Shown in pieces: positions 1 through 64,000 of a stretch of DNA of 64,000 nucleotides (position 1 is the stretch's first letter; each line of letters starts with the position of its first letter). Both the position numbers and the translations under genes were made by a program. The stretch comes from Octopus sinensis (Eukaryota), in the NCBI RefSeq assembly GCF_006345805.1, contig NC_043012.1, forward strand, positions 23,250,001 through 23,314,000. The letters are read 5' to 3'. The notes beneath the pieces are model-generated. The model made no database searches, was not told the origin of the DNA, and saw only the letters and a program-made list of their open reading frames with translations.

Positions 1-490
1 AGTTGAACACTTTGGAAAAATGGAAAAGTCTTTTATGTTTCAAGCCTGTGCTCTTCAGCTGGAAGGATTAAGAGGAAAAAAATGTGTATCTAATGATCAT
101 ATGGATTTAATATATTTATGATATAAGCATTTAGATAGCAAAATAAGTTATAGAAAGGACAATCAGATTGAAAATGTAATACAAAGGAGGCATTGTAAGA
201 ACAAAGATTTTGAAGAAACTGGTAAGACCAAAGGCTGGCATTGGAAACATTCCAATATTAGAAAAGAGAATTGTTAGTGCAATTAAATATATATATATAT
301 ATATATATATATAGGCTCATCCAGAACCCTTGACATAAGGGGATCCACCTTAGTTTTCAAGACACCCCCATCCACACCATGCAGGTCTCCCAGGTGTTTT
401 GGACGGATGGATATATATACATGCATATTCATTCAGGAATAAATATATATATATATATATACACGCACACACATACATATTCTTTCATGG

Positions 491-520
<30 letters not shown>

Positions 521-521
<1 letters not shown>

Positions 522-1010
522 GGTAAACGGTAAAATTAAATACAGACATGGACAAGAACATGAAACACCACAGAGACGACACAAGAACCACAGGACGGGA
601 CATTAGAAGCCCTCAGTCATCAGTCAAGAACCAGATCATCTTAGCAATTTCGGCTGATTAATCTTGAGATTGCTCCGATATGGCCAGCCCGCCAAGGGAA
701 ATCTAAGCCAAGCGCATTAGATCCCCTGGAAGAAAGCTTCGAATGTATACAACGAAAGGACGGAAAACGATCGAAGTACACAAACAAAAATACAGAATAC
801 GTGACACCAATAAGAATACAAAAAACGTAAAAACAATAACGGTAAAAATAAAAAATAAACAACAAAACAAAACCAGGACGTAGGACAAGGGTCTTTCGAC
901 AGGACGATTTGAGTAGGGGCTGGCTTGTGAAGTTGTGCCTAAAGGCCACGGGGAGACGAACACATACGTGTTGCTTCTGAGGCTGCTGAAAACGAAAAGA
1001 GCGCTCAACA
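521..1010 (-). mobile_element. Penelope-like element terminal-repeat remnant
   Basis: Begins next to (TA)n; ggacgggacatt(a/c)gaagcc...tcagtcaagaacc segment is shared with the inverted repeat at 37.15-37.4 kb; carries hammerhead core motifs. Family assignment is inference. Confidence 0.5.
613..674 (-). ncRNA. Putative rearranged (non-circularly permuted) hammerhead ribozyme in a Penelope-like repeat
   Basis: Minus strand reads AGCAAU-C|UCAAGA-UUAA-UCAG-CC-GAAA-UUGCU-(13 nt)-UCUUGA-CUGAUGA-CUGA: both core motifs plus stems III (6 bp), I (6 bp) and II (4 bp) in permuted order. Confidence 0.6.
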
Positions 1011-1691
1011 GCGGCTAGCTGTCACGTGAGAACAAAAGACAGGAGAAAGGGACAGATGAAAAGGGAGAGAAGGTGGACGAGGGAGGAGAAGAAAGAGACA
1101 GATCGAGGGGGCTGGAGGTGAGAGAGATAGAGAAACGTAGAAAGGGGGGGGGACGGATGGAGAGGAAAGAACGGAAGGAATAAGGGAGGAGGGAGAGAGA
1201 GAGAAAAAGAGACAGATTAAGAGTCGTATCAAAGCTTGAGAAAAAAAAATACTTATCGTATAAGGACAATTGTGGATATATATTATCCATAAATGAATAT
1301 GTGTATATATACATATATATACACACATATATAGTTACACATATACATATAAACACACACATACACACAAAAGTGGATATTAGCAATTAAACACAGGAAA
1401 ATAAATTGTAGACTCTGAAATACAATAAAATTAAAAATTCTGAAATATGTAATTAAATGACTTAGTGTGTATCATTGAAAGACAAAGCTAGTAGTAGTAG
1501 TAGTGTTGATGTGTGTGTGTGTGTGTGTGTATACAAATAGAAATATCTTTACTTATACATATATCTGTATGTGCGTGTGTGTATGTATCTATATAAATAT
1601 AAATACACATACAAACGAACATGGAAAAATGTACGTTGATTGATGCTGATGTTAATGATGCTATCTATCTATCAATCATCATCATCATCAA

Positions 1692-1727
<36 letters not shown>

Positions 1728-1966
1728 CATCCATTTCTTCATTGCTAGCATGGGTTGGGCAGAGTTTATTTCAGGCAAATTTACTATGAGCAGAAAACCT
1801 TCCTGGCACCAATGTTCACCTGTTTCAAAGCGAGGTAACGTTTCCCCTTGGCCAGACAAGTTCTTGCAGCATATTGTATGACACTGACATTCTTTTACAA
1901 CTATCAAAAGGACAGGCACACACACACACACACACAAACACACACATGTATAAATACATATATACA

Positions 1967-2013
<47 letters not shown>

Positions 2014-2531
2014 GTATGTTTAGATAGATGGATATATGTATGTGTGTGTGTATCCGTCTTTGTAGTAGGTGATAAAAGATATACAATTTTTTAATGCATA
2101 CATACATGCATGTCCATATGCACAGACATACATACATTCATGTATGTACAAATACATACATATACATACACACATAGATGCATGCATGCATGCACACATC
2201 AGTATACATACATAACTTGTAAAGCAAAACTCATGATCACTTAACATTTTTACATCCATTTTAGCATACAAGTGTGGCTGACATTAATATTTGCATGAAT
2301 TATTGAAGCAAACGTAGCAAACATATAAATAATTTATAGTACCTAAGACTATATTGGTAATAAAAATAGAAGGAAGTTTTAATGTTACAGCATTATAGAA
2401 ATATATATATATACACACACACACACAGATATATATATATACATATGTATGTATATATAAACATTAGAAGACGTAATGTGAAACAGCAAGACAGATTATG
2501 ATAATTAATGACACAGATTGTGCATTTCAGA

Positions 2532-2594
<63 letters not shown>

Positions 2595-2911
2595 GATATA
2601 TATATATACATATGTAGATATATATGTATGTATATCTATGCATATGTACACTTATGGTTTCTTTTCAGAGGATATCTGAGCTTTAGATTTAATGAAGAAT
2701 AGAATAGGTTTTTTTTCTGAATTGATGTTAGTATATTTAAATGAAGCAGTTTCTGAGTGAGAATTGAAAACCTGGCTGAACATTTGTTTGGGAAATAATT
2801 TATTGTCATGATATGGTACCCACTTGGAGAAAAAAAAAAATTACTAAATAATATATAATTTGTTTATTATTATATACATTATTACATCATTATATAAAAT
2901 ATAGCCATGAG

Positions 2912-2946
<35 letters not shown>

Positions 2947-3267
2947 CATGTGTGTGTGTGTATGTGTGTATGAATCTATGTATGTATGTATGTGTAAGTA
3001 TATAAATATATCTGTGTGTGTGTGTATTTATATGTATAAGTATATAAATATGTGTGTGTGTTTACATATATATACATAAAAATTAGAAAGAAAACACCTT
3101 TTATCAATTCAAAATGAACAATTAAATTACACCATCTAGAAAATTACATATAATAGAAATACTAAAATTAAAATAACAATAATATACCGATGATTAAGTA
3201 AATTGCAAAATAATAATAAAATCATGTATATTTGGTAGAATAACGACACATGATTCCCTCAAATAAT

Positions 3268-3302
<35 letters not shown>

Positions 3303-3729
3303 ACAAAGAAGGAATGAATAATCATGTTCACATGATACTTTATTCACTTATGTCTATTTGCATGCTTTAAATGATTCAGTGACCAGAATCCATTAAAAAA
3401 ATAATGTTTTACATGTTTAATTAAGCTATCAATGGATCAATTAACCAATCAATTTACAGAACAGCCACACCCCCCCGCCAAGCCATTCTTCTCAAAATCC
3501 TAAAAGTTTACGTATACTTCATGCAAAGTCATATTTTTCACATCCCCACTGAATATGGATTTTCATACATGTTGAGGCGGAGAATCTTCTTCTAGGACTA
3601 TCTTCACAGCACAAGTTCTTCTCGTGTCCAACTACACTCAACATGTGAAATGTGACTTTAATATATTTTATTTAATGCCACTTCATGCAACATTATTTAT
3701 ATATATATATATAGATATATATATATATA

Positions 3730-3954
3730 CCGGAGTAAACACATAAATGTGAAACAAGGTGGAAAAAAGAGTACTCAAATACTAGGGGTAGAGTAATATA
3801 CTTTATTTAAAAGTATATTACTTTTATTTAAAAGAGTTTCACGTTCCCGTTCGTCGGACAGTTTTGTTAAAATTTTAACAAAACTGTCCAACGAACGGGA
3901 ACATGAAACTCTGAGTAACAGGTTTTGTTGAATTTCTGCTGCTTTTAAATAAAG

Positions 3955-3960
<6 letters not shown>
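3730..3960. mobile_element. Penelope-like inverted terminal-repeat remnant with palindrome and minimal hammerhead-like motif
   Basis: Near-perfect palindrome ~3834-3911 centred on aaaatttt; outer inverted match atatactttatttaaaag/cttttaaataaagtatat; flanked by (TA)n. Confidence 0.55.
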
Positions 3961-3985
<25 letters not shown>

Positions 3986-5322
3986 GGGTTATAAATATTT
4001 TTTACTTATTTAAGAAGTAACCAGTTAACATCATAGATTATTTAAGGTGGCATACGTTAGAAATATTAATTATTTTCAATATACATGCATATGTCAGTGT
4101 TACAAATCGTCATTATCATTTCCTTCAATATTAATGTGATTGCATTCGATTACACAAAGATTTCCACGTTGGCATGGGTTGGATTGATCTGCAATGCATT
4201 TTTCCATGAGGCTTGATGACGTGCAGGGCCACCTTGGCAGCATTATAGGGCCCTTGGTCAAATTAATGCACTTAGACCTTCAGTAATTATTTATTGATAG
4301 CAAGACACACCATATATAGGTCATGATTGGGCCCCTGAGCAACTGACCAGTGCACCCATGCTTCAAAACAACACTGACCAGGTGTCGTTTAATCTGTGAG
4401 CCTTAATAATCTCTAAGAAGTGTAAAAGGAGAAAAACTGAAGCTGAACTGATAACAAAATGTTGAATACAAACTGGTCAATTATTGATGTGACCCCTGTA
4501 AATAAGAACAGAAATTATCAGTGTGTTCGGACTGCTTCAGCTGATAAGGGCATACAGACCCCTCAACTCCCTTTAACTAGATTGCCCTGTGAATGCAAAT
4601 TCACAAACAGAAGCCTGAGTAAGTTATTGTTGAAGCATTGACTATTTATAGTTGCAGTGAAGGTACATGGCTCAGTGGTTCGGGCTATTTGGCTCATGAC
4701 TGTAAGGTTGGGAGCATGATTCCTTGTGGTGTGGTGTGTCCTTGAGCAAGCCACTTCATTTCTCAGTGCTCAAGTCCACTCAGCCAGCAAAAATGAGTTG
4801 TATATGTTCAATGGGCCGACCATGTCACAGTTTGTATCTTGCTGAATCTCCTTGAGAACTATATTAAGTGTATGTGGGTCTGAGGAGCACTCAGCCACTT
4901 GCATATTAATTTCATGAGCCAACTGTTCAATTAATTGGACCAACTGGGACATTGGTCATTGTAACCAATGGAGAACCAGGCCATAGAGATGCAGGTATGG
5001 CTATGTGTTTAAGAAGTTTGCTTCCCAACCACATGGTTCCAGGTTCAGTCCTACTGCATGGCACATTGGGCATGTGTTTGCTACCATAGCCTTGGGTCAA
5101 CCAATGCCTTATGAATGGAATTGTAAAACTGAACCAGTATAGAAAAATCATCCCTTGTGTGTCTGTGTGTGTGTGTATGTTTGTGTGTATGTTTGTGTAT
5201 ATGTGTTTGTGTGTGTCTGTTTGTGTATATGACAGTCACTATGTATGTTTTTTTTACACTTGACACTACTAGAGAAGAGAACCAAACGATGCTGTGTTTA
5301 TGTGGTGGTAAATTATGAACTG

Positions 5323-5705
5323 TGGAGGCGCAATGGCCCAGTGGTTAGGGCAGCGGACTCGCGGTCGTAGGATCGCGGTTTCGATTCCCAGACCGGGCGT
5401 TGTGAGTGTTTATTGAGCGAAAACACCTAAAGCTCCACGGGGCTCCAGCAGGGGATGGTGGTGATCCCTGCTGTACTCTTTCACCACAACTTTCTCTCAC
5501 TCTTACTTCCTGTTTCTGTTGTACCTGTATTTCAAGGGGCCGGCCTTGTCACTCTCTGTGTCACGCTGAATATCCCCGAGAACTACGTTAAGGGTACACG
5601 TGCCTGTGGAGTGCTCAGCCACTTACATGTTAATTTCACGAGCAGGCTGTTCCGTTGATTCGGATCAACCGGAACCCTCATCGTCATAACCGACGGAGTG
5701 CTTCA
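5323..5705 (+). mobile_element. tRNA-derived SINE, family A, full length
   Basis: A box TGGCCCAGTGG and B box GTTTCGATTCC; 13-bp target-site duplication aaattatgaactg at 5310-5322 and 5706-5718; near-identical copy at 22702-23076. Confidence 0.9.
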
Positions 5706-6790
5706 AAATTATGAACTGCTAAAACATATACTGGACATTAACATAAATATAAGGGTCAACATGGACAATGGAAACCTTTCAAGATTGTGCTCCAGCATTG
5801 CCAAAGCCAGTGATTGAAACAAATTAAAGAGCATATTAGTATATGGACACCATGGACACTGGCATTTGCAACATAATTTAATGGCAGACAGCAAGACAAC
5901 TGACACTAGTTGATCACAATATAATTAGAGACAAGAGCTTTGTCTGCAGATACAAGAATATCTTTGGTATAAGAGTGCAAAAGTCATGTCACATGATCAT
6001 TATTTTGTCTGTCAAGAGCTGTACTTAAAGAACGTCACAGATGTAATGATACTTTCAAAAGATGAAGACAGTAGTGAAGTGTTTTCGGTAAAGATATGAA
6101 CTACAATATATCTCATAACTCTGTAACAGCAGAAGATAATTAGAAGAAATGAGTGTTTAATTAAGTCAAAGAATTCAAATAAGCGTAAGCATGGCTGAGC
6201 TGACCAAAGCTTTGTGAGTAGATTTGCATTAATGTGTGTGTGTGTGTTTGTGCGTGCACGCACGTGCGTGTGTATGCATTTGTGTGTACTCTTGTTTAGA
6301 CATCACATGGTTGTTGTAAACGAGCATCACTGTCATACAAGGTTGTTTGTTTCCAGTCTTCTGTGTGAAACTCACTTGGGCATGGGGGACATAATGTCTT
6401 GCCTAGGAAGAGGTGAGGGTTGATAACAGAAACAGCATCCAGCCATAAAGAATTTGCCTCAGCAAATTCCAGCTGACCAATGCTAGAATATAAAAATGTT
6501 AAAGTTGATGATAGAATAATTATTTTCTTAAATTTAAAAATATCCAAAAGTTAAACTTGTAGCCATTTAGGTTATAGTAGCTCTAAGTTTTGAAAAGAAA
6601 TTTTTGTATCAACAGCCGAAAACACTGCAGAGGATTAGCATCAACAACTGACTTTATACAGCAAAATTACTTCATATTTATATCAATGGCTGTTAATACT
6701 AAAAGACTTCTGCACTTTTTAAATATTATTTATTTATTTTAGCACCTGTTTTTACATGGCTAACATGGTTTAGTTGAATATATTGGTGAA

Positions 6791-7020
6791 GGCAGCAAGC
6801 TGGCAGAAACGTTAGCACGCTGGGCGAAATGCGTTGCCGTATTTCGTCTGCCGTTACGTTCCGAGTTCAAATTCCGCTGAGGTCGACTTTGCCTTTCATC
6901 CTTCCGGGGTCGATAAATTAAGTACCAGTTACGCACTGGGGTCGATGTAATCGACTTAATCCCTTTGTCTGTCCTTGTTTGTCTCCTCTGTGTTTAGCCC
7001 CTTGTGGGTAGTAAAGAAAT
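6791..7020 (+). mobile_element. SINE, family C (central gactttgcctttcatcc...gtcgataa...agtacc domain)
   Basis: B-box-like GAGTTCAAATTCC; TSD atatattggtgaa at 6778-6790 and 7021-7033; related copies at ~10.2-10.56, 32.72-33.15 and 48.6-49.05 kb. Confidence 0.85.
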
Positions 7021-7393
7021 ATATATTGGTGAAGCATTGTTTTACAGTCAGATGCCCTAGTCGGTGCCAACCCATAACTGTTTGTCAAATCAGGTTATTT
7101 CTTATTCTGTTTTCAAAGGTGCAAAGCTAATGGATGACCCAATGACTGGGAAAAGGACAGCAATATCACAACCCAAAGCTGACTGGTTTTAGGAGGGTGT
7201 ATACAAATATGCAGATGTACGAATGTGCATGCATCCATCCATCCACACACACACACCAACAGGCATCTTTCAGTTTCTGTCTACCAAAACATCCAACAAT
7301 ATTTGCACAGAAGATAGGAAAGAAAATATAACATGCATGACAATGATGTTAGCTTGCAACTATCATTTGATGTCAAGTCATAGGTACATACAA

Positions 7394-7424
<31 letters not shown>

Positions 7425-8024
7425 CACATGCATATATATATATATATATATATACACACGCATATTGTGGGCAGTTTCAGTCACCCAAATCTACTAACAA
7501 GACATTGATTGACTTAAGGCTATAGTAGAAGACATTTGCCCAATGTGCCTTACAGTGAACTTAAACCTGAGATCAAATACTTAAGAAGCAACCTTCTTAA
7601 CCACACAGCCATACTTGTGCCTTAGACATTTTTAATCATAAAAAAAATCAAATTCCAAATAAAAGGACACTAAAATATTTTTCATATCATTGCTGTGATT
7701 TACTTAAGCATTCAAACCAAAGCAATGCCAGGTACTTGCAGCTTCTTCATTAATAAAAAAAAATACAAAAAATGAATTTTCTCATTATTTTTTTAATTAT
7801 TATTCTTGTTATTTAAAAAAAAAATTATGTATATTTTTAGGAGAAAGTTATAAATATGATTGTTTCAATTAGTTTTCCCACTACCAAAATATGCTTCACC
7901 AATCTGAATTCCAAATACTTACATCTCGGTGGGTTTCAAGAAACTTTGCTAAAACTCTTTCAATAAATTTTGGGAAGGAATCATAAGGAGTTTCACTTAC
8001 CTACAAAATAAAATAAAAAGAATA

Positions 8025-8245
8025 ATAATAAAGACAAGCTCAATAAGTATAAGAATCTAAAAACTGAAATACAAAAGGTGTGGCATTTTAATGTGAAAAT
8101 TGTTTCTGTTACTGTAGGTGCCATTGGCGTAATAAAAAAGAGATGCCAGAAACATCTTTGTAACATCCCAGGAGACCCATCTCTCACAGAAACTCAAAAT
8201 ATTGAGTTGACAATTACTGCCCACATTCTCAGAAAAACCTTATAA
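8025..8245 (+). mobile_element. 3' remnant of an RLE-type (R4/Dong-like) non-LTR retrotransposon
   Basis: Translates KDKLNKYKNLKTEIQKVWHFNVKIVSVTVGAIGVIKKRCQKHLCNIPGDPSLTETQNIELTITAHILRKTL*, matching the K..KY..L..E...W......+...+GA+G tail of restriction-like endonucleases. Confidence 0.75.
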
Positions 8246-11200
8246 ACTTAAATGTTTTGTTTTGTACTATATTCTATGAATACATTTCTGTACTGGTCTT
8301 CTCATTTTTGCTCTCCAAACTTTTAATTACATCTAAACATTTCTCAACTTTCACAGACTGCTTTCGGATTTTGTTTACCAAATCCACTCCCAATGCTTGG
8401 TTAGTCCAAGATAATAGTGGAAGACACTTGCCTAAGGTACCACACAGTGAGACTGAACCCACAATCATGTGGTTAGGTTTTGGGAAGATAGGAAATAGGA
8501 ATTTGTTGTGCTTGACACACTTTCAAAGGGGATCTCAGTGTGAATATACTGTAGTATGAATGTTCTTAACATAAATAATAAAAGAATCTAATGATGCTTG
8601 TTTCTAATGAGGCTCTATGGAAGAGGTGTCTGGGGACTCTACCACTCATGACCCTCCAAAGAATTGTTGGTAGAAAAGATGGATGGCTCTTGATGGATGT
8701 TTCAGTCATGCTTTTTTCAGTTGTTGGATCGACTTATTTCTCAATGAATTAGCATTTAAGTGACTGAGTAACCTTAGATAAGTGTACCCTTAACATATTC
8801 TTCAAAAAAGAATTTAAGAGTACACATTTCTAGAGAACTCAAATTACAGTTCAAATTCTCCACAGAGGCTTCCACTCAGCTTCCATCATCCTAATTTCAC
8901 TCACAAAGTTTAGATTGGCAAAAAACTGGAAAAAGACATTTATTCCAAATACCATGAAATGAGATTGAACTGCAAACCCACAGCATTAATTTCTTTTGTT
9001 ATACAAACAAAATATATGAAATTGAAAACCCATCCAACCCATTGAGAAATTGAAAGGCAAGTGTAAGAATGATGATGAGTTGATGATGATCATAAACTGG
9101 AATGAAAAACTAGTAAGAATTAAGCACTTCATTACTTTTAAGTTCCATACCAAAATAAAATTGGAAAAATATATTCCAACAATGTTACGTCAACTCTATT
9201 GTTATGTTTAAAAGAAGAAAAATTTGAATCTTGGGTTTGAGAATTGAACACAGCATTTTCTAAGAAACCATGTGAACTTCAAATGTAGAAAAGATTAGTT
9301 CTTGAATAATTTTTGTCAGAGTGAAATGAGAAAGAAACAATAAAGAAAAGAAAAAAATGTTTTCATACTTTGAATTAAAAAATTATAATAATAAATATTT
9401 TTGAAACTTAAACAAATTTTCAAAATAACTTGGTTAATCTTGCAATAATGAGATCTGCAAAATGTTTTAGATATAAATTTCTAGTGTTTAGAATTAGAAA
9501 AAAAAGTATTGCTTTATATTTAAACAAAGAGAACAATGATCTCTGGAAATTGCAATTTTTTTTTTATAAAATTGCTGACGAGTGAGAGCATTGAACAGTT
9601 CCCCACCCCATTATTCAAGGTTAATGAGACCCTGCAAAGATACCCAAAGCATTTACAAGCCAACACGTGGATGAGTATTCAGAATTTTTCACTTTAATTG
9701 TGAACAGTTACAATTAATGAAAAAAAAAAAAAATTTTTTATGAATATCTGATCTTGAATTAAAATGTAAAAATAAAAAAAGTTAATTATTAAAAGGCTAA
9801 AAGCTAATAAGGTTCTAATGAGGCTGGAAAATAGAACTACTTAGGAATTAATGAAAGAAGCAGTGAAAATGCTTCTTAATGCTTCAGGGACAAAGATAGC
9901 AGGAAAAAAAACTCCCGAAAAACTTGGCATTAATACTAAACAAAGCTGGATAAAATTATGCAAAAACCATAATAAAAAATTGAAAAACAAAAATATAGCA
10001 AAACAATGCTATGAATAAGCAGGGTAGTAAAGTTGTCGAAGTATTCCAAAATAAACTAAATAATTAGATTACAAGTAAAATCCAGTAGAATAGAGGTCAC
10101 GAGTTCAAATCTGAAATTATGCCAAAACACTGAGAATTAAATAATTTTTTTCTAATTTTGACACAATGCCAGCAATTTTGAGGGAAGCAGGGAAATAGAT
10201 TACATTGACCCCAGAGCTCAACTGCTACATACTTTGTTGACCCTGAAAAGAGAAAGGCAAAGTTGACCTCATCAGTATTTGAACACAAAACATAAAGCGT
10301 TGGAAGTTAAGCTTTTTATCTGCCAATGTAAAGATTCTGCTAGCCTGGTGCCTTAATGATAACAATTCTATCTACAATGGGTACAAGGCCTGAAATTTGT
10401 GGGGAGAGGCTAATCAATTCTTTTTAACCCTAATATTCAACTGGTACTGATTTTATTGATTCTGAAAGGATGAAAGGCAAAGTCCACCTCAGCAGAATTT
10501 GAACTGAGAACATAAAGATCCAGAAGAAATGTCACTAAGCATTTTCTCTGGAACTGATTCTGCCAGCTTTTGTCACGTGACTGAGAACTAAATAAGGAGG
10601 TACCAAATTCCATATTTGAGTTATCATCATCATCATCATCTAATGTCCACTTTTCATGGTGACATAGTGTTAGACTGGAACTGGTTAAGTCAGATATCCA
10701 CACCAAAGAAAAACAATTGCAAAAAAAAAAAAAATGCATCTTCCACAAATGGTATTGGTAACATTTACCTAGCATACCAACCAAAACTATCACAAGAGCT
10801 CTATCAGTTTGTCCAATGATAACTCTATATTATAGTATAAGGGTCATCGAAAAGAAAAAACTATTGAGCTGTTAACTATTTGCTCTAATCACTACATACT
10901 CTGCTAACACAACTATTATGATTACTATCATTATTATTATTATCATTATTATTATTATTATGATTACTATTATTATTATTATATGTTTGACTTTTGGTTT
11001 ATATTTGTACAAGTTGGTTCCAAGTCTCACCCAGAGACCTCAAGAGACAATAGGTTGGAACTTCGTATTGTTGTTATGCCTAGTATGCCATATATTTGGT
11101 TTTGTATTTAGTGTTGTACTAGTGAATGCCTAAAAAGAAAAAAATGTTTGTTTTAAAACTTGAGATTACATAGAAAGTATTTTGCATAGGATATGAGCTG

Positions 11201-11752
11201 TTCCCATGAGCACTATCTTATTATTATTATTATCACCATCATCATCTTCATCTGCAACCACAATGTTATTATTTCTCTTCTGATAGTTTCTGTTACCTAG
11301 GTGATGTGTTTAGTATTGGACAGGGGTGGTGGTGGGTGGCTGTAGCAGAAGAATAGACATGAGAGTAAGTAAAAAAAGGTTTGGAAAAGTTCAAAGAGTT
11401 GTTGCTCTGTTGATAATAAAGGGTTTTCTTTCTTCAATACCAAAAGTAGACTGTACGGAGTAGTTATATGTACAAAATGTGATGTAGTTGAGTACGGGAG
11501 ACATGGACATGGAATATGGAAGGAAATACCGAGGGTCCATGAAACAAATGAGAAGAAAAAAGCTTAATCCTTTTGATGTGTAATATTAACCAGCATGAAA
11601 GGAAGAATGTAATTCAACGGAAAGAGAGAGAGAGGTTCGGCTTTAAAAGACGTCGACTGAAGTGCAAAGAGAGAAAACTTACTGTGCTGGCATCAGCTTG
11701 TAATATAAATGAACAATGAAGGCTGGATAAAAAAAAAGCAAAAAAAAATATA

Positions 11753-12160
11753 GGCGCAGGAGTGGCTGTGTGGTAAGTAGCTTGCTAACCAACCACATGG
11801 TTCCGGGTTCAGTCCCACAGCGTGGCAACTTGGGCAAGTGTCTTCTGCTATAGCCCCAGGCCGACCAATGCCTTGTGAGTGGATTTGGTAGACGGAAACT
11901 GAAAGAAGCCTGTCGTATATATGTGTATATATAAGTGTGTGTGTATATGTTTGTGTGTCTGTGTTTGTCCCCCTAGCATTGCTTGACAACCGATGCTGGT
12001 GTGTCTACGTCCCCGTCACTTAGCGGTTCGGCAAAAGAGACCGATAGAATAAGTACTGGGCTTACAAAGAATAAGTTCCGGGGTCGATTTGATCGACTAA
12101 AGGCGGTGCTCCAGCATGGCCACAATCAAATGACTGAAACAAGTAAAAAAGAGTAAAGAG
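11753..12160 (+). mobile_element. SINE, family B, full length
   Basis: Head ggcgcaggagtggctgtgtggtaag...gggttcagtccc, internal TA/TG tract, tail ending in gagtaaa-like repeats; several near-identical copies in the window. Confidence 0.9.
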
Positions 12161-13850
12161 CATGCTTGGTGTTATAAAAGAGTCGGTAAGGAAAAGGACC
12201 AAGGACATCTTATGAGTGCTATAACCTTTCTCTACTGCTGTCTACTACATACTTAACCATAGCATTATCTTTGGGTCCTCAGGCCCATGGAGCTCTCTGG
12301 GAAAGGCAAATGGCAAATGTCTAGTGTCCCTGTTTTAATCCTATGGCATATGAACTGGCCACATTTAGCCCAAACATTATACCTGTTTTATGTTGAAACT
12401 GGCTAGATTAGGCCTCTCACACCGACCTTACAATGTCATTCCAATCACATCATTGAAATCTCGATGCTATGGGATAAGGCATGATTAATTCAAAGTAATG
12501 TGGATAAATAAACAATATTTAACAGAGTAATCTGAATGCTAAAGGGTTAAAGTGACCCTGAAGAGGATGACAAAGGTATATGTATGTATGTGTGTGTGTG
12601 TGTGTGTATGTATGTATAGGCGGGAGAGGTGGTAAAATTAGGTACTTATTACTTGTCCACAGAAAAGAAATATCCAAAAGATCGATGACACGATAGGATA
12701 TACAACACATTGGTCTAATCTACGGTTGGCTTTTTCTCTTTTTCTAATGGTCAGCTGTATGGCAGAGACAGTAACTTAACCATTTCTGCTGCGCCTGTGC
12801 AGTTTCCAGAAGCAAGTGCCTAGCTTCAACTACATTTACCACCTCTCCACTCATAGAAACGCTACAAAAGAAAAAAGCAAGTCGACTTGCTATCGACTAA
12901 TGACCAGCTCACTGAATTAATCTTAAACCTTTAGCATTTACACCAGCCAAATCCTGCCAAAATATTCTACTTGTTTTATTTTCAAACTGGCTGTATCTTG
13001 TCTCTCACGCATACCCTACAATGTCACATCATTGAAATCTTGAGGGTACAAGATAATGCATGATTAATTGAAAACAAAGTGAACAAATAAGTATTACATT
13101 TGAGAGAAAAAAGTCAGAATGCAAAAGAGTTTATCCTTATGATGATATAGCATGCAACAAACCTGGACCTTTTCCTTACAGTATGATCCATGGGACAGGC
13201 TTTCATCTCCTCTAATTTCCCTATAAAAGTTTGAGTTGATCCAAGGCTGTAGTAAAAGATATTTACCCAAGGTGCCAAAAGGAATCAAATGTAGGACGTT
13301 GTGATTGCAAGACTAACTTCTTATGTTGTTAGCTGCATGGTTTTGGAAAAATTTTTAAATGTCTGTTATTTATCTTTTATTTGTTTCGGTCATAGGATTG
13401 TGGCCATGCTGGAGCACTGTCTTGAAGTGTTGAACAGATTGACGCCAGTCTTACTTTCAAATCTGGTATTTATAGAATAAGCACCAGATTTAGGACCCCA
13501 CAACTTAGAAATTCAGCAGAAGTTGAAGAAGAGAAATCGGTGAGAGACAACAGAATTTTATATCCTCTAAATTAAAAAAAAAAAAAAAAAACTGGCAACA
13601 ACTTGAAATGCGGAATAGATAAAACAGGGGACAACTGATGAAGGGATTGCTCGTTATGTTGCCTGTCTTGTTTCTCTATTTGTTTCTTTCGTTGTCCGAA
13701 AAACAGTTTATTTTCCATGTTTTTGTTGTTTTTTTCTGTTCTCGTTTTACATTTTGTTCACGTTTTTTTGATGTCATGTGCCCATATATGCATGTATATA
13801 TACATATATATGTAGGTATGTACATATACATATGTATATATGCATATATA

Positions 13851-13895
<45 letters not shown>

Positions 13896-14151
13896 CATAT
13901 GTGTATATGTGCATATATATATATATATATATATACATACATATGTGTATATGCGCATATATATATATATATATATAATATATATATATACATACATATG
14001 TGTATATGCATATATATATTATATATATATGTGTATATTATTTATATATATATCTTGGTTAACAAGGCTATTATTGTTTCATGCTGTGAATTCTCATCAA
14101 TTATCACGCTTGTCACATGGGATGTCAGTACTTGTTTGTATTTTGGATGAG

Positions 14152-14185
<34 letters not shown>

Positions 14186-14189
14186 CATA

Positions 14190-14222
<33 letters not shown>

Positions 14223-14926
14223 ATATAAAACAAGCTTTCCCACAGTTTCCCTCTATGACTTGTAGAAGACACTGTCCCAAGGTGCATGCAATGGGACTGT
14301 ACCTGAAACCATGAGGTTGCAAATCAAGCATCTTAAGCACACAGCCACGATGCCATCTATATATACATATACATACATACATACATACATACATACACAT
14401 ATATATATCATGTATCTACATAGCTACACACAGATGCACACAGAACACATGACAAACAGACGTAGAGTTTTTTTTTTTTCCCATGCTCAGACGAAGCAGT
14501 TTGCTTATTTGAGTGAATCAAAAGTTATTTATCACTCTGTAAATATAGATACGTGTAAGTGTATATTGTAATGGAGAAGATTAGTCATCCTGTCAGAGAT
14601 GGTGAAGAATAAAGCAAAAAAGACGCTGAGCAACAGAGTGGAATGGCTTGTAAGTTCTGAGAAAAAGATTGAGCATTTAGTATGTAAATAGGATGGTCTG
14701 CAGAGGTCAGCTGGGAAAAACTTTTAAACTTAAGCACAGCAACAACATGTCCACAAACAGAGATTAACAACAACAACAACAAAGCAAATAAAAGCAAATA
14801 AAAACAAAAAAAAATCAAAACAATCATTAACAATACAACAGAACATTATTGCCATTTTTTCTCCTTCTAAGCAAAAACAAAAATATTTAAGAAAAATGTT
14901 ATACTTTGTTGCATATATATATATAT

Positions 14927-14970
<44 letters not shown>

Positions 14971-15432
14971 TATGTATGTATATATATATATATATATAAT
15001 ATATATATATATATATAATATATATATGCATGTATGTATAAGTGTATGTACATATATGTATGTATATATGTATGTATGTATATATATGTGTGTGTTTTTA
15101 AATCTTCAGGGTAAATAATGAAATGAAATATCCTTTTCTGGGCTGATGGAGATAAGGCAGCTTCTATATCAGTAGGCTGATAAAACATGCATTAATAACC
15201 ATTGACAGCAGGGAAGGAAGAGGAGGAGCAGTGCGGTGGGGGAAAAAGGAAGAGTTTGGATACACATGAATGGCTTTTGAAATCCTTCAAAGATCAAATT
15301 ATAGAAATAGGGGAAAAGGGAGATAACTACTAATCTTGGCAAGAAGAAACAAGGTGAAATGCAAAGAAATGGAGAAAAAAAAAACCAAACAAATAAACAC
15401 AAAACAAAACAAAAGGGCATGGTAGATGGTGG

Positions 15433-15466
<34 letters not shown>

Positions 15467-15515
15467 ACAGTAATATAAGTAGAAGTGAAATGAAGAGCAG
15501 GAAGTGTATGAGTGA

Positions 15516-15577
<62 letters not shown>

Positions 15578-16799
15578 TGTGTGTGTTGTTGGGGGTATTT
15601 GGAAAATAATATCAAAGTAGAAAGGGAAATGAGAAGAAAAAAATATATATCTAGTAAAATATGAAAGGGTAATAATAAATAAAATACGGACTGAAAAATA
15701 AATGAGTTAAAAAAAAAATAACAGAAAAATAAATTAAAAACTAGAAAAATAAATTGAGAGATAAATGAATGGGAAAATAAACTAGACAGAGAAGAGGAGA
15801 GTATGGGGAGATGGAAGTAGGGGAAAGAGGAGGAAAGTGTGGCCCATGAATAGTACCAGGAAGACTGATGATGATGATGATGATAATGTAGACTGTGAAT
15901 GGAATTGAGTAGATGGTTGAGAAAATGAGAAAACAGAGAGGAAGAGAGAGAAGAAGAAGAGAGAGAGGGGGAAGGAAAAGATGTATTTAAAAAAAAAAGG
16001 GTGGGAGAGGAGAAATTGCAGTAGATGGATGGGTTATAAGGAAAACAAGAATGGTAAAAGCATGGCAAAGAGCGGCTGAATGGAAAAGCAAAGAAACAAG
16101 GGAGACAGAAGATAAGAAATGGATAGAAAACATGGAGAATTTATCCAATCTAGTTTTGGTAAATAATAGAAAGGAAAAAACGAAACTTTGAGAGCTGAAC
16201 TGAGCAAGAGAGAAGAAGAAGAACAACAACAACAGCAATAATATGAGAGAGAGAGAGAGAGATAGAAGAAAAGGAAAGCTAACAAATATCTCTTCAAGAG
16301 ATTACTATCTGCTGTTACCTTGGTAACCTCAGGCTGTCTGAGTTCAATGGACACTTGTAAGGGATAAAGGCAAGCAGACAAGTGGACAGAATGCTTGTTG
16401 TTTATTTAGCCCCAGCTTATTCTAAAGATTGAGTTTCTCGGACACAGTTTGCTAGAAAACTGAGAGGACAATAGTGTAAGGCATATGATGCATACATATA
16501 CAGACACACATATACATACACAAATGTACATGTATATACATATGTACAGATTTACCTTTTACTACTTTTAGTCATTGGACTGCAGCCAGACTGGAGCACT
16601 GCATTAAAGGGTTTAATGAAACAATCAACCCAAGCATCTAGTTTTTTTAAAGTCTAATATTTATTCCATTGGTCACTTTTGCCAAAGCACTAAGGGACAC
16701 AGACAAACCAACACCACAGACACATGTACCGTTAACATAGTTCTCAGGGAGATTCAGCGTGACACAGTGTGTGGCAAGGCTGGCCCCTTTGAAATACAT

Positions 16800-17674
16800 T
16801 TCGCATAAGAGTCCGACGGCCCCTATCTGAAAGTTTTGGTTTTCTTCTGGAGTTTTGTTTCGAAGAGGAGGTTTTTTCCCCTCTTTCTCAAAGGTTGTCA
16901 TTACTTTCGAGATGGTACTTGTTGATACACCAAACATTTCGGCTGTTTACGTTATGCTAGATCCTCCTTCATGTTTAACCGTTGGAAGAAGGCAGTCTGG
17001 GTCAAATGCTTCTTTTGGCTGTCTCCAAATGTATACTCAGCTGGTGTTTGGAAATAAGGAAAAGGATGACTCATCCAAGAAAATAACATTCTTCCACTGC
17101 TCTAGGGACCAATTCTGTAGGTTTTTACTCCACTCTAAAATGCTTTGCAACATTTGTTTTTAAAAGTAGTAGTTTTCTGATTGCAGCCCTCCCGTAAAAT
17201 CAGGCTTTGTGCAGCTCCCAATGAACAGTTTTTGTGGAAACTGAGTTCTCAAGGTGGTCATTAAACTTTGCAGTAACTTTGGGAGCTGTAATTTTGTGAT
17301 CCTTTCTAACAATTCGTGTAAGAGTCTGACAGCCCCTATCTGAAAGTTTTGGTTTTCTTCTGGAGTTTTGTTTTGACGAGGAGGTTTTTCCCTCTTTCTC
17401 AAAGGCTGTCATTACTTTCGAGACAGTACTTCTTGATATACCAAACATTTTGGCTGTTTACATTATGCTAGCACCTGCCATACAAGCACCAACAATTTGA
17501 CCTTTTTGAAAGTCTGATAAATCTATCATTTTAATGAATTTTAATTACCTTTTTCTGATATCTCAAAAGAAATAGCAATTTTAGCAAAACACATAATAAA
17601 TAAAAAAAACATGAAAATAAACAAGCTTTTGACAGTTTTATAGATATTTCAAAATTATGATGCTAGGTGTTTCC

Positions 17675-17680
<6 letters not shown>
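16800..17680 (-). mobile_element. Tc1-family transposase pseudogene with internal duplication
   Basis: ATG at 17529: MIDLSDFQKGQIVGACMAGASIM*TAKMFGISRSTVSKVM...RKPKLSDR...WKNVIFLDESSF...PTVKHEGGS, with stops and frameshifts; HTH segment repeated at 16800-16960. Confidence 0.9.
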
Positions 17681-17730
<50 letters not shown>

Positions 17731-18949
17731 CACGAGAATCCAATAAAGTTCAAACATCGATTAAGGTTGTTCATCAATTTTTCAATCAGCGGAGAAATGG
17801 CTAAAATTTGCCCTGTTTATAATTATACCATATGTTATGTATACATACACAATAGGCATCTACATGCTTTCTGTCTATCAAACTGACTCACAAAGTACTG
17901 AACCTGCAACCATGTGATTGCAAAAACAAACTTCTTAACCACGCAGCCATGTTTGTGCAATTTAATGTGTGTTTTTAAATATATATGTGTGTGAGTGTGT
18001 ATATATATATATATATATATAATAAATTAATAAATAAATAAAATATATGCATATATACATACATATATGTACGTACCTACCTCTACATGTATATATACAT
18101 GCATATATGGGTACAGGACACCAAAAAAACGTCGAACACAATGAGAAACGAAAACATAAACACAAAACCAAGGAAATGGAAATTTTTTTAAAACAACGAA
18201 AAAATAGAGTACAGGACATACAAAACAAGGAAAATTCCCCTTCTTCAGTCGTCTTAATTTAATCTACTCCATGTTTCGAAGGTCAAGCTTCGAATACATC
18301 AAGGTGTATAAGTCTGGGCAATTGTGTGTATATTATAAACAAGCCTGGGGGTTTATATTTGCCACTATAATAAGAAAAATCCAGCACATAAAGTGAAATA
18401 GTTGAAAATATAATTGATATATGTTCGTAATGATATTACTTTACTAATTAATAGGCAAGGGAAAAAAAAAACAAAGCAAAAAAAAAACATGACAAAATGG
18501 ATAATCTTGATGTAAAATATCTGACCCGCACCTTATGGTATTACGGAGATGCACTTGTGTAGACATCAGAAGTCTGAATAGAAATTATTGGAACACACAA
18601 CACTTTGAAATACGGAGGAACTTAAAGGATTTAGTGAAGTTGTGAGAAGTTTTGGAAAATAAAACCCCAAAGAAAACAGACATCAATAGTGATTAATTAC
18701 AAATCAAAAAATGTGAAAAATTATACAATTGGTACAGACTCGACAAACCAAAGGAAAAAAAAAAGTTTTAGGTTCAGTACTACACGTAGGACCTAGGGGT
18801 AAGTGTAACCTCAGGCTGAACATAACCTTTACTAGAGAATTTGGTAGTTGCAAAGTGAAAGGAGCCTGTCTCATATATATATATATATATCAACCCATGC
18901 TAGCATGGAAAACGGACGCTAAACGATGATGATGATGATGATATATATA

Positions 18950-19100
18950 TAGGGTCATCCAATAAATAATGTGTTTTTTTTATACTTCTTTTCTTTTTCA
19001 AAATTAAGATAAACCAATTTCTTTTTTAATCTAAACTATACTCTCCTTCATTTTCTGCAATGCTCTTCCATTTATCTGGTAGACTTGCAATGCCCTCGCT
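18950..19100 (-). mobile_element. Mariner transposase C-terminal remnant and probable end
   Basis: EGIASLPDKWKSIAENEGEYSLD* resembles the mariner C-terminus (GI..L..RW...+...G.Y); ends at TA-gggtcatccaataaataatg. Confidence 0.65.
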
Positions 19101-19463
19101 CAAATGTTGGTTTTCATGTACCTCCGGCACAAGTGCCAGTAAGGCAATGCCGGTAATGATCATGTTCAAATGGTGCTTTCTATGTGTCACCGGCACGGGG
19201 GTCAAAAGTTGATACAGATTGGCAATAGTGATGTTGCAACACATTTCTACAGATAAGTGAATTGGAGCAATGATTAAAACAAAGTGTCTTGCTCAAAAAC
19301 TCAACACAGAGCCCATCAAGTCTGGGAATTGAACTCACTACCAAATGATTGTGAACCTGGTGCTCTAACCACTGATCCATGTACCTTTACATATAGCTAA
19401 TTTATATGCTAAAGGTTTAAATGGAACCAGAATTCTTAGGTTAACACCATGTATATTCATATA

Positions 19464-19778
19464 TCACCGTGACCATCACCGTGACCGACCAGGCTATCAG
19501 ATGTTGCTACACATCGCTGGTCACAACGCGCTGTGCATTGTTTTAGCCTTTAGATGACGCCACCTCACTGGCTAAGCGAGCAGGCCAACAGAAGGAAGAG
19601 TGAGAGAAAGTTGTGGCAAAAGAGTACAGCAGGGATCGCCACCATCCCCTGCCGGAGCCTCGTAGAGCTTTAGGTGTTTTCACTCAATAAACACTCACAA
19701 CGCCCGGTCTGGGAATCGAAAGCGCGATCCTACAACTGCGAGTCCGCTGCCCTAACCACTGGGCTATTGCGCCTCCAC
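19464..19778 (-). mobile_element. SINE with family A head and a different 3' half
   Basis: Shares the head with 5323-5705 up to ...ctcactctt, then has an unrelated tail ending in tandem cacggtgat; TSD atattcatata at 19453-19463 and 19779-19789. Confidence 0.8.
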
Positions 19779-20874
19779 ATATTCATATATAAATATAGTA
19801 TTTGTGTTTCAAATTGTATTTTTAAAAAAACATGAAAATGTGTGTTTAAACTCACATACACACCTATGTGGATCTATTATCATTTAAATGCAATTTGTCA
19901 AAAAGAAATTCTTGCTATTTTAATGATGAAAACTAATACAAATATACGATGACTCAGCTGTAGGACATTCAATTATCAATACTAAAAAAAAAGTAATAAC
20001 AGTTTTGTATTACTTTTGTTAAAAATGAGAGCGTGATGGCTTGGAGAATGACAAGTGGGGTAACAAGAACAGATAATTTTGTGAGGACAGCTAAGAGTTT
20101 GGTGAGTCAACTTGGAACAAATCAACATAACGCAGAACTCTACATGAAAAAAAAATATATATAAAAGATGAAATAAATAAAAGCAAACATAAAAAATAAG
20201 ACCTATATCATTCTAATGCTTAATAATTTATAATCTAAAAATAAATAAAATTAAAAAAAAAACATTACCGATATTGGTGACAAATAACATAAGTTTTGTT
20301 TCGCGTTTTGTTTTATATAATATCTGTAAAAATTCTTGATAGTTGAATGCCCTTCATTAAAAATTACCTAAATAGGTGTTTTTTTTTTTTGCTGATTTTT
20401 GTCTTTTTAGCTGATACCTAACATTGGCAAAAGTTGAATCCTCAGCAGTCTCAAAAGTAAACCTATCTTAGCAGACAGAGTCAATAATCTTTAATTAAGT
20501 CCCTTAGCGCCAGAAAAGAAAAAACAAAACAAAAGAAAGGAAAAATGTCAAAACTTATGGATTTATTCTAAATCTTAATTTAATCAGTAAATAAATAAGT
20601 GAAGAGATAAAACAGTAGATAATCAGAGACTAAACAAATCTGAAAACTCACCAATGGCTTCAACAATCATCTGGGTTTTCATTGAATATATTATTGTTGT
20701 GATTGCTTCATTAACTGCCATTTCAGATACCAATTTTTATCATCAGAATTAATTAATCCTTTGGTAATTTCATATATTTAAATTTGTTTATTTCACTTTT
20801 CATTTATTTTATACAAAATTACATTTTATCTGAAAGTTTGCCTGGCAATTATGTTCACCATTACTTCTTATTTT

Positions 20875-21219
20875 TGTTTCATATTTCCTTATTTATTCAT
20901 TTCTTCTTCTTCTTCTTCTCCTTCTTCTTCCATATTTCCTTATTTATTCATTTCTTCTTCTTCTTCTTCTTCTTCTTCATCTTCTTCTTCATCTTCTTCT
21001 TCACCTTCTTCCATATTTCCTTATTTATTCATTTCTTCTTCTTCTTCACCTTCTTCTTCACCTTCTTCTTCTTCACCTTCTTCCATATTTCCTTATTTAT
21101 TCATTTCTTCTTCTTCTTCACCTTCTTTTTCTTCTTCATCTTCTTCTTCACCTTCTTCTTCTTCTTCTTCTTCTTCTTCTTCTTCTTCTTCACCTCCTTC
21201 TTCTTCTTCTTCTTCTTCA

Positions 21220-21256
<37 letters not shown>

Positions 21257-21260
21257 TCTT
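20875..21260. repeat. Compound minisatellite: 4 x [catatttccttatttattcattt + (TTC)n], then (TTA)n
   Basis: Unit heads at ~20880, 20931, 21013 and 21084. Confidence 0.9.
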
Positions 21261-22701
21261 TCCTTTTCTTTTTTTTTCCGGAAGCTAAGAGTTTTGGAGA
21301 GACTTTAACAAGTTTCGCAAAGTTTATGAGGAAATATTTTGTGAAAATATAATTTGAAGGTTTTCTAAGTCTCTTTGATTTTGTAATTGTTATTTCTTCT
21401 CCACCCACTTGTTAGCAATGTACCCCAGAACTAACCAATATTTTCCCTTACATTTTTCCATCCCTATCTATTTGGGTCTATGAGTGTGTGTGTGTGTGGG
21501 GGGGTTTAGAAGAACATGATTTAGTGGTTAGGATTTTGCATTCATGATTGTGCGATTGCAGTTTCAATTCCTGGACCAGTTGGTGCATCGCGTTCTTGAG
21601 CGAAATAATTCATCTTGCAATCACTTCAACATCCGATGCAAATCCGTTCAGGAAACATTGAATTGATGGAGGAAGGCAGCTGATGTACGATACATACGTT
21701 TGATCACTACAAACAAATCATCTGTGCAGGTTGTCCAACATGAAATTGCAGAACTATCTTTCTTGAACTACAAAAGACTACTGTCATTGTCCTCATCATG
21801 TGTTTAAAAGTTTAAGAGGTTTTCGCATGAGTCAATGCACCAAAACGGTTTCTCAAGATAAAGTTCTCACTCAAAGTGTTTTCTTCTTTCTATTTTATCA
21901 GTGCGTGTGTGTGTGAGTGGTTGATAAGCCGGCTTCTCATATTCAATAATTATAACCCTAGGCTTACCAATGTCTTGTCAGTGGATTTAGTAAACAGGAA
22001 CTGAAAGACCATCACACACACACACACACACAGACATATTTGTCTGCTGCCTTTACATCACAATTATTATACAACATACAAATTAGTGAATTAACAATAT
22101 TGTTACTGTTGGATAATTCCAGTTCTCTGCACTCTAGGATCAAATCCCATCAATGTCGGTTTTTGCTTTGTATTCTTTCAGTGTTTCTGAATAAAGTACC
22201 AATCATGAACTGGGGTTAAGGCTTTTTCTCATAGAATTAGTCAAGATAAATACATCCTCTACATCGTTGCTCAGCCTTGAGTCAACTCAAATGGATCTAT
22301 GACCAAAAGTATTTCAAACTATGAATATTTGATATTCTTGTATATTGAGGTTTCCACCATAAAAAAGGTCCAGTCCTTATTGAGGCATGGTGGCCTGTAT
22401 GCCTCAATGACCCCTTGAGAGCTGTGCCAGCAGAGTACAAACTCCGTGTAAGGCCTCCCATATCAGGAAGGTCAAAGGACAGAGACCAGACTAATACAGA
22501 TTATCTCTTCCTGGGGGTATAAATGTGTTTGCGTAGGACCAACAGTCCGACCAAGAAAAAAAACAGAGTAACAGGGGCATCAATGATAATTCAAGACGAA
22601 CAAGATCTGGAAGAAGAAGGCCTTTCCTCGGGGAAACATGACACGGTGCAGCAAAATCTGAAAGAAAGCTGCAAGGAAAATCAAGGAACCAACTGAAGAG
22701 T

Positions 22702-23076
22702 GGAGTGCGCAAGCACTCCGTCGGTTACGACAACGAGGGTTCCGGTTGATCCAATCAACGGAACAGCCTGCTCGTGAAATTAACATGTAAGTGGCTGAGC
22801 ACTCCACAGACACGTGTACCCTTAACGCAGTTGTCGGGGATATTCAGCGTGACAAGGCCGGCCCTTTGAAATACAGGTACAACAGAAACAGGAAGTAATA
22901 GTAAGAGAAAGTTGTGGTGAAAGAGTACAGCAGGGATCACCACCATCCCTGCTGGAGCCTCGTGGAGCTTTAGGTGTTTTCGCTCAATAAACACTCACAA
23001 CGCCCGGTCTGGGAATCGAAACCGCGATCCTACGACCACGAGTCCGCTGCCCTAACCACTGGGCCATTGTGCCTCC
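22702..23076 (-). mobile_element. SINE family A, inserted in an older RTE-like element
   Basis: Reverse complement of 5323-5705; 14-bp TSD accaactgaagagt at 22688-22701 and 23077-23090. Confidence 0.9.
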
Positions 23077-23617
23077 ACCAACTGAAGAGTAGCAGAAAGG
23101 ACAGCTAAAAGCCAAGAGTTGTGAAAAACAAAAAAAATCCAACAGCCTATGTTCCATAGACAGTGAAGGACTCAAATGGTCAAGAATACCCTGGCTTCAG
23201 ATATTGCATCATTCATATATAAAATATGCAACATCTTAAACTGAATATCAGAAAAATAAGCCAAAAAATATAAAAATAAAATAAAAAGACAAAATTCCAT
23301 TTCAGAAATGATAGATGAAATCCATCATTATGTCTAAAATTTTTCATTATTTTCATTCATTTTTTTGTTTCCTTTGGGCTAATTAAGACAAATTAGTAGT
23401 TAGAGTGTTGTTATGTTGAGAAATATATGACTATATGAAAAGATAACAATAATTCTTGTCAGTTATCTGAATGTGTAGTGTTTCATTTGCAGATTGTTTA
23501 TTTGGATATATTTATTTAATGATTCATTTACTTATCATCATCATCAGCAGCAGCAATGCCTGGCTATTGTGCTGCAGGAAGAAAATACTATGCACTGATA
23601 TGGAGCAGATTATATAA

Positions 23618-23649
<32 letters not shown>

Positions 23650-23698
23650 TATATATATATACACATAGAGGGAGTTATACAGATAAACACAATTAGGC

Positions 23699-23733
<35 letters not shown>

Positions 23734-24892
23734 GCATGTACATATATTTACACGGAGCACAAAAATTACAGAAAATATGAAGAAAATACATAGTGCAATG
23801 TGTGCGTGTGTGTGTGTGCATGCAGATATACATATATATTTGAGTGTATCTATGCATACAATTTCTTGAATGTATATTGTGCATATTTAAGCATATATGT
23901 ATGTGTGTATATGCATATATGTATGTAAAACAATTTAGATTCAAAAGAATATGGTACTTATCTTAGATGCACCAGAATTTTTTTATGGTATTAACCATAG
24001 AATGATGTGGGGTGATTATAACCAAAAAATAAGCAACAAGAATGGATCAGTAGTTTAGTACAATTGTTTCATACTATAAACATTTTATTTAAAGCTGCAA
24101 ATATTACAGCAAATATAATGTCAAGTATTCTTCAGCTAAATTTCATATAGGTTTTCCAAACATCTTAGAGAGTGTAAATATCCTTATAAAGTTATAGAAG
24201 TGAGTTCCAGGAACTTGAAGTAAGATTCCATGCAGACTGTATATATTTTCCAACAATACAAAGTTATTAAAATATATATGTATATATTTGTGTGTACATA
24301 TATATTCTTTAATTCTTTTATTTGTTTCAGTCATTTGACTGTGGCCATGCAGGAGTACTACCTTTTAATTGAACAAGTCAACCCCAGAACTTATTCTTTA
24401 TAAGCCTAGCACTTATTCTATCGGTCTCTGTTGTTAACACCATTGTCAAGATCCATAGTGAATCATAGAAGGCCCTCGACTCACAGAAAACAGGTTCCAG
24501 GCTGGATTCCAAAACTAGCAGGAATGCGGGGACCAGTGTATTGCCATACAAGGTAAGTATTTCAAAGGAGCTGACATTAAAACTTATGTAGATAATTCCT
24601 TTTATTATTAAACATAGCTTGCCCTGGAACTTTTTAATATCACCTCGTAACTTAACATGAAGTTTAGATAGAAATTTTCTTAAAAATCATGTTTTAAAAT
24701 AGGTACTTTATAACATAAAACCAGTGACAATCTCAGACAGGATGGCTATCAGAAGGATTAAAAGCAGTGGCCCAGCAACAAAATTTGCTAAGGGGGTTCA
24801 AACCCAGGTCCTAATCTTTTTAATGAAAAATGTGGATTTCTCCAATGTTAACATTAAAACAAATGCAGGTATAATAATAATTTTTATTATTA

Positions 24893-25400
24893 TGAGGGTC
24901 GGCTGAAATGTTCATAATCTGAGCAAGACACTCTCAATGGAACGTGACCAGATGAAGTTCATTTTCTAACATAGTTCCTCTTACTGTCCACACACTTCCA
25001 CTAGTAGTTGCAGTGCTTGGGTCGCACTGGTGAAGAAGCTTTTCTGTTGATCAAAATGGTCATCAACAACAGATAAGATGTTCTCATCATAGTGATACTG
25101 GTGCTCAGCTGAGTGTTTTTCTATATTGGGAAACAGATGATAACCAGAAGGAACCAAATCACTAACATAGGGAGGATGATCAGCCAGTTCAAAGCCAGTC
25201 ACACACAGCAGCCATTGAAGCCAAGGACTTGTGTGCTGAAGCATTGTCCTAATGAAACAAGACCCCATTCATCAGTTTTTTCTGGGTGTTTGGTCTTGAT
25301 AGCCCTTCATAACTCTCTTAGGAAGTTGGTATTGAAATTTTCCATTGATGGTGTGATCATTTTGAAGATAGCCAATAACCACAATATTTTTTGCATTAAT
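24893..25400 (-). mobile_element. Mariner transposase remnant with terminal repeat
   Basis: FELADHPPYVSDLVPSGYHLFPNIEKH is a degenerate HPPYSPDLAPSD motif; terminus gagggtcggctgaaatgttc. Confidence 0.85.
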
Positions 25401-26280
25401 GCATAGTATATATAATAATGTGAAGTATATTTTGCATATTAAAATGTTTCATTTTGGAAATGTATCAAGCAGAGCTAAAATAAGCAGTAAAAATACAAAT
25501 TGCAAGTATTTCAAAATGTTGGACACTACATGACAAAAACTAACAAAACAAAAAAAAGTAAGAAAATAGAGGTGCTTGTGTTCCAAAGGTACAATGAGAA
25601 GGCTCAGGAGAAGGATAGAGAGATGGGGTAGAGGGAAGGAAGTTAGAAGGAAAGAAAAGAATGAAAAGTGAAAAGATAAACTGGGGATCTGAAATGAGTA
25701 CTAGGCAGGAAATTGGCTCCTGTTCTGGTGGCACATAAAAACAGCATCCACTACACTCTCAGAGTGGTTGGCGTTAGGAAGGGCATCCTACGGTAGAAAC
25801 ACTGCCAGATCAGACTGGAGCCTGGTGTAGCCTCCTGGTTTCCCAGGCCCCAGTCGAACTATTCAACCTATTCCAGCATGGAAAAAGGACATTAAACAAT
25901 GATGTCTTACCTATGCATTGGTCAAGTAGAAAAACGATGAGTGATAAAAAAATTGGATTGTCTTTTGGTACCAAAAAAGTGAAGAAAGAGAGTGGAGAAG
26001 GTTAGGGAAGAGCAAGTAGGAAGAAAGAGAGAGTGCGGAGAAATAAGGGAATAAAGATAGACAGTAGGTAGTTGTCAGAGATGGACAGAGGAAGAAATGG
26101 AAGGCAGTAAAGAGAGAAAAGCAGCAGATAGGTAGAGAGGTTAAAAAAGGGGAGAGGAGAAGGACCAAATATTGAACACTGTGTAGGTACCACTGAGTGA
26201 GAACAGAAGTGAGTGTGTGACATTACATTGACTAACAGCCATTAAATGTTGCACAGAAAGTCAACACACACACATATATA

Positions 26281-27560
26281 ATTATGAAGGAAATGTATAC
26301 AGTGCTCAGGTGCACTACAACTAAAAAGAAAAAAAATGGCCATCAGGTGTACTGTTGGTGGATTTCAAGACACACAGAATTTTTGAAGGATGTAGTGTCT
26401 TGACAGCTAACAACTGATGCAGGTGGTTTATTCCATGCTTCTGCAATTCTGACCATGAAAAATTGTTTCCGAAAGTCATGGGTGCTGTGTTGTATTTTGA
26501 TTTTATAAACATGTTCGTGAGTGTTTGTCGTATGGAATTCAAAAAGGTACCCAAGGTTGTTGTTGGAAATATGGTGGATAATCTTGTGGGTGTCAATCAA
26601 GTCAGTTGCCAGACGTCTGGGCTTCAATGATCCATGCCCAGGAATGCAAGACGTTCAGAGTATGGTAGATGTCTGACGGTGAGTATTCACTTTGTTGCAC
26701 ATTTCTGAACAGTTTCCAGGAGATTTATATGCTGAGCAAGAGAGGGGTTCTAGACTGGTGATGCAAATTCCAAGTGTGGACATACCATTGTCGTATACAA
26801 TTTTAAATATATAGCTGGAGAGTGGCTGACAAAGGTCTTACTGAGTGATGCTAGCAGCCCCTCAGGCCTTTTGACAATCTTAGATCTGTGGTTTGTCCAA
26901 TGCAGATTGTTGTTTACAATAATAACCAGATCATGTCCACTAGAAGACTTCTTGAGATTGGTGTTGCTGAGGGAGTATGTAAAGGTTGGATTTTCCTCCC
27001 AAAATGCATGGTGACATGCATGTGTACAGTTAGCTTGAGTTGCCAGTCAGAGGTCCACTGCTGCATTGTATCCAGGTCTGATTGCAGGATAGGATCTGTT
27101 CTTTTTATTTCAAGGTACAGCTTGGTGTCATCTGCATATTTCAGCACTGAAACATTCCTCAAATTGGCACCTATATCATTAATATATGCAACCAACAGTA
27201 AGAGTCCAAGAACAGATCCCTGTGGTACACCAAAAGTAATCTTGTAGGCTGAAGAACGATGTCCTAGAACTGTAACTACATCTTTCCGGACAAGAATGAA
27301 GGACTTCAGCTAGTTATAGAGATCGTCCTTCACACTCACTGCAGGGATATTTACCACGAGTCGTTTGTGTGGTACAGAGTTGAAGGCTTTAGCAAAATCA
27401 GGGTTGACAGTATCCACCCATGAGCCACCATCAATAACTCAGGTTATGTCCTCAAGAAACTCAACTACAGCAGCTGGAGTTGGGGATAAAACCAAATAGT
27501 GAGGGCTAAATAAGGCTTTGAGAGCACCAAAAGTTCCAGAGTGTTTCCTGAGTGTTCTTT
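26281..27560 (-). mobile_element. 5'-truncated CR1-like LINE (reverse transcriptase pseudogene)
   Basis: DFAKAFNSVPH, GVPQGSVLGLLL, YINDI, KYADDTKLY, LQSDLD..QQW..DWQL and downstream CPHLEFASPV, YSERL; multiple stops and frameshifts. Confidence 0.92.
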
Positions 27561-29336
27561 GTTTTTGCTTTGAAACAAAATCTAGCCTCAAGCATTTTAT
27601 ACAGATAATTTTTTAGACACTATTTTCTGAAACTGGTAAAATTATGTAGGGGGTGCCAATTTTGATCTTGCACCACCTGAAAATTTCAAGGGGTGCAGGT
27701 GGTACCCGCTGCACCCCCTGTTCCTGGGCCCTTGATTAAAAGGTATATAATATTACACTAATTTATTCATCATTGTCATCATATTTTTAACATCTCTTTC
27801 CCATGTTTGCACAGGATAAAGTTGGTTGTGGAAGATTTTCTAAAACTGGATGCTCTTCCAGATGTCAACCTGTTTCCATTGTCAGATACGATTTAGACAG
27901 AATTTTGGAAATGACACTACTTGTATGCCAGAGACAATCATTTACAGTTATCACATGATGTTAAGACAAGAAGATGCATATACACAGGGAAGGCATTTTG
28001 ATGTTAGGAAAGTCATTTTGGCATTAGGAAGGGCACCCGGCCACGAAAACCATGTCAAAATAGACAATGAAGCCTGGTACAGTCTCCAGGCTTGCCAGCT
28101 CCAGTCAAACCATCCAACCCATGCCAGCATGAAAAGTAGATGTTTGATGATGATAATGATGATATATGGCCCAAAGGGCTCTTTTCAGAGTCCATCTACC
28201 AAATCCGCTGACAAGGCATTAGTAAAGCTCTACTTATGTAGAAATTCCTTGTGACATGGGATGTATTTTAGGGATTTCCTAAGAGTAAAATTGTTGGGAA
28301 TTGGAAATAATACATTTCTAAATCTTTCAAAGATTATTTCTTTTATCAAAAATCAGTGAATGTATTTCACTTGAAACATGTTTTTTCAAAGGCGGATAGG
28401 CATTGACAGCTAGCAAGCCATGCTACTACAGACTGATGACGAGCAATGACTCTGAAATTAGTCTCTGGTTGCTGGCTTTGCTGGGTGGAGGTGATTGTCT
28501 CCACTTTGAAAACATAAGGACACAGGAAATGTGTCAAGTCCAACAGGAAACAGTGTTTCCTAGGGCTAAATAACAGTAGCATTCTTCCCTTTCATGGGAC
28601 TGTCACATTAAGTTGACAACATACTATCACTTTGGTTGGGAATTGTTTGCTGATATAAAGGGGCTATCTTGTTAGTCTGTGACCCATTGTTGATGGTTGT
28701 TGTTTAACCCCAGGTCATCCCTGAATGTACAAACCAACAATCATGAATTTTCCACTCATGTCTGCAGTCAGCTTTTCTTTTCATTTTTTTTTACCTTTCT
28801 AGAAATAGTGTGTCAAAGACTAGATTCCTCAACATAGTTTCCCAATTTTTTTTTTTAAGATTGTAGAATGTGTGTCGAGGAGAGATTTGGTTGTTATTTC
28901 TAGCAGATCAAATGATCCATTCTCCCCCCCCCCATCCTTCTTAATATATAGAAGCTCCTCCAGCTTATTATTTTGAAACATTAGGTTTGTAAAGCTGCAA
29001 TCAAAAAGAGAGAAAATTGTATTTTATAAACACTGAAAATATTGACATGAAACAAGATAATAGAGGGATAGTGGTAGGGGGAGGGGAGGGGGAGAAGGCA
29101 CAAGAAATAAGGGGATGTATAAGGGGAATAGGGAGAGGAGTGAAAATAAAAGGTGTAAGTGGAAACAAAGTATTGATATGTGTATATATATCTATCTATC
29201 TGTATGTATGTATGTATGTATGTATGTATGTATGTACGTATGTACGTACGTACGTACGTACGTACGTATGTATGTATCTATCTATCTATATATATATAGA
29301 TACATATAGATAGATAGATATACACATATCAATACT

Positions 29337-29383
<47 letters not shown>

Positions 29384-29639
29384 AATAAGGATAATATCGA
29401 TATTATCAAGTGGCCAGCATGGGAAAAATACCATACAAAGGTAATTTTTTTACAACTAAAAATAAGGGTGTCTGAGAGACACCACCATGCCGAAATAGCA
29501 GTCAAAACCCTCTATATAAACACATATATATATATAAGAGAGAGAGAGATGATGATGTATGTATGTATATATGCATGTATGTGTGCGTGTGTGTGTGTGT
29601 TGAAATAGTTTAGAGAGAGGCGAATGGTTTAAACTGATA

Positions 29640-30583
29640 TTGTGTACAGAGGTAGGTTTATCAGGCAACATTTCAAACACCTGTGACGTCGTGACAGTTT
29701 TGCTACCCAGCATTCCCGGACCACTTCCTTCTGCAGCTCACGACTAGATCTGTGCCATATCTGTTAGAAAAACGTTTTAAAAAAAATAGGCCAGCAGCAG
29801 CCCACCACAACTGGAATCTGGAATCTGTCTGCCAGTCGAGTCGGTCGTTTGTCGATCATGGCTAGATAGATAGATAGATAGATGATGATAGCAGCTTGCT
29901 TTGTTGATCGGATAGATAGATAGAAAGATAGACGAACAAACAGTCAAACGAACGGGAACTAATCAACTGTCCTCCCCGCCCACTAGAAAGAGGGGAAAAG
30001 AAAAGACACAGAGAAAGGATTATTATTATTATTATTATTATTATCATTATATACAGCTAGCTGATTTCGATCGTATTTTTGAAACATGTACGAACGAGTA
30101 TACGTATGTTCATACGCAACACACATGTGCAAGATGTATATAAGATATGTATAAATATTCCACAACTATAAATGTTAAAATAGAGCGCTTCTCATCACAT
30201 CGACAGACCATTTATTTACCAAATTTCCGAGTGGACTTTAATGTAACCCCTTTTTACAAAATCATTTGGACAGGTATATCGCTCATTATACATATACTCT
30301 TTCTCCTCGCGTATATATATATATGTGTATGTATGTACAGATAATTTGAACTGGCTGCGTTAAAAACAAGCGCTCTCGCGCATGTGTGTGTGTGAGTGAG
30401 TGGCTTGCATGTGCGTGTTGATATATATATATATACACATCTATATTGTAATATAGTACATATATATATATATATATATATACATCTGTACTGTAATATA
30501 GTGTATATATATATATATATATACATCTATATTGTAATATAGTACATTATATATATATATATACACATCTATACTGTAATATA

Positions 30584-30640
<57 letters not shown>

Positions 30641-30868
30641 TATACATCTATACTGTAATATAGTATATATATATATATATATATTATACATCTATACTGT
30701 AATATAGTACATATATATATGTATACATCTATACTGTAATATAGTACATATATATATATATATACATCTATACTGTAATATAGTACATATATATATACAT
30801 CTATACTGTAATATAGTACATATATATATATATATATCTATACTGTAAAATAGTACATATATATATAT

Positions 30869-30917
<49 letters not shown>

Positions 30918-32500
30918 TATACTGTAATATAGTACGTATATATATATACAGATTTATTTATATTGATGCACACACACACAGATGTTTAAAAATATATAAC
31001 AGTTGTTCATATCACAACAACATTTAAATGATCTGTAGATGTACAGACGAACGAGAGAGTTTGATCGATCGGATTATAAGATTATTTTTTTTCACATCAT
31101 TTTTTTTTTTTTTTTATAGGTCGGTTACTACAAACTATATATATATACATAAACGTGTGGTAAAAAAAAAAAAAATTATTTTCTGTAAATTTCTAAAAAA
31201 TATGAGTGAGCAGAGCAGATATAAGTAAACAAGACGGAGAGAAGAATGAATGAGAGACGATAAAGGTTCACAACTAGATGGGGTTTTTTTTTTTTTTGGT
31301 CTTTTCATAGCAGTAAGCAGAACAGATCTGGATATGTATTATTAATTAGACTGCTAAATCCCGTATTATAAGAAGCGAAAGACGAAACGACCCGGATCAT
31401 CGAGTAGATAGATAGATCTGTTGAAGAATTGGTCGAATGGACTTTACACACGAATTAAGTGGATGAATACAAATAGAGAGAGAGACAGAGAGAAAAGTTT
31501 CAGTGTTGTATTGGAAATGATTTTAAAATTTCCTTATTGAAGAAATTTATTAATTTTTTTTTTTCCATGGGAACATCTTGTGTGTGTGTGTGTGTATCAG
31601 ATGTTGAAAGTAAAAACGCGGAAAAAATTATTAATTTACATGCAACCACGTTAATTATATCATTTCACCCTCAGGTTCTCTTACCGAGTGTTTTATATAT
31701 ATATATATATTACGGGCATATATACTTGCTATCTCATGTTTATTTTAAATGATTGTTATTATTTTATTATTATTATTATTAATATTGTCACTACTATTTG
31801 TTTCTTTTAGATGTATATAAATACAGGCAAAGAGAGTTTTTTTTTTTTTCTTTTTTCCTTTTGTAAGATGTACGTAACTTTTAGAATTTAGTTCCAGATT
31901 CTCTGCTATAGTTGTTTAATAAGCTTAGGGTGTGGAATTACGCGAATCTGGTATGTGGACGTGTGGTATGTGTCTATATATGAATAAATGGGAAAGAATA
32001 AGAGAGATTTTACACAGAGAGAGAGAGAGAGAGAAAGGAAGAAAAAAGCGAGCGGAAGTAGATAGATTATAGAAGCAGAGATCTCCAGATCTGTAAACTG
32101 ACTCACAGATCCACTTGCTCTCTATGTATCTGGTTGGCAGTCAGTCAGATAATAATACTTACTGCTGCCTCTAAGGCAGCTTGCTTATTTCACTTGTTCT
32201 GTATTTTCTGTTGTTATTTTATTCACTTTTAAAGCATTCACACACGAAAAAATAATATAAATAAATAAATACATATATAAAAAATCAACTTTGAAATTAT
32301 AATTAGAGGATACACCTTCCCCGAAACCAAACACACAGCGTACCGCTTTATAGTTATTTAAGATTCTTTCTACATTATTTTTTTCTTTTTCTTTTTCAAA
32401 TTACGATTCTTTTAGGACGTCTGGAGTTGACACCATCTTGAAAGTTAACGGCCATGCGTGAGCATCACAGTGTGAAATACTATTGCTGATGGTTTTTTCC
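29640..32500. promoter_or_regulatory. CpG-enriched candidate promoter/5' region of the BEN gene
   Basis: Visibly more CpG in unique sequence than in the rest of the window; CRE-like TGACGTCG (~29684); ETS-like CACTTCC (~29722) and CGGAAGT (~32053); few recognisable SINEs; 3-6 kb upstream of the ATG exon. Confidence 0.5.
30438..30940. repeat. Minisatellite: ~11 copies of catctatactgtaatatagta separated by variable (TA)n
   Basis: Cores at ~30438, 30483, 30524, 30566, 30645, 30689, 30726, 30765, 30798, 30835 and 30914. Confidence 0.9.
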
Positions 32501-32604
32501 CAGTTGTACAGCTGTTCTGATCTTTGCTTAGACTGTAAAAATTAAATGCTTTCTAAGGCTACCACCACCACCATTACCACAACAACAACAATAATAATAA
32601 TAAT

Positions 32605-32639
<35 letters not shown>

Positions 32640-32663
32640 ATAATAATAATAATAATAATAATA

Positions 32664-32705
<42 letters not shown>

Positions 32706-34584
32706 ATAATAATAATAAGGCGGCGAGCTGGCAGAATCGTTAAGCATGTGGCATTTCACTTGTCTTTGTGTTCTGAGTTCAAATGCTGCCGGCGTCAACT
32801 TTGCCTTTCATCCTTTCGGGTTCGATAAAATAAATACCATTTGAGTCCTGGGGGGGTTGATGTAATCGACTAGCCCCCCCCCCTCCCCCCAAATTTCAGG
32901 CCTTGTGCCTATAGAAAAAATGAATTATTATTATTATTATTTAAGGTATGAGGTGGAGGAATTGTTACTGCACCAGGCGCCAAACGCTTAGTGACATTCA
33001 GTCTGTCTTTATGTTCTGAGTTCAAATTTTGCTAAGGCCTTTCATCCTTCCAGGGTCAATAAAATAAGTACCAGTTAAACACTGGGGTCAATGTAATCGA
33101 TTAGTCCCCCTCCCCAAAATTCCAGGCCTTGTGCCTATAGTAGAAAGGATTATTATTATTATTATTATTATTAGTAGTAGTAGTAGTATTGCTGCTGCTA
33201 CTACTAATTAATACATATGGAATTGGTACAATATTTTATTACTGATTCCACTAGTGTATAGTAGAAGCATGAAATGAAGCAACATGCTGTTTGAGGAAGG
33301 TTTATAAAACTAAGTTTGAAGTTGGTCCTAAATAGCCATTTGGTAACTATGCAAGATCCTCTGCGGAGAGAGGAGACACTTTTAAGAAATCATGAGTTTA
33401 TATTTTGTTTGACATACTTACCTATATATGCCTGTGTTTTATATGTATATGCATGTGTGTAAAATCATGCACACACACACAGAGGTACAATACTGACTTT
33501 CTGGACACTAATGGTCAGGAACTTATAATCTGCACCAGTTTACAAGCAGGGAATTCAAATTCTCACAGCCACCAAACTAGCTTACTCGTACTTTGCACAG
33601 ACTAGTAACTTGCACAGTACAGTATTAATAAGCTTGTATCATTTATACTAATGTAGAGGTTTTACATTTAAGTATTTAAGTAAATTTAATATTTCTTTAA
33701 TTTTAGAGTGTGTTGACCAAGGAGACCACCCCTGGTTTGAAAAAAATTAATAATCTCAAAAAGGTTTTGGAGCTAAAGGTTCTGGAAAATTGATGTGGTA
33801 CCTGTGGTTCTGGAAATTGGTGTGTGTATGTGTGTGTGTATATATTTAATTTGATTGTACAAGCATTAATTTTTTTTAATACAGAATCACTGGTATTTTA
33901 CTTGCGGTTCTAGAGATTGGTTTAAGCTCTCATGAAAGTAAAATATTTTTATCATATTTGATTTAACGCCTTATTGTTTAAACAAGCCTTATCCAGCCGA
34001 AATATTGTACCTGCTCTCTGTTCAAACTGACCAGATCTAGTCCCTCACACATACCCTACAATGTTATTCTAAAAATAAACAAGCACATCACTGAAATATT
34101 GAAGCTAAGAGATAATGCATGGTTAATTCAAAGCAATGTAAATAAATATTAGATTTGACAGAATCAAGTGAATGTTAATGGCTTAACTTGAAAGTAAAAC
34201 TATTCTGCTTCAATATGAAATTGGATATTAATCTTTTGTTTATTTTGTTTTAAAGTCCATGTATTCAGGGAATACATCAACTTGATATCAACAAGCTGAA
34301 CCCTTTATCTGCATAATTAAATTTCACGGTCATTCCCTTAATGATGTTAATTATCCAACAAAACATGTAATTGATGTTTTCTGCAATGCCTTTTCAGTAA
34401 CTCTTTTAAATCACAGTTTTCATATGAACCACTAAAAGTATTTGATTCTTAGTAATATAAAAAGATATTTGATGAGATATGAAGAAAAAAAAAAAATTAG
34501 AAAATCTGAAAAAAATGTCTTTTGTAAAGAGTGTCACTGGAGCTATCTCCGCTTCTTGCAGCATAGTTTCTTTTTTTCCCGTTA

Positions 34585-34920
34585 GTGCTGCCTGACTGGC
34601 TCCCGTGCCAGTGGCACATAAAAAGCACCATTCGAGCATGGTGGATGCCAGTACTGCCTGACTGGTTCCCATGCTGGTGACATGTAAAAAATACCATTTG
34701 AGCATGGTTGATGCCAGTGCCACCTGACTGGCCCCTGTGCTGGTGGCACGTAAAAAGCACCCACTACAATCTTGGAGTGGTTGGCATTAGGAAGGGCATC
34801 CAGCTGTAGAAACCTTGCCAGATCAGATTGGAGCCTGGTGCAGCTTTCTGGCTTGCCAGTCCTCTGTCAAAAAGTCCAACCCATGCCAGAATGGAAAGTG
34901 GACATTAAATGATGATGATT
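34585..34920 (+). mobile_element. Retroposon 3' portion, family D (taaaaagcacc repeats + ggcattaggaagggcatccagctgtagaaac...(gat)n tail)
   Basis: Same tail at ~25730-25900, 46570-46895 (-), 50246-50395, 51023-51155 (-), 59353-59490 (-) and 62200-62390 (-). Confidence 0.8.
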
Positions 34921-35831
34921 ATGATTGAGTTTAAACCACTTTTTGCAGTTAACATCACTATAATTCTGGGTAGATATATCCACTTTCCACATTCAAAAGG
35001 TCAAGGAATATAAATTCAGTTTGTGTGTGTTCTGTTAAATATATAATTAATTAACATTTAGGATTGTCTTTTATCAACTGTAATGGTAGAACCATGTTTG
35101 TTTCTTTGGTATTTTATTTCATTGGCCCCTGAAAGAATGAAAGGCAAGGTTGACATCAGCACAATTTGAACTCAGAGTACAAAGGGGTGTAACAAAATAC
35201 TGCAAAGTAGTTTGTATGAAAATTTAATGTTTCTGTTAAAATCCTTAATTAAGTGCTTGAGCTTTTTAGCTTAGCATATGGGTGAGGTATATAGTCAATT
35301 GTATCAACATCAGTACTTTTTGATACTTTATTTCATTGACCCTCACTGGAAAAATAAAAAGCAAAGTTGATATTAGCATGGCTTGCATATTTCACAGGTT
35401 TGCTAGATCTGCAAATCCTTGGCTGTATTTTCTTAAGCTATATTTATTTACTTCCACAAACCTTACTGAGAGTAGATATAATTTAGGCTAATAATTTGAG
35501 AGAGAAAATAAAGCTAAAGCAAGCTAGTTAAGGTATTTTATTCCGACCTGTATTAAGATTTAACTCTTGAATGTAGCAATTAACCACAGAGCCAGTACAG
35601 GTGTACCAGCTTGATTTAAAAAAAAAAAAAAAATTTATCTTCTGGTGATAAGATATTAAAAGCTAGGATTTTATAGCTATGCTATCAGCAGAAGTTGTGG
35701 TTAATTCAGGACCATAAATATAGTCTACACCAGTTAATTTGAAACATTTGTTGTGTGACGGATAATATTTTAGAAAACTGTTTCATTTGCCACTCTTTAT
35801 TGCTTCTGTTCCTCTCTGTCTCTTTCAGGAA

Positions 35832-35912
35832 ATGGACAGTTTGAAGGTAAATCCATGCTGCATTGAAGTTTTAGAACAAGTGTTGGCCATTCTCAAGAAA
35901 CATGTTTCCAAC
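35832..35912 (+). CDS. BEN-domain gene, coding exon 1 (MDSLKVNPCCIEVLEQVLAILKKHVSN)
   Basis: Pyrimidine tract and tctttcag acceptor ending 35828; ATG at 35832; donor AAC|gtaagt at 35913; phase 0, matching the next exon. Upstream exon(s) must exist because this exon starts at an acceptor. Confidence 0.8.
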
Positions 35913-37069
35913 GTAAGTTTTTATTATGGAGCTTCTATTGGACTGAAGAATTTTTTATTAGTGTATTTAGCCTTCATTAGTAACTAGTTCAAAAGAAATG
36001 TTTATAAAAAAAAAAAGAAACAAAAAAAAAACGGGAAATGGCTGAGAACAGAAAAAAAAAAAGAAAAGGAAAATGAAATAAAACATCAGACTTTCTCTTT
36101 TTTTTTTAACGTTTCTGCATCACACGTATTAAGATAGTGAATTAGTGTCATCTGAACGTATGCGAATGTATTGCAGTTATCGTCTACCCAAGTATATATT
36201 TATGTAAATATGTTCTGACTGTCAATTGGCACTGGGAACAACTAGTTTTCATCAGATCACTGATGTGAAGCAACATAGTGCCGAGCTGATCGGTAGATGG
36301 GTTTCCATTTAGAAAAACCATTCTCTGTGAGTTGTAGATAACAAATTTCAGCTTGAATATACTCAATCTGCTTGTCAGTGTCATAAAATATTAGAGAAAT
36401 ACCTACATGCCCTTTAACGTGACTTGTTGCCAAGCTGGTATTTAGATGGATATCTAACTTGTAAAACTTGTATAGTATGCAAAAAAAGATCATGTTTAAA
36501 CATAATGAAGATATAATCTTTTTCCCATTAAGCTATGAAAACTGTCTCAAAGCATGAAAAAAAAAAATATTATGTGAATATCCCTTCAGGTAGAGTAATG
36601 GGCAGAAATATAAATGAATATCATCAACACCATTTTAGTGTCCACATGCTTGCATGGGTTCAACCGAATTTGTTGAGGTGGATGTTTTATGGTTGGATGC
36701 CTTTCCTGCTGCCAACCCCTTACTTCTTTCCAAGTAAGGCAATGTTTCCTAATGGCCAGATGTAATTTCACGGAAGATTAGAAAGAAAGGGTACTGGTTG
36801 CATGGCAGTGTAAATTGCATACAGCTAGCATAGCAGGCGATGATGTCAAGGCAAGGAAACAGTGATGCACACACACACATACACACACGTAGGTATATGA
36901 CCAAACAGATTCCAAAGAGGCTGGCGTTGGTCTACATCGACAGGACTTAGATTATACTGTAAAATCAATGAAAAGAGAAGAATGAGCTTTTAGCGATTCG
37001 GACAGAGTCACTTCTTCAGGGAAAACTTGGAAGGAGAGAAATTAATGAGAGACAGCAGTGTTTTATGTC

Positions 37070-37119
<50 letters not shown>

Positions 37120-37153
37120 ACTTACATAAGGCCAACGAGGGTACGGACGCCAC

Positions 37154-37395
37154 TATATATATTATATGTAGAAAAATACAAACTGGGACAAGAAGTAAAA
37201 CATTTAGAAGACGATACAAAAAACACGGACGGGACATTCGAAGCCTTCAAGATTAATCAGCCGAAATGGCTAGGATGATCCGGTTCTTGACTGAAGATTG
37301 AAGGCTTCGAATGTCCCGTCCATGTTTTTTGTATCGTCTTCTAAATGTTTTACGTTCTCGTCCCAGTTTGTATTTTTCTACATATAATATATATA
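37154..37395. mobile_element. Fold-back Penelope-like terminal repeat (arms ~95 bp) holding a 5'-truncated copy of the rearranged hammerhead
   Basis: 37154-37250 is nearly the reverse complement of 37298-37395; 37247-37301 matches the minus strand of 613-667. Confidence 0.75.
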
Positions 37396-37703
37396 TATAT
37401 ATTATATATATATATAACGGGAAGCTTTATGAAAATAAACAAAAGACGAAGGCAGGTGGAAAACAAACGAACAATTGTATTAGTATGGCGCTCAGGAAAT
37501 ATAAATAAAACAAGTCTTATATATATATATATATATCCATCATCATCATTTAACATCTGCCTTCCATGCTGGCATGGGTTGGATGGTTTGACAGGAGCCG
37601 ACCAGGTAGAAAACTACACCAAATTACTGTCTGCTTTGGCATGGATTTTGTGGCTGGATGCCCTTCCTAACATCAACCATCCTACAGAGTGGTGTAAGTG
37701 CTT

Positions 37704-37736
<33 letters not shown>

Positions 37737-38393
37737 GAAGTGCAAGTATAGCTGTGTGGTCAGAAGCTTAACTTCCCAATCACATGGTTCTGGGTTCAGT
37801 CCTACTAAACTCAGAACCATGAGATCAAGTGTCTTCTATAGCTTTGGGCTGACCAAAACCTTGGAAGTGGATTTATTAAATGTAAACTGAAAGAAGCCTA
37901 TCATATATATATATGTGTGTGTATGTGTCTGTGTTTATGCCTCTGTAGCTTAATGGTTCTGCAAAAAGTGACTGACAGAATAAGTACCAGGCTTAAGAAA
38001 AAATCTAGGTACTGGGATTGAGTAATTTGACCAAAAGTTCTTTCTAGGCAGTGCCCCACCATGGCCACCATCTGGTAAATGAAATAAGTAAAAAAAGATT
38101 TAGTTTGAAAAATGCCGAGTTGGCTGAAGCGTTAAAAGTGTCAGTAATTATTCCAGTTCTTTTTATTCCAAGTTCCACTCCTGTCGAGCTTAAACTTTTA
38201 CTTTGCAATGTTTTAGTGGCATGGTGGAGGTAGGGTGGGGGGTAATAAATAAAGTTCACTCACAAGGTATTAGTCGACTCACAGTACTAGTAGAAGATGC
38301 TTACCCAAGGTGCCACACACTGGGATTGAAACTAAAACCACACGCTTGCAAAGTGAGCTTCTTAACCAAACAGTAAATGCCTGTACCTAGAAC

Positions 38394-38790
38394 TCTCTTT
38401 ACTCTTTTACTTGTTTCAGTCATTTGACTGCGGCCATGCTGGAGCACCACCTTTAATCGAGCAACTCGATCCTGGGACTTATTCTTTGTAAGCCCAGTAC
38501 TTATTTTATTGGTTTATGTTGCCGAACCGCTAAGTGACAGGGACATAAACACACCAGCATCGGTTGTCAAGCAATGCTAGGGGGACAAACACAAACATAC
38601 ACGCACACAGACATATACATATATATACATATATACGAGGGGCTTCTTTCAGTTTCCGTCTACCAAATCCACTCGCAAGGTTTTGGTCGGCCCGAGGCTA
38701 TAGTAGAAGACAGTTGCCCAAGGTGCCACGCAGTGGGACTGAACCTGGAACCATATGGTTGGTAAACAAGCTACTTACCACACAGCCACG
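38394..38790 (-). mobile_element. SINE family B
   Basis: Reverse complement of 11753-12160. Confidence 0.88.
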
Positions 38791-40099
38791 TTTTATATTT
38801 TATAAATCTTTTTTAATCAAATGATGGCTAATAAGTATGAGGGCAGTAGTGTGTGTGTGTGTATATACATATATACACATTTGTGTGGTGCCATGTAAAA
38901 AGCACCCAACACTCTCTGTAAAGTGGTTGGCATGTTAGGAAGGGCATGAAATTGGAGCCTGGTGCAGCTCCCTAGCTTACCTGCTCTGGTCACACCAACC
39001 AAACCCATGCCAGCATGGACATCATATATTAAATGACAACGATGACAATCAGTACACACACATCACTCCTACGTCCAATTGTTTAGTTATTATTATTGTT
39101 ATTACTATTATTGTTATTATTATGTGAACTCTTCATTGAAACACACAGTTGCAATATGTTCTAACTCAGCAGAGAGATCAATATTTGATCTCTTCATCTG
39201 TTTGTACTTGCTGATACTCTTCTTCACGGGTGACAGCTTTCTCTGTGGCTTTGGCACACTTTCCAACAACTGATCTGATTCAAATATAACAGTGACTTAT
39301 TTAAAAGGCCACTTTCATGATTCCTATTTTTTCTCAGCAGTTAAGCTTTTGAAATCTCGTAACATATAAACAGTTTTGATCATTTTTCTATTATAATCTA
39401 CAATTGAAATACATTTTCCCTTCAGGTTGGAATTGTATATATACATATATATATGTATATACAGAGAGAGAGAGAGAGAGATAGTTATATATGTGTGAGT
39501 TTGTTTTGGAAGGTTTTGTTTGTAACGACCTACTAATGTAAATGTCAATATAAAAGATGCCATCCCTATAACCATCCATTCTCAGCCCCACCAGTAATGT
39601 GGAGAGAAACCTATTGAAAAGGATGTTTTTAAAGTCTTTGATATGTTACTATTTATATTTTACCGAACTGTTTCATTTTACATTTCATACGTTCACAGCA
39701 AGAAGCTCTAATAATTACTGTTTATTTTATTACAATTGAATAATAATGTAGGAAAGTGGTACTAGCTGTTCAAATAACGGTGCCTTAGATTTGGGCCTTT
39801 TCATTGTTATTACAGACTGAAAGACTTGAAAACTAACGACTAATAGATCAATTTTGGTCAGGTCTTACTAAGTGGAATAACTATGTTCATCTAAGATTAT
39901 CCAAATACTGCCTCTAGGAGTGTTTAATATGTAAATACGACATAGAGACAACTTCAATAACAAGAACTGATTAAGCTTTTTGGGTAGAAAATAAAGAATG
40001 CAGGTAAAAGTGAATTGGTCTTTAAAACCATCTGTTGCATTAATGGACAGAGTTTTACTCTCTTGTTTGTGGTTTTTAAATCTTAAGTACCATATTTAA

Positions 40100-40318
40100 C
40101 CCTTTAGCGTTCAGATTATTCTATCAAACATAATGCCTATTGATTCCCATTGATTTGTATTTATCATGCATTATCTCATATCTTCAAGATGTTGAAGGTG
40201 TAATTACTTAATGTAGAATAACATTGTAGGGTAGGTGTGAGAGCCTGGATCTGGTCAGTTTGAACATAAAACAGATTAAATATTTTGACCGGATATGACC
40301 GGTTTAAATACTAAAGGG
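40100..40318. mobile_element. TTAA-flanked (piggyBac-type) MITE 1
   Basis: ttaa|ccctttag ... ctaaaggg|ttaa; related copies at ~12.4, 12.95, 34.0, 46.4, 57.7 and 63.0 kb. Confidence 0.8.
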
Positions 40319-40330
40319 TTAATGCCTTAA

Positions 40331-40540
40331 CCCTTTCATTACTGTATTTATTTTGAGATGCTCTGTGTTTCTTTCAATTATTCTAAATATAACAAAGAAT
40401 TTAGTAAAATAACTTAGTTATCATTCAGCTAGTGTTAGGAACATAAATTATGACTAATGTTTGGTGAAAGATTTTAATTCAAAACTTATGAAAACAAGAC
40501 ATTTGTACTCAGAGCCAGAGCTGGGTTGGTAATGAAAGGG
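40331..40540. mobile_element. TTAA-flanked (piggyBac-type) MITE 2
   Basis: ttaa|ccctttcattac ... gtaatgaaaggg|ttaa, 12-bp terminal inverted repeat. Confidence 0.8.
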
Positions 40541-41759
40541 TTAAAAGACACACACAGGCATACAAGACACCTCACACTTTCAGAAATGGGGTGAATTTTT
40601 TCGAGACACTGTTTTGGAGAAAAAAAGGGCATCTTATATGCCATCAAATGTGATACCATTAGAGGGAGTTTCTATCTACTAATTGTGAGATTATCTCAGT
40701 TGCCTGAGGCTTTATCATGTCATATTGTGTTAGGGTAACCCTACTGTATCTGTACTTAGTGTGCAGAATGCATCCCTCCACCTCCCTAGCTGTAATTGTT
40801 TCTAATCAGCTACAACAGGTAATTGTCTTTGTTTAATTATATTACCAAAAATTGAACAAATAGGAATCACATATCATCCTGATCATCATCATCATTTAAT
40901 TTTCACTTTTTCATGCTGGCATGGGTTGGACAGAATTTGTTGAGGCAGATTTTTCTACAACCAGATACCTTTCCTGTTGCAACAATCACCTGTTTGCAAG
41001 TGAGGTATTATTTCTCCATGACCAGATATGTTTCCATGGAAGAATAGAAGACTGGAAAAGGGAGATACCATCTGCATCATGGGCACACTCGTTTACAACT
41101 ATCAAGTGTTGTCAAAGCAAAGAAACATTAACACACACACACACATACACATTTCAAGAAATATTTTCCTAAGATAAAAATTATAAATCATTAAAAAATT
41201 CTAAACAAACATAACTCCACAAACATTTTGAAAGGAAATGTTCATATTGTGTGTGTGTGTGTATGTATGAATGTGTATATAAAGATACAATGGACTTCTT
41301 TTGGTTTCTATCTACCAAATCCAACCCAAAATCTTTGGTCGGCCTGGGACTATAGTTAAAGATATTTACACAAGGTGTTATTATGCAGGCGGACAGAACC
41401 TGAAGCAAGTTTTTCACCACACAGCCATGTCTGAATATGTAAATCGCAACAGATGCTGGAAACTGGTTGGAAGTGTACTCTAATTGTTTCAGAGTCATCA
41501 GAATAGAGGCTGATGAGTTGTACTTAATTCTTCAGCATTCAAATTGCTCTCTCTCTCTCTCAAATATATTCATTCACAGTGTTATGAAGTAATCATGTAT
41601 TATGTTGTAGCTTCAAGATTTTAATGATGTAATTTCTTTTTAGGATGATATTGTAAGAAGGGTGTGAGAGGCCAGGTCTGGTTTTATGTTCAACCCAACC
41701 AGATCCGGCCTCTCACACCCTCCTATAATGTCATTCTGAATCTCAAAGCTGTGAGATAC

Positions 41760-42164
41760 TCTCTCTTTCTCTTTTTACTCTTTTACTTGTTTCAGTCATT
41801 TGACTGCGGCCATGCTGGAGCACCGCCTTTAATCGAGCAACTCGACCCCGGGACTTATTCTTTGTAAGCCCAGTACTTATTCTATCGGTCTCTTTTGCCG
41901 AACTGCTAAGTGACGGGGACGTAAACACACCAGCATCGGTTGTCAAGCAATGCTAGAGGGACAAACACAGACACACAAACATATACATACACATACATAC
42001 ATATATATACATATATACGACAGGCTTCTTTCAGTTTCCGTCTACCAAATCCACTCACAAAGCATTGGTCGGCCCGAGGCTATAGCAGAAGACACGCAGT
42101 GGGACTGAACCCAGAACCATGTGGTTGGTAGGCAAGCTACTTACCACACAGCCACTCCTGCGCC
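41760..42164 (-). mobile_element. SINE family B nested in a MITE 1 remnant
   Basis: Reverse complement of 11753-12160 with a small internal deletion; MITE sequence resumes at taatgcatgatt. Confidence 0.88.
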
Positions 42165-43245
42165 TATAATGCATGATTATTCCAAAACAAAATAAGCGAT
42201 ACGTTTGACCAAATAATCGGAATACAAATGGTTAAACTAGGACTCAGAAGATTTGTTCTTTAATACATAAAGGTAATAGTGGTGGCAGTGACAACTGAAG
42301 ATAAATACTTCAATAATTCTTGTAGATCAGTTAAAACCAAAATTTAATTTTTTTTTTTTTGTTTTTGTTTTTTTTTAATCTCACAATGAGAGACTGTGCC
42401 AATATATTTTGCAGGCCTTTGAAAGTAAGCAATCAAAATTAGTTGGGTAAATTCAGTGCAGTTGATGTTTATCAAATTTGTTAGAGTTTATTTAATTGAG
42501 TTGGAACAAAGGTGGAAATTCCAAGCAGATATGGTTCTGGGAACAGAGAAGTGAAATACAGCCAGCTAGGGTGATGAGATAAGAGGACAGATATGTGAAT
42601 AGAACGTGTTTAACATGTAAGATCAAACGGACATTAGATTTGTAGGAGAAAAGACAGAGGAAATATGTAAAATAATGATGGCAGGCTAATGAGTATATAA
42701 AAGGATAGTGAATGGGAATTTGCTTATCAAGAGTACAGGGTTTTTTGTGTGTATATAGGCATGGTTTTGGGTTCAGTCCCACTGCATGGCACCTTGGTCA
42801 AGTGTCTTCTACTATAGCCACCGTGTAGGTGAAATCGGTAGACTGAAACCCTGTGTGTGTGTGTGTGTGTGGTATGTGTCTCAGTCTTTGTGTATGCCCC
42901 ACCCACACCACTTGGCAACCAGTGTTGGTTTCTTTACATCCCTGTAACTTAGTGTCTTGGCAAAAAAAGACTGATAAAATAATAACCAGACTTTCAAAAA
43001 ATAAAAATTTAACTGGGGTTCATTTGAACTGCTGAGCCCCTCAAGGCGTTGCCACAGTACAGTTCATTGACTGAAACAAATAGAATTTGTAAATTCTGCT
43101 GTTTGAACATTGTTAAGGGAAGTGTAAGGTATGTCTATGCATGTAAAGAATTAGCAGAGGGCTTGATACAGAAATAGTTTTGTGGGTCATTTTTATTTTG
43201 TTGACAAAGTGATCATAGTTTTACATTTTTATTCTTTCTTTTAAG

Positions 43246-43830
43246 GCTGAAACTGAAAGTGAATTCCCAAATGATTTAAAAAATGAAAGTCAACATAGAA
43301 CAGTTGCTTCCCAACTGGGGACAATCCCTGTTCATAATCGAACTATTAACCACCACCATGCATTATCAAAAGCACAAATCTTACAATCCAACAGATCTAA
43401 AGAAAATCATTCAGAAAATCAGCTACGGTTCATATCCAAACCTAGAGTAAACAAGGAGGCTTTTTTAGTAAAATCCACAACCCAACCTCCCACTACTTCT
43501 AGTAACCACAGCAGCACTGTACCATCGAGAAACCGGCGGATATCAGCTCCATTACAAGTCACACCAAAAATTCCATCCCATCAAGTCGTCAAGAGGCCAG
43601 TGTCTGCTAGCACAATGAAGGTATCAACAGTGACGTCTCCAAAGACGTATATTCGAGAACAATCTGTACCTTTCCAAGACAGTCTGCATTGGAAAACTAC
43701 GTTGAACAATGGACCTGAAGTCCCACACATCAACACTCAGAATTATTGTTTGAACAGCCAAGTGTCTTCTAAATCTGTGTCCCAAATTACTCCAGCACCA
43801 AGAACAACAACAGAACAAGGAAAACCAAAA
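43246..43830 (+). CDS. BEN-domain gene, coding exon 2 (195 aa, Ser/Thr/Pro/Gln-rich, probably disordered)
   Basis: Acceptor tttcttttaag|GCT; 585 nt stop-free non-repetitive frame (AETESEFPNDLKNESQH...TEQGKPK); donor AAA|gtaagt; phase 0 at both ends. Confidence 0.88.
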
Positions 43831-43984
43831 GTAAGTCAGAAATCTAAATATCTATAAAGAAGAAAATTCGTTAAATGCTATAAAATTTGTGATGTACTAA
43901 TTATCATTTTACTCTTTTTTGTGTGTGTGTGTGTGTGCCACCATAGAAGATTACACTGTGTAAATGAGTTTAGTAAGTGGTCTG

Positions 43985-44235
43985 CTACACATATGAGAAA
44001 TGCTATGATGTATGGGTGTGAGACATGGGTAGTAAACATGGAGCAGCAGAGAAGGGCTGGAAAGAATGAAAATGAAATTGCTTTGGTGGATAAACAGTGT
44101 ATCAGTGAGAGAGAGAGAGAGAGAGAGAGAAAGAAACAGTTTTAGAGAATGACAGACGAAGAGAAATGGGATGAAGTAGTTAAATCATGTGCTGAAGAAA
44201 GATGAAACTGGTATGTAGGTAAGAAGTGTGATGGA
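43985..44235 (+). mobile_element. Degenerate RTE-clade LINE fragment
   Basis: AMMYGCETWVVNMEQQRR resembles the RTE post-RT motif LYGSETW. Confidence 0.55.
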
Positions 44236-44237
44236 AA

Positions 44238-44632
44238 TCTTTATATATAAAAGTGAGGTTGTGTGCTGTCTGTCTCCTACAATTTAGATTCCTAACTACT
44301 CCCACATTTTGCGGCACAGTTTAACCAAAACCGGGTATCTTATAGTCGTGATTCATATCGAGCCCTTCTGGGTATTAGCACACGTCTACGATGAGTCTAC
44401 GATTTTCAAAAAAATTTACCATCAATTTTTCCCATTTTTAATGCATTTTTGGCATATATAAGGGAAGTAACTATCAAAAAATTTATTATTAAATCTCAGA
44501 ACGTAAAAGCTACAGTAACCCCCCCCCTTTGTGGTTAGCCATATTGAGATGGCTGTTATACTTTACATCTCTAAAAATGCTTATATAGTTATTTCCCTTA
44601 CAAACCCGAGCAACGCCGGGTGATACTGCTAG
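44238..44632 (+). mobile_element. Non-autonomous Helitron
   Basis: A|TCTTTATATATAAAAG 5' end; subterminal hairpin cccgagcaacgccggg; CTAG|T 3' end; no TSD. Confidence 0.85.
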
Positions 44633-45285
44633 TGGATGTATAAATTAAATAAGAAGGTATTGGTTTTAATATGATAATTGTTGATTCAGCAAAACAATTA
44701 TGCAATCAATGCTAATCTGTTCAAAACATTACAACAGTTTTGGAGTATAGAGCCTTATAGATATAGAGACTAGACGCATATACATTGTAGTAGATAAGAT
44801 TTTAAATTCCAATGTCACTGGGATTAACATTGCTGATCATCCATTTCGGAATCAGTAAAGTTGGTGTTAGCAATCAATTACAATTGATTTAATTGATTTT
44901 AAACCAAACTGCTTTATGAGAATTAAAAAGAAAAAAAATTCCTAAGAAAGTTCAATCAGCTATATTCATTCACCCATTCATTCACGCATTCATCTTCTCT
45001 GCCCAGTATTTCTGGGAGGGTTGTGATGGATTAGACTCCTCAGGTTCCCAGGCACCTCCTCCATAGGGCCCTATCAGAAGCAACTGTCATTAGACTTTCC
45101 TGCTGGATTCCAAACTGTAACCAATTGAGACCACGGATGTCATCCAACCATCTCGTTCTTGGTCGACCCTTAGGTCCCACTGCCAGTTGGTTCGGCTTGA
45201 AGAATCTGTCTCGCAATTCTTTCTTGTGACATTCCAGTACAATGGAAATACGATGCAGTTGTACAGTCTTGATATTTAGAAGAAA

Positions 45286-45798
45286 CTAGCAGCATAGCCC
45301 GGCATTGCCCGGGTATGTAAGAGCCCCTGGAGCAGACATGATGCTCGCTGTGAATTTAAAAAAATTCCTGCCAATTTGTGAAAGATATTGTCGAAAATAT
45401 GTCATCTCGAATTTGAATGCGATTTCCCAAAATGGCATGATTTTATCGATTTTTTCTGATGGTAAGGTATTGCATGGAAAACTAACGTCAGAGTTAAGTT
45501 TCTTAGGGTAACATTAAGCTTCACCATGAGTTTGGTCAAAATCGATTGCAAGTTGCGAAAACTACAACAGAAAATGTGTTGCAAATAAAAAGCTTAGATT
45601 CTCGACCCCATGTCGAATTTATCGATTTTTTTCAGAACTGGGGAACTTTTCAAACTTTTCGCTGCGTTAGTTTTGAATTATGACATTGGGCTATGTGTGT
45701 GTCAAGTTTCATCAGAATCGGTTGAAAGCCGTGGTCAGGGTGAGGGTACAACCTGACAGACACACAGACAGACAAACTGCCGTTTATATAGAGAGAGA
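45286..45798 (-). mobile_element. Non-autonomous Helitron, second family
   Basis: Minus strand starts A|TCTCTCTCTATATAAAC with a (ctgt)-like tract; hairpin cccgggcaatgccggg; ends CTAG|T. Confidence 0.85.
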
Positions 45799-47156
45799 TA
45801 ACAGAATTATAACACACATGGTCAGATTTCACAAATATCAGCAAATCCATGGATGCACACACATATTTCTCCAATGATCATCATGGAATATGGTAAATTG
45901 TTGGTTATTATCAGTAGAATACTGTGAAACAGACAAGTATTTACAGCCTTATTCTTTTACTTGTTTCAGTCATTCGACTATGGCCATGCTGGAGCACCAC
46001 CTTTAGTCGAACAAATCAACCTCAAGACTTATTCTTCATAAACCTAGTACTTATTCTATCAGTCTCTTTTGCTGAACTGCTAAGTTATGTGAACGTAAAC
46101 ACAACAACATTGATTGTCAAGCAATAGTAGGGGGACCAACATAGACACACAAACACATATATATGTATATATTCAATGGGCTTCTTTCAGTTTCTGTCTA
46201 CCAAATCCACTCACAAGGTTTTGGTTGGCCTGAGACTATAATAGAAGGCACTTGCCCAAGGTGCCTTGCAGTGGGACTGAACCTGGAACCATGAGGTTGG
46301 GAAGCAAGCTTCTTACTACATAGCCATGCCTGCACATATTTATATATGGTTTTGATATTTATCCATATATTAATATTAACTCGTTAGCATTCAGATTGCC
46401 CCTGTCAAATTTAATACTTACTTATTACATTGTTTTGAATTAATCATTCACTATCTTGTAGCTTTGAGACTTTGATGATGCGGTTGTTCAATGACATTGT
46501 AGGATATGTGTGAGAGGCCGGATCCGGTTGATTTGAACATAAAACAGGTAGAATATTTGGGCCGGATATCATCATCATCATCATCATCATCATTGTTTAG
46601 CATCCGCTTTCCATGCTAGTATGGGTTGGACGGTTCAACTGGGGTCTGTGAAGCCAGAAGGCTGCATCAGGCCCAGTCTGATCTGGCAGTGTTTCTACAG
46701 CTGGATGCCCTTCCTAACGCCAACCACTCCGTGAGTGTAGTGGGTGCTTTTTATGTGCCACCCGCACAGGTGCCAGACAGAGCTGGCAAACGGCCATGGA
46801 CGGATGGTGCTTTTTACGTGCCACTGACATGGGGGCCAGGCGAGGCTGGCAACGGCCACGATCGGATGGTGCTTTTTCCGTGCTACCGGCACGGCTATGG
46901 CCAACCTAAATGCTAAATGCTTAAATATTCTTATTCATTCACATTTTTATATATATATAAAGCAAGTGCAGTGAATCATTAGAGTGATAAAGAAATGGTG
47001 TGGTTGTAGGAGATTTAAGAGGAAATTTCTAGAAATAGCCACCCAAGGCGCTTCTAACACTGATTTAGCTAAAACTTCAATCCACTCATATTGAAAGATA
47101 AATATTTCAAATCTCAATTCTGATACTGCTTCAGTGTTGTTAATATCATTGTTATT

Positions 47157-47191
<35 letters not shown>

Positions 47192-47380
47192 TATTATTAT
47201 TATTAACTGACTGTTATTGTATTGTTTTCTTCAGTTTGTGTCTGTTGGAATGGAGAGAAGTTTTAAAGAGTTCCTGCTTTCTCTTTAATTTTTGCTTTTA
47301 TCGATACGTTCATTTTACTTTCTTGTTTCAAACTTAGAACACATTACACCCCCTTTCTGACCCTCACCCCCTGCCCTATT

Positions 47381-47414
<34 letters not shown>

Positions 47415-47794
47415 TTCAAGTTGGTGGACCTACATGTAGCTAGCACCATGTATATTTGAACAAAGAAATTAGTAAACAGTCTCAGTAGTAGTAGTAGTAG
47501 TAGTAGTGGTGGTAGCAGCAGCAGTAGTGGTAGAAGACTACAAAAACCAAAAAAAAAATTAAACTAACAACAACAGAGATAACAATAATAAGAATAATAA
47601 TTATGGTTATATAAAAAAAAAAAGACAACAAAGACTAAATATCAAGAACAATAGCATGAGATGCAACAATAATGAAAGTTCCTCCAGATTCTATTGATTT
47701 TCATAGAATACAACGAGGAGAAATTAAGAGAGTGTGAATGATAAATAAGTATGGTAAAATAACCTTCTTTTTGTTTCTTTCCCTTCCTACATCT

Positions 47795-47898
47795 TCATCA
47801 TTATTATTATCCTTATTATATTATTATTATTATTATTATTATTATTATCCTTATTATTATTATTATTATTAGCCTTATTATTATTATTATTATTATTA

Positions 47899-47932
<34 letters not shown>

Positions 47933-48060
47933 CCTTATTATTATTATTATTATCCTTATTATTATTATTATTATTATTATTGTTATCCTTATCATTATTA
48001 TTATTATTATATTATTATTATTATTATCATTATTATTATTATTATTAGTAGTAGTAGTAG
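47795..48060. repeat. Interrupted (TTA)n microsatellite with recurring atcc
   Basis: Read directly from the sequence. Confidence 0.9.
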
Positions 48061-49659
48061 TATTTGTTTGTTTTTAAACTAAACAAGTTTTAGTCTCTTT
48101 TATACCCTTTGCTGCCTTCAAAGTTTTCTTCTTCTTTTTCTTCTTCTCCTCCTCCTCCCCAACCTTTTGTATAGAATACAACCTGCCAGTGATTTGGCTT
48201 TAGTATCAGAGCCTTCAACACTTTTTGCATTGTGACTAGAATATATATTTTCACCCTGAAGCTTTTTTCAAAAATGTCATCTATTGCTCACCGAATTCCT
48301 ATAGATTCCAGGACAAAGCCATCAGAATCAGTGACAATAATGGCACACAATCCTATTCTTTATGGCACTTTCTTTCTTCTCCTCCTCCTCTCCCTCTCCT
48401 CAGTGCATCCAAGGAAGTCGGAAAATGAGAAGAAGCCTCTTGTTGAAGCATAAAGTCTTTTAGAGCATAAGGTGATCAGAATGAAATAAATGGTATTCAG
48501 CCGTTTTGTTATTTATTATTTTTTTTTTTTCACATCTTATTACATGCATCAGTGAAGAGTTTTGTAGTATATATGACTTGTGGAATAATAATAATAATAG
48601 TAATAATAATAATAATAATAATAATGGTTTCAAATTTTGGCACAAGGCCAGTATTTTGGTGGGGAGTGGGGGTAAGTCAATTACATCAATCCCATTCTTT
48701 AACTGATACTTATTTTATTGACTTCAAAAAGATGGAAGCCAATGTCAACTTTGGCAGAACTGAAAGTCAGAATGCCAAAGTGGACGAAATGCTGCTAAGC
48801 ATTTTGCCCAGTATTTTAGTGGTTCTGCCATCTCACAGCCCAGTTATCATTATTATTAGTAATATTAATGATGATGATAATTCTTTCTGCTATATGCACA
48901 AGGCCTGATATTTTGGAGGAATGGCTAATTAATTACATTGATTCCAGTGCTCAACTGGTATTTATTTTACCAGCTGTGAAAAGATGAAAGACAAAATTGA
49001 TCCACGTGGAATTTGAACTCAAAATGTAAAGTTGGAAGAAATGCTGTTAAGCATTTTGTCTGGTGTGCTGCCAGGACTGATGCTGACCCCCAACAGGAAT
49101 TGAACACAGTGCCATGTAAAAAGCACCTGTGATGGTACCACATAAAAAGCACCCATGCCAATACCACGTGAAAGCACCCATACTGATACTACACGTAAAA
49201 AGCAAGTAGTATACTTCATAATAAAGCAGTTGGTGATAGGAAGGGCTACCAGCCATGGAAACAATGCCAAAACACACAACTTGATGAGCATGGGCAGATT
49301 TCTGGTTGGTCAGCTCCTGTCAGACTGTCCAACCCATGGGAAACAGGTGATGATGATGTAAAGAGGTGAAAGAGTTACTGCAAGGCAATTCATTTCTGAT
49401 GCTGTAATGAATCTGTCAGCTCATTGCCTTCCATTCAGAAGATTAGTAAGTTGCTTCAAACTTAGTATATGACTGGTATTTTATTTCATCGATGTCAGAG
49501 CGATGGAACTCAACAGGAGTTGAGCCAAAAATGTGAAGGGTCAGGAGAAATGCATGAGGCATTTTCTTCTATGCCCTGATGTTGCTGTCAGTCCATTGTT
49601 TCTAACATAGTTGCAAGGCAGGTAGTTTTGAGGGGGAGGGCTTTAATCGATTGAAATCA

Positions 49660-49898
49660 ATGGCTCTCAACCATATTTTACCTACCAAACCCTTTCATTC
49701 TTATTTTACTCTTCTGAACCCTCCATAGCCATGCCGTATTTACAAAAATCCTTTTATAATTAAATATTATCAGAAATTGTGTTAAAATATAGTAAAAAAT
49801 ACTTTGTGTATAACCAATTAATTGTGCATAAATTTTAACAACACAATCTCATATGACCTCCAAGGGTCATATATGGATCCTGGTTGTTGAGGACCACT
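49660..49898. mobile_element. Degenerate hAT/Charlie-like MITE
   Basis: Ends caatggctctcaacc ... gttgaggaccactg resemble CAGTGGTTCTCAAC inverted repeats. Confidence 0.5.
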
Positions 49899-50403
49899 GG
49901 TTTGTATTTATTTTATTGACCCAGGCTCTGACAAGTTTACTGATTCACTGCTGTAATGATGTTTTTCTAACCTAGGCACAAAGACAGGCATTTTAGGGGA
50001 AGGAGTTAGTCAAATCAACAACAACACTGGTCCCAAATCTGGGACCAGTTCACAAAGACTTTCTAAAATGCATCCAGAGAAAGGCTACTTGACTGATTGG
50101 TACCAGAATTACTTAGATATACTCTACTCTCTCTCTACCCACACCTCCCATGACATGTTGCATTCTCTCTCAGCCCTTTTTATCATCATCATCATCATCA
50201 TCATTTAACAGCTGTTTTCCATGCTGGCATGGATTGAAATATATAGGCGTTAGGAAGGGCATCCAGCCGTAGAAACACTGCCAGATCTGACTGGGCCTGA
50301 CGAAGCCTTCCAGCTTCACAGACCCCAGTTGACCTGTCCAACCCATGCTAGCATGGAAAGCGGACGCTAAATGATGATGATGATGATGATGATGATATAT
50401 AAA

Positions 50404-50466
<63 letters not shown>

Positions 50467-50764
50467 ATTATTTCAACTTTAACGGGAAATAATTTCAAAA
50501 TTAAAAAAAAAAAATATGAAAAAGGAACAACGTTTAAAGGATATATCACTTGATTCAATGTAACGAACAGATGACATTCAAACAGACCAGACAACAGTCA
50601 ACCACAAAATCAAAAAATGTTGCCGGTCGCTGTAGAAAAAGTATTATTTCAAGCAAAAGAAATAATGCTGGTAGAAATGAATAGCGAGATTGATCTTATT
50701 AACTTACTGCTGAGACTACTGGAGCTCATGACATGTGTTAAAATAAGGCGGTTTGGCTTTAACG

Positions 50765-51040
50765 ATGCCAGTAACACTTCCATTGAAGCCTTGGGGATTC
50801 TATCATCCTGATGAAAAGAAAGACCGCCAGGAAAGAATTGATATACAGAATCTTGTGGCTTATCTTGCTGAGCTCCAGCACAGGCTATCTGCAAATGAAG
50901 AGGATGTTTTCTTTCTGAGACATTTTCTTCCTTCTAAGGATATCCAGCTTTTATTAAGGGAACATGACACTGTTGTCCCTCATCCTAGGGTCTCACAGGC
51001 CCACATCTTCCACACCCTCAGAGTTGGACGATTTAACTGA
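50765..51040 (+). pseudogene. Truncated fragment of a MAGUK p55/MPP-like gene (L27-like domain)
   Basis: MPVTLPLKPW...DIQNLVAYLAELQHRLSANEEDVFFLRHFLPSKDIQLLLREHDTVV resembles N-terminal L27 domains of MPP proteins (E.D+.FL..+.....+..L+..H+.+); runs into a SINE at 51023; no PDZ/SH3/GUK follows. Confidence 0.65.
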
Positions 51041-51171
51041 GGACTGGTGAACCAGATGGCTGTGCTAGGCTACAATCTGATCTGGCAGAGTTTCTACAGC
51101 TGGATACCCTTCGTAACGCCAACCACTCCGAAAGTATAGTGGGTGTTTTTACGTGTATATATATGTGTATA

Positions 51172-51283
<112 letters not shown>

Positions 51284-51402
51284 TATATGTACTTAAGTAC
51301 CATATTCAACTGAATCTAAATTTTTACTGTACATCTATATGTACGTATATGTATATACATATGCATATACATATATATGTATATATATACATATATTTAT
51401 AC

Positions 51403-51433
<31 letters not shown>

Positions 51434-51613
51434 TCTATATATATATATATACATATATATATACATACATATATATTATATATATACATATATATGTATG
51501 TATTTATACATATATATATACATATATATGTGTGTGTATATATATATATATATATAATATATATATACACACATATACATATATGTATATATATATATAT
51601 ATATACATACGTA

Positions 51614-51686
<73 letters not shown>

Positions 51687-53337
51687 ATGATGATGATGTA
51701 TGTATATACATATGTATTTACATACATATATGTATATACACATACATGAATGCTTGTGTGAAGGGCTTTCAGTTTCTGTCCACCATATCCACTCAGAAGA
51801 CTTTGGTCAGCTTGGCCAGGACTATAGTAGAAGACACTTGTACAAGGTACCACACAGTGGTACTGAACTTGAAAGCACATGGTTAGGAAGCAATCCTTAC
51901 AATCATACGTGTGCCTATAGCAATCACTACTATAATTATGAAAAAAAATTTCTAGCCAACAGGAAATATTATTTTATTTGGAAATGGATGTATGTTGGCA
52001 ATGGAAATGGCCTCTGGCCACAGAAAATCGGCCCCCAACAAATTCCATCCGACTCATGCCGGCATGGGAAAGTAGATGTTAGAATGATGATGATAACAAT
52101 GGTAATGACGATGAAAGGACATTGTTTTTCTCTTAGCTCTTACTTAAACCTGCCACTGTTTTCTATTAAATGCAGGAAATATCTAAATTAGATCCTTCTA
52201 TTTCGGTTTATTTGAGCTCATAAATCCATGCCAGTTCACCACTGAATTGTATATTCCTCAGGCTCAATTGTGTTCTGGTTGAGAAACAAATGTTATTTTA
52301 CTTTTTATCTACATCTGTAACAAATCAGATATAAAACAATTTTTTCAAAAGGAGAAACTAGATTTATTTTTAACGATTCAAGTCTTAATAATTGCTAGAC
52401 TTTTCACTTCTCTACTACATCTAAAGTTATTCCAAAATCAGTTGTGGAATGAATGTTAGTTAGTTTGTCGTATCCAGGTGATTTATAAAGGGCTTTTTTT
52501 TTTCATTATTTTCCTCTTTTAATTAATTTTAAGTGTGGGTGACAAAAGTAATGGCTATATAACTATCAAAACGAAATTACAAAATACAAAAAAAAACATA
52601 AATCATATTTTTTTATCTTCATTTTTGTTTTTGTTTTTTTGTTTTTTTCTGGTTGTTGTTAAGAAATATCATTTGTAATTTAGAAAATATGCTAACTTTC
52701 AGGAATTCTTCTTCTTTGTATCATGTAGCCATTCTTTCAAACAAGGTATCTTTCTTTTCATTTTTTGGTGTTCCATTCTTGACAAATTAATGCTTTCTCA
52801 AAGAGAACAGAATCTCTTTATAATTATAAACTGTCTGTAACTTGAACTGATGAACCAGACGACAGTTCTTGCTATTGTTCCCCACAGAAAAGCTTCAAAG
52901 AATCTCTTTACACAGAGAAATCTAATAAATCTTTTTCCATTTCAGCTCAGAGGATGGAATCTGCCAATAAGTTTAGTTACGGCAATGAAGTGTTTGCAAT
53001 TAGGAAAAAAAAAGAAAAAAAAAAAAAAAAACCAAAACCAAAACAAACTCTGTCTCCCTTCTATCTTTCCTCCTCTTCCTCCTCCTCCTCCTCTTCTCTC
53101 TACCTTTCTATGTGTTAAGGTTGACCAATGAGGCTTGAACAAAAGAAAGTGCACATATTATTTTTTTTTCTTTCCTGTCAAAGAGAAAGTCTGTTGTTAC
53201 TCTTCAGCTTGATGTATGTAGCCTTGTAGTTTATCGTTGGTACATTCTAATATTTCAGAATCTAAAAAAGTCTGTTAATTATTTGCATTTTTTTTTCTTT
53301 CTTTCTTCATTTATCATTATTGATTCATTATTACTAA

Positions 53338-53370
<33 letters not shown>

Positions 53371-54054
53371 ATCTTCTGTTATTCCTTTTTGATAAAATTT
53401 TGATGTAGAAAAAAAATATTAAAAAAATATAGAAAAAATAGATAAAAAGGTTTCCAGGCATGAACTGCTACAAGGAAATCTGAGATTTAAAACAGTAATC
53501 TAACATTCTCAGTCACTTTTTTTGTTTGTTTGTTTGTTTGTTGTTTTTTTTTCTTGTTTTTTTTTTTTTAGCTCTCACCAGCTTGACATACAATACATAA
53601 AACAAAAATAAGACAAATAAAAATGAAAAAATAAAAAAAATGATTTACAGATATCAAAATGAAGAGAACCAAAACATAAGATCATATACAGGAAATAAGA
53701 TACCCAAGTTTTATAAGGAAAGAAAAGCATTTTAAAAGGAATACTATGTTTTTACCGTTCTTCAAACCTGGAAAATTCTGAGAGAAAAGATAACATAAAA
53801 TTGACAGAACTTGACAAAATTATCTGTCAAAAATGTAAAATTTCTGAACATTTCAATCCTGTGTATTATATAACCAAAGGCATGGGGCGGGGCAGGGCGG
53901 GGCGTTGGGTGCATAAAGTCTGAGAAAATAAAGTCAATTCTAATATGAAATTATAAATTTATAGAAATATATACAGGTGCAAGCATGGCTGTGTGGCTAA
54001 GAGGGTCACTTTGCCACGAAGTGGTTTTGGGTTCAGTCCCAAGTGGAAGCATAT

Positions 54055-54460
54055 CTCTTTTACTCTCTTTTACTCTTTTACTTGTTTCAGTCATTTGACT
54101 GCGGCCATGCTGGAGCACCGCCTTTAATCGAGCAACTCGACCCCGGGACTTATTCTTTGTAAGCCCAGTACTTATTCTATCGGTCTCTTTTGCCGAACCG
54201 CTAAGTGACGGGGGACGTAAACACACCAGCATCGGTTGTCAAGCAATGCTAGGGGGACAAACACAAACATACACGCACACATATATATACATATATACAA
54301 CGGGCTTCTTTCAGTTTCCGTCTACCAAATCCACTCACAAGGCTTTGGTCGGCCCGAGGCTATAGTAGAAGACACTTGCCCAAGGTGCCACGCAGTGGGA
54401 CCGAACCTGGAATCATGTGGTTGGTAAACAAGCTACTTACCACACAGCCACTCCTATGCC
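54055..54460 (-). mobile_element. SINE family B
   Basis: Reverse complement of 11753-12160; sits directly after a truncated older SINE head at 53976-54050. Confidence 0.88.
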
Positions 54461-55062
54461 TATATGTTTAGGACATTCGGCTCACAATCATAATGTTATG
54501 AGTTCTTAATGGTATGTTGTGTCTTTGAGACTCTATTTCGTGTTGCTCCAGTCCTTTCAACTGGCAACAATGAGTTGTACCTGTAATTCCAAGAGGCCAT
54601 CCTTGTCACCTTCTGTGTCATGCTGAATCTCCCTGAGAACTACATTAAGGGGACATGTTGTATTCATGATCACTAGATCCTGATTTCAGTTCCTAGACTG
54701 GGTGGTGTGTTGTGTTCTTGAGCAAAACACTTCATCTTCGTGTTGCTTTGCAATCACTCGAACACCTGGCACGTTCAGACAGCATTGATTTGATGGATGG
54801 ACCGGGTTAATGTGTGGCACGAAATTTGATCACGATAAACAAATCATTTGTGCAGGCCTTGTGGCAAAAGCTGAATGTTCATACGTCATATTCACTGGCA
54901 GAATCCATCACACATACGTATATCATCATTTAATGTTTCCCTTTCCATGTTGGCATGGGTTGGACAGTTCGTTAAGAACAGATGAGCCAGAGGACTGTAC
55001 CAGGTTCTGTCTGGTTTGGCATGGTTTCTACTGTTGGATGCCCTTCCCAATGGCAGATGTAT

Positions 55063-55996
55063 ATATATATATATCTATATAGTATGTGTATGTGTGCATG
55101 TACATGATTGTATTTGTTTCCACTGCTTGACAACCAGTATTGGTTTGTTTATGTCCCCATTATTTAGTTTTAAGAATCTAGGAGAAAGTGATGATCAAAA
55201 CATATCGGATAGTGTAGTTTCAGATCTTTTGTTTAAATGAAATACAGGGGAATGGTCAGGAGTCAAACCTCTTTGATCAGAGATTTTTATGATAGTTGCT
55301 GAACTGCTGCAAAATAAGGCCACAGCATAAGCAAGGAAACATTTATGTCGACTAAACAACAGATGGTTTCCTTATTTCTTTATAGAAGCAGGAAAAACTG
55401 TAGGTTATTTCTTTGTAAGTATCCTTTATGAAACCTACCCAAATAGCATGTGTGAACTCAAGATGTAATGGTGGAAGTTTGATAAATGAGAGAAATGAAT
55501 GCATTTAATATTACTTCGAACTGTCATCTTCACCATTTCATGGCCATTTTCCATACTGGCATGGTGTCACAGAAGCTGGTAAGGCAGCGGACTGCACCAA
55601 GCTCTATTGTTTGGCTTTGGCATGGGTTCTACGGCTGGATGCCTTTCCTGATGGCAACCACCAGATGCTTTTTATGTGGCACCAGCAAGGTCATTGAAAC
55701 ACTCTTAAGATGACCCCTAAACTGATTGGTGGTGGTGGTGATGGTGGCAGGGTAGTATTGAGGGAAGTGGCTTTGTGCCAGATGATGCAGTGAGAGAGCT
55801 ATATATATATATCTATATAGTATGTGTATGTGTGCATGTACATGATTGTATTTGTTTCCACTGCTTGACAACCAGTATTGGTTTGTTTATGTCCCCATTA
55901 TTTAGTTTTAAGAATCTAGGAGAAAGTGATGATCAAAACATATCGGATAGTGTAGTTTCAGATCTTTTGTTTAAATGAAATACAGGGGAATGGTCA
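55063..55996. repeat. Direct duplication of ~196 bp (55063-55258 and 55801-55996)
   Basis: Identical by eye with offset 738; the ORF track shows the same peptide ending at 55240 and 55978. Confidence 0.9.
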
Positions 55997-56712
55997 TCCC
56001 ACTTGAAAAAGAGAGAGAGATGATGATAAAGGTATGTCAATGCATAGACCTCAAATCACAGGGAGGTGAATATAAGTGGAGGAGAGAGAGAGAGACATAT
56101 TGGGGCAGGGATAGGAAGGTTATTTATCCAGGGCAATAGAACTCCTACTATTAGTCCATGCAAATACCCCAAAATTGACCCATGTTGGAGAGGATGGTAT
56201 GAGAAAGTATGGATACTGTATTTTCCAACATATAAGTTGAATTTTTTTTTCTGACCAAAATTTACAGCCAAAAGAGGTGGGTCGATTTATATATACACCA
56301 AGATGATGTAGGAAGACCAAAAATTCCATGTGAAATTCAACAGGATTTGGAAAAGTAGTAGCAATATTTGAATGTGTAGACTATACAGTATATATAACCA
56401 TATGCCAGAAAAATAACTTTTTTTTTATTTTTGCAAACCATGGGTGTGTGTGTGAGTGGGGGTACCTATACAATGCTATTCAGTGAATGGTAGAGTGCTG
56501 AACTAGATAGAAAAGGTTGTGAACCATTGATCTAGAGAGAAAGAGACAGATTAAAGGAAACAGCTAGTTTGAAAAAGGTGTGAAGTAGAAAAAAACAGGA
56601 TAGAAAGCGTAAACAGGAGAAGGATAAAGATTGAATATTGTTGGTGTGAGTTATCTGATCAATTAGGATTATTTGACTGTATGGTATGTTAGTCATTAAA
56701 GAGGATATATTA

Positions 56713-56916
56713 TACTCTTTTACTTGTTTCAGTCATTTGACTGCGGCCATGCTGGAGCACCGCCTTTAGTCGAGCAAATCGACCCCGGGACTTATTCTTT
56801 TGTAAGCCCAGTACTTATTCTATCGGTCTCTTTTGCCGAACCACTAAGTAACGGGGACGTAAACACACCAGCATCGGTTGTCAAGCAATGCTAGGGGGAC
56901 AAACACAGACACACAA

Positions 56917-56961
<45 letters not shown>

Positions 56962-57120
56962 TACGATAGGCTTCTTTCAGTTTCCGTCTACCAAATCCAC
57001 TCACAAGGCATTGGCCGGCCCGGGGCTATAGCAGAAGACACTTGCCCAAGATGCCACGCAGTGGGACTGAACCCGGAACCATGTGGTTGGTAAACAAGCT
57101 AATTAACACACATCCACTCC
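56713..57120 (-). mobile_element. SINE family B
   Basis: Reverse complement of 11753-12160. Confidence 0.88.
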
Positions 57121-57356
57121 TAATAAAAATAATTATTATGATAAAAATAATTTCATATTTATCTTTTGTTATCACAGCTAGAACTATCTTCAGTCAAAAA
57201 TCTGCTAATCTTAAGTTCAATAACATTTGCAATAATCATTTGGAAGAAATACCAAATTCTTGTCAATATATTAAAAACATTTTTGTTTTATCTCATTTTA
57301 GAAGTTTAAAATGAAGAAAAATAGCGCTTAATTTTTTTGGATTTCTTGTTTTGCAG

Positions 57357-57591
57357 GAAGTTGAATTGATAACAGGGCTTGGAGTGAATATTCCTGAAGA
57401 TGAGCTAGCGCGAATCCAGTTCAACGCTACAACAGCTAATGACCCAGCAATCTTGGTCATAGCTCTCCTTCAGCATTTCTTTTCAGACGAAGTCCTAGCG
57501 AGGTCTACAGCCACTTCATGCAGGGGTAAGGGCCGTGCTAAACATTCCACATCGCAACCTCTGAATCAACAAATAATGGAAGCCATAAGAC
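57357..57591 (+). CDS. BEN-domain gene, coding exon 3 (N-terminal part of BEN domain)
   Basis: Acceptor ttttgcag|GAA; EVELITGLGVNIPEDELARIQ...PAILVIALLQHFFSDEVLARSTATSCRGKGRAKHSTSQPLNQQIMEAIR matches the BEN pattern LL..FF..E.L...S..G......PL....++AI; donor C|gtaagt, phase 1. Confidence 0.92.
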
Positions 57592-60045
57592 GTAAGTTTA
57601 GCCTCATTAAATAATCTCCATAGAAGCTATTTTGTTTTCCTACAAGAAACGTCTCTTCTCCGCCCACCTAGCTTGCACCCCCCTCTAACATTCAGATTAC
57701 ACTGTCAAATGTAATATATGTTCGTTAAAATTGCCTTGAATTACTCATGCATTGCCTCATAGCTTTCAGATTTTGATGATGTGATTGTTTATTTTTAGAA
57801 TGACATTGTAGGATAGGTGTGAGAGGCTGGATCTGGCTGGTTTTGAACATATAACAGGTAGAATATATTTGAGGCAGATAAAGCCAGGTTAAAAGTAGTT
57901 TTATTGGGCAAATAAAAATGAGATATAGTTGTAGACTTATATGAATAAGAAGCTACACTACAAAAATACGGGAATCTCCCTGTTATCAACAACCAATTTT
58001 TTAATCTCCCTGTTATCAATAACCAATTTTTTTTATTTACTAAAGGATTAGTGAAAGAACTACTCACTAGTTGTGAAAGAACTATCACACTTGTGAGACA
58101 GGTGTAATAGTAGAGTGGTGGACTTTCAGAATAGGTATCACGACCTCATGCAGACGAAATTGAATCAGAGATCAATAGTTTATTTACTACTCCAGTAGTA
58201 AATAAAAGAAATCGGTTGTTGACAATAGGAAAGTACCAAAATATGCTCAATCCTAAATAAGTTTGTTTATCTGACATTTTAAAGCTTTATTCTATTTTCA
58301 CTTTAATTGATTGTTCAATACTATACAGTGATATAGATTATTAAAAATCAATCCAGTGAACCTGATCTGAATTGTCAGTTTCCATCAGGCTTCAAACAAG
58401 ATTGTATCAGTAATGTTGGAGTCAGCATCATCATCATCATCATCATCATATTCTCTTTTCAATGCTTGTATGGGAAAGTTAATGTTGAGGAAGTCAATGT
58501 TTGTTGGGGCAAATTTTCTATGGCAAGATGCCCTTCTTTTGTCAACCGTCACTTGCTTCCGAACAAGGTGCTATTTCCCCATGACCAGTCTTGTTTGCGC
58601 AGAACACCAGAAACGAAGGACACTACTTGCACAATGGTAGTATTCGTTTATAAGTATCAGAGATGTCAAGGCAAAGAAACAGTCACATGCAACCACACAC
58701 ACACGACAGGTTTCTTTCAGTCTCTATTTACCAAATCCACTCACAAATCTTTGGTTGGCTCAGGGCTATAGTAGAAGACATTTGCCCAAGGTGCCACACA
58801 GAGTGACTGGACCTGAGACCATGTGGTTGGGAAACAAACTTCTTATCACACAGCCATACCTGTATCATGCCTGAGTATGATTTCAAACTGTCAGTTGTTG
58901 GCTATCGCAAGAGATCTAACCCAGCAGACACACAGTTTCACATCAAAACAGTATTCTTAAATTCATCATCATTGACGTCACCATTTAACTTCCATGCTGG
59001 CATGGGTTGGGAGCTTTCACAGGATATGATGAGCCAAAGGATAGTACCAAGCTCCAATGTCTACTTTGGCCATATTTCCTGTCTGGATGCCCTTCTCAAT
59101 GCTAACCACTTTACTGTGTATTGAGTGCTTTTTACATGGCATCGGCACCAGTGAGGTCACCCAAGAACTTGCAAGACATGACTTTTCAACCGAAGTGGGG
59201 GACTAGTGTCATTCTAAATGTTTTTTGTTTTTTTTGATACCTCATATGAACCGGCAGTTGATTGCCAATATACTAATTTACTCTTCCTGTCACAGTTGTT
59301 ACTTAATCAGCAAGAGATTGATTAAAACATAGCATTTAAAAAAAAATTATACATCATCATCATCGTTTAACGTCCGCTTTCCATGCTAGCATGGGTTGGA
59401 CGATTTGACTGAGGGCTGGCAAACCAGATGGCTGCACTAGGCTTCAATCCTGATCTGGCAGAGTTTCTACAGCTGGATGCCCTTCCTAATGTTTATATAT
59501 ATATATCAAACAATTATTTCATGAAAGTTGGTGTTGCTTATTAAATGAGCCATACTCTTTCAATCCTTTCATTGCCATGTTTCTGTTGAAATACACTGCT
59601 TTTGTTAATTTAGAAAATTATAAAGAACTCAGAATAAGTGTCTTTGTCATTATTAAACTTTGGAACAGAATTTTAATGGAAGACTTTAACTTGGATCACT
59701 TTAACCATTTCATAACCACATTTCTGTTGAAATACACTGTCTCTGCATCGATTCATTTTGAAAATGACAAAGAATTCAGTAAACTAAGGTAGTTATTATG
59801 AAATCTGGAACATAATTTAACTTTTTACAGAAAGTTTAAATTTAGATCATTTCAAAAAGGTAAGTTTGCAACATAGAACTAAATGCAGTGTCAGGCAGGT
59901 TGGTATCAAAAGAGTTAAAAGACCAACTTGATTTATAATAATTTGTTGTAAGTATCTAATGAATATATTGGACAAAGTATTTTTACTGAAATTAATGCAA
60001 ACGATAAAATGGTGGTAACTGGACTTTGCGCTGTTTTCTTTTCAG

Positions 60046-60302
60046 GGTTTTCTGTTTTATATTCCCGAAAGATAAACCGATCTTTGACAGAGACACAAGT
60101 TAATCGCATCGCCGCTAATAAGATAGGAACAGCTAAAATGGCACTGAAAAGACGCAGAGAAGAAAACTCCCTTGCTTCTAGAGGTCTCCGTTTTGGTAAG
60201 ATATCACGAAATTCTGAAAGCGTTAAGCCCAAGGAAATGACTGTACCAACAGACGAAGATCTTAATTTTGTTATCAAAGTTGAGAAGGATAATGACTTTT
60301 AG
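60046..60302 (+). CDS. BEN-domain gene, terminal coding exon 4
   Basis: Acceptor ttttcttttcag|GG completes the phase-1 codon CGG; RFSVLYSRKINRSLTETQVNRIAANKIGTAKMALKRRREE... supplies the last BEN helix and a basic tail; TAG at 60300-60302. Confidence 0.9.
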
Positions 60303-60367
60303 ATGATTGAACCATTTATTTTGATCATTTACTTATAAAATTACTATATTTTTCAGGAAATATGTAA

Positions 60368-60390
60368 AATAAAACAATATTTTTAATAAA
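60368..60390 (+). terminator. Candidate polyadenylation signals of the BEN gene
   Basis: AATAAA at 60368 and 60385, 65-85 nt after the stop, followed by a T/GT-rich tract. Confidence 0.55.
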
Positions 60391-60637
60391 ATAAACTTGT
60401 TTTATTTTTTTCTCTCTTGTTACCTGTGTCTTAATTGAATTTACTGTCTCGTCTGGTGTGTGGAAGTTAAATAAATTACTAAACATGGCTGAGTCACAGG
60501 CCTGGCTGTGTGGTTAAGAAGCCTGCTTTGTAACCATGTGGTTTCAGGTTCAGTCCCACTGTCTGGCATCTTGGGCAAGTGTTTTAGGCAGATGCCTTGT
60601 GAATGACTTTTAGAGATGGAAACTGTGGATGCTTGTC

Positions 60638-60682
<45 letters not shown>

Positions 60683-62080
60683 GTGTGGTGTGTGTGTGTG
60701 TATTTATATATGTGTGTGTGTGTGTTCCACCAACAGGTTGACAGCAAGTGTTAGTTTGTTTATGTCCCTGTAACACTTAGTGTATCAGCAAAAGGTACCA
60801 ATAAAATAAGTATTAAGCTTACAATATTTATTGAGGTCGATTTGTTTGACTAAACTTTTCAAGGCAGTGCCCCAGCATGGCCACAGTCAAATGACAGTAA
60901 CAAGTAAGAAATAAAGGTAAACGAAAGATAACGATTATTAGTTTGTATTGATTCAGTCAATGATAAACAAAACTGATGAATTAACAAATATTAATGGTTC
61001 TACAAGAGGCGTCGGTGTGGCTGTGTGGTTGGAAGTTTGTTTCTCAACCACATCCCTTAAGGTTCAGTCTCACTGTATGACACCTTGAGCAAGTGTCTTC
61101 TACTCTAGCCTCAGGCTGACCTTGGGATTGAATTTGGTTGACAGAAACTGAAAGAAGCCCATGGTATATACACATACACACACAAACATATGCGTTACTG
61201 TCTCCTTGCCTTGGTTTCATGTGACAAGTTTTAAATGAATGGTACCATCATGCAAGCTGTGCCCTTTCTTTCCAATCTTCTATGAAAACATGTCTGATCA
61301 TGGGAAATATTACCTGGCTTTGAAACAGGTGAGGGTTGGCAACAGGATGCTCATCTCCCTCAAATTCTGTCCAACTCATGGAAGCATAGAAAAGCAGATG
61401 TTAAAATGATGAGGATGATGGTAACCACCACCACTAGTGCTCCTCTTACAACTAGGAAAGAAAAAAAATATGCCCATACAAAATTTTCAAGATCAAAGTT
61501 TTTTAAATGAAGGTATCTGAGCAATGGTTACTTGCATGAATGTACACAAAGCTTATTTCTGCACACACACACACACACAACAACAACAAAAATTGCACAT
61601 CACCACAATTTATGTCTTCTTTCCATGCTGTCATGGGTCAGATGGATCATAAAAGTCATCCCTGTCAGTTCTTATTTGGGGCTACTGACTTCCCAACATG
61701 TTGGGGACCTGACTGTCTCATATATTCAATCTTTTGGCATGGTTTCTACAGCTGGATGCCCTTCCTAGCACCAATCACTCTATAGACTATATTGAGTACA
61801 TTCTTATTATGTCACCAACATTAGAGAGGTTGACAAGCCCTTGGCAAGACCAAAGAGTTTTCTTAATATTGTCTCCATTCACCGATCTCTTTACAGTCAA
61901 CATGTCTGCACATCAACTCCATGAATGTCGCTCATGTAGGAGAAACTGCAAAAATTACTGGTTCTACCTCATCCAGGAGGAGAGAAGCAGTGACCATGTG
62001 AATGGTCCCAAGCATGGGAGTGGACATTAAATGATGATGATATATATATATATATATGTGTGTGTGTGTATGTATGTATG

Positions 62081-62149
<69 letters not shown>

Positions 62150-62447
62150 ATGTATGTATGTATGTATGTATATATATATATATTATATATATATATATAT
62201 CATCATCGTTTAACATCCGCTTTCCATGCTAGCATGGGTTGGACGGTTCGACTGGGGTCTGGGAAGCCAGGAGGCTGCACCAGGCCCAGTCTGATCTGGC
62301 AGTGTTTCTACAGCTGGATGCCCTTCCTAATGCTAACCACTCCGTGAGTGTAGTGGGTGCTTTTTACGTGCCAGGCGAGGCTGGCAACAGTCACAATCAG
62401 TATATATATATATTATATATATATATATTATATATATATATATATCT

Positions 62448-62777
62448 AGACCCCCTTCGGTCATGAATGACCATGGGATTGCACCTAGAAAGTTACCCTC
62501 CTAGACACAAGTCCGGGCAAGGTTGTTTATGGAAGACCAGCAGTCGCCCATGCATACCAGCCTCCTCTCTCCACGCCACCAGTTTTATCCAAGAGAAAGA
62601 CAAAGGTCGATACAGCTTGGCACCTATGACGTCGCAACTCATTTCTACAGTGAACTGGAGCAACGTGAAATAAAGTGCCTTGCTCAAGAACACAACACGC
62701 AGCCCGGTCCAGGATTCGAGCTCACAACCTCACGATCGTAAGCTCGACGCTCTAGCCACTGAGCCATGCGCCTTCAC
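62448..62777 (-). mobile_element. tRNA-derived SINE, family E
   Basis: Minus-strand head gtgaaggcgcatggctcagtggctagagcg...gagctcgaatcctggaccgg (A and B boxes), then tgtgttcttgagcaaggcac; flanked by (TA)n. Confidence 0.8.
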
Positions 62778-63130
62778 ATATATATATATCGGTTATATAT
62801 ATATCTGTCCACTCCTCTCACTATGTGTGTGCCTGTGCATGGGTTATATCATTCAACAAAAGGTATCTAAGTCAGCAAAAAGATAAACAAGTACCTTGTA
62901 CTCTTTGTCACTTTCACAGTTGGAAATGCAGTGAACAAAAAATTAACCCATTTAAAACCTGTAATCAATGATACTATTGTTCACAAATTGTAATATAAAG
63001 ATATTATATCTAAGCCTTTAAACCAGCCATATCTGACTCAAATATTCTACCCGTTTTATGTTTAAAGCAGCCAGAAACAGCCTCTTCAACTTACACTACA
63101 GTATCATTTTGAAAAATAAACGATCATACA

Positions 63131-63511
63131 GGCGCAGGAGTGGCTGTGTGGTAAGTAGCTTGCTAACCAACCACATGGTTCCGGGTTCAGTCCCACTGCG
63201 TGGCATCTTGGGCAAGTGTCTTCTGCTATAGCCCCGGGCCGACCAATGCCTTGTGAGTGGATTTGGTAGACGGAAACTGAAAGAAGCCTGTCGTATATAT
63301 GTATATGTGTGTGTGTTTGTGTTTGTCCCCCTAGCATTGCTTGACAACTGATGCTGGTGTGTTTACATCCCCGTCACTTAGCGGTTCGGCAAAAGAGGCC
63401 GATAGAATAAGTACTGGGCTTACAAAGAATAAGTCCCGGGTTCGATTTGCTCGACTAAAGGCGGTGCTCCAGCATGGCCGCAGTCAAATGACTGAAACAA
63501 GTAAAAGAGTA
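63131..63511 (+). mobile_element. SINE family B nested in MITE 1
   Basis: Matches 11753-12160; MITE halves at ~63010-63128 and 63512-63625. Confidence 0.88.
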
Positions 63512-64000
63512 AACAATCATATCATTGGAATCTTGAAATTACAAAATAATACCTCATTCATTTAAAACAATGTGAATAAATAACAATTGCAATTTGACTA
63601 AATTTTCAGAAATGCAAAAGGTTTAAACATATATATCCATAGACACACATACATGTATTCATGCATACTGGTGTCAAGGCAGTGCCCCAGTATGGCCAGA
63701 ATCAAATGACTCAAACAAGACACAAAAAAAAATAGTCACAGCAAAACAGCTGTTTTTGTTCCTCTCTCATACTTTAGTCTCTCAACACTTGACATAAAAC
63801 CACTCCCCCACTCTCTCTACTGTAGTCCCACTCCATTGAGGGGTTTCTTTTTGTCTTGTGAGTTGGTGACTTCACTAATGACATTACCATGAAAGAGGCA
63901 CCTCGAATGCTCTGTGAAGTGATTGGCATCATGAAGAGCATATTCAAGCATAGAAAGCACAACAAAGCAGACTTCCGAGCTCAGTGTAGTTCCTCTTCCT

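What the first reader, a model, noticed from the sequence alone, without database searches (positions are those of the whole stretch)
613..674. Rearranged (non-circularly permuted) hammerhead ribozyme in a Penelope-like repeat
Seen: the minus strand reads AGCAAU C|UCAAGA UUAA UCAG CC GAAA UUGCU [13 nt] UCUUGA CUGAUGA CUGA. AGCAAU pairs with AUUGCU (stem III, AUC cleavage triplet). UCAAGA pairs with UCUUGA directly before CUGAUGA (stem I). CUGA pairs with UCAG (stem II, leaving CC unpaired before GAAA). The strand order fits none of types I/II/III: a 4-nt linker joins the distal ends of stems I and II, and the CUGAUGA strand comes last. Known: Penelope-like elements carry hammerheads, stems I and II lie side by side in the active fold, and I recall non-circularly permuted natural hammerheads being reported as a rare class. 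Inference: this is such a ribozyme; I cannot tell whether this family is already described.
Basis: partly seen in the sequence, partly recalled or inferred. Interest (0 to 1): 0.85.

Follow-up and report, generated by a model that had tools for sequence, protein, structure and literature searches.

The report
Split-core rearranged hammerhead in animal repeat
A repeat present in thousands of copies in this animal genome carries all parts of a hammerhead self-cutting RNA in a scrambled order, more scrambled than any form I found in print; many copies begin exactly at the predicted cut, so it likely cuts itself, though cutting has not been assayed.

Summary
The motif is real. It lies in a non-coding unit of about 780 bp; one core pattern matches 5,606 genomic places (control 0), single or in head-to-tail arrays inserted in (TA)n. 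The core pieces run cut site, GAAA, CUGANGA: the order of type-SGC hammerheads (Eckert 2023), reported there only outside known genomes.

It pairs fully in 19 of 53 rows, all from the window's own clades. Stem II is instead formed by a strand upstream of the cut (81.8% of cells paired, 62 compensatory cells), with the canonical G10.1-C11.1 pair. The backbone is therefore broken between A9 and G10.1, with two extra helices inserted there, which falls outside Eckert's six orders. [quoted passage not shown]

Genomic copies start at the predicted cut about 30 times more often than at two control positions. This indirect sign of cutting in vivo was not repeated in an older clade. No autonomous partner was found and no assay was possible. 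Verdict: new variant of a known kind, high interest.

The parts
522..1278 (-). One slightly 5'-truncated copy of the ~780-bp non-coding repeat unit; its 3' end abuts (TA)n at 491-521
   Evidence: unit spacing 770-788 in arrays
732..745 (-). Helix P0, 5' strand; pairs with 614-601 and closes the whole domain
   Evidence: (formed in 8 of 8 single-sequence folds)
692..729 (-). Hairpin Pb, inserted with P0 between A9 and G10.1
   Evidence: (88.4% paired; one pair A-U 24 / G-C 18)
684..689 (-). Stem II 5' strand (G10.1 = 689), upstream of the cut
677..683 (-). Helix P4, 5' strand (helix joining the far ends of stems I and II); one mismatch in this subfamily
674..676 (-). k-turn pattern, non-bulged strand (3n G, 2n G, 1n A)
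   Evidence: pattern defined in PMC4382518
668..673 (-). Stem III strand, U16.1 (669) and C17 (668); predicted cut between 668 and 667
662..667 (-). Stem I 3' strand (1.1-1.6)
658..661 (-). 4-nt linker between stems I and II
652..657 (-). Stem II 3' strand (C11.1 = 652)
644..651 (-). G12-A13-A14-A15.1 and the stem III partner strand
638..643 (-). k-turn pattern, bulged strand (3-nt bulge, 1b G, 2b A, 3b U)
631..637 (-). Helix P4, 3' strand
617..629 (-). Stem I 5' strand (629-624) and core C3-A9 (623-617)
601..614 (-). Helix P0, 3' strand; position 605 is a substitution private to this copy
37247..37385 (+). Second, short copy from a sister subfamily. It starts at the predicted cut (within a 4-nt overlap) and is preceded by an inverted truncated copy at about 37155-37250.

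Best explanation
This is a hammerhead core in scrambled order inside a non-coding repeat, predicted to fold as a double pseudoknot that likely cuts its own RNA between 668 and 667 and so likely helps the repeat spread with a borrowed Penelope-like reverse transcriptase. Shown by sequence comparison: the strand order is stem II 5' strand, cut site, GAAA, CUGANGA; two extra helices (P0, Pb) sit between A9 and G10.1; helix P4 joins the far ends of stems I and II; a k-turn pattern lies between P4 and stem III. Inferred: the k-turn bends the P4/stem III hairpin back so that its loop pairs with both flanks and rebuilds the normal active site. Array transcripts would be cut to ~780-nt monomers. Copying primed at the TA motif about 146 nt after the cut would give short inserts ending at the cut from linear monomers, and tandem arrays from circles or uncut multimers.
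For: Core letters are the same in the majority of all six clades while N7 and 90 of 143 other columns differ. With the core left free in the search, N7 shows all four letters and other core changes look scattered (read by eye). Revised stem II: 81.8% paired, 62 compensatory cells, slid controls at most 43%; at least 4 of the first 5 pairs hold in 48 of 53 rows. Stem III has 4 of 5 pairs with two-sided changes. k-turn residues: 1n A 53/53, 1b G 52/53, 2b A 50/53, 2n G 45/53, all four 41/53. Type-SGC ribozymes that cleave carry one extra U between A9 and G10.1 (supplement of PMC10085705), and Penelope hammerheads carry an unpaired base there (PMC4209133), so the backbone can leave the core at this point. 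Copies starting at the cut: 297 hits, 73 of the first 100 listed are clean junctions to unrelated DNA. At +3: 205 hits, 59 of 100. At -7: 12 hits, 7 junctions. At about +36: 23 hits, 4-5 junctions. All hand-tallied. Of the 30 loci returned, 23 start at the cut; all 23 are short inserts reaching (TA)n within about 120-260 nt, with 3' ends of several subfamilies.
Against: No cleavage assay. The pile-up was not repeated in the older clade B: 1 junction among 11 hits, with no control search. A helix-sized insertion at A9/G10.1 has no precedent in what I read, and PMC10085705 assumes that block cannot be interrupted. Stem I has almost no covariation: 29 copies with a C-to-G change at position 1.2 show 0 compensations. 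Energy folding gives stem I a probability of 0.01 and stem III 0.22-0.25 in the window copy, though pseudoknots are not modelled; the alignment fold recovered only stem III plus two spurious pairs. All covariation comes from about six related clades in one genome, so the shuffle counts are not probabilities. No autonomous partner was found.
Confidence: 0.7

Rival explanations
1. One reading: an ordinary type-SGC hammerhead in which the strand after CUGAUGA pairs with 657-654, at least in the young clades.
For: That pairing is complete in 19 of 21 rows of clades A1-A3. These are the clades in which the top two pairs of P0 are lost, and the cut-site pile-up was seen only with an anchor shared by the A clades.
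Against: Complete in 0 of 32 rows of the other clades; no better than a slid control; gives a pyrimidine at 10.1 and two unpaired C before G12; duplex -2.0 against -8.3 kcal/mol, probability 0.00 against 0.61-0.71; formed in 0 of 8 single-sequence folds.
Confidence: 0.1
2. The domain is a hammerhead-derived structure that no longer cuts. It serves as a protein-binding or packaging signal, and copies start at that point because reverse transcription stalls in the fold.
For: No assay; split core without precedent; many junctions also at +3; pile-up absent in clade B.
Against: A stall gives no reason for the sharp drop within 7 nt 5' of the predicted cut. Catalytic positions are kept across clades while N7 varies. 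Among the C17 substitutions listed, most are to U or A (16 of 18), which hammerheads tolerate (recalled NUH rule).
Confidence: 0.12
3. The core is active only when strands from two units or two molecules combine (dimer or trans form), as for many Penelope hammerheads.
For: Units occur in tandem. Penelope hammerheads are proposed to act as dimers (PMC4209133). The monomer needs two pseudoknots.
Against: Stem III is a stable 5-bp covarying helix, not the 1-2 bp palindromic helix that forces dimers; units lie about 780 nt apart; P0 closes each unit on itself in 8 of 8 folds.
Confidence: 0.08

Closest known systems
Type-SGC hammerhead ribozymes (HRIMA-1 and variants; Eckert et al. 2023, PMC10085705)
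   Same: Order cut site, GAAA, CUGAnGA; short linker between stems I and II; helix joining their far ends with 0-1 nt spacers; near-invariant stem I; an insertion point between A9 and G10.1 (one U there).
   Different: Here the stem II 5' strand lies upstream of the cut and two helices fill the A9/G10.1 gap; stem III and the I-II helix are joined on both strands through a k-turn pattern; the host is an animal genome repeat. [quoted passage not shown]
Non-LTR retrozymes of animals (Cervera and de la Pena 2020, PMC7229834; Li et al. 2026 preprint 10.64898/2026.07.22.740005)
   Same: Non-coding units with one ribozyme each, as monomers and short tandem arrays; length inside the 51-972 bp range of the preprint; likely moved by Penelope-like elements.
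   Different: Those are defined by a type I hammerhead, and the preprint searched with type I descriptors; circular RNA is shown for them and not here.
Hammerheads in pseudo-LTRs of Penelope-like elements (Cervera and de la Pena 2014, PMC4209133; Craig et al. 2021)
   Same: Ribozyme about 130-150 nt before a fixed 3' end at (TA)n; 5' truncation; inverted truncated copy; unpaired base at the 5' end of stem II.
   Different: Those are minimal type I motifs beside an RT/GIY-YIG ORF; no ORF is linked here.
Pseudoknot (pistol-like) hammerhead (Zhan et al. 2024, PMC11300833)
   Same: Extra helix and pseudoknot around an unchanged hammerhead core.
   Different: There the A9-G12 and G10.1-C11.1 pairs form one short stem carrying the pseudoknot loop; no split between A9 and G10.1 is described.

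Membership tests
Hammerhead ribozyme class | Core CUGANGA, GAAA and UH with variable N7 | tested here: met
   rows of A1 were picked by a core pattern, one search left the core free
Hammerhead ribozyme class | Stems II and III flanking the core, with covariation | tested here: met
   (revised stem II)
Hammerhead ribozyme class | Stem I supported by covariation | tested here: inconclusive
   Pairs 1-5 were fixed by the search pattern; pair 6 U-A 26 / A-U 15; 0 of 29 position-1.2 variants compensated
Hammerhead ribozyme class | A9 followed within 1-2 nt by G10.1 | tested here: not met
   G10.1 lies 72 nt upstream of A9 (689 against 617)
Hammerhead ribozyme class | Site-specific self-cleavage | not testable with these tools
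   Indirect only: 5'-end pile-up, not repeated in clade B
Type SGC | [quoted passage not shown] | tested here: met
   (P4 of 5 bp or more in 39 of 53 rows; no chance control)
Type SGC | Block C uninterrupted (stem I strand, CUGAnGA, stem II strand in a row) | tested here: not met
Non-LTR retrozyme | Non-coding tandem units, one ribozyme each | tested here: met
   20 of 30 loci (12 distinct arrays) hold 2-4 copies 770-788 nt apart; no coding frame recognised in the unit
Non-LTR retrozyme | Type I hammerhead | tested here: not met
Non-LTR retrozyme | Linear and circular monomer RNAs | not testable with these tools
   No RNA holder listed, contigs only
Penelope-like element pseudo-LTR | Adjacent RT and GIY-YIG ORF of the same element | tested here: inconclusive
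   Penelope-like fragments lie near the ribozyme in 6 of 147 loci but in varying places and orientations; the intact family L178-L185 shares no sequence with the unit; only one RT query and about 1.5 kb flanks were used
k-turn | 3-nt bulge followed by G.A and A.G pairs between two helices | tested here: met
   41 of 53 rows; definition from PMC4382518
k-turn | Kinked 3D fold or L7Ae-family binding | not testable with these tools
   33 of 41 fit the rule 3n=G or 3b=C; the paper also lists GU among poor folders and I did not see its table for U.G

The most novel reading that the evidence does not exclude
A seventh natural hammerhead wiring: the catalytic core is split between A9 and G10.1 into a five-helix junction, a natural k-turn folds it together, and it cuts in vivo in thousands of copies of an animal retroelement. 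It would be the first non-circularly permuted ribozyme in an animal genome, with its cut site recorded in the 5' ends of genomic copies.
Probability: 0.6. Interest if true: 0.9.

Novelty: new variant of a known kind. Interest (0 to 1): 0.82.

Why it matters
It would break the assumption behind the six-order classification of hammerheads and move non-circular permutations from anonymous metatranscriptome RNAs into a high-copy animal mobile element. [quoted passage not shown] Type I descriptors and Rfam miss this motif, so elements said to lack hammerheads (such as Naiads in Craig et al. 2021) may hide rearranged ones. The 5'-end pile-up makes the open question of what Penelope-type ribozymes do directly testable, from genomes and with one in vitro assay.

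Tried and rejected
A stem II starting right after A9 and ending right before G12 pairs at most 2 of 4 in any of 53 rows. A type I reading with the downstream GAAU was dropped: U at 15.1, and its hairpin is not kept across clades.

Stem I covariation test at position 1.2: 0 of 29 compensated. Clade B replicate of the pile-up: 1 of 11.

Rfam: nothing in the unit; only microsatellite-driven weak hits, all below their gathering scores, in 1-5000. Metagenome scan: 28 pattern hits, none with stem III (at most 2 extra pairs) or a model score (best E 0.14). Viral contigs: 0. The pattern fixed this family's stem I, so other families would be missed.

Autonomous partner: not found. The model was run only on the window and on 58 held loci, so more distant families in the genome remain unsearched. 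No RNA holder listed; contigs of four runs hold the motif but cannot show ends or circles, and one 534-nt back-joint may be a tandem DNA joint.

Literature: ten searches found no split-core, k-turn-containing or animal permuted hammerhead. Lunse et al. 2017 was not held; Weinberg et al. 2015 and De la Pena and Flores 2001 were seen only as references; Repbase and Dfam were not available. Earlier findings: nothing by sequence, place or the first word set.

Full report
Observation. The 81-nt stretch alone folds no better than shuffles (z 0.45), while the 147-nt domain 746-600 does (z -2.27). Rfam has no match in the unit. The genome is a 2.72-Gb, microsatellite-rich assembly; that it is an animal, perhaps a cephalopod, is my recalled guess and was not tested.

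The element. The motif lies in a ~780-bp unit (window 522-1278). A 201-nt query gave 1,392 first-look candidates, and the 40 scored were all listed at 100% identity. Of the first 30 loci, 20 (12 distinct arrays) hold 2-4 copies 770-788 nt apart. In the loci printed, arrays have variable 5' ends and a fixed 3' end at (TA)n. A core pattern matches 5,606 places against 0 for its control; 697 of these have another letter at stem I position 6, many of them from older sister clades. A second copy at 37247 starts at the predicted cut and follows an inverted truncated copy, an arrangement described for Penelope-like elements (Craig et al. preprint, passages).

Alignment. From 117 loci I took 89 distinct stretches, dropped 14 with a truncated upstream part and collapsed duplicates to 67. 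I then left out 14 more (5 near-identical copies of the window's subfamily, 9 with indels or duplications), giving A1 with 53 rows in six clades of my own sorting. Rows were chosen by a pattern that fixes stem I and the core, so their invariance in A1 is partly built in. One search left the core free: 960 hits against 57 control; among the 100 listed, 9 looked unrelated, N7 took all four letters, and other core changes looked scattered, apart from CpG decay at G12, two copies sharing a U4 change and one tandem pair (read by eye).

Stem II must be redrawn. It scores 57.5% paired with 7 compensatory cells, like its slid control. The strand before GAAA instead pairs with 689-684: 81.8% paired, 62 compensatory cells, three pairs with two-sided changes, G10.1-C11.1 in 39 rows and G-U in 9. 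The strand after CUGANGA pairs with 745-732 (P0): a helix of 5 bp or more starting 0-2 nt after A9 in 47 of 53 rows (best-helix search, no chance control). Hairpin Pb follows and leads into G10.1. So two helices are inserted between A9 and G10.1. The whole 31-pair model is 90.5% paired with 158 compensatory cells, against at most 43% for slid controls. These counts rest on about six related clades and are not probabilities.

P4 and the k-turn. Helix P4 joins the strand after stem II to the strand before stem I, the place of the I-II helix in type SGC (5 bp or more in 39 of 53 rows). Between P4 and stem III lies a 3-nt bulge followed by G.A and A.G pairs in 41 of 53 rows, the standard k-turn (PMC4382518, passages). 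Clades A1, A2 and A4 have 3n=G, clade B mostly has 3b=C; 33 of 41 fit that paper's rule for ion-induced folding, with the caveat that it also lists GU among poor folders. A sharp bend here would bring the hairpin loop back to its base; this is inference.

Sign of cutting in vivo. If cut RNA is copied, inserts should begin at the cut. Copies whose first base is position 1.1 and whose preceding base is not C number 297; of the first 100 listed, 73 are clean junctions, 18 are C17 substitutions, 3 are short insertions at the cut and 6 are other rearrangements. At +3 there are 205 hits, 59 of 100 junctions. At -7 there are 12 hits with 7 junctions (this anchor excludes clade A3). At about +36 there are 23 hits with 4-5 junctions. 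Scaled, that is about 217 and 121 against 7 and 5. Of the 30 loci, 23 begin at the cut and all are short inserts running about 120-260 nt to (TA)n, with 3' ends of several subfamilies. Against this: clade B gave 1 junction in 11 hits, the tallies are by hand, and a reverse-transcription stop is not excluded.

Partner. An abundant intact Penelope-like family (L178-L185; RVT_1 hit below the curated cut-off; GIY-YIG and CxxCxxC motifs read by eye) also ends at (TA)n and has what looks like an ordinary minimal type I hammerhead about 130 nt before that end, but it shares no sequence with the unit. The model hit 2 of 30 RT loci convincingly, one being the locus the query came from. Penelope-like fragments near the ribozyme vary in place and strand. 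Mobilisation in trans is therefore inferred, not shown.

Known systems. Eckert et al. 2023 (text parts 2-5 of 8, term searches, supplement part 5 of 42) define six orders on the assumption that the CUGAnGA block cannot be interrupted, found type SGC only outside known genomes, and never mention octopus or k-turns in the text or supplement terms I searched. Their HRIMA-1 rows nearly all carry one U between A9 and G10.1. Cervera and de la Pena 2014 and 2020 (passages) and the 2026 preprint (parts 1-2 of 5; its supplements are closed) describe type I motifs. Zhan et al. 2024 (parts 1-2 of 6) describe no split at A9/G10.1. Passages of PMC3088659, PMC7936874, PMC10162972, PMC13725137, PMC6155905 and PMC2632901 gave no such form. 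Ten searches found none; key subscription papers, Repbase and Dfam were out of reach.

Verdict. It works most likely like a type-SGC hammerhead in a retrozyme-like element, but fails one defining test of each family, so I file it as a new variant: confidence 0.7, interest 0.82.

Noticed in passing
G000, listed rows: Substitutions at C17 (18 of 100 listed) and at position 1.2 (about 35 of 100 listed, 18 of them C to G, across several subfamilies) are far more common than at two control G positions, and three copies have short insertions exactly at the cut. This could reflect copying errors over a re-ligated joint, or escape of uncuttable RNAs.
   Followed up: partly
L178 (3' of the ORF, about 130 nt before the TA repeat) and L185 near 7647: An intact Penelope-like family carries what looks like a minimal type I hammerhead with a palindromic stem III and an altered core; a second minimal motif lies at L185.
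   Followed up: no
window 707-716: The loop of hairpin Pb is well conserved across clades with no pairing partner found; possibly a protein or tertiary contact site.
   Followed up: no
window 613-616: Only clades A1-A3 lost the top two pairs of P0 and gained complementarity to 657-654; this could be chance or an alternative, inactive fold.
   Followed up: partly
L021:290-375: An old clade B copy sits directly upstream of a young array, on the same strand.
   Followed up: no
window 3831-3914: A long near-perfect hairpin of about 84 nt, giving microRNA-family hits below their gathering scores.
   Followed up: no
window 34584-34761 and 46743-46887: Short tandem arrays with periods of 66 and 63 nt that share a motif and recur in other loci.
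   Followed up: no
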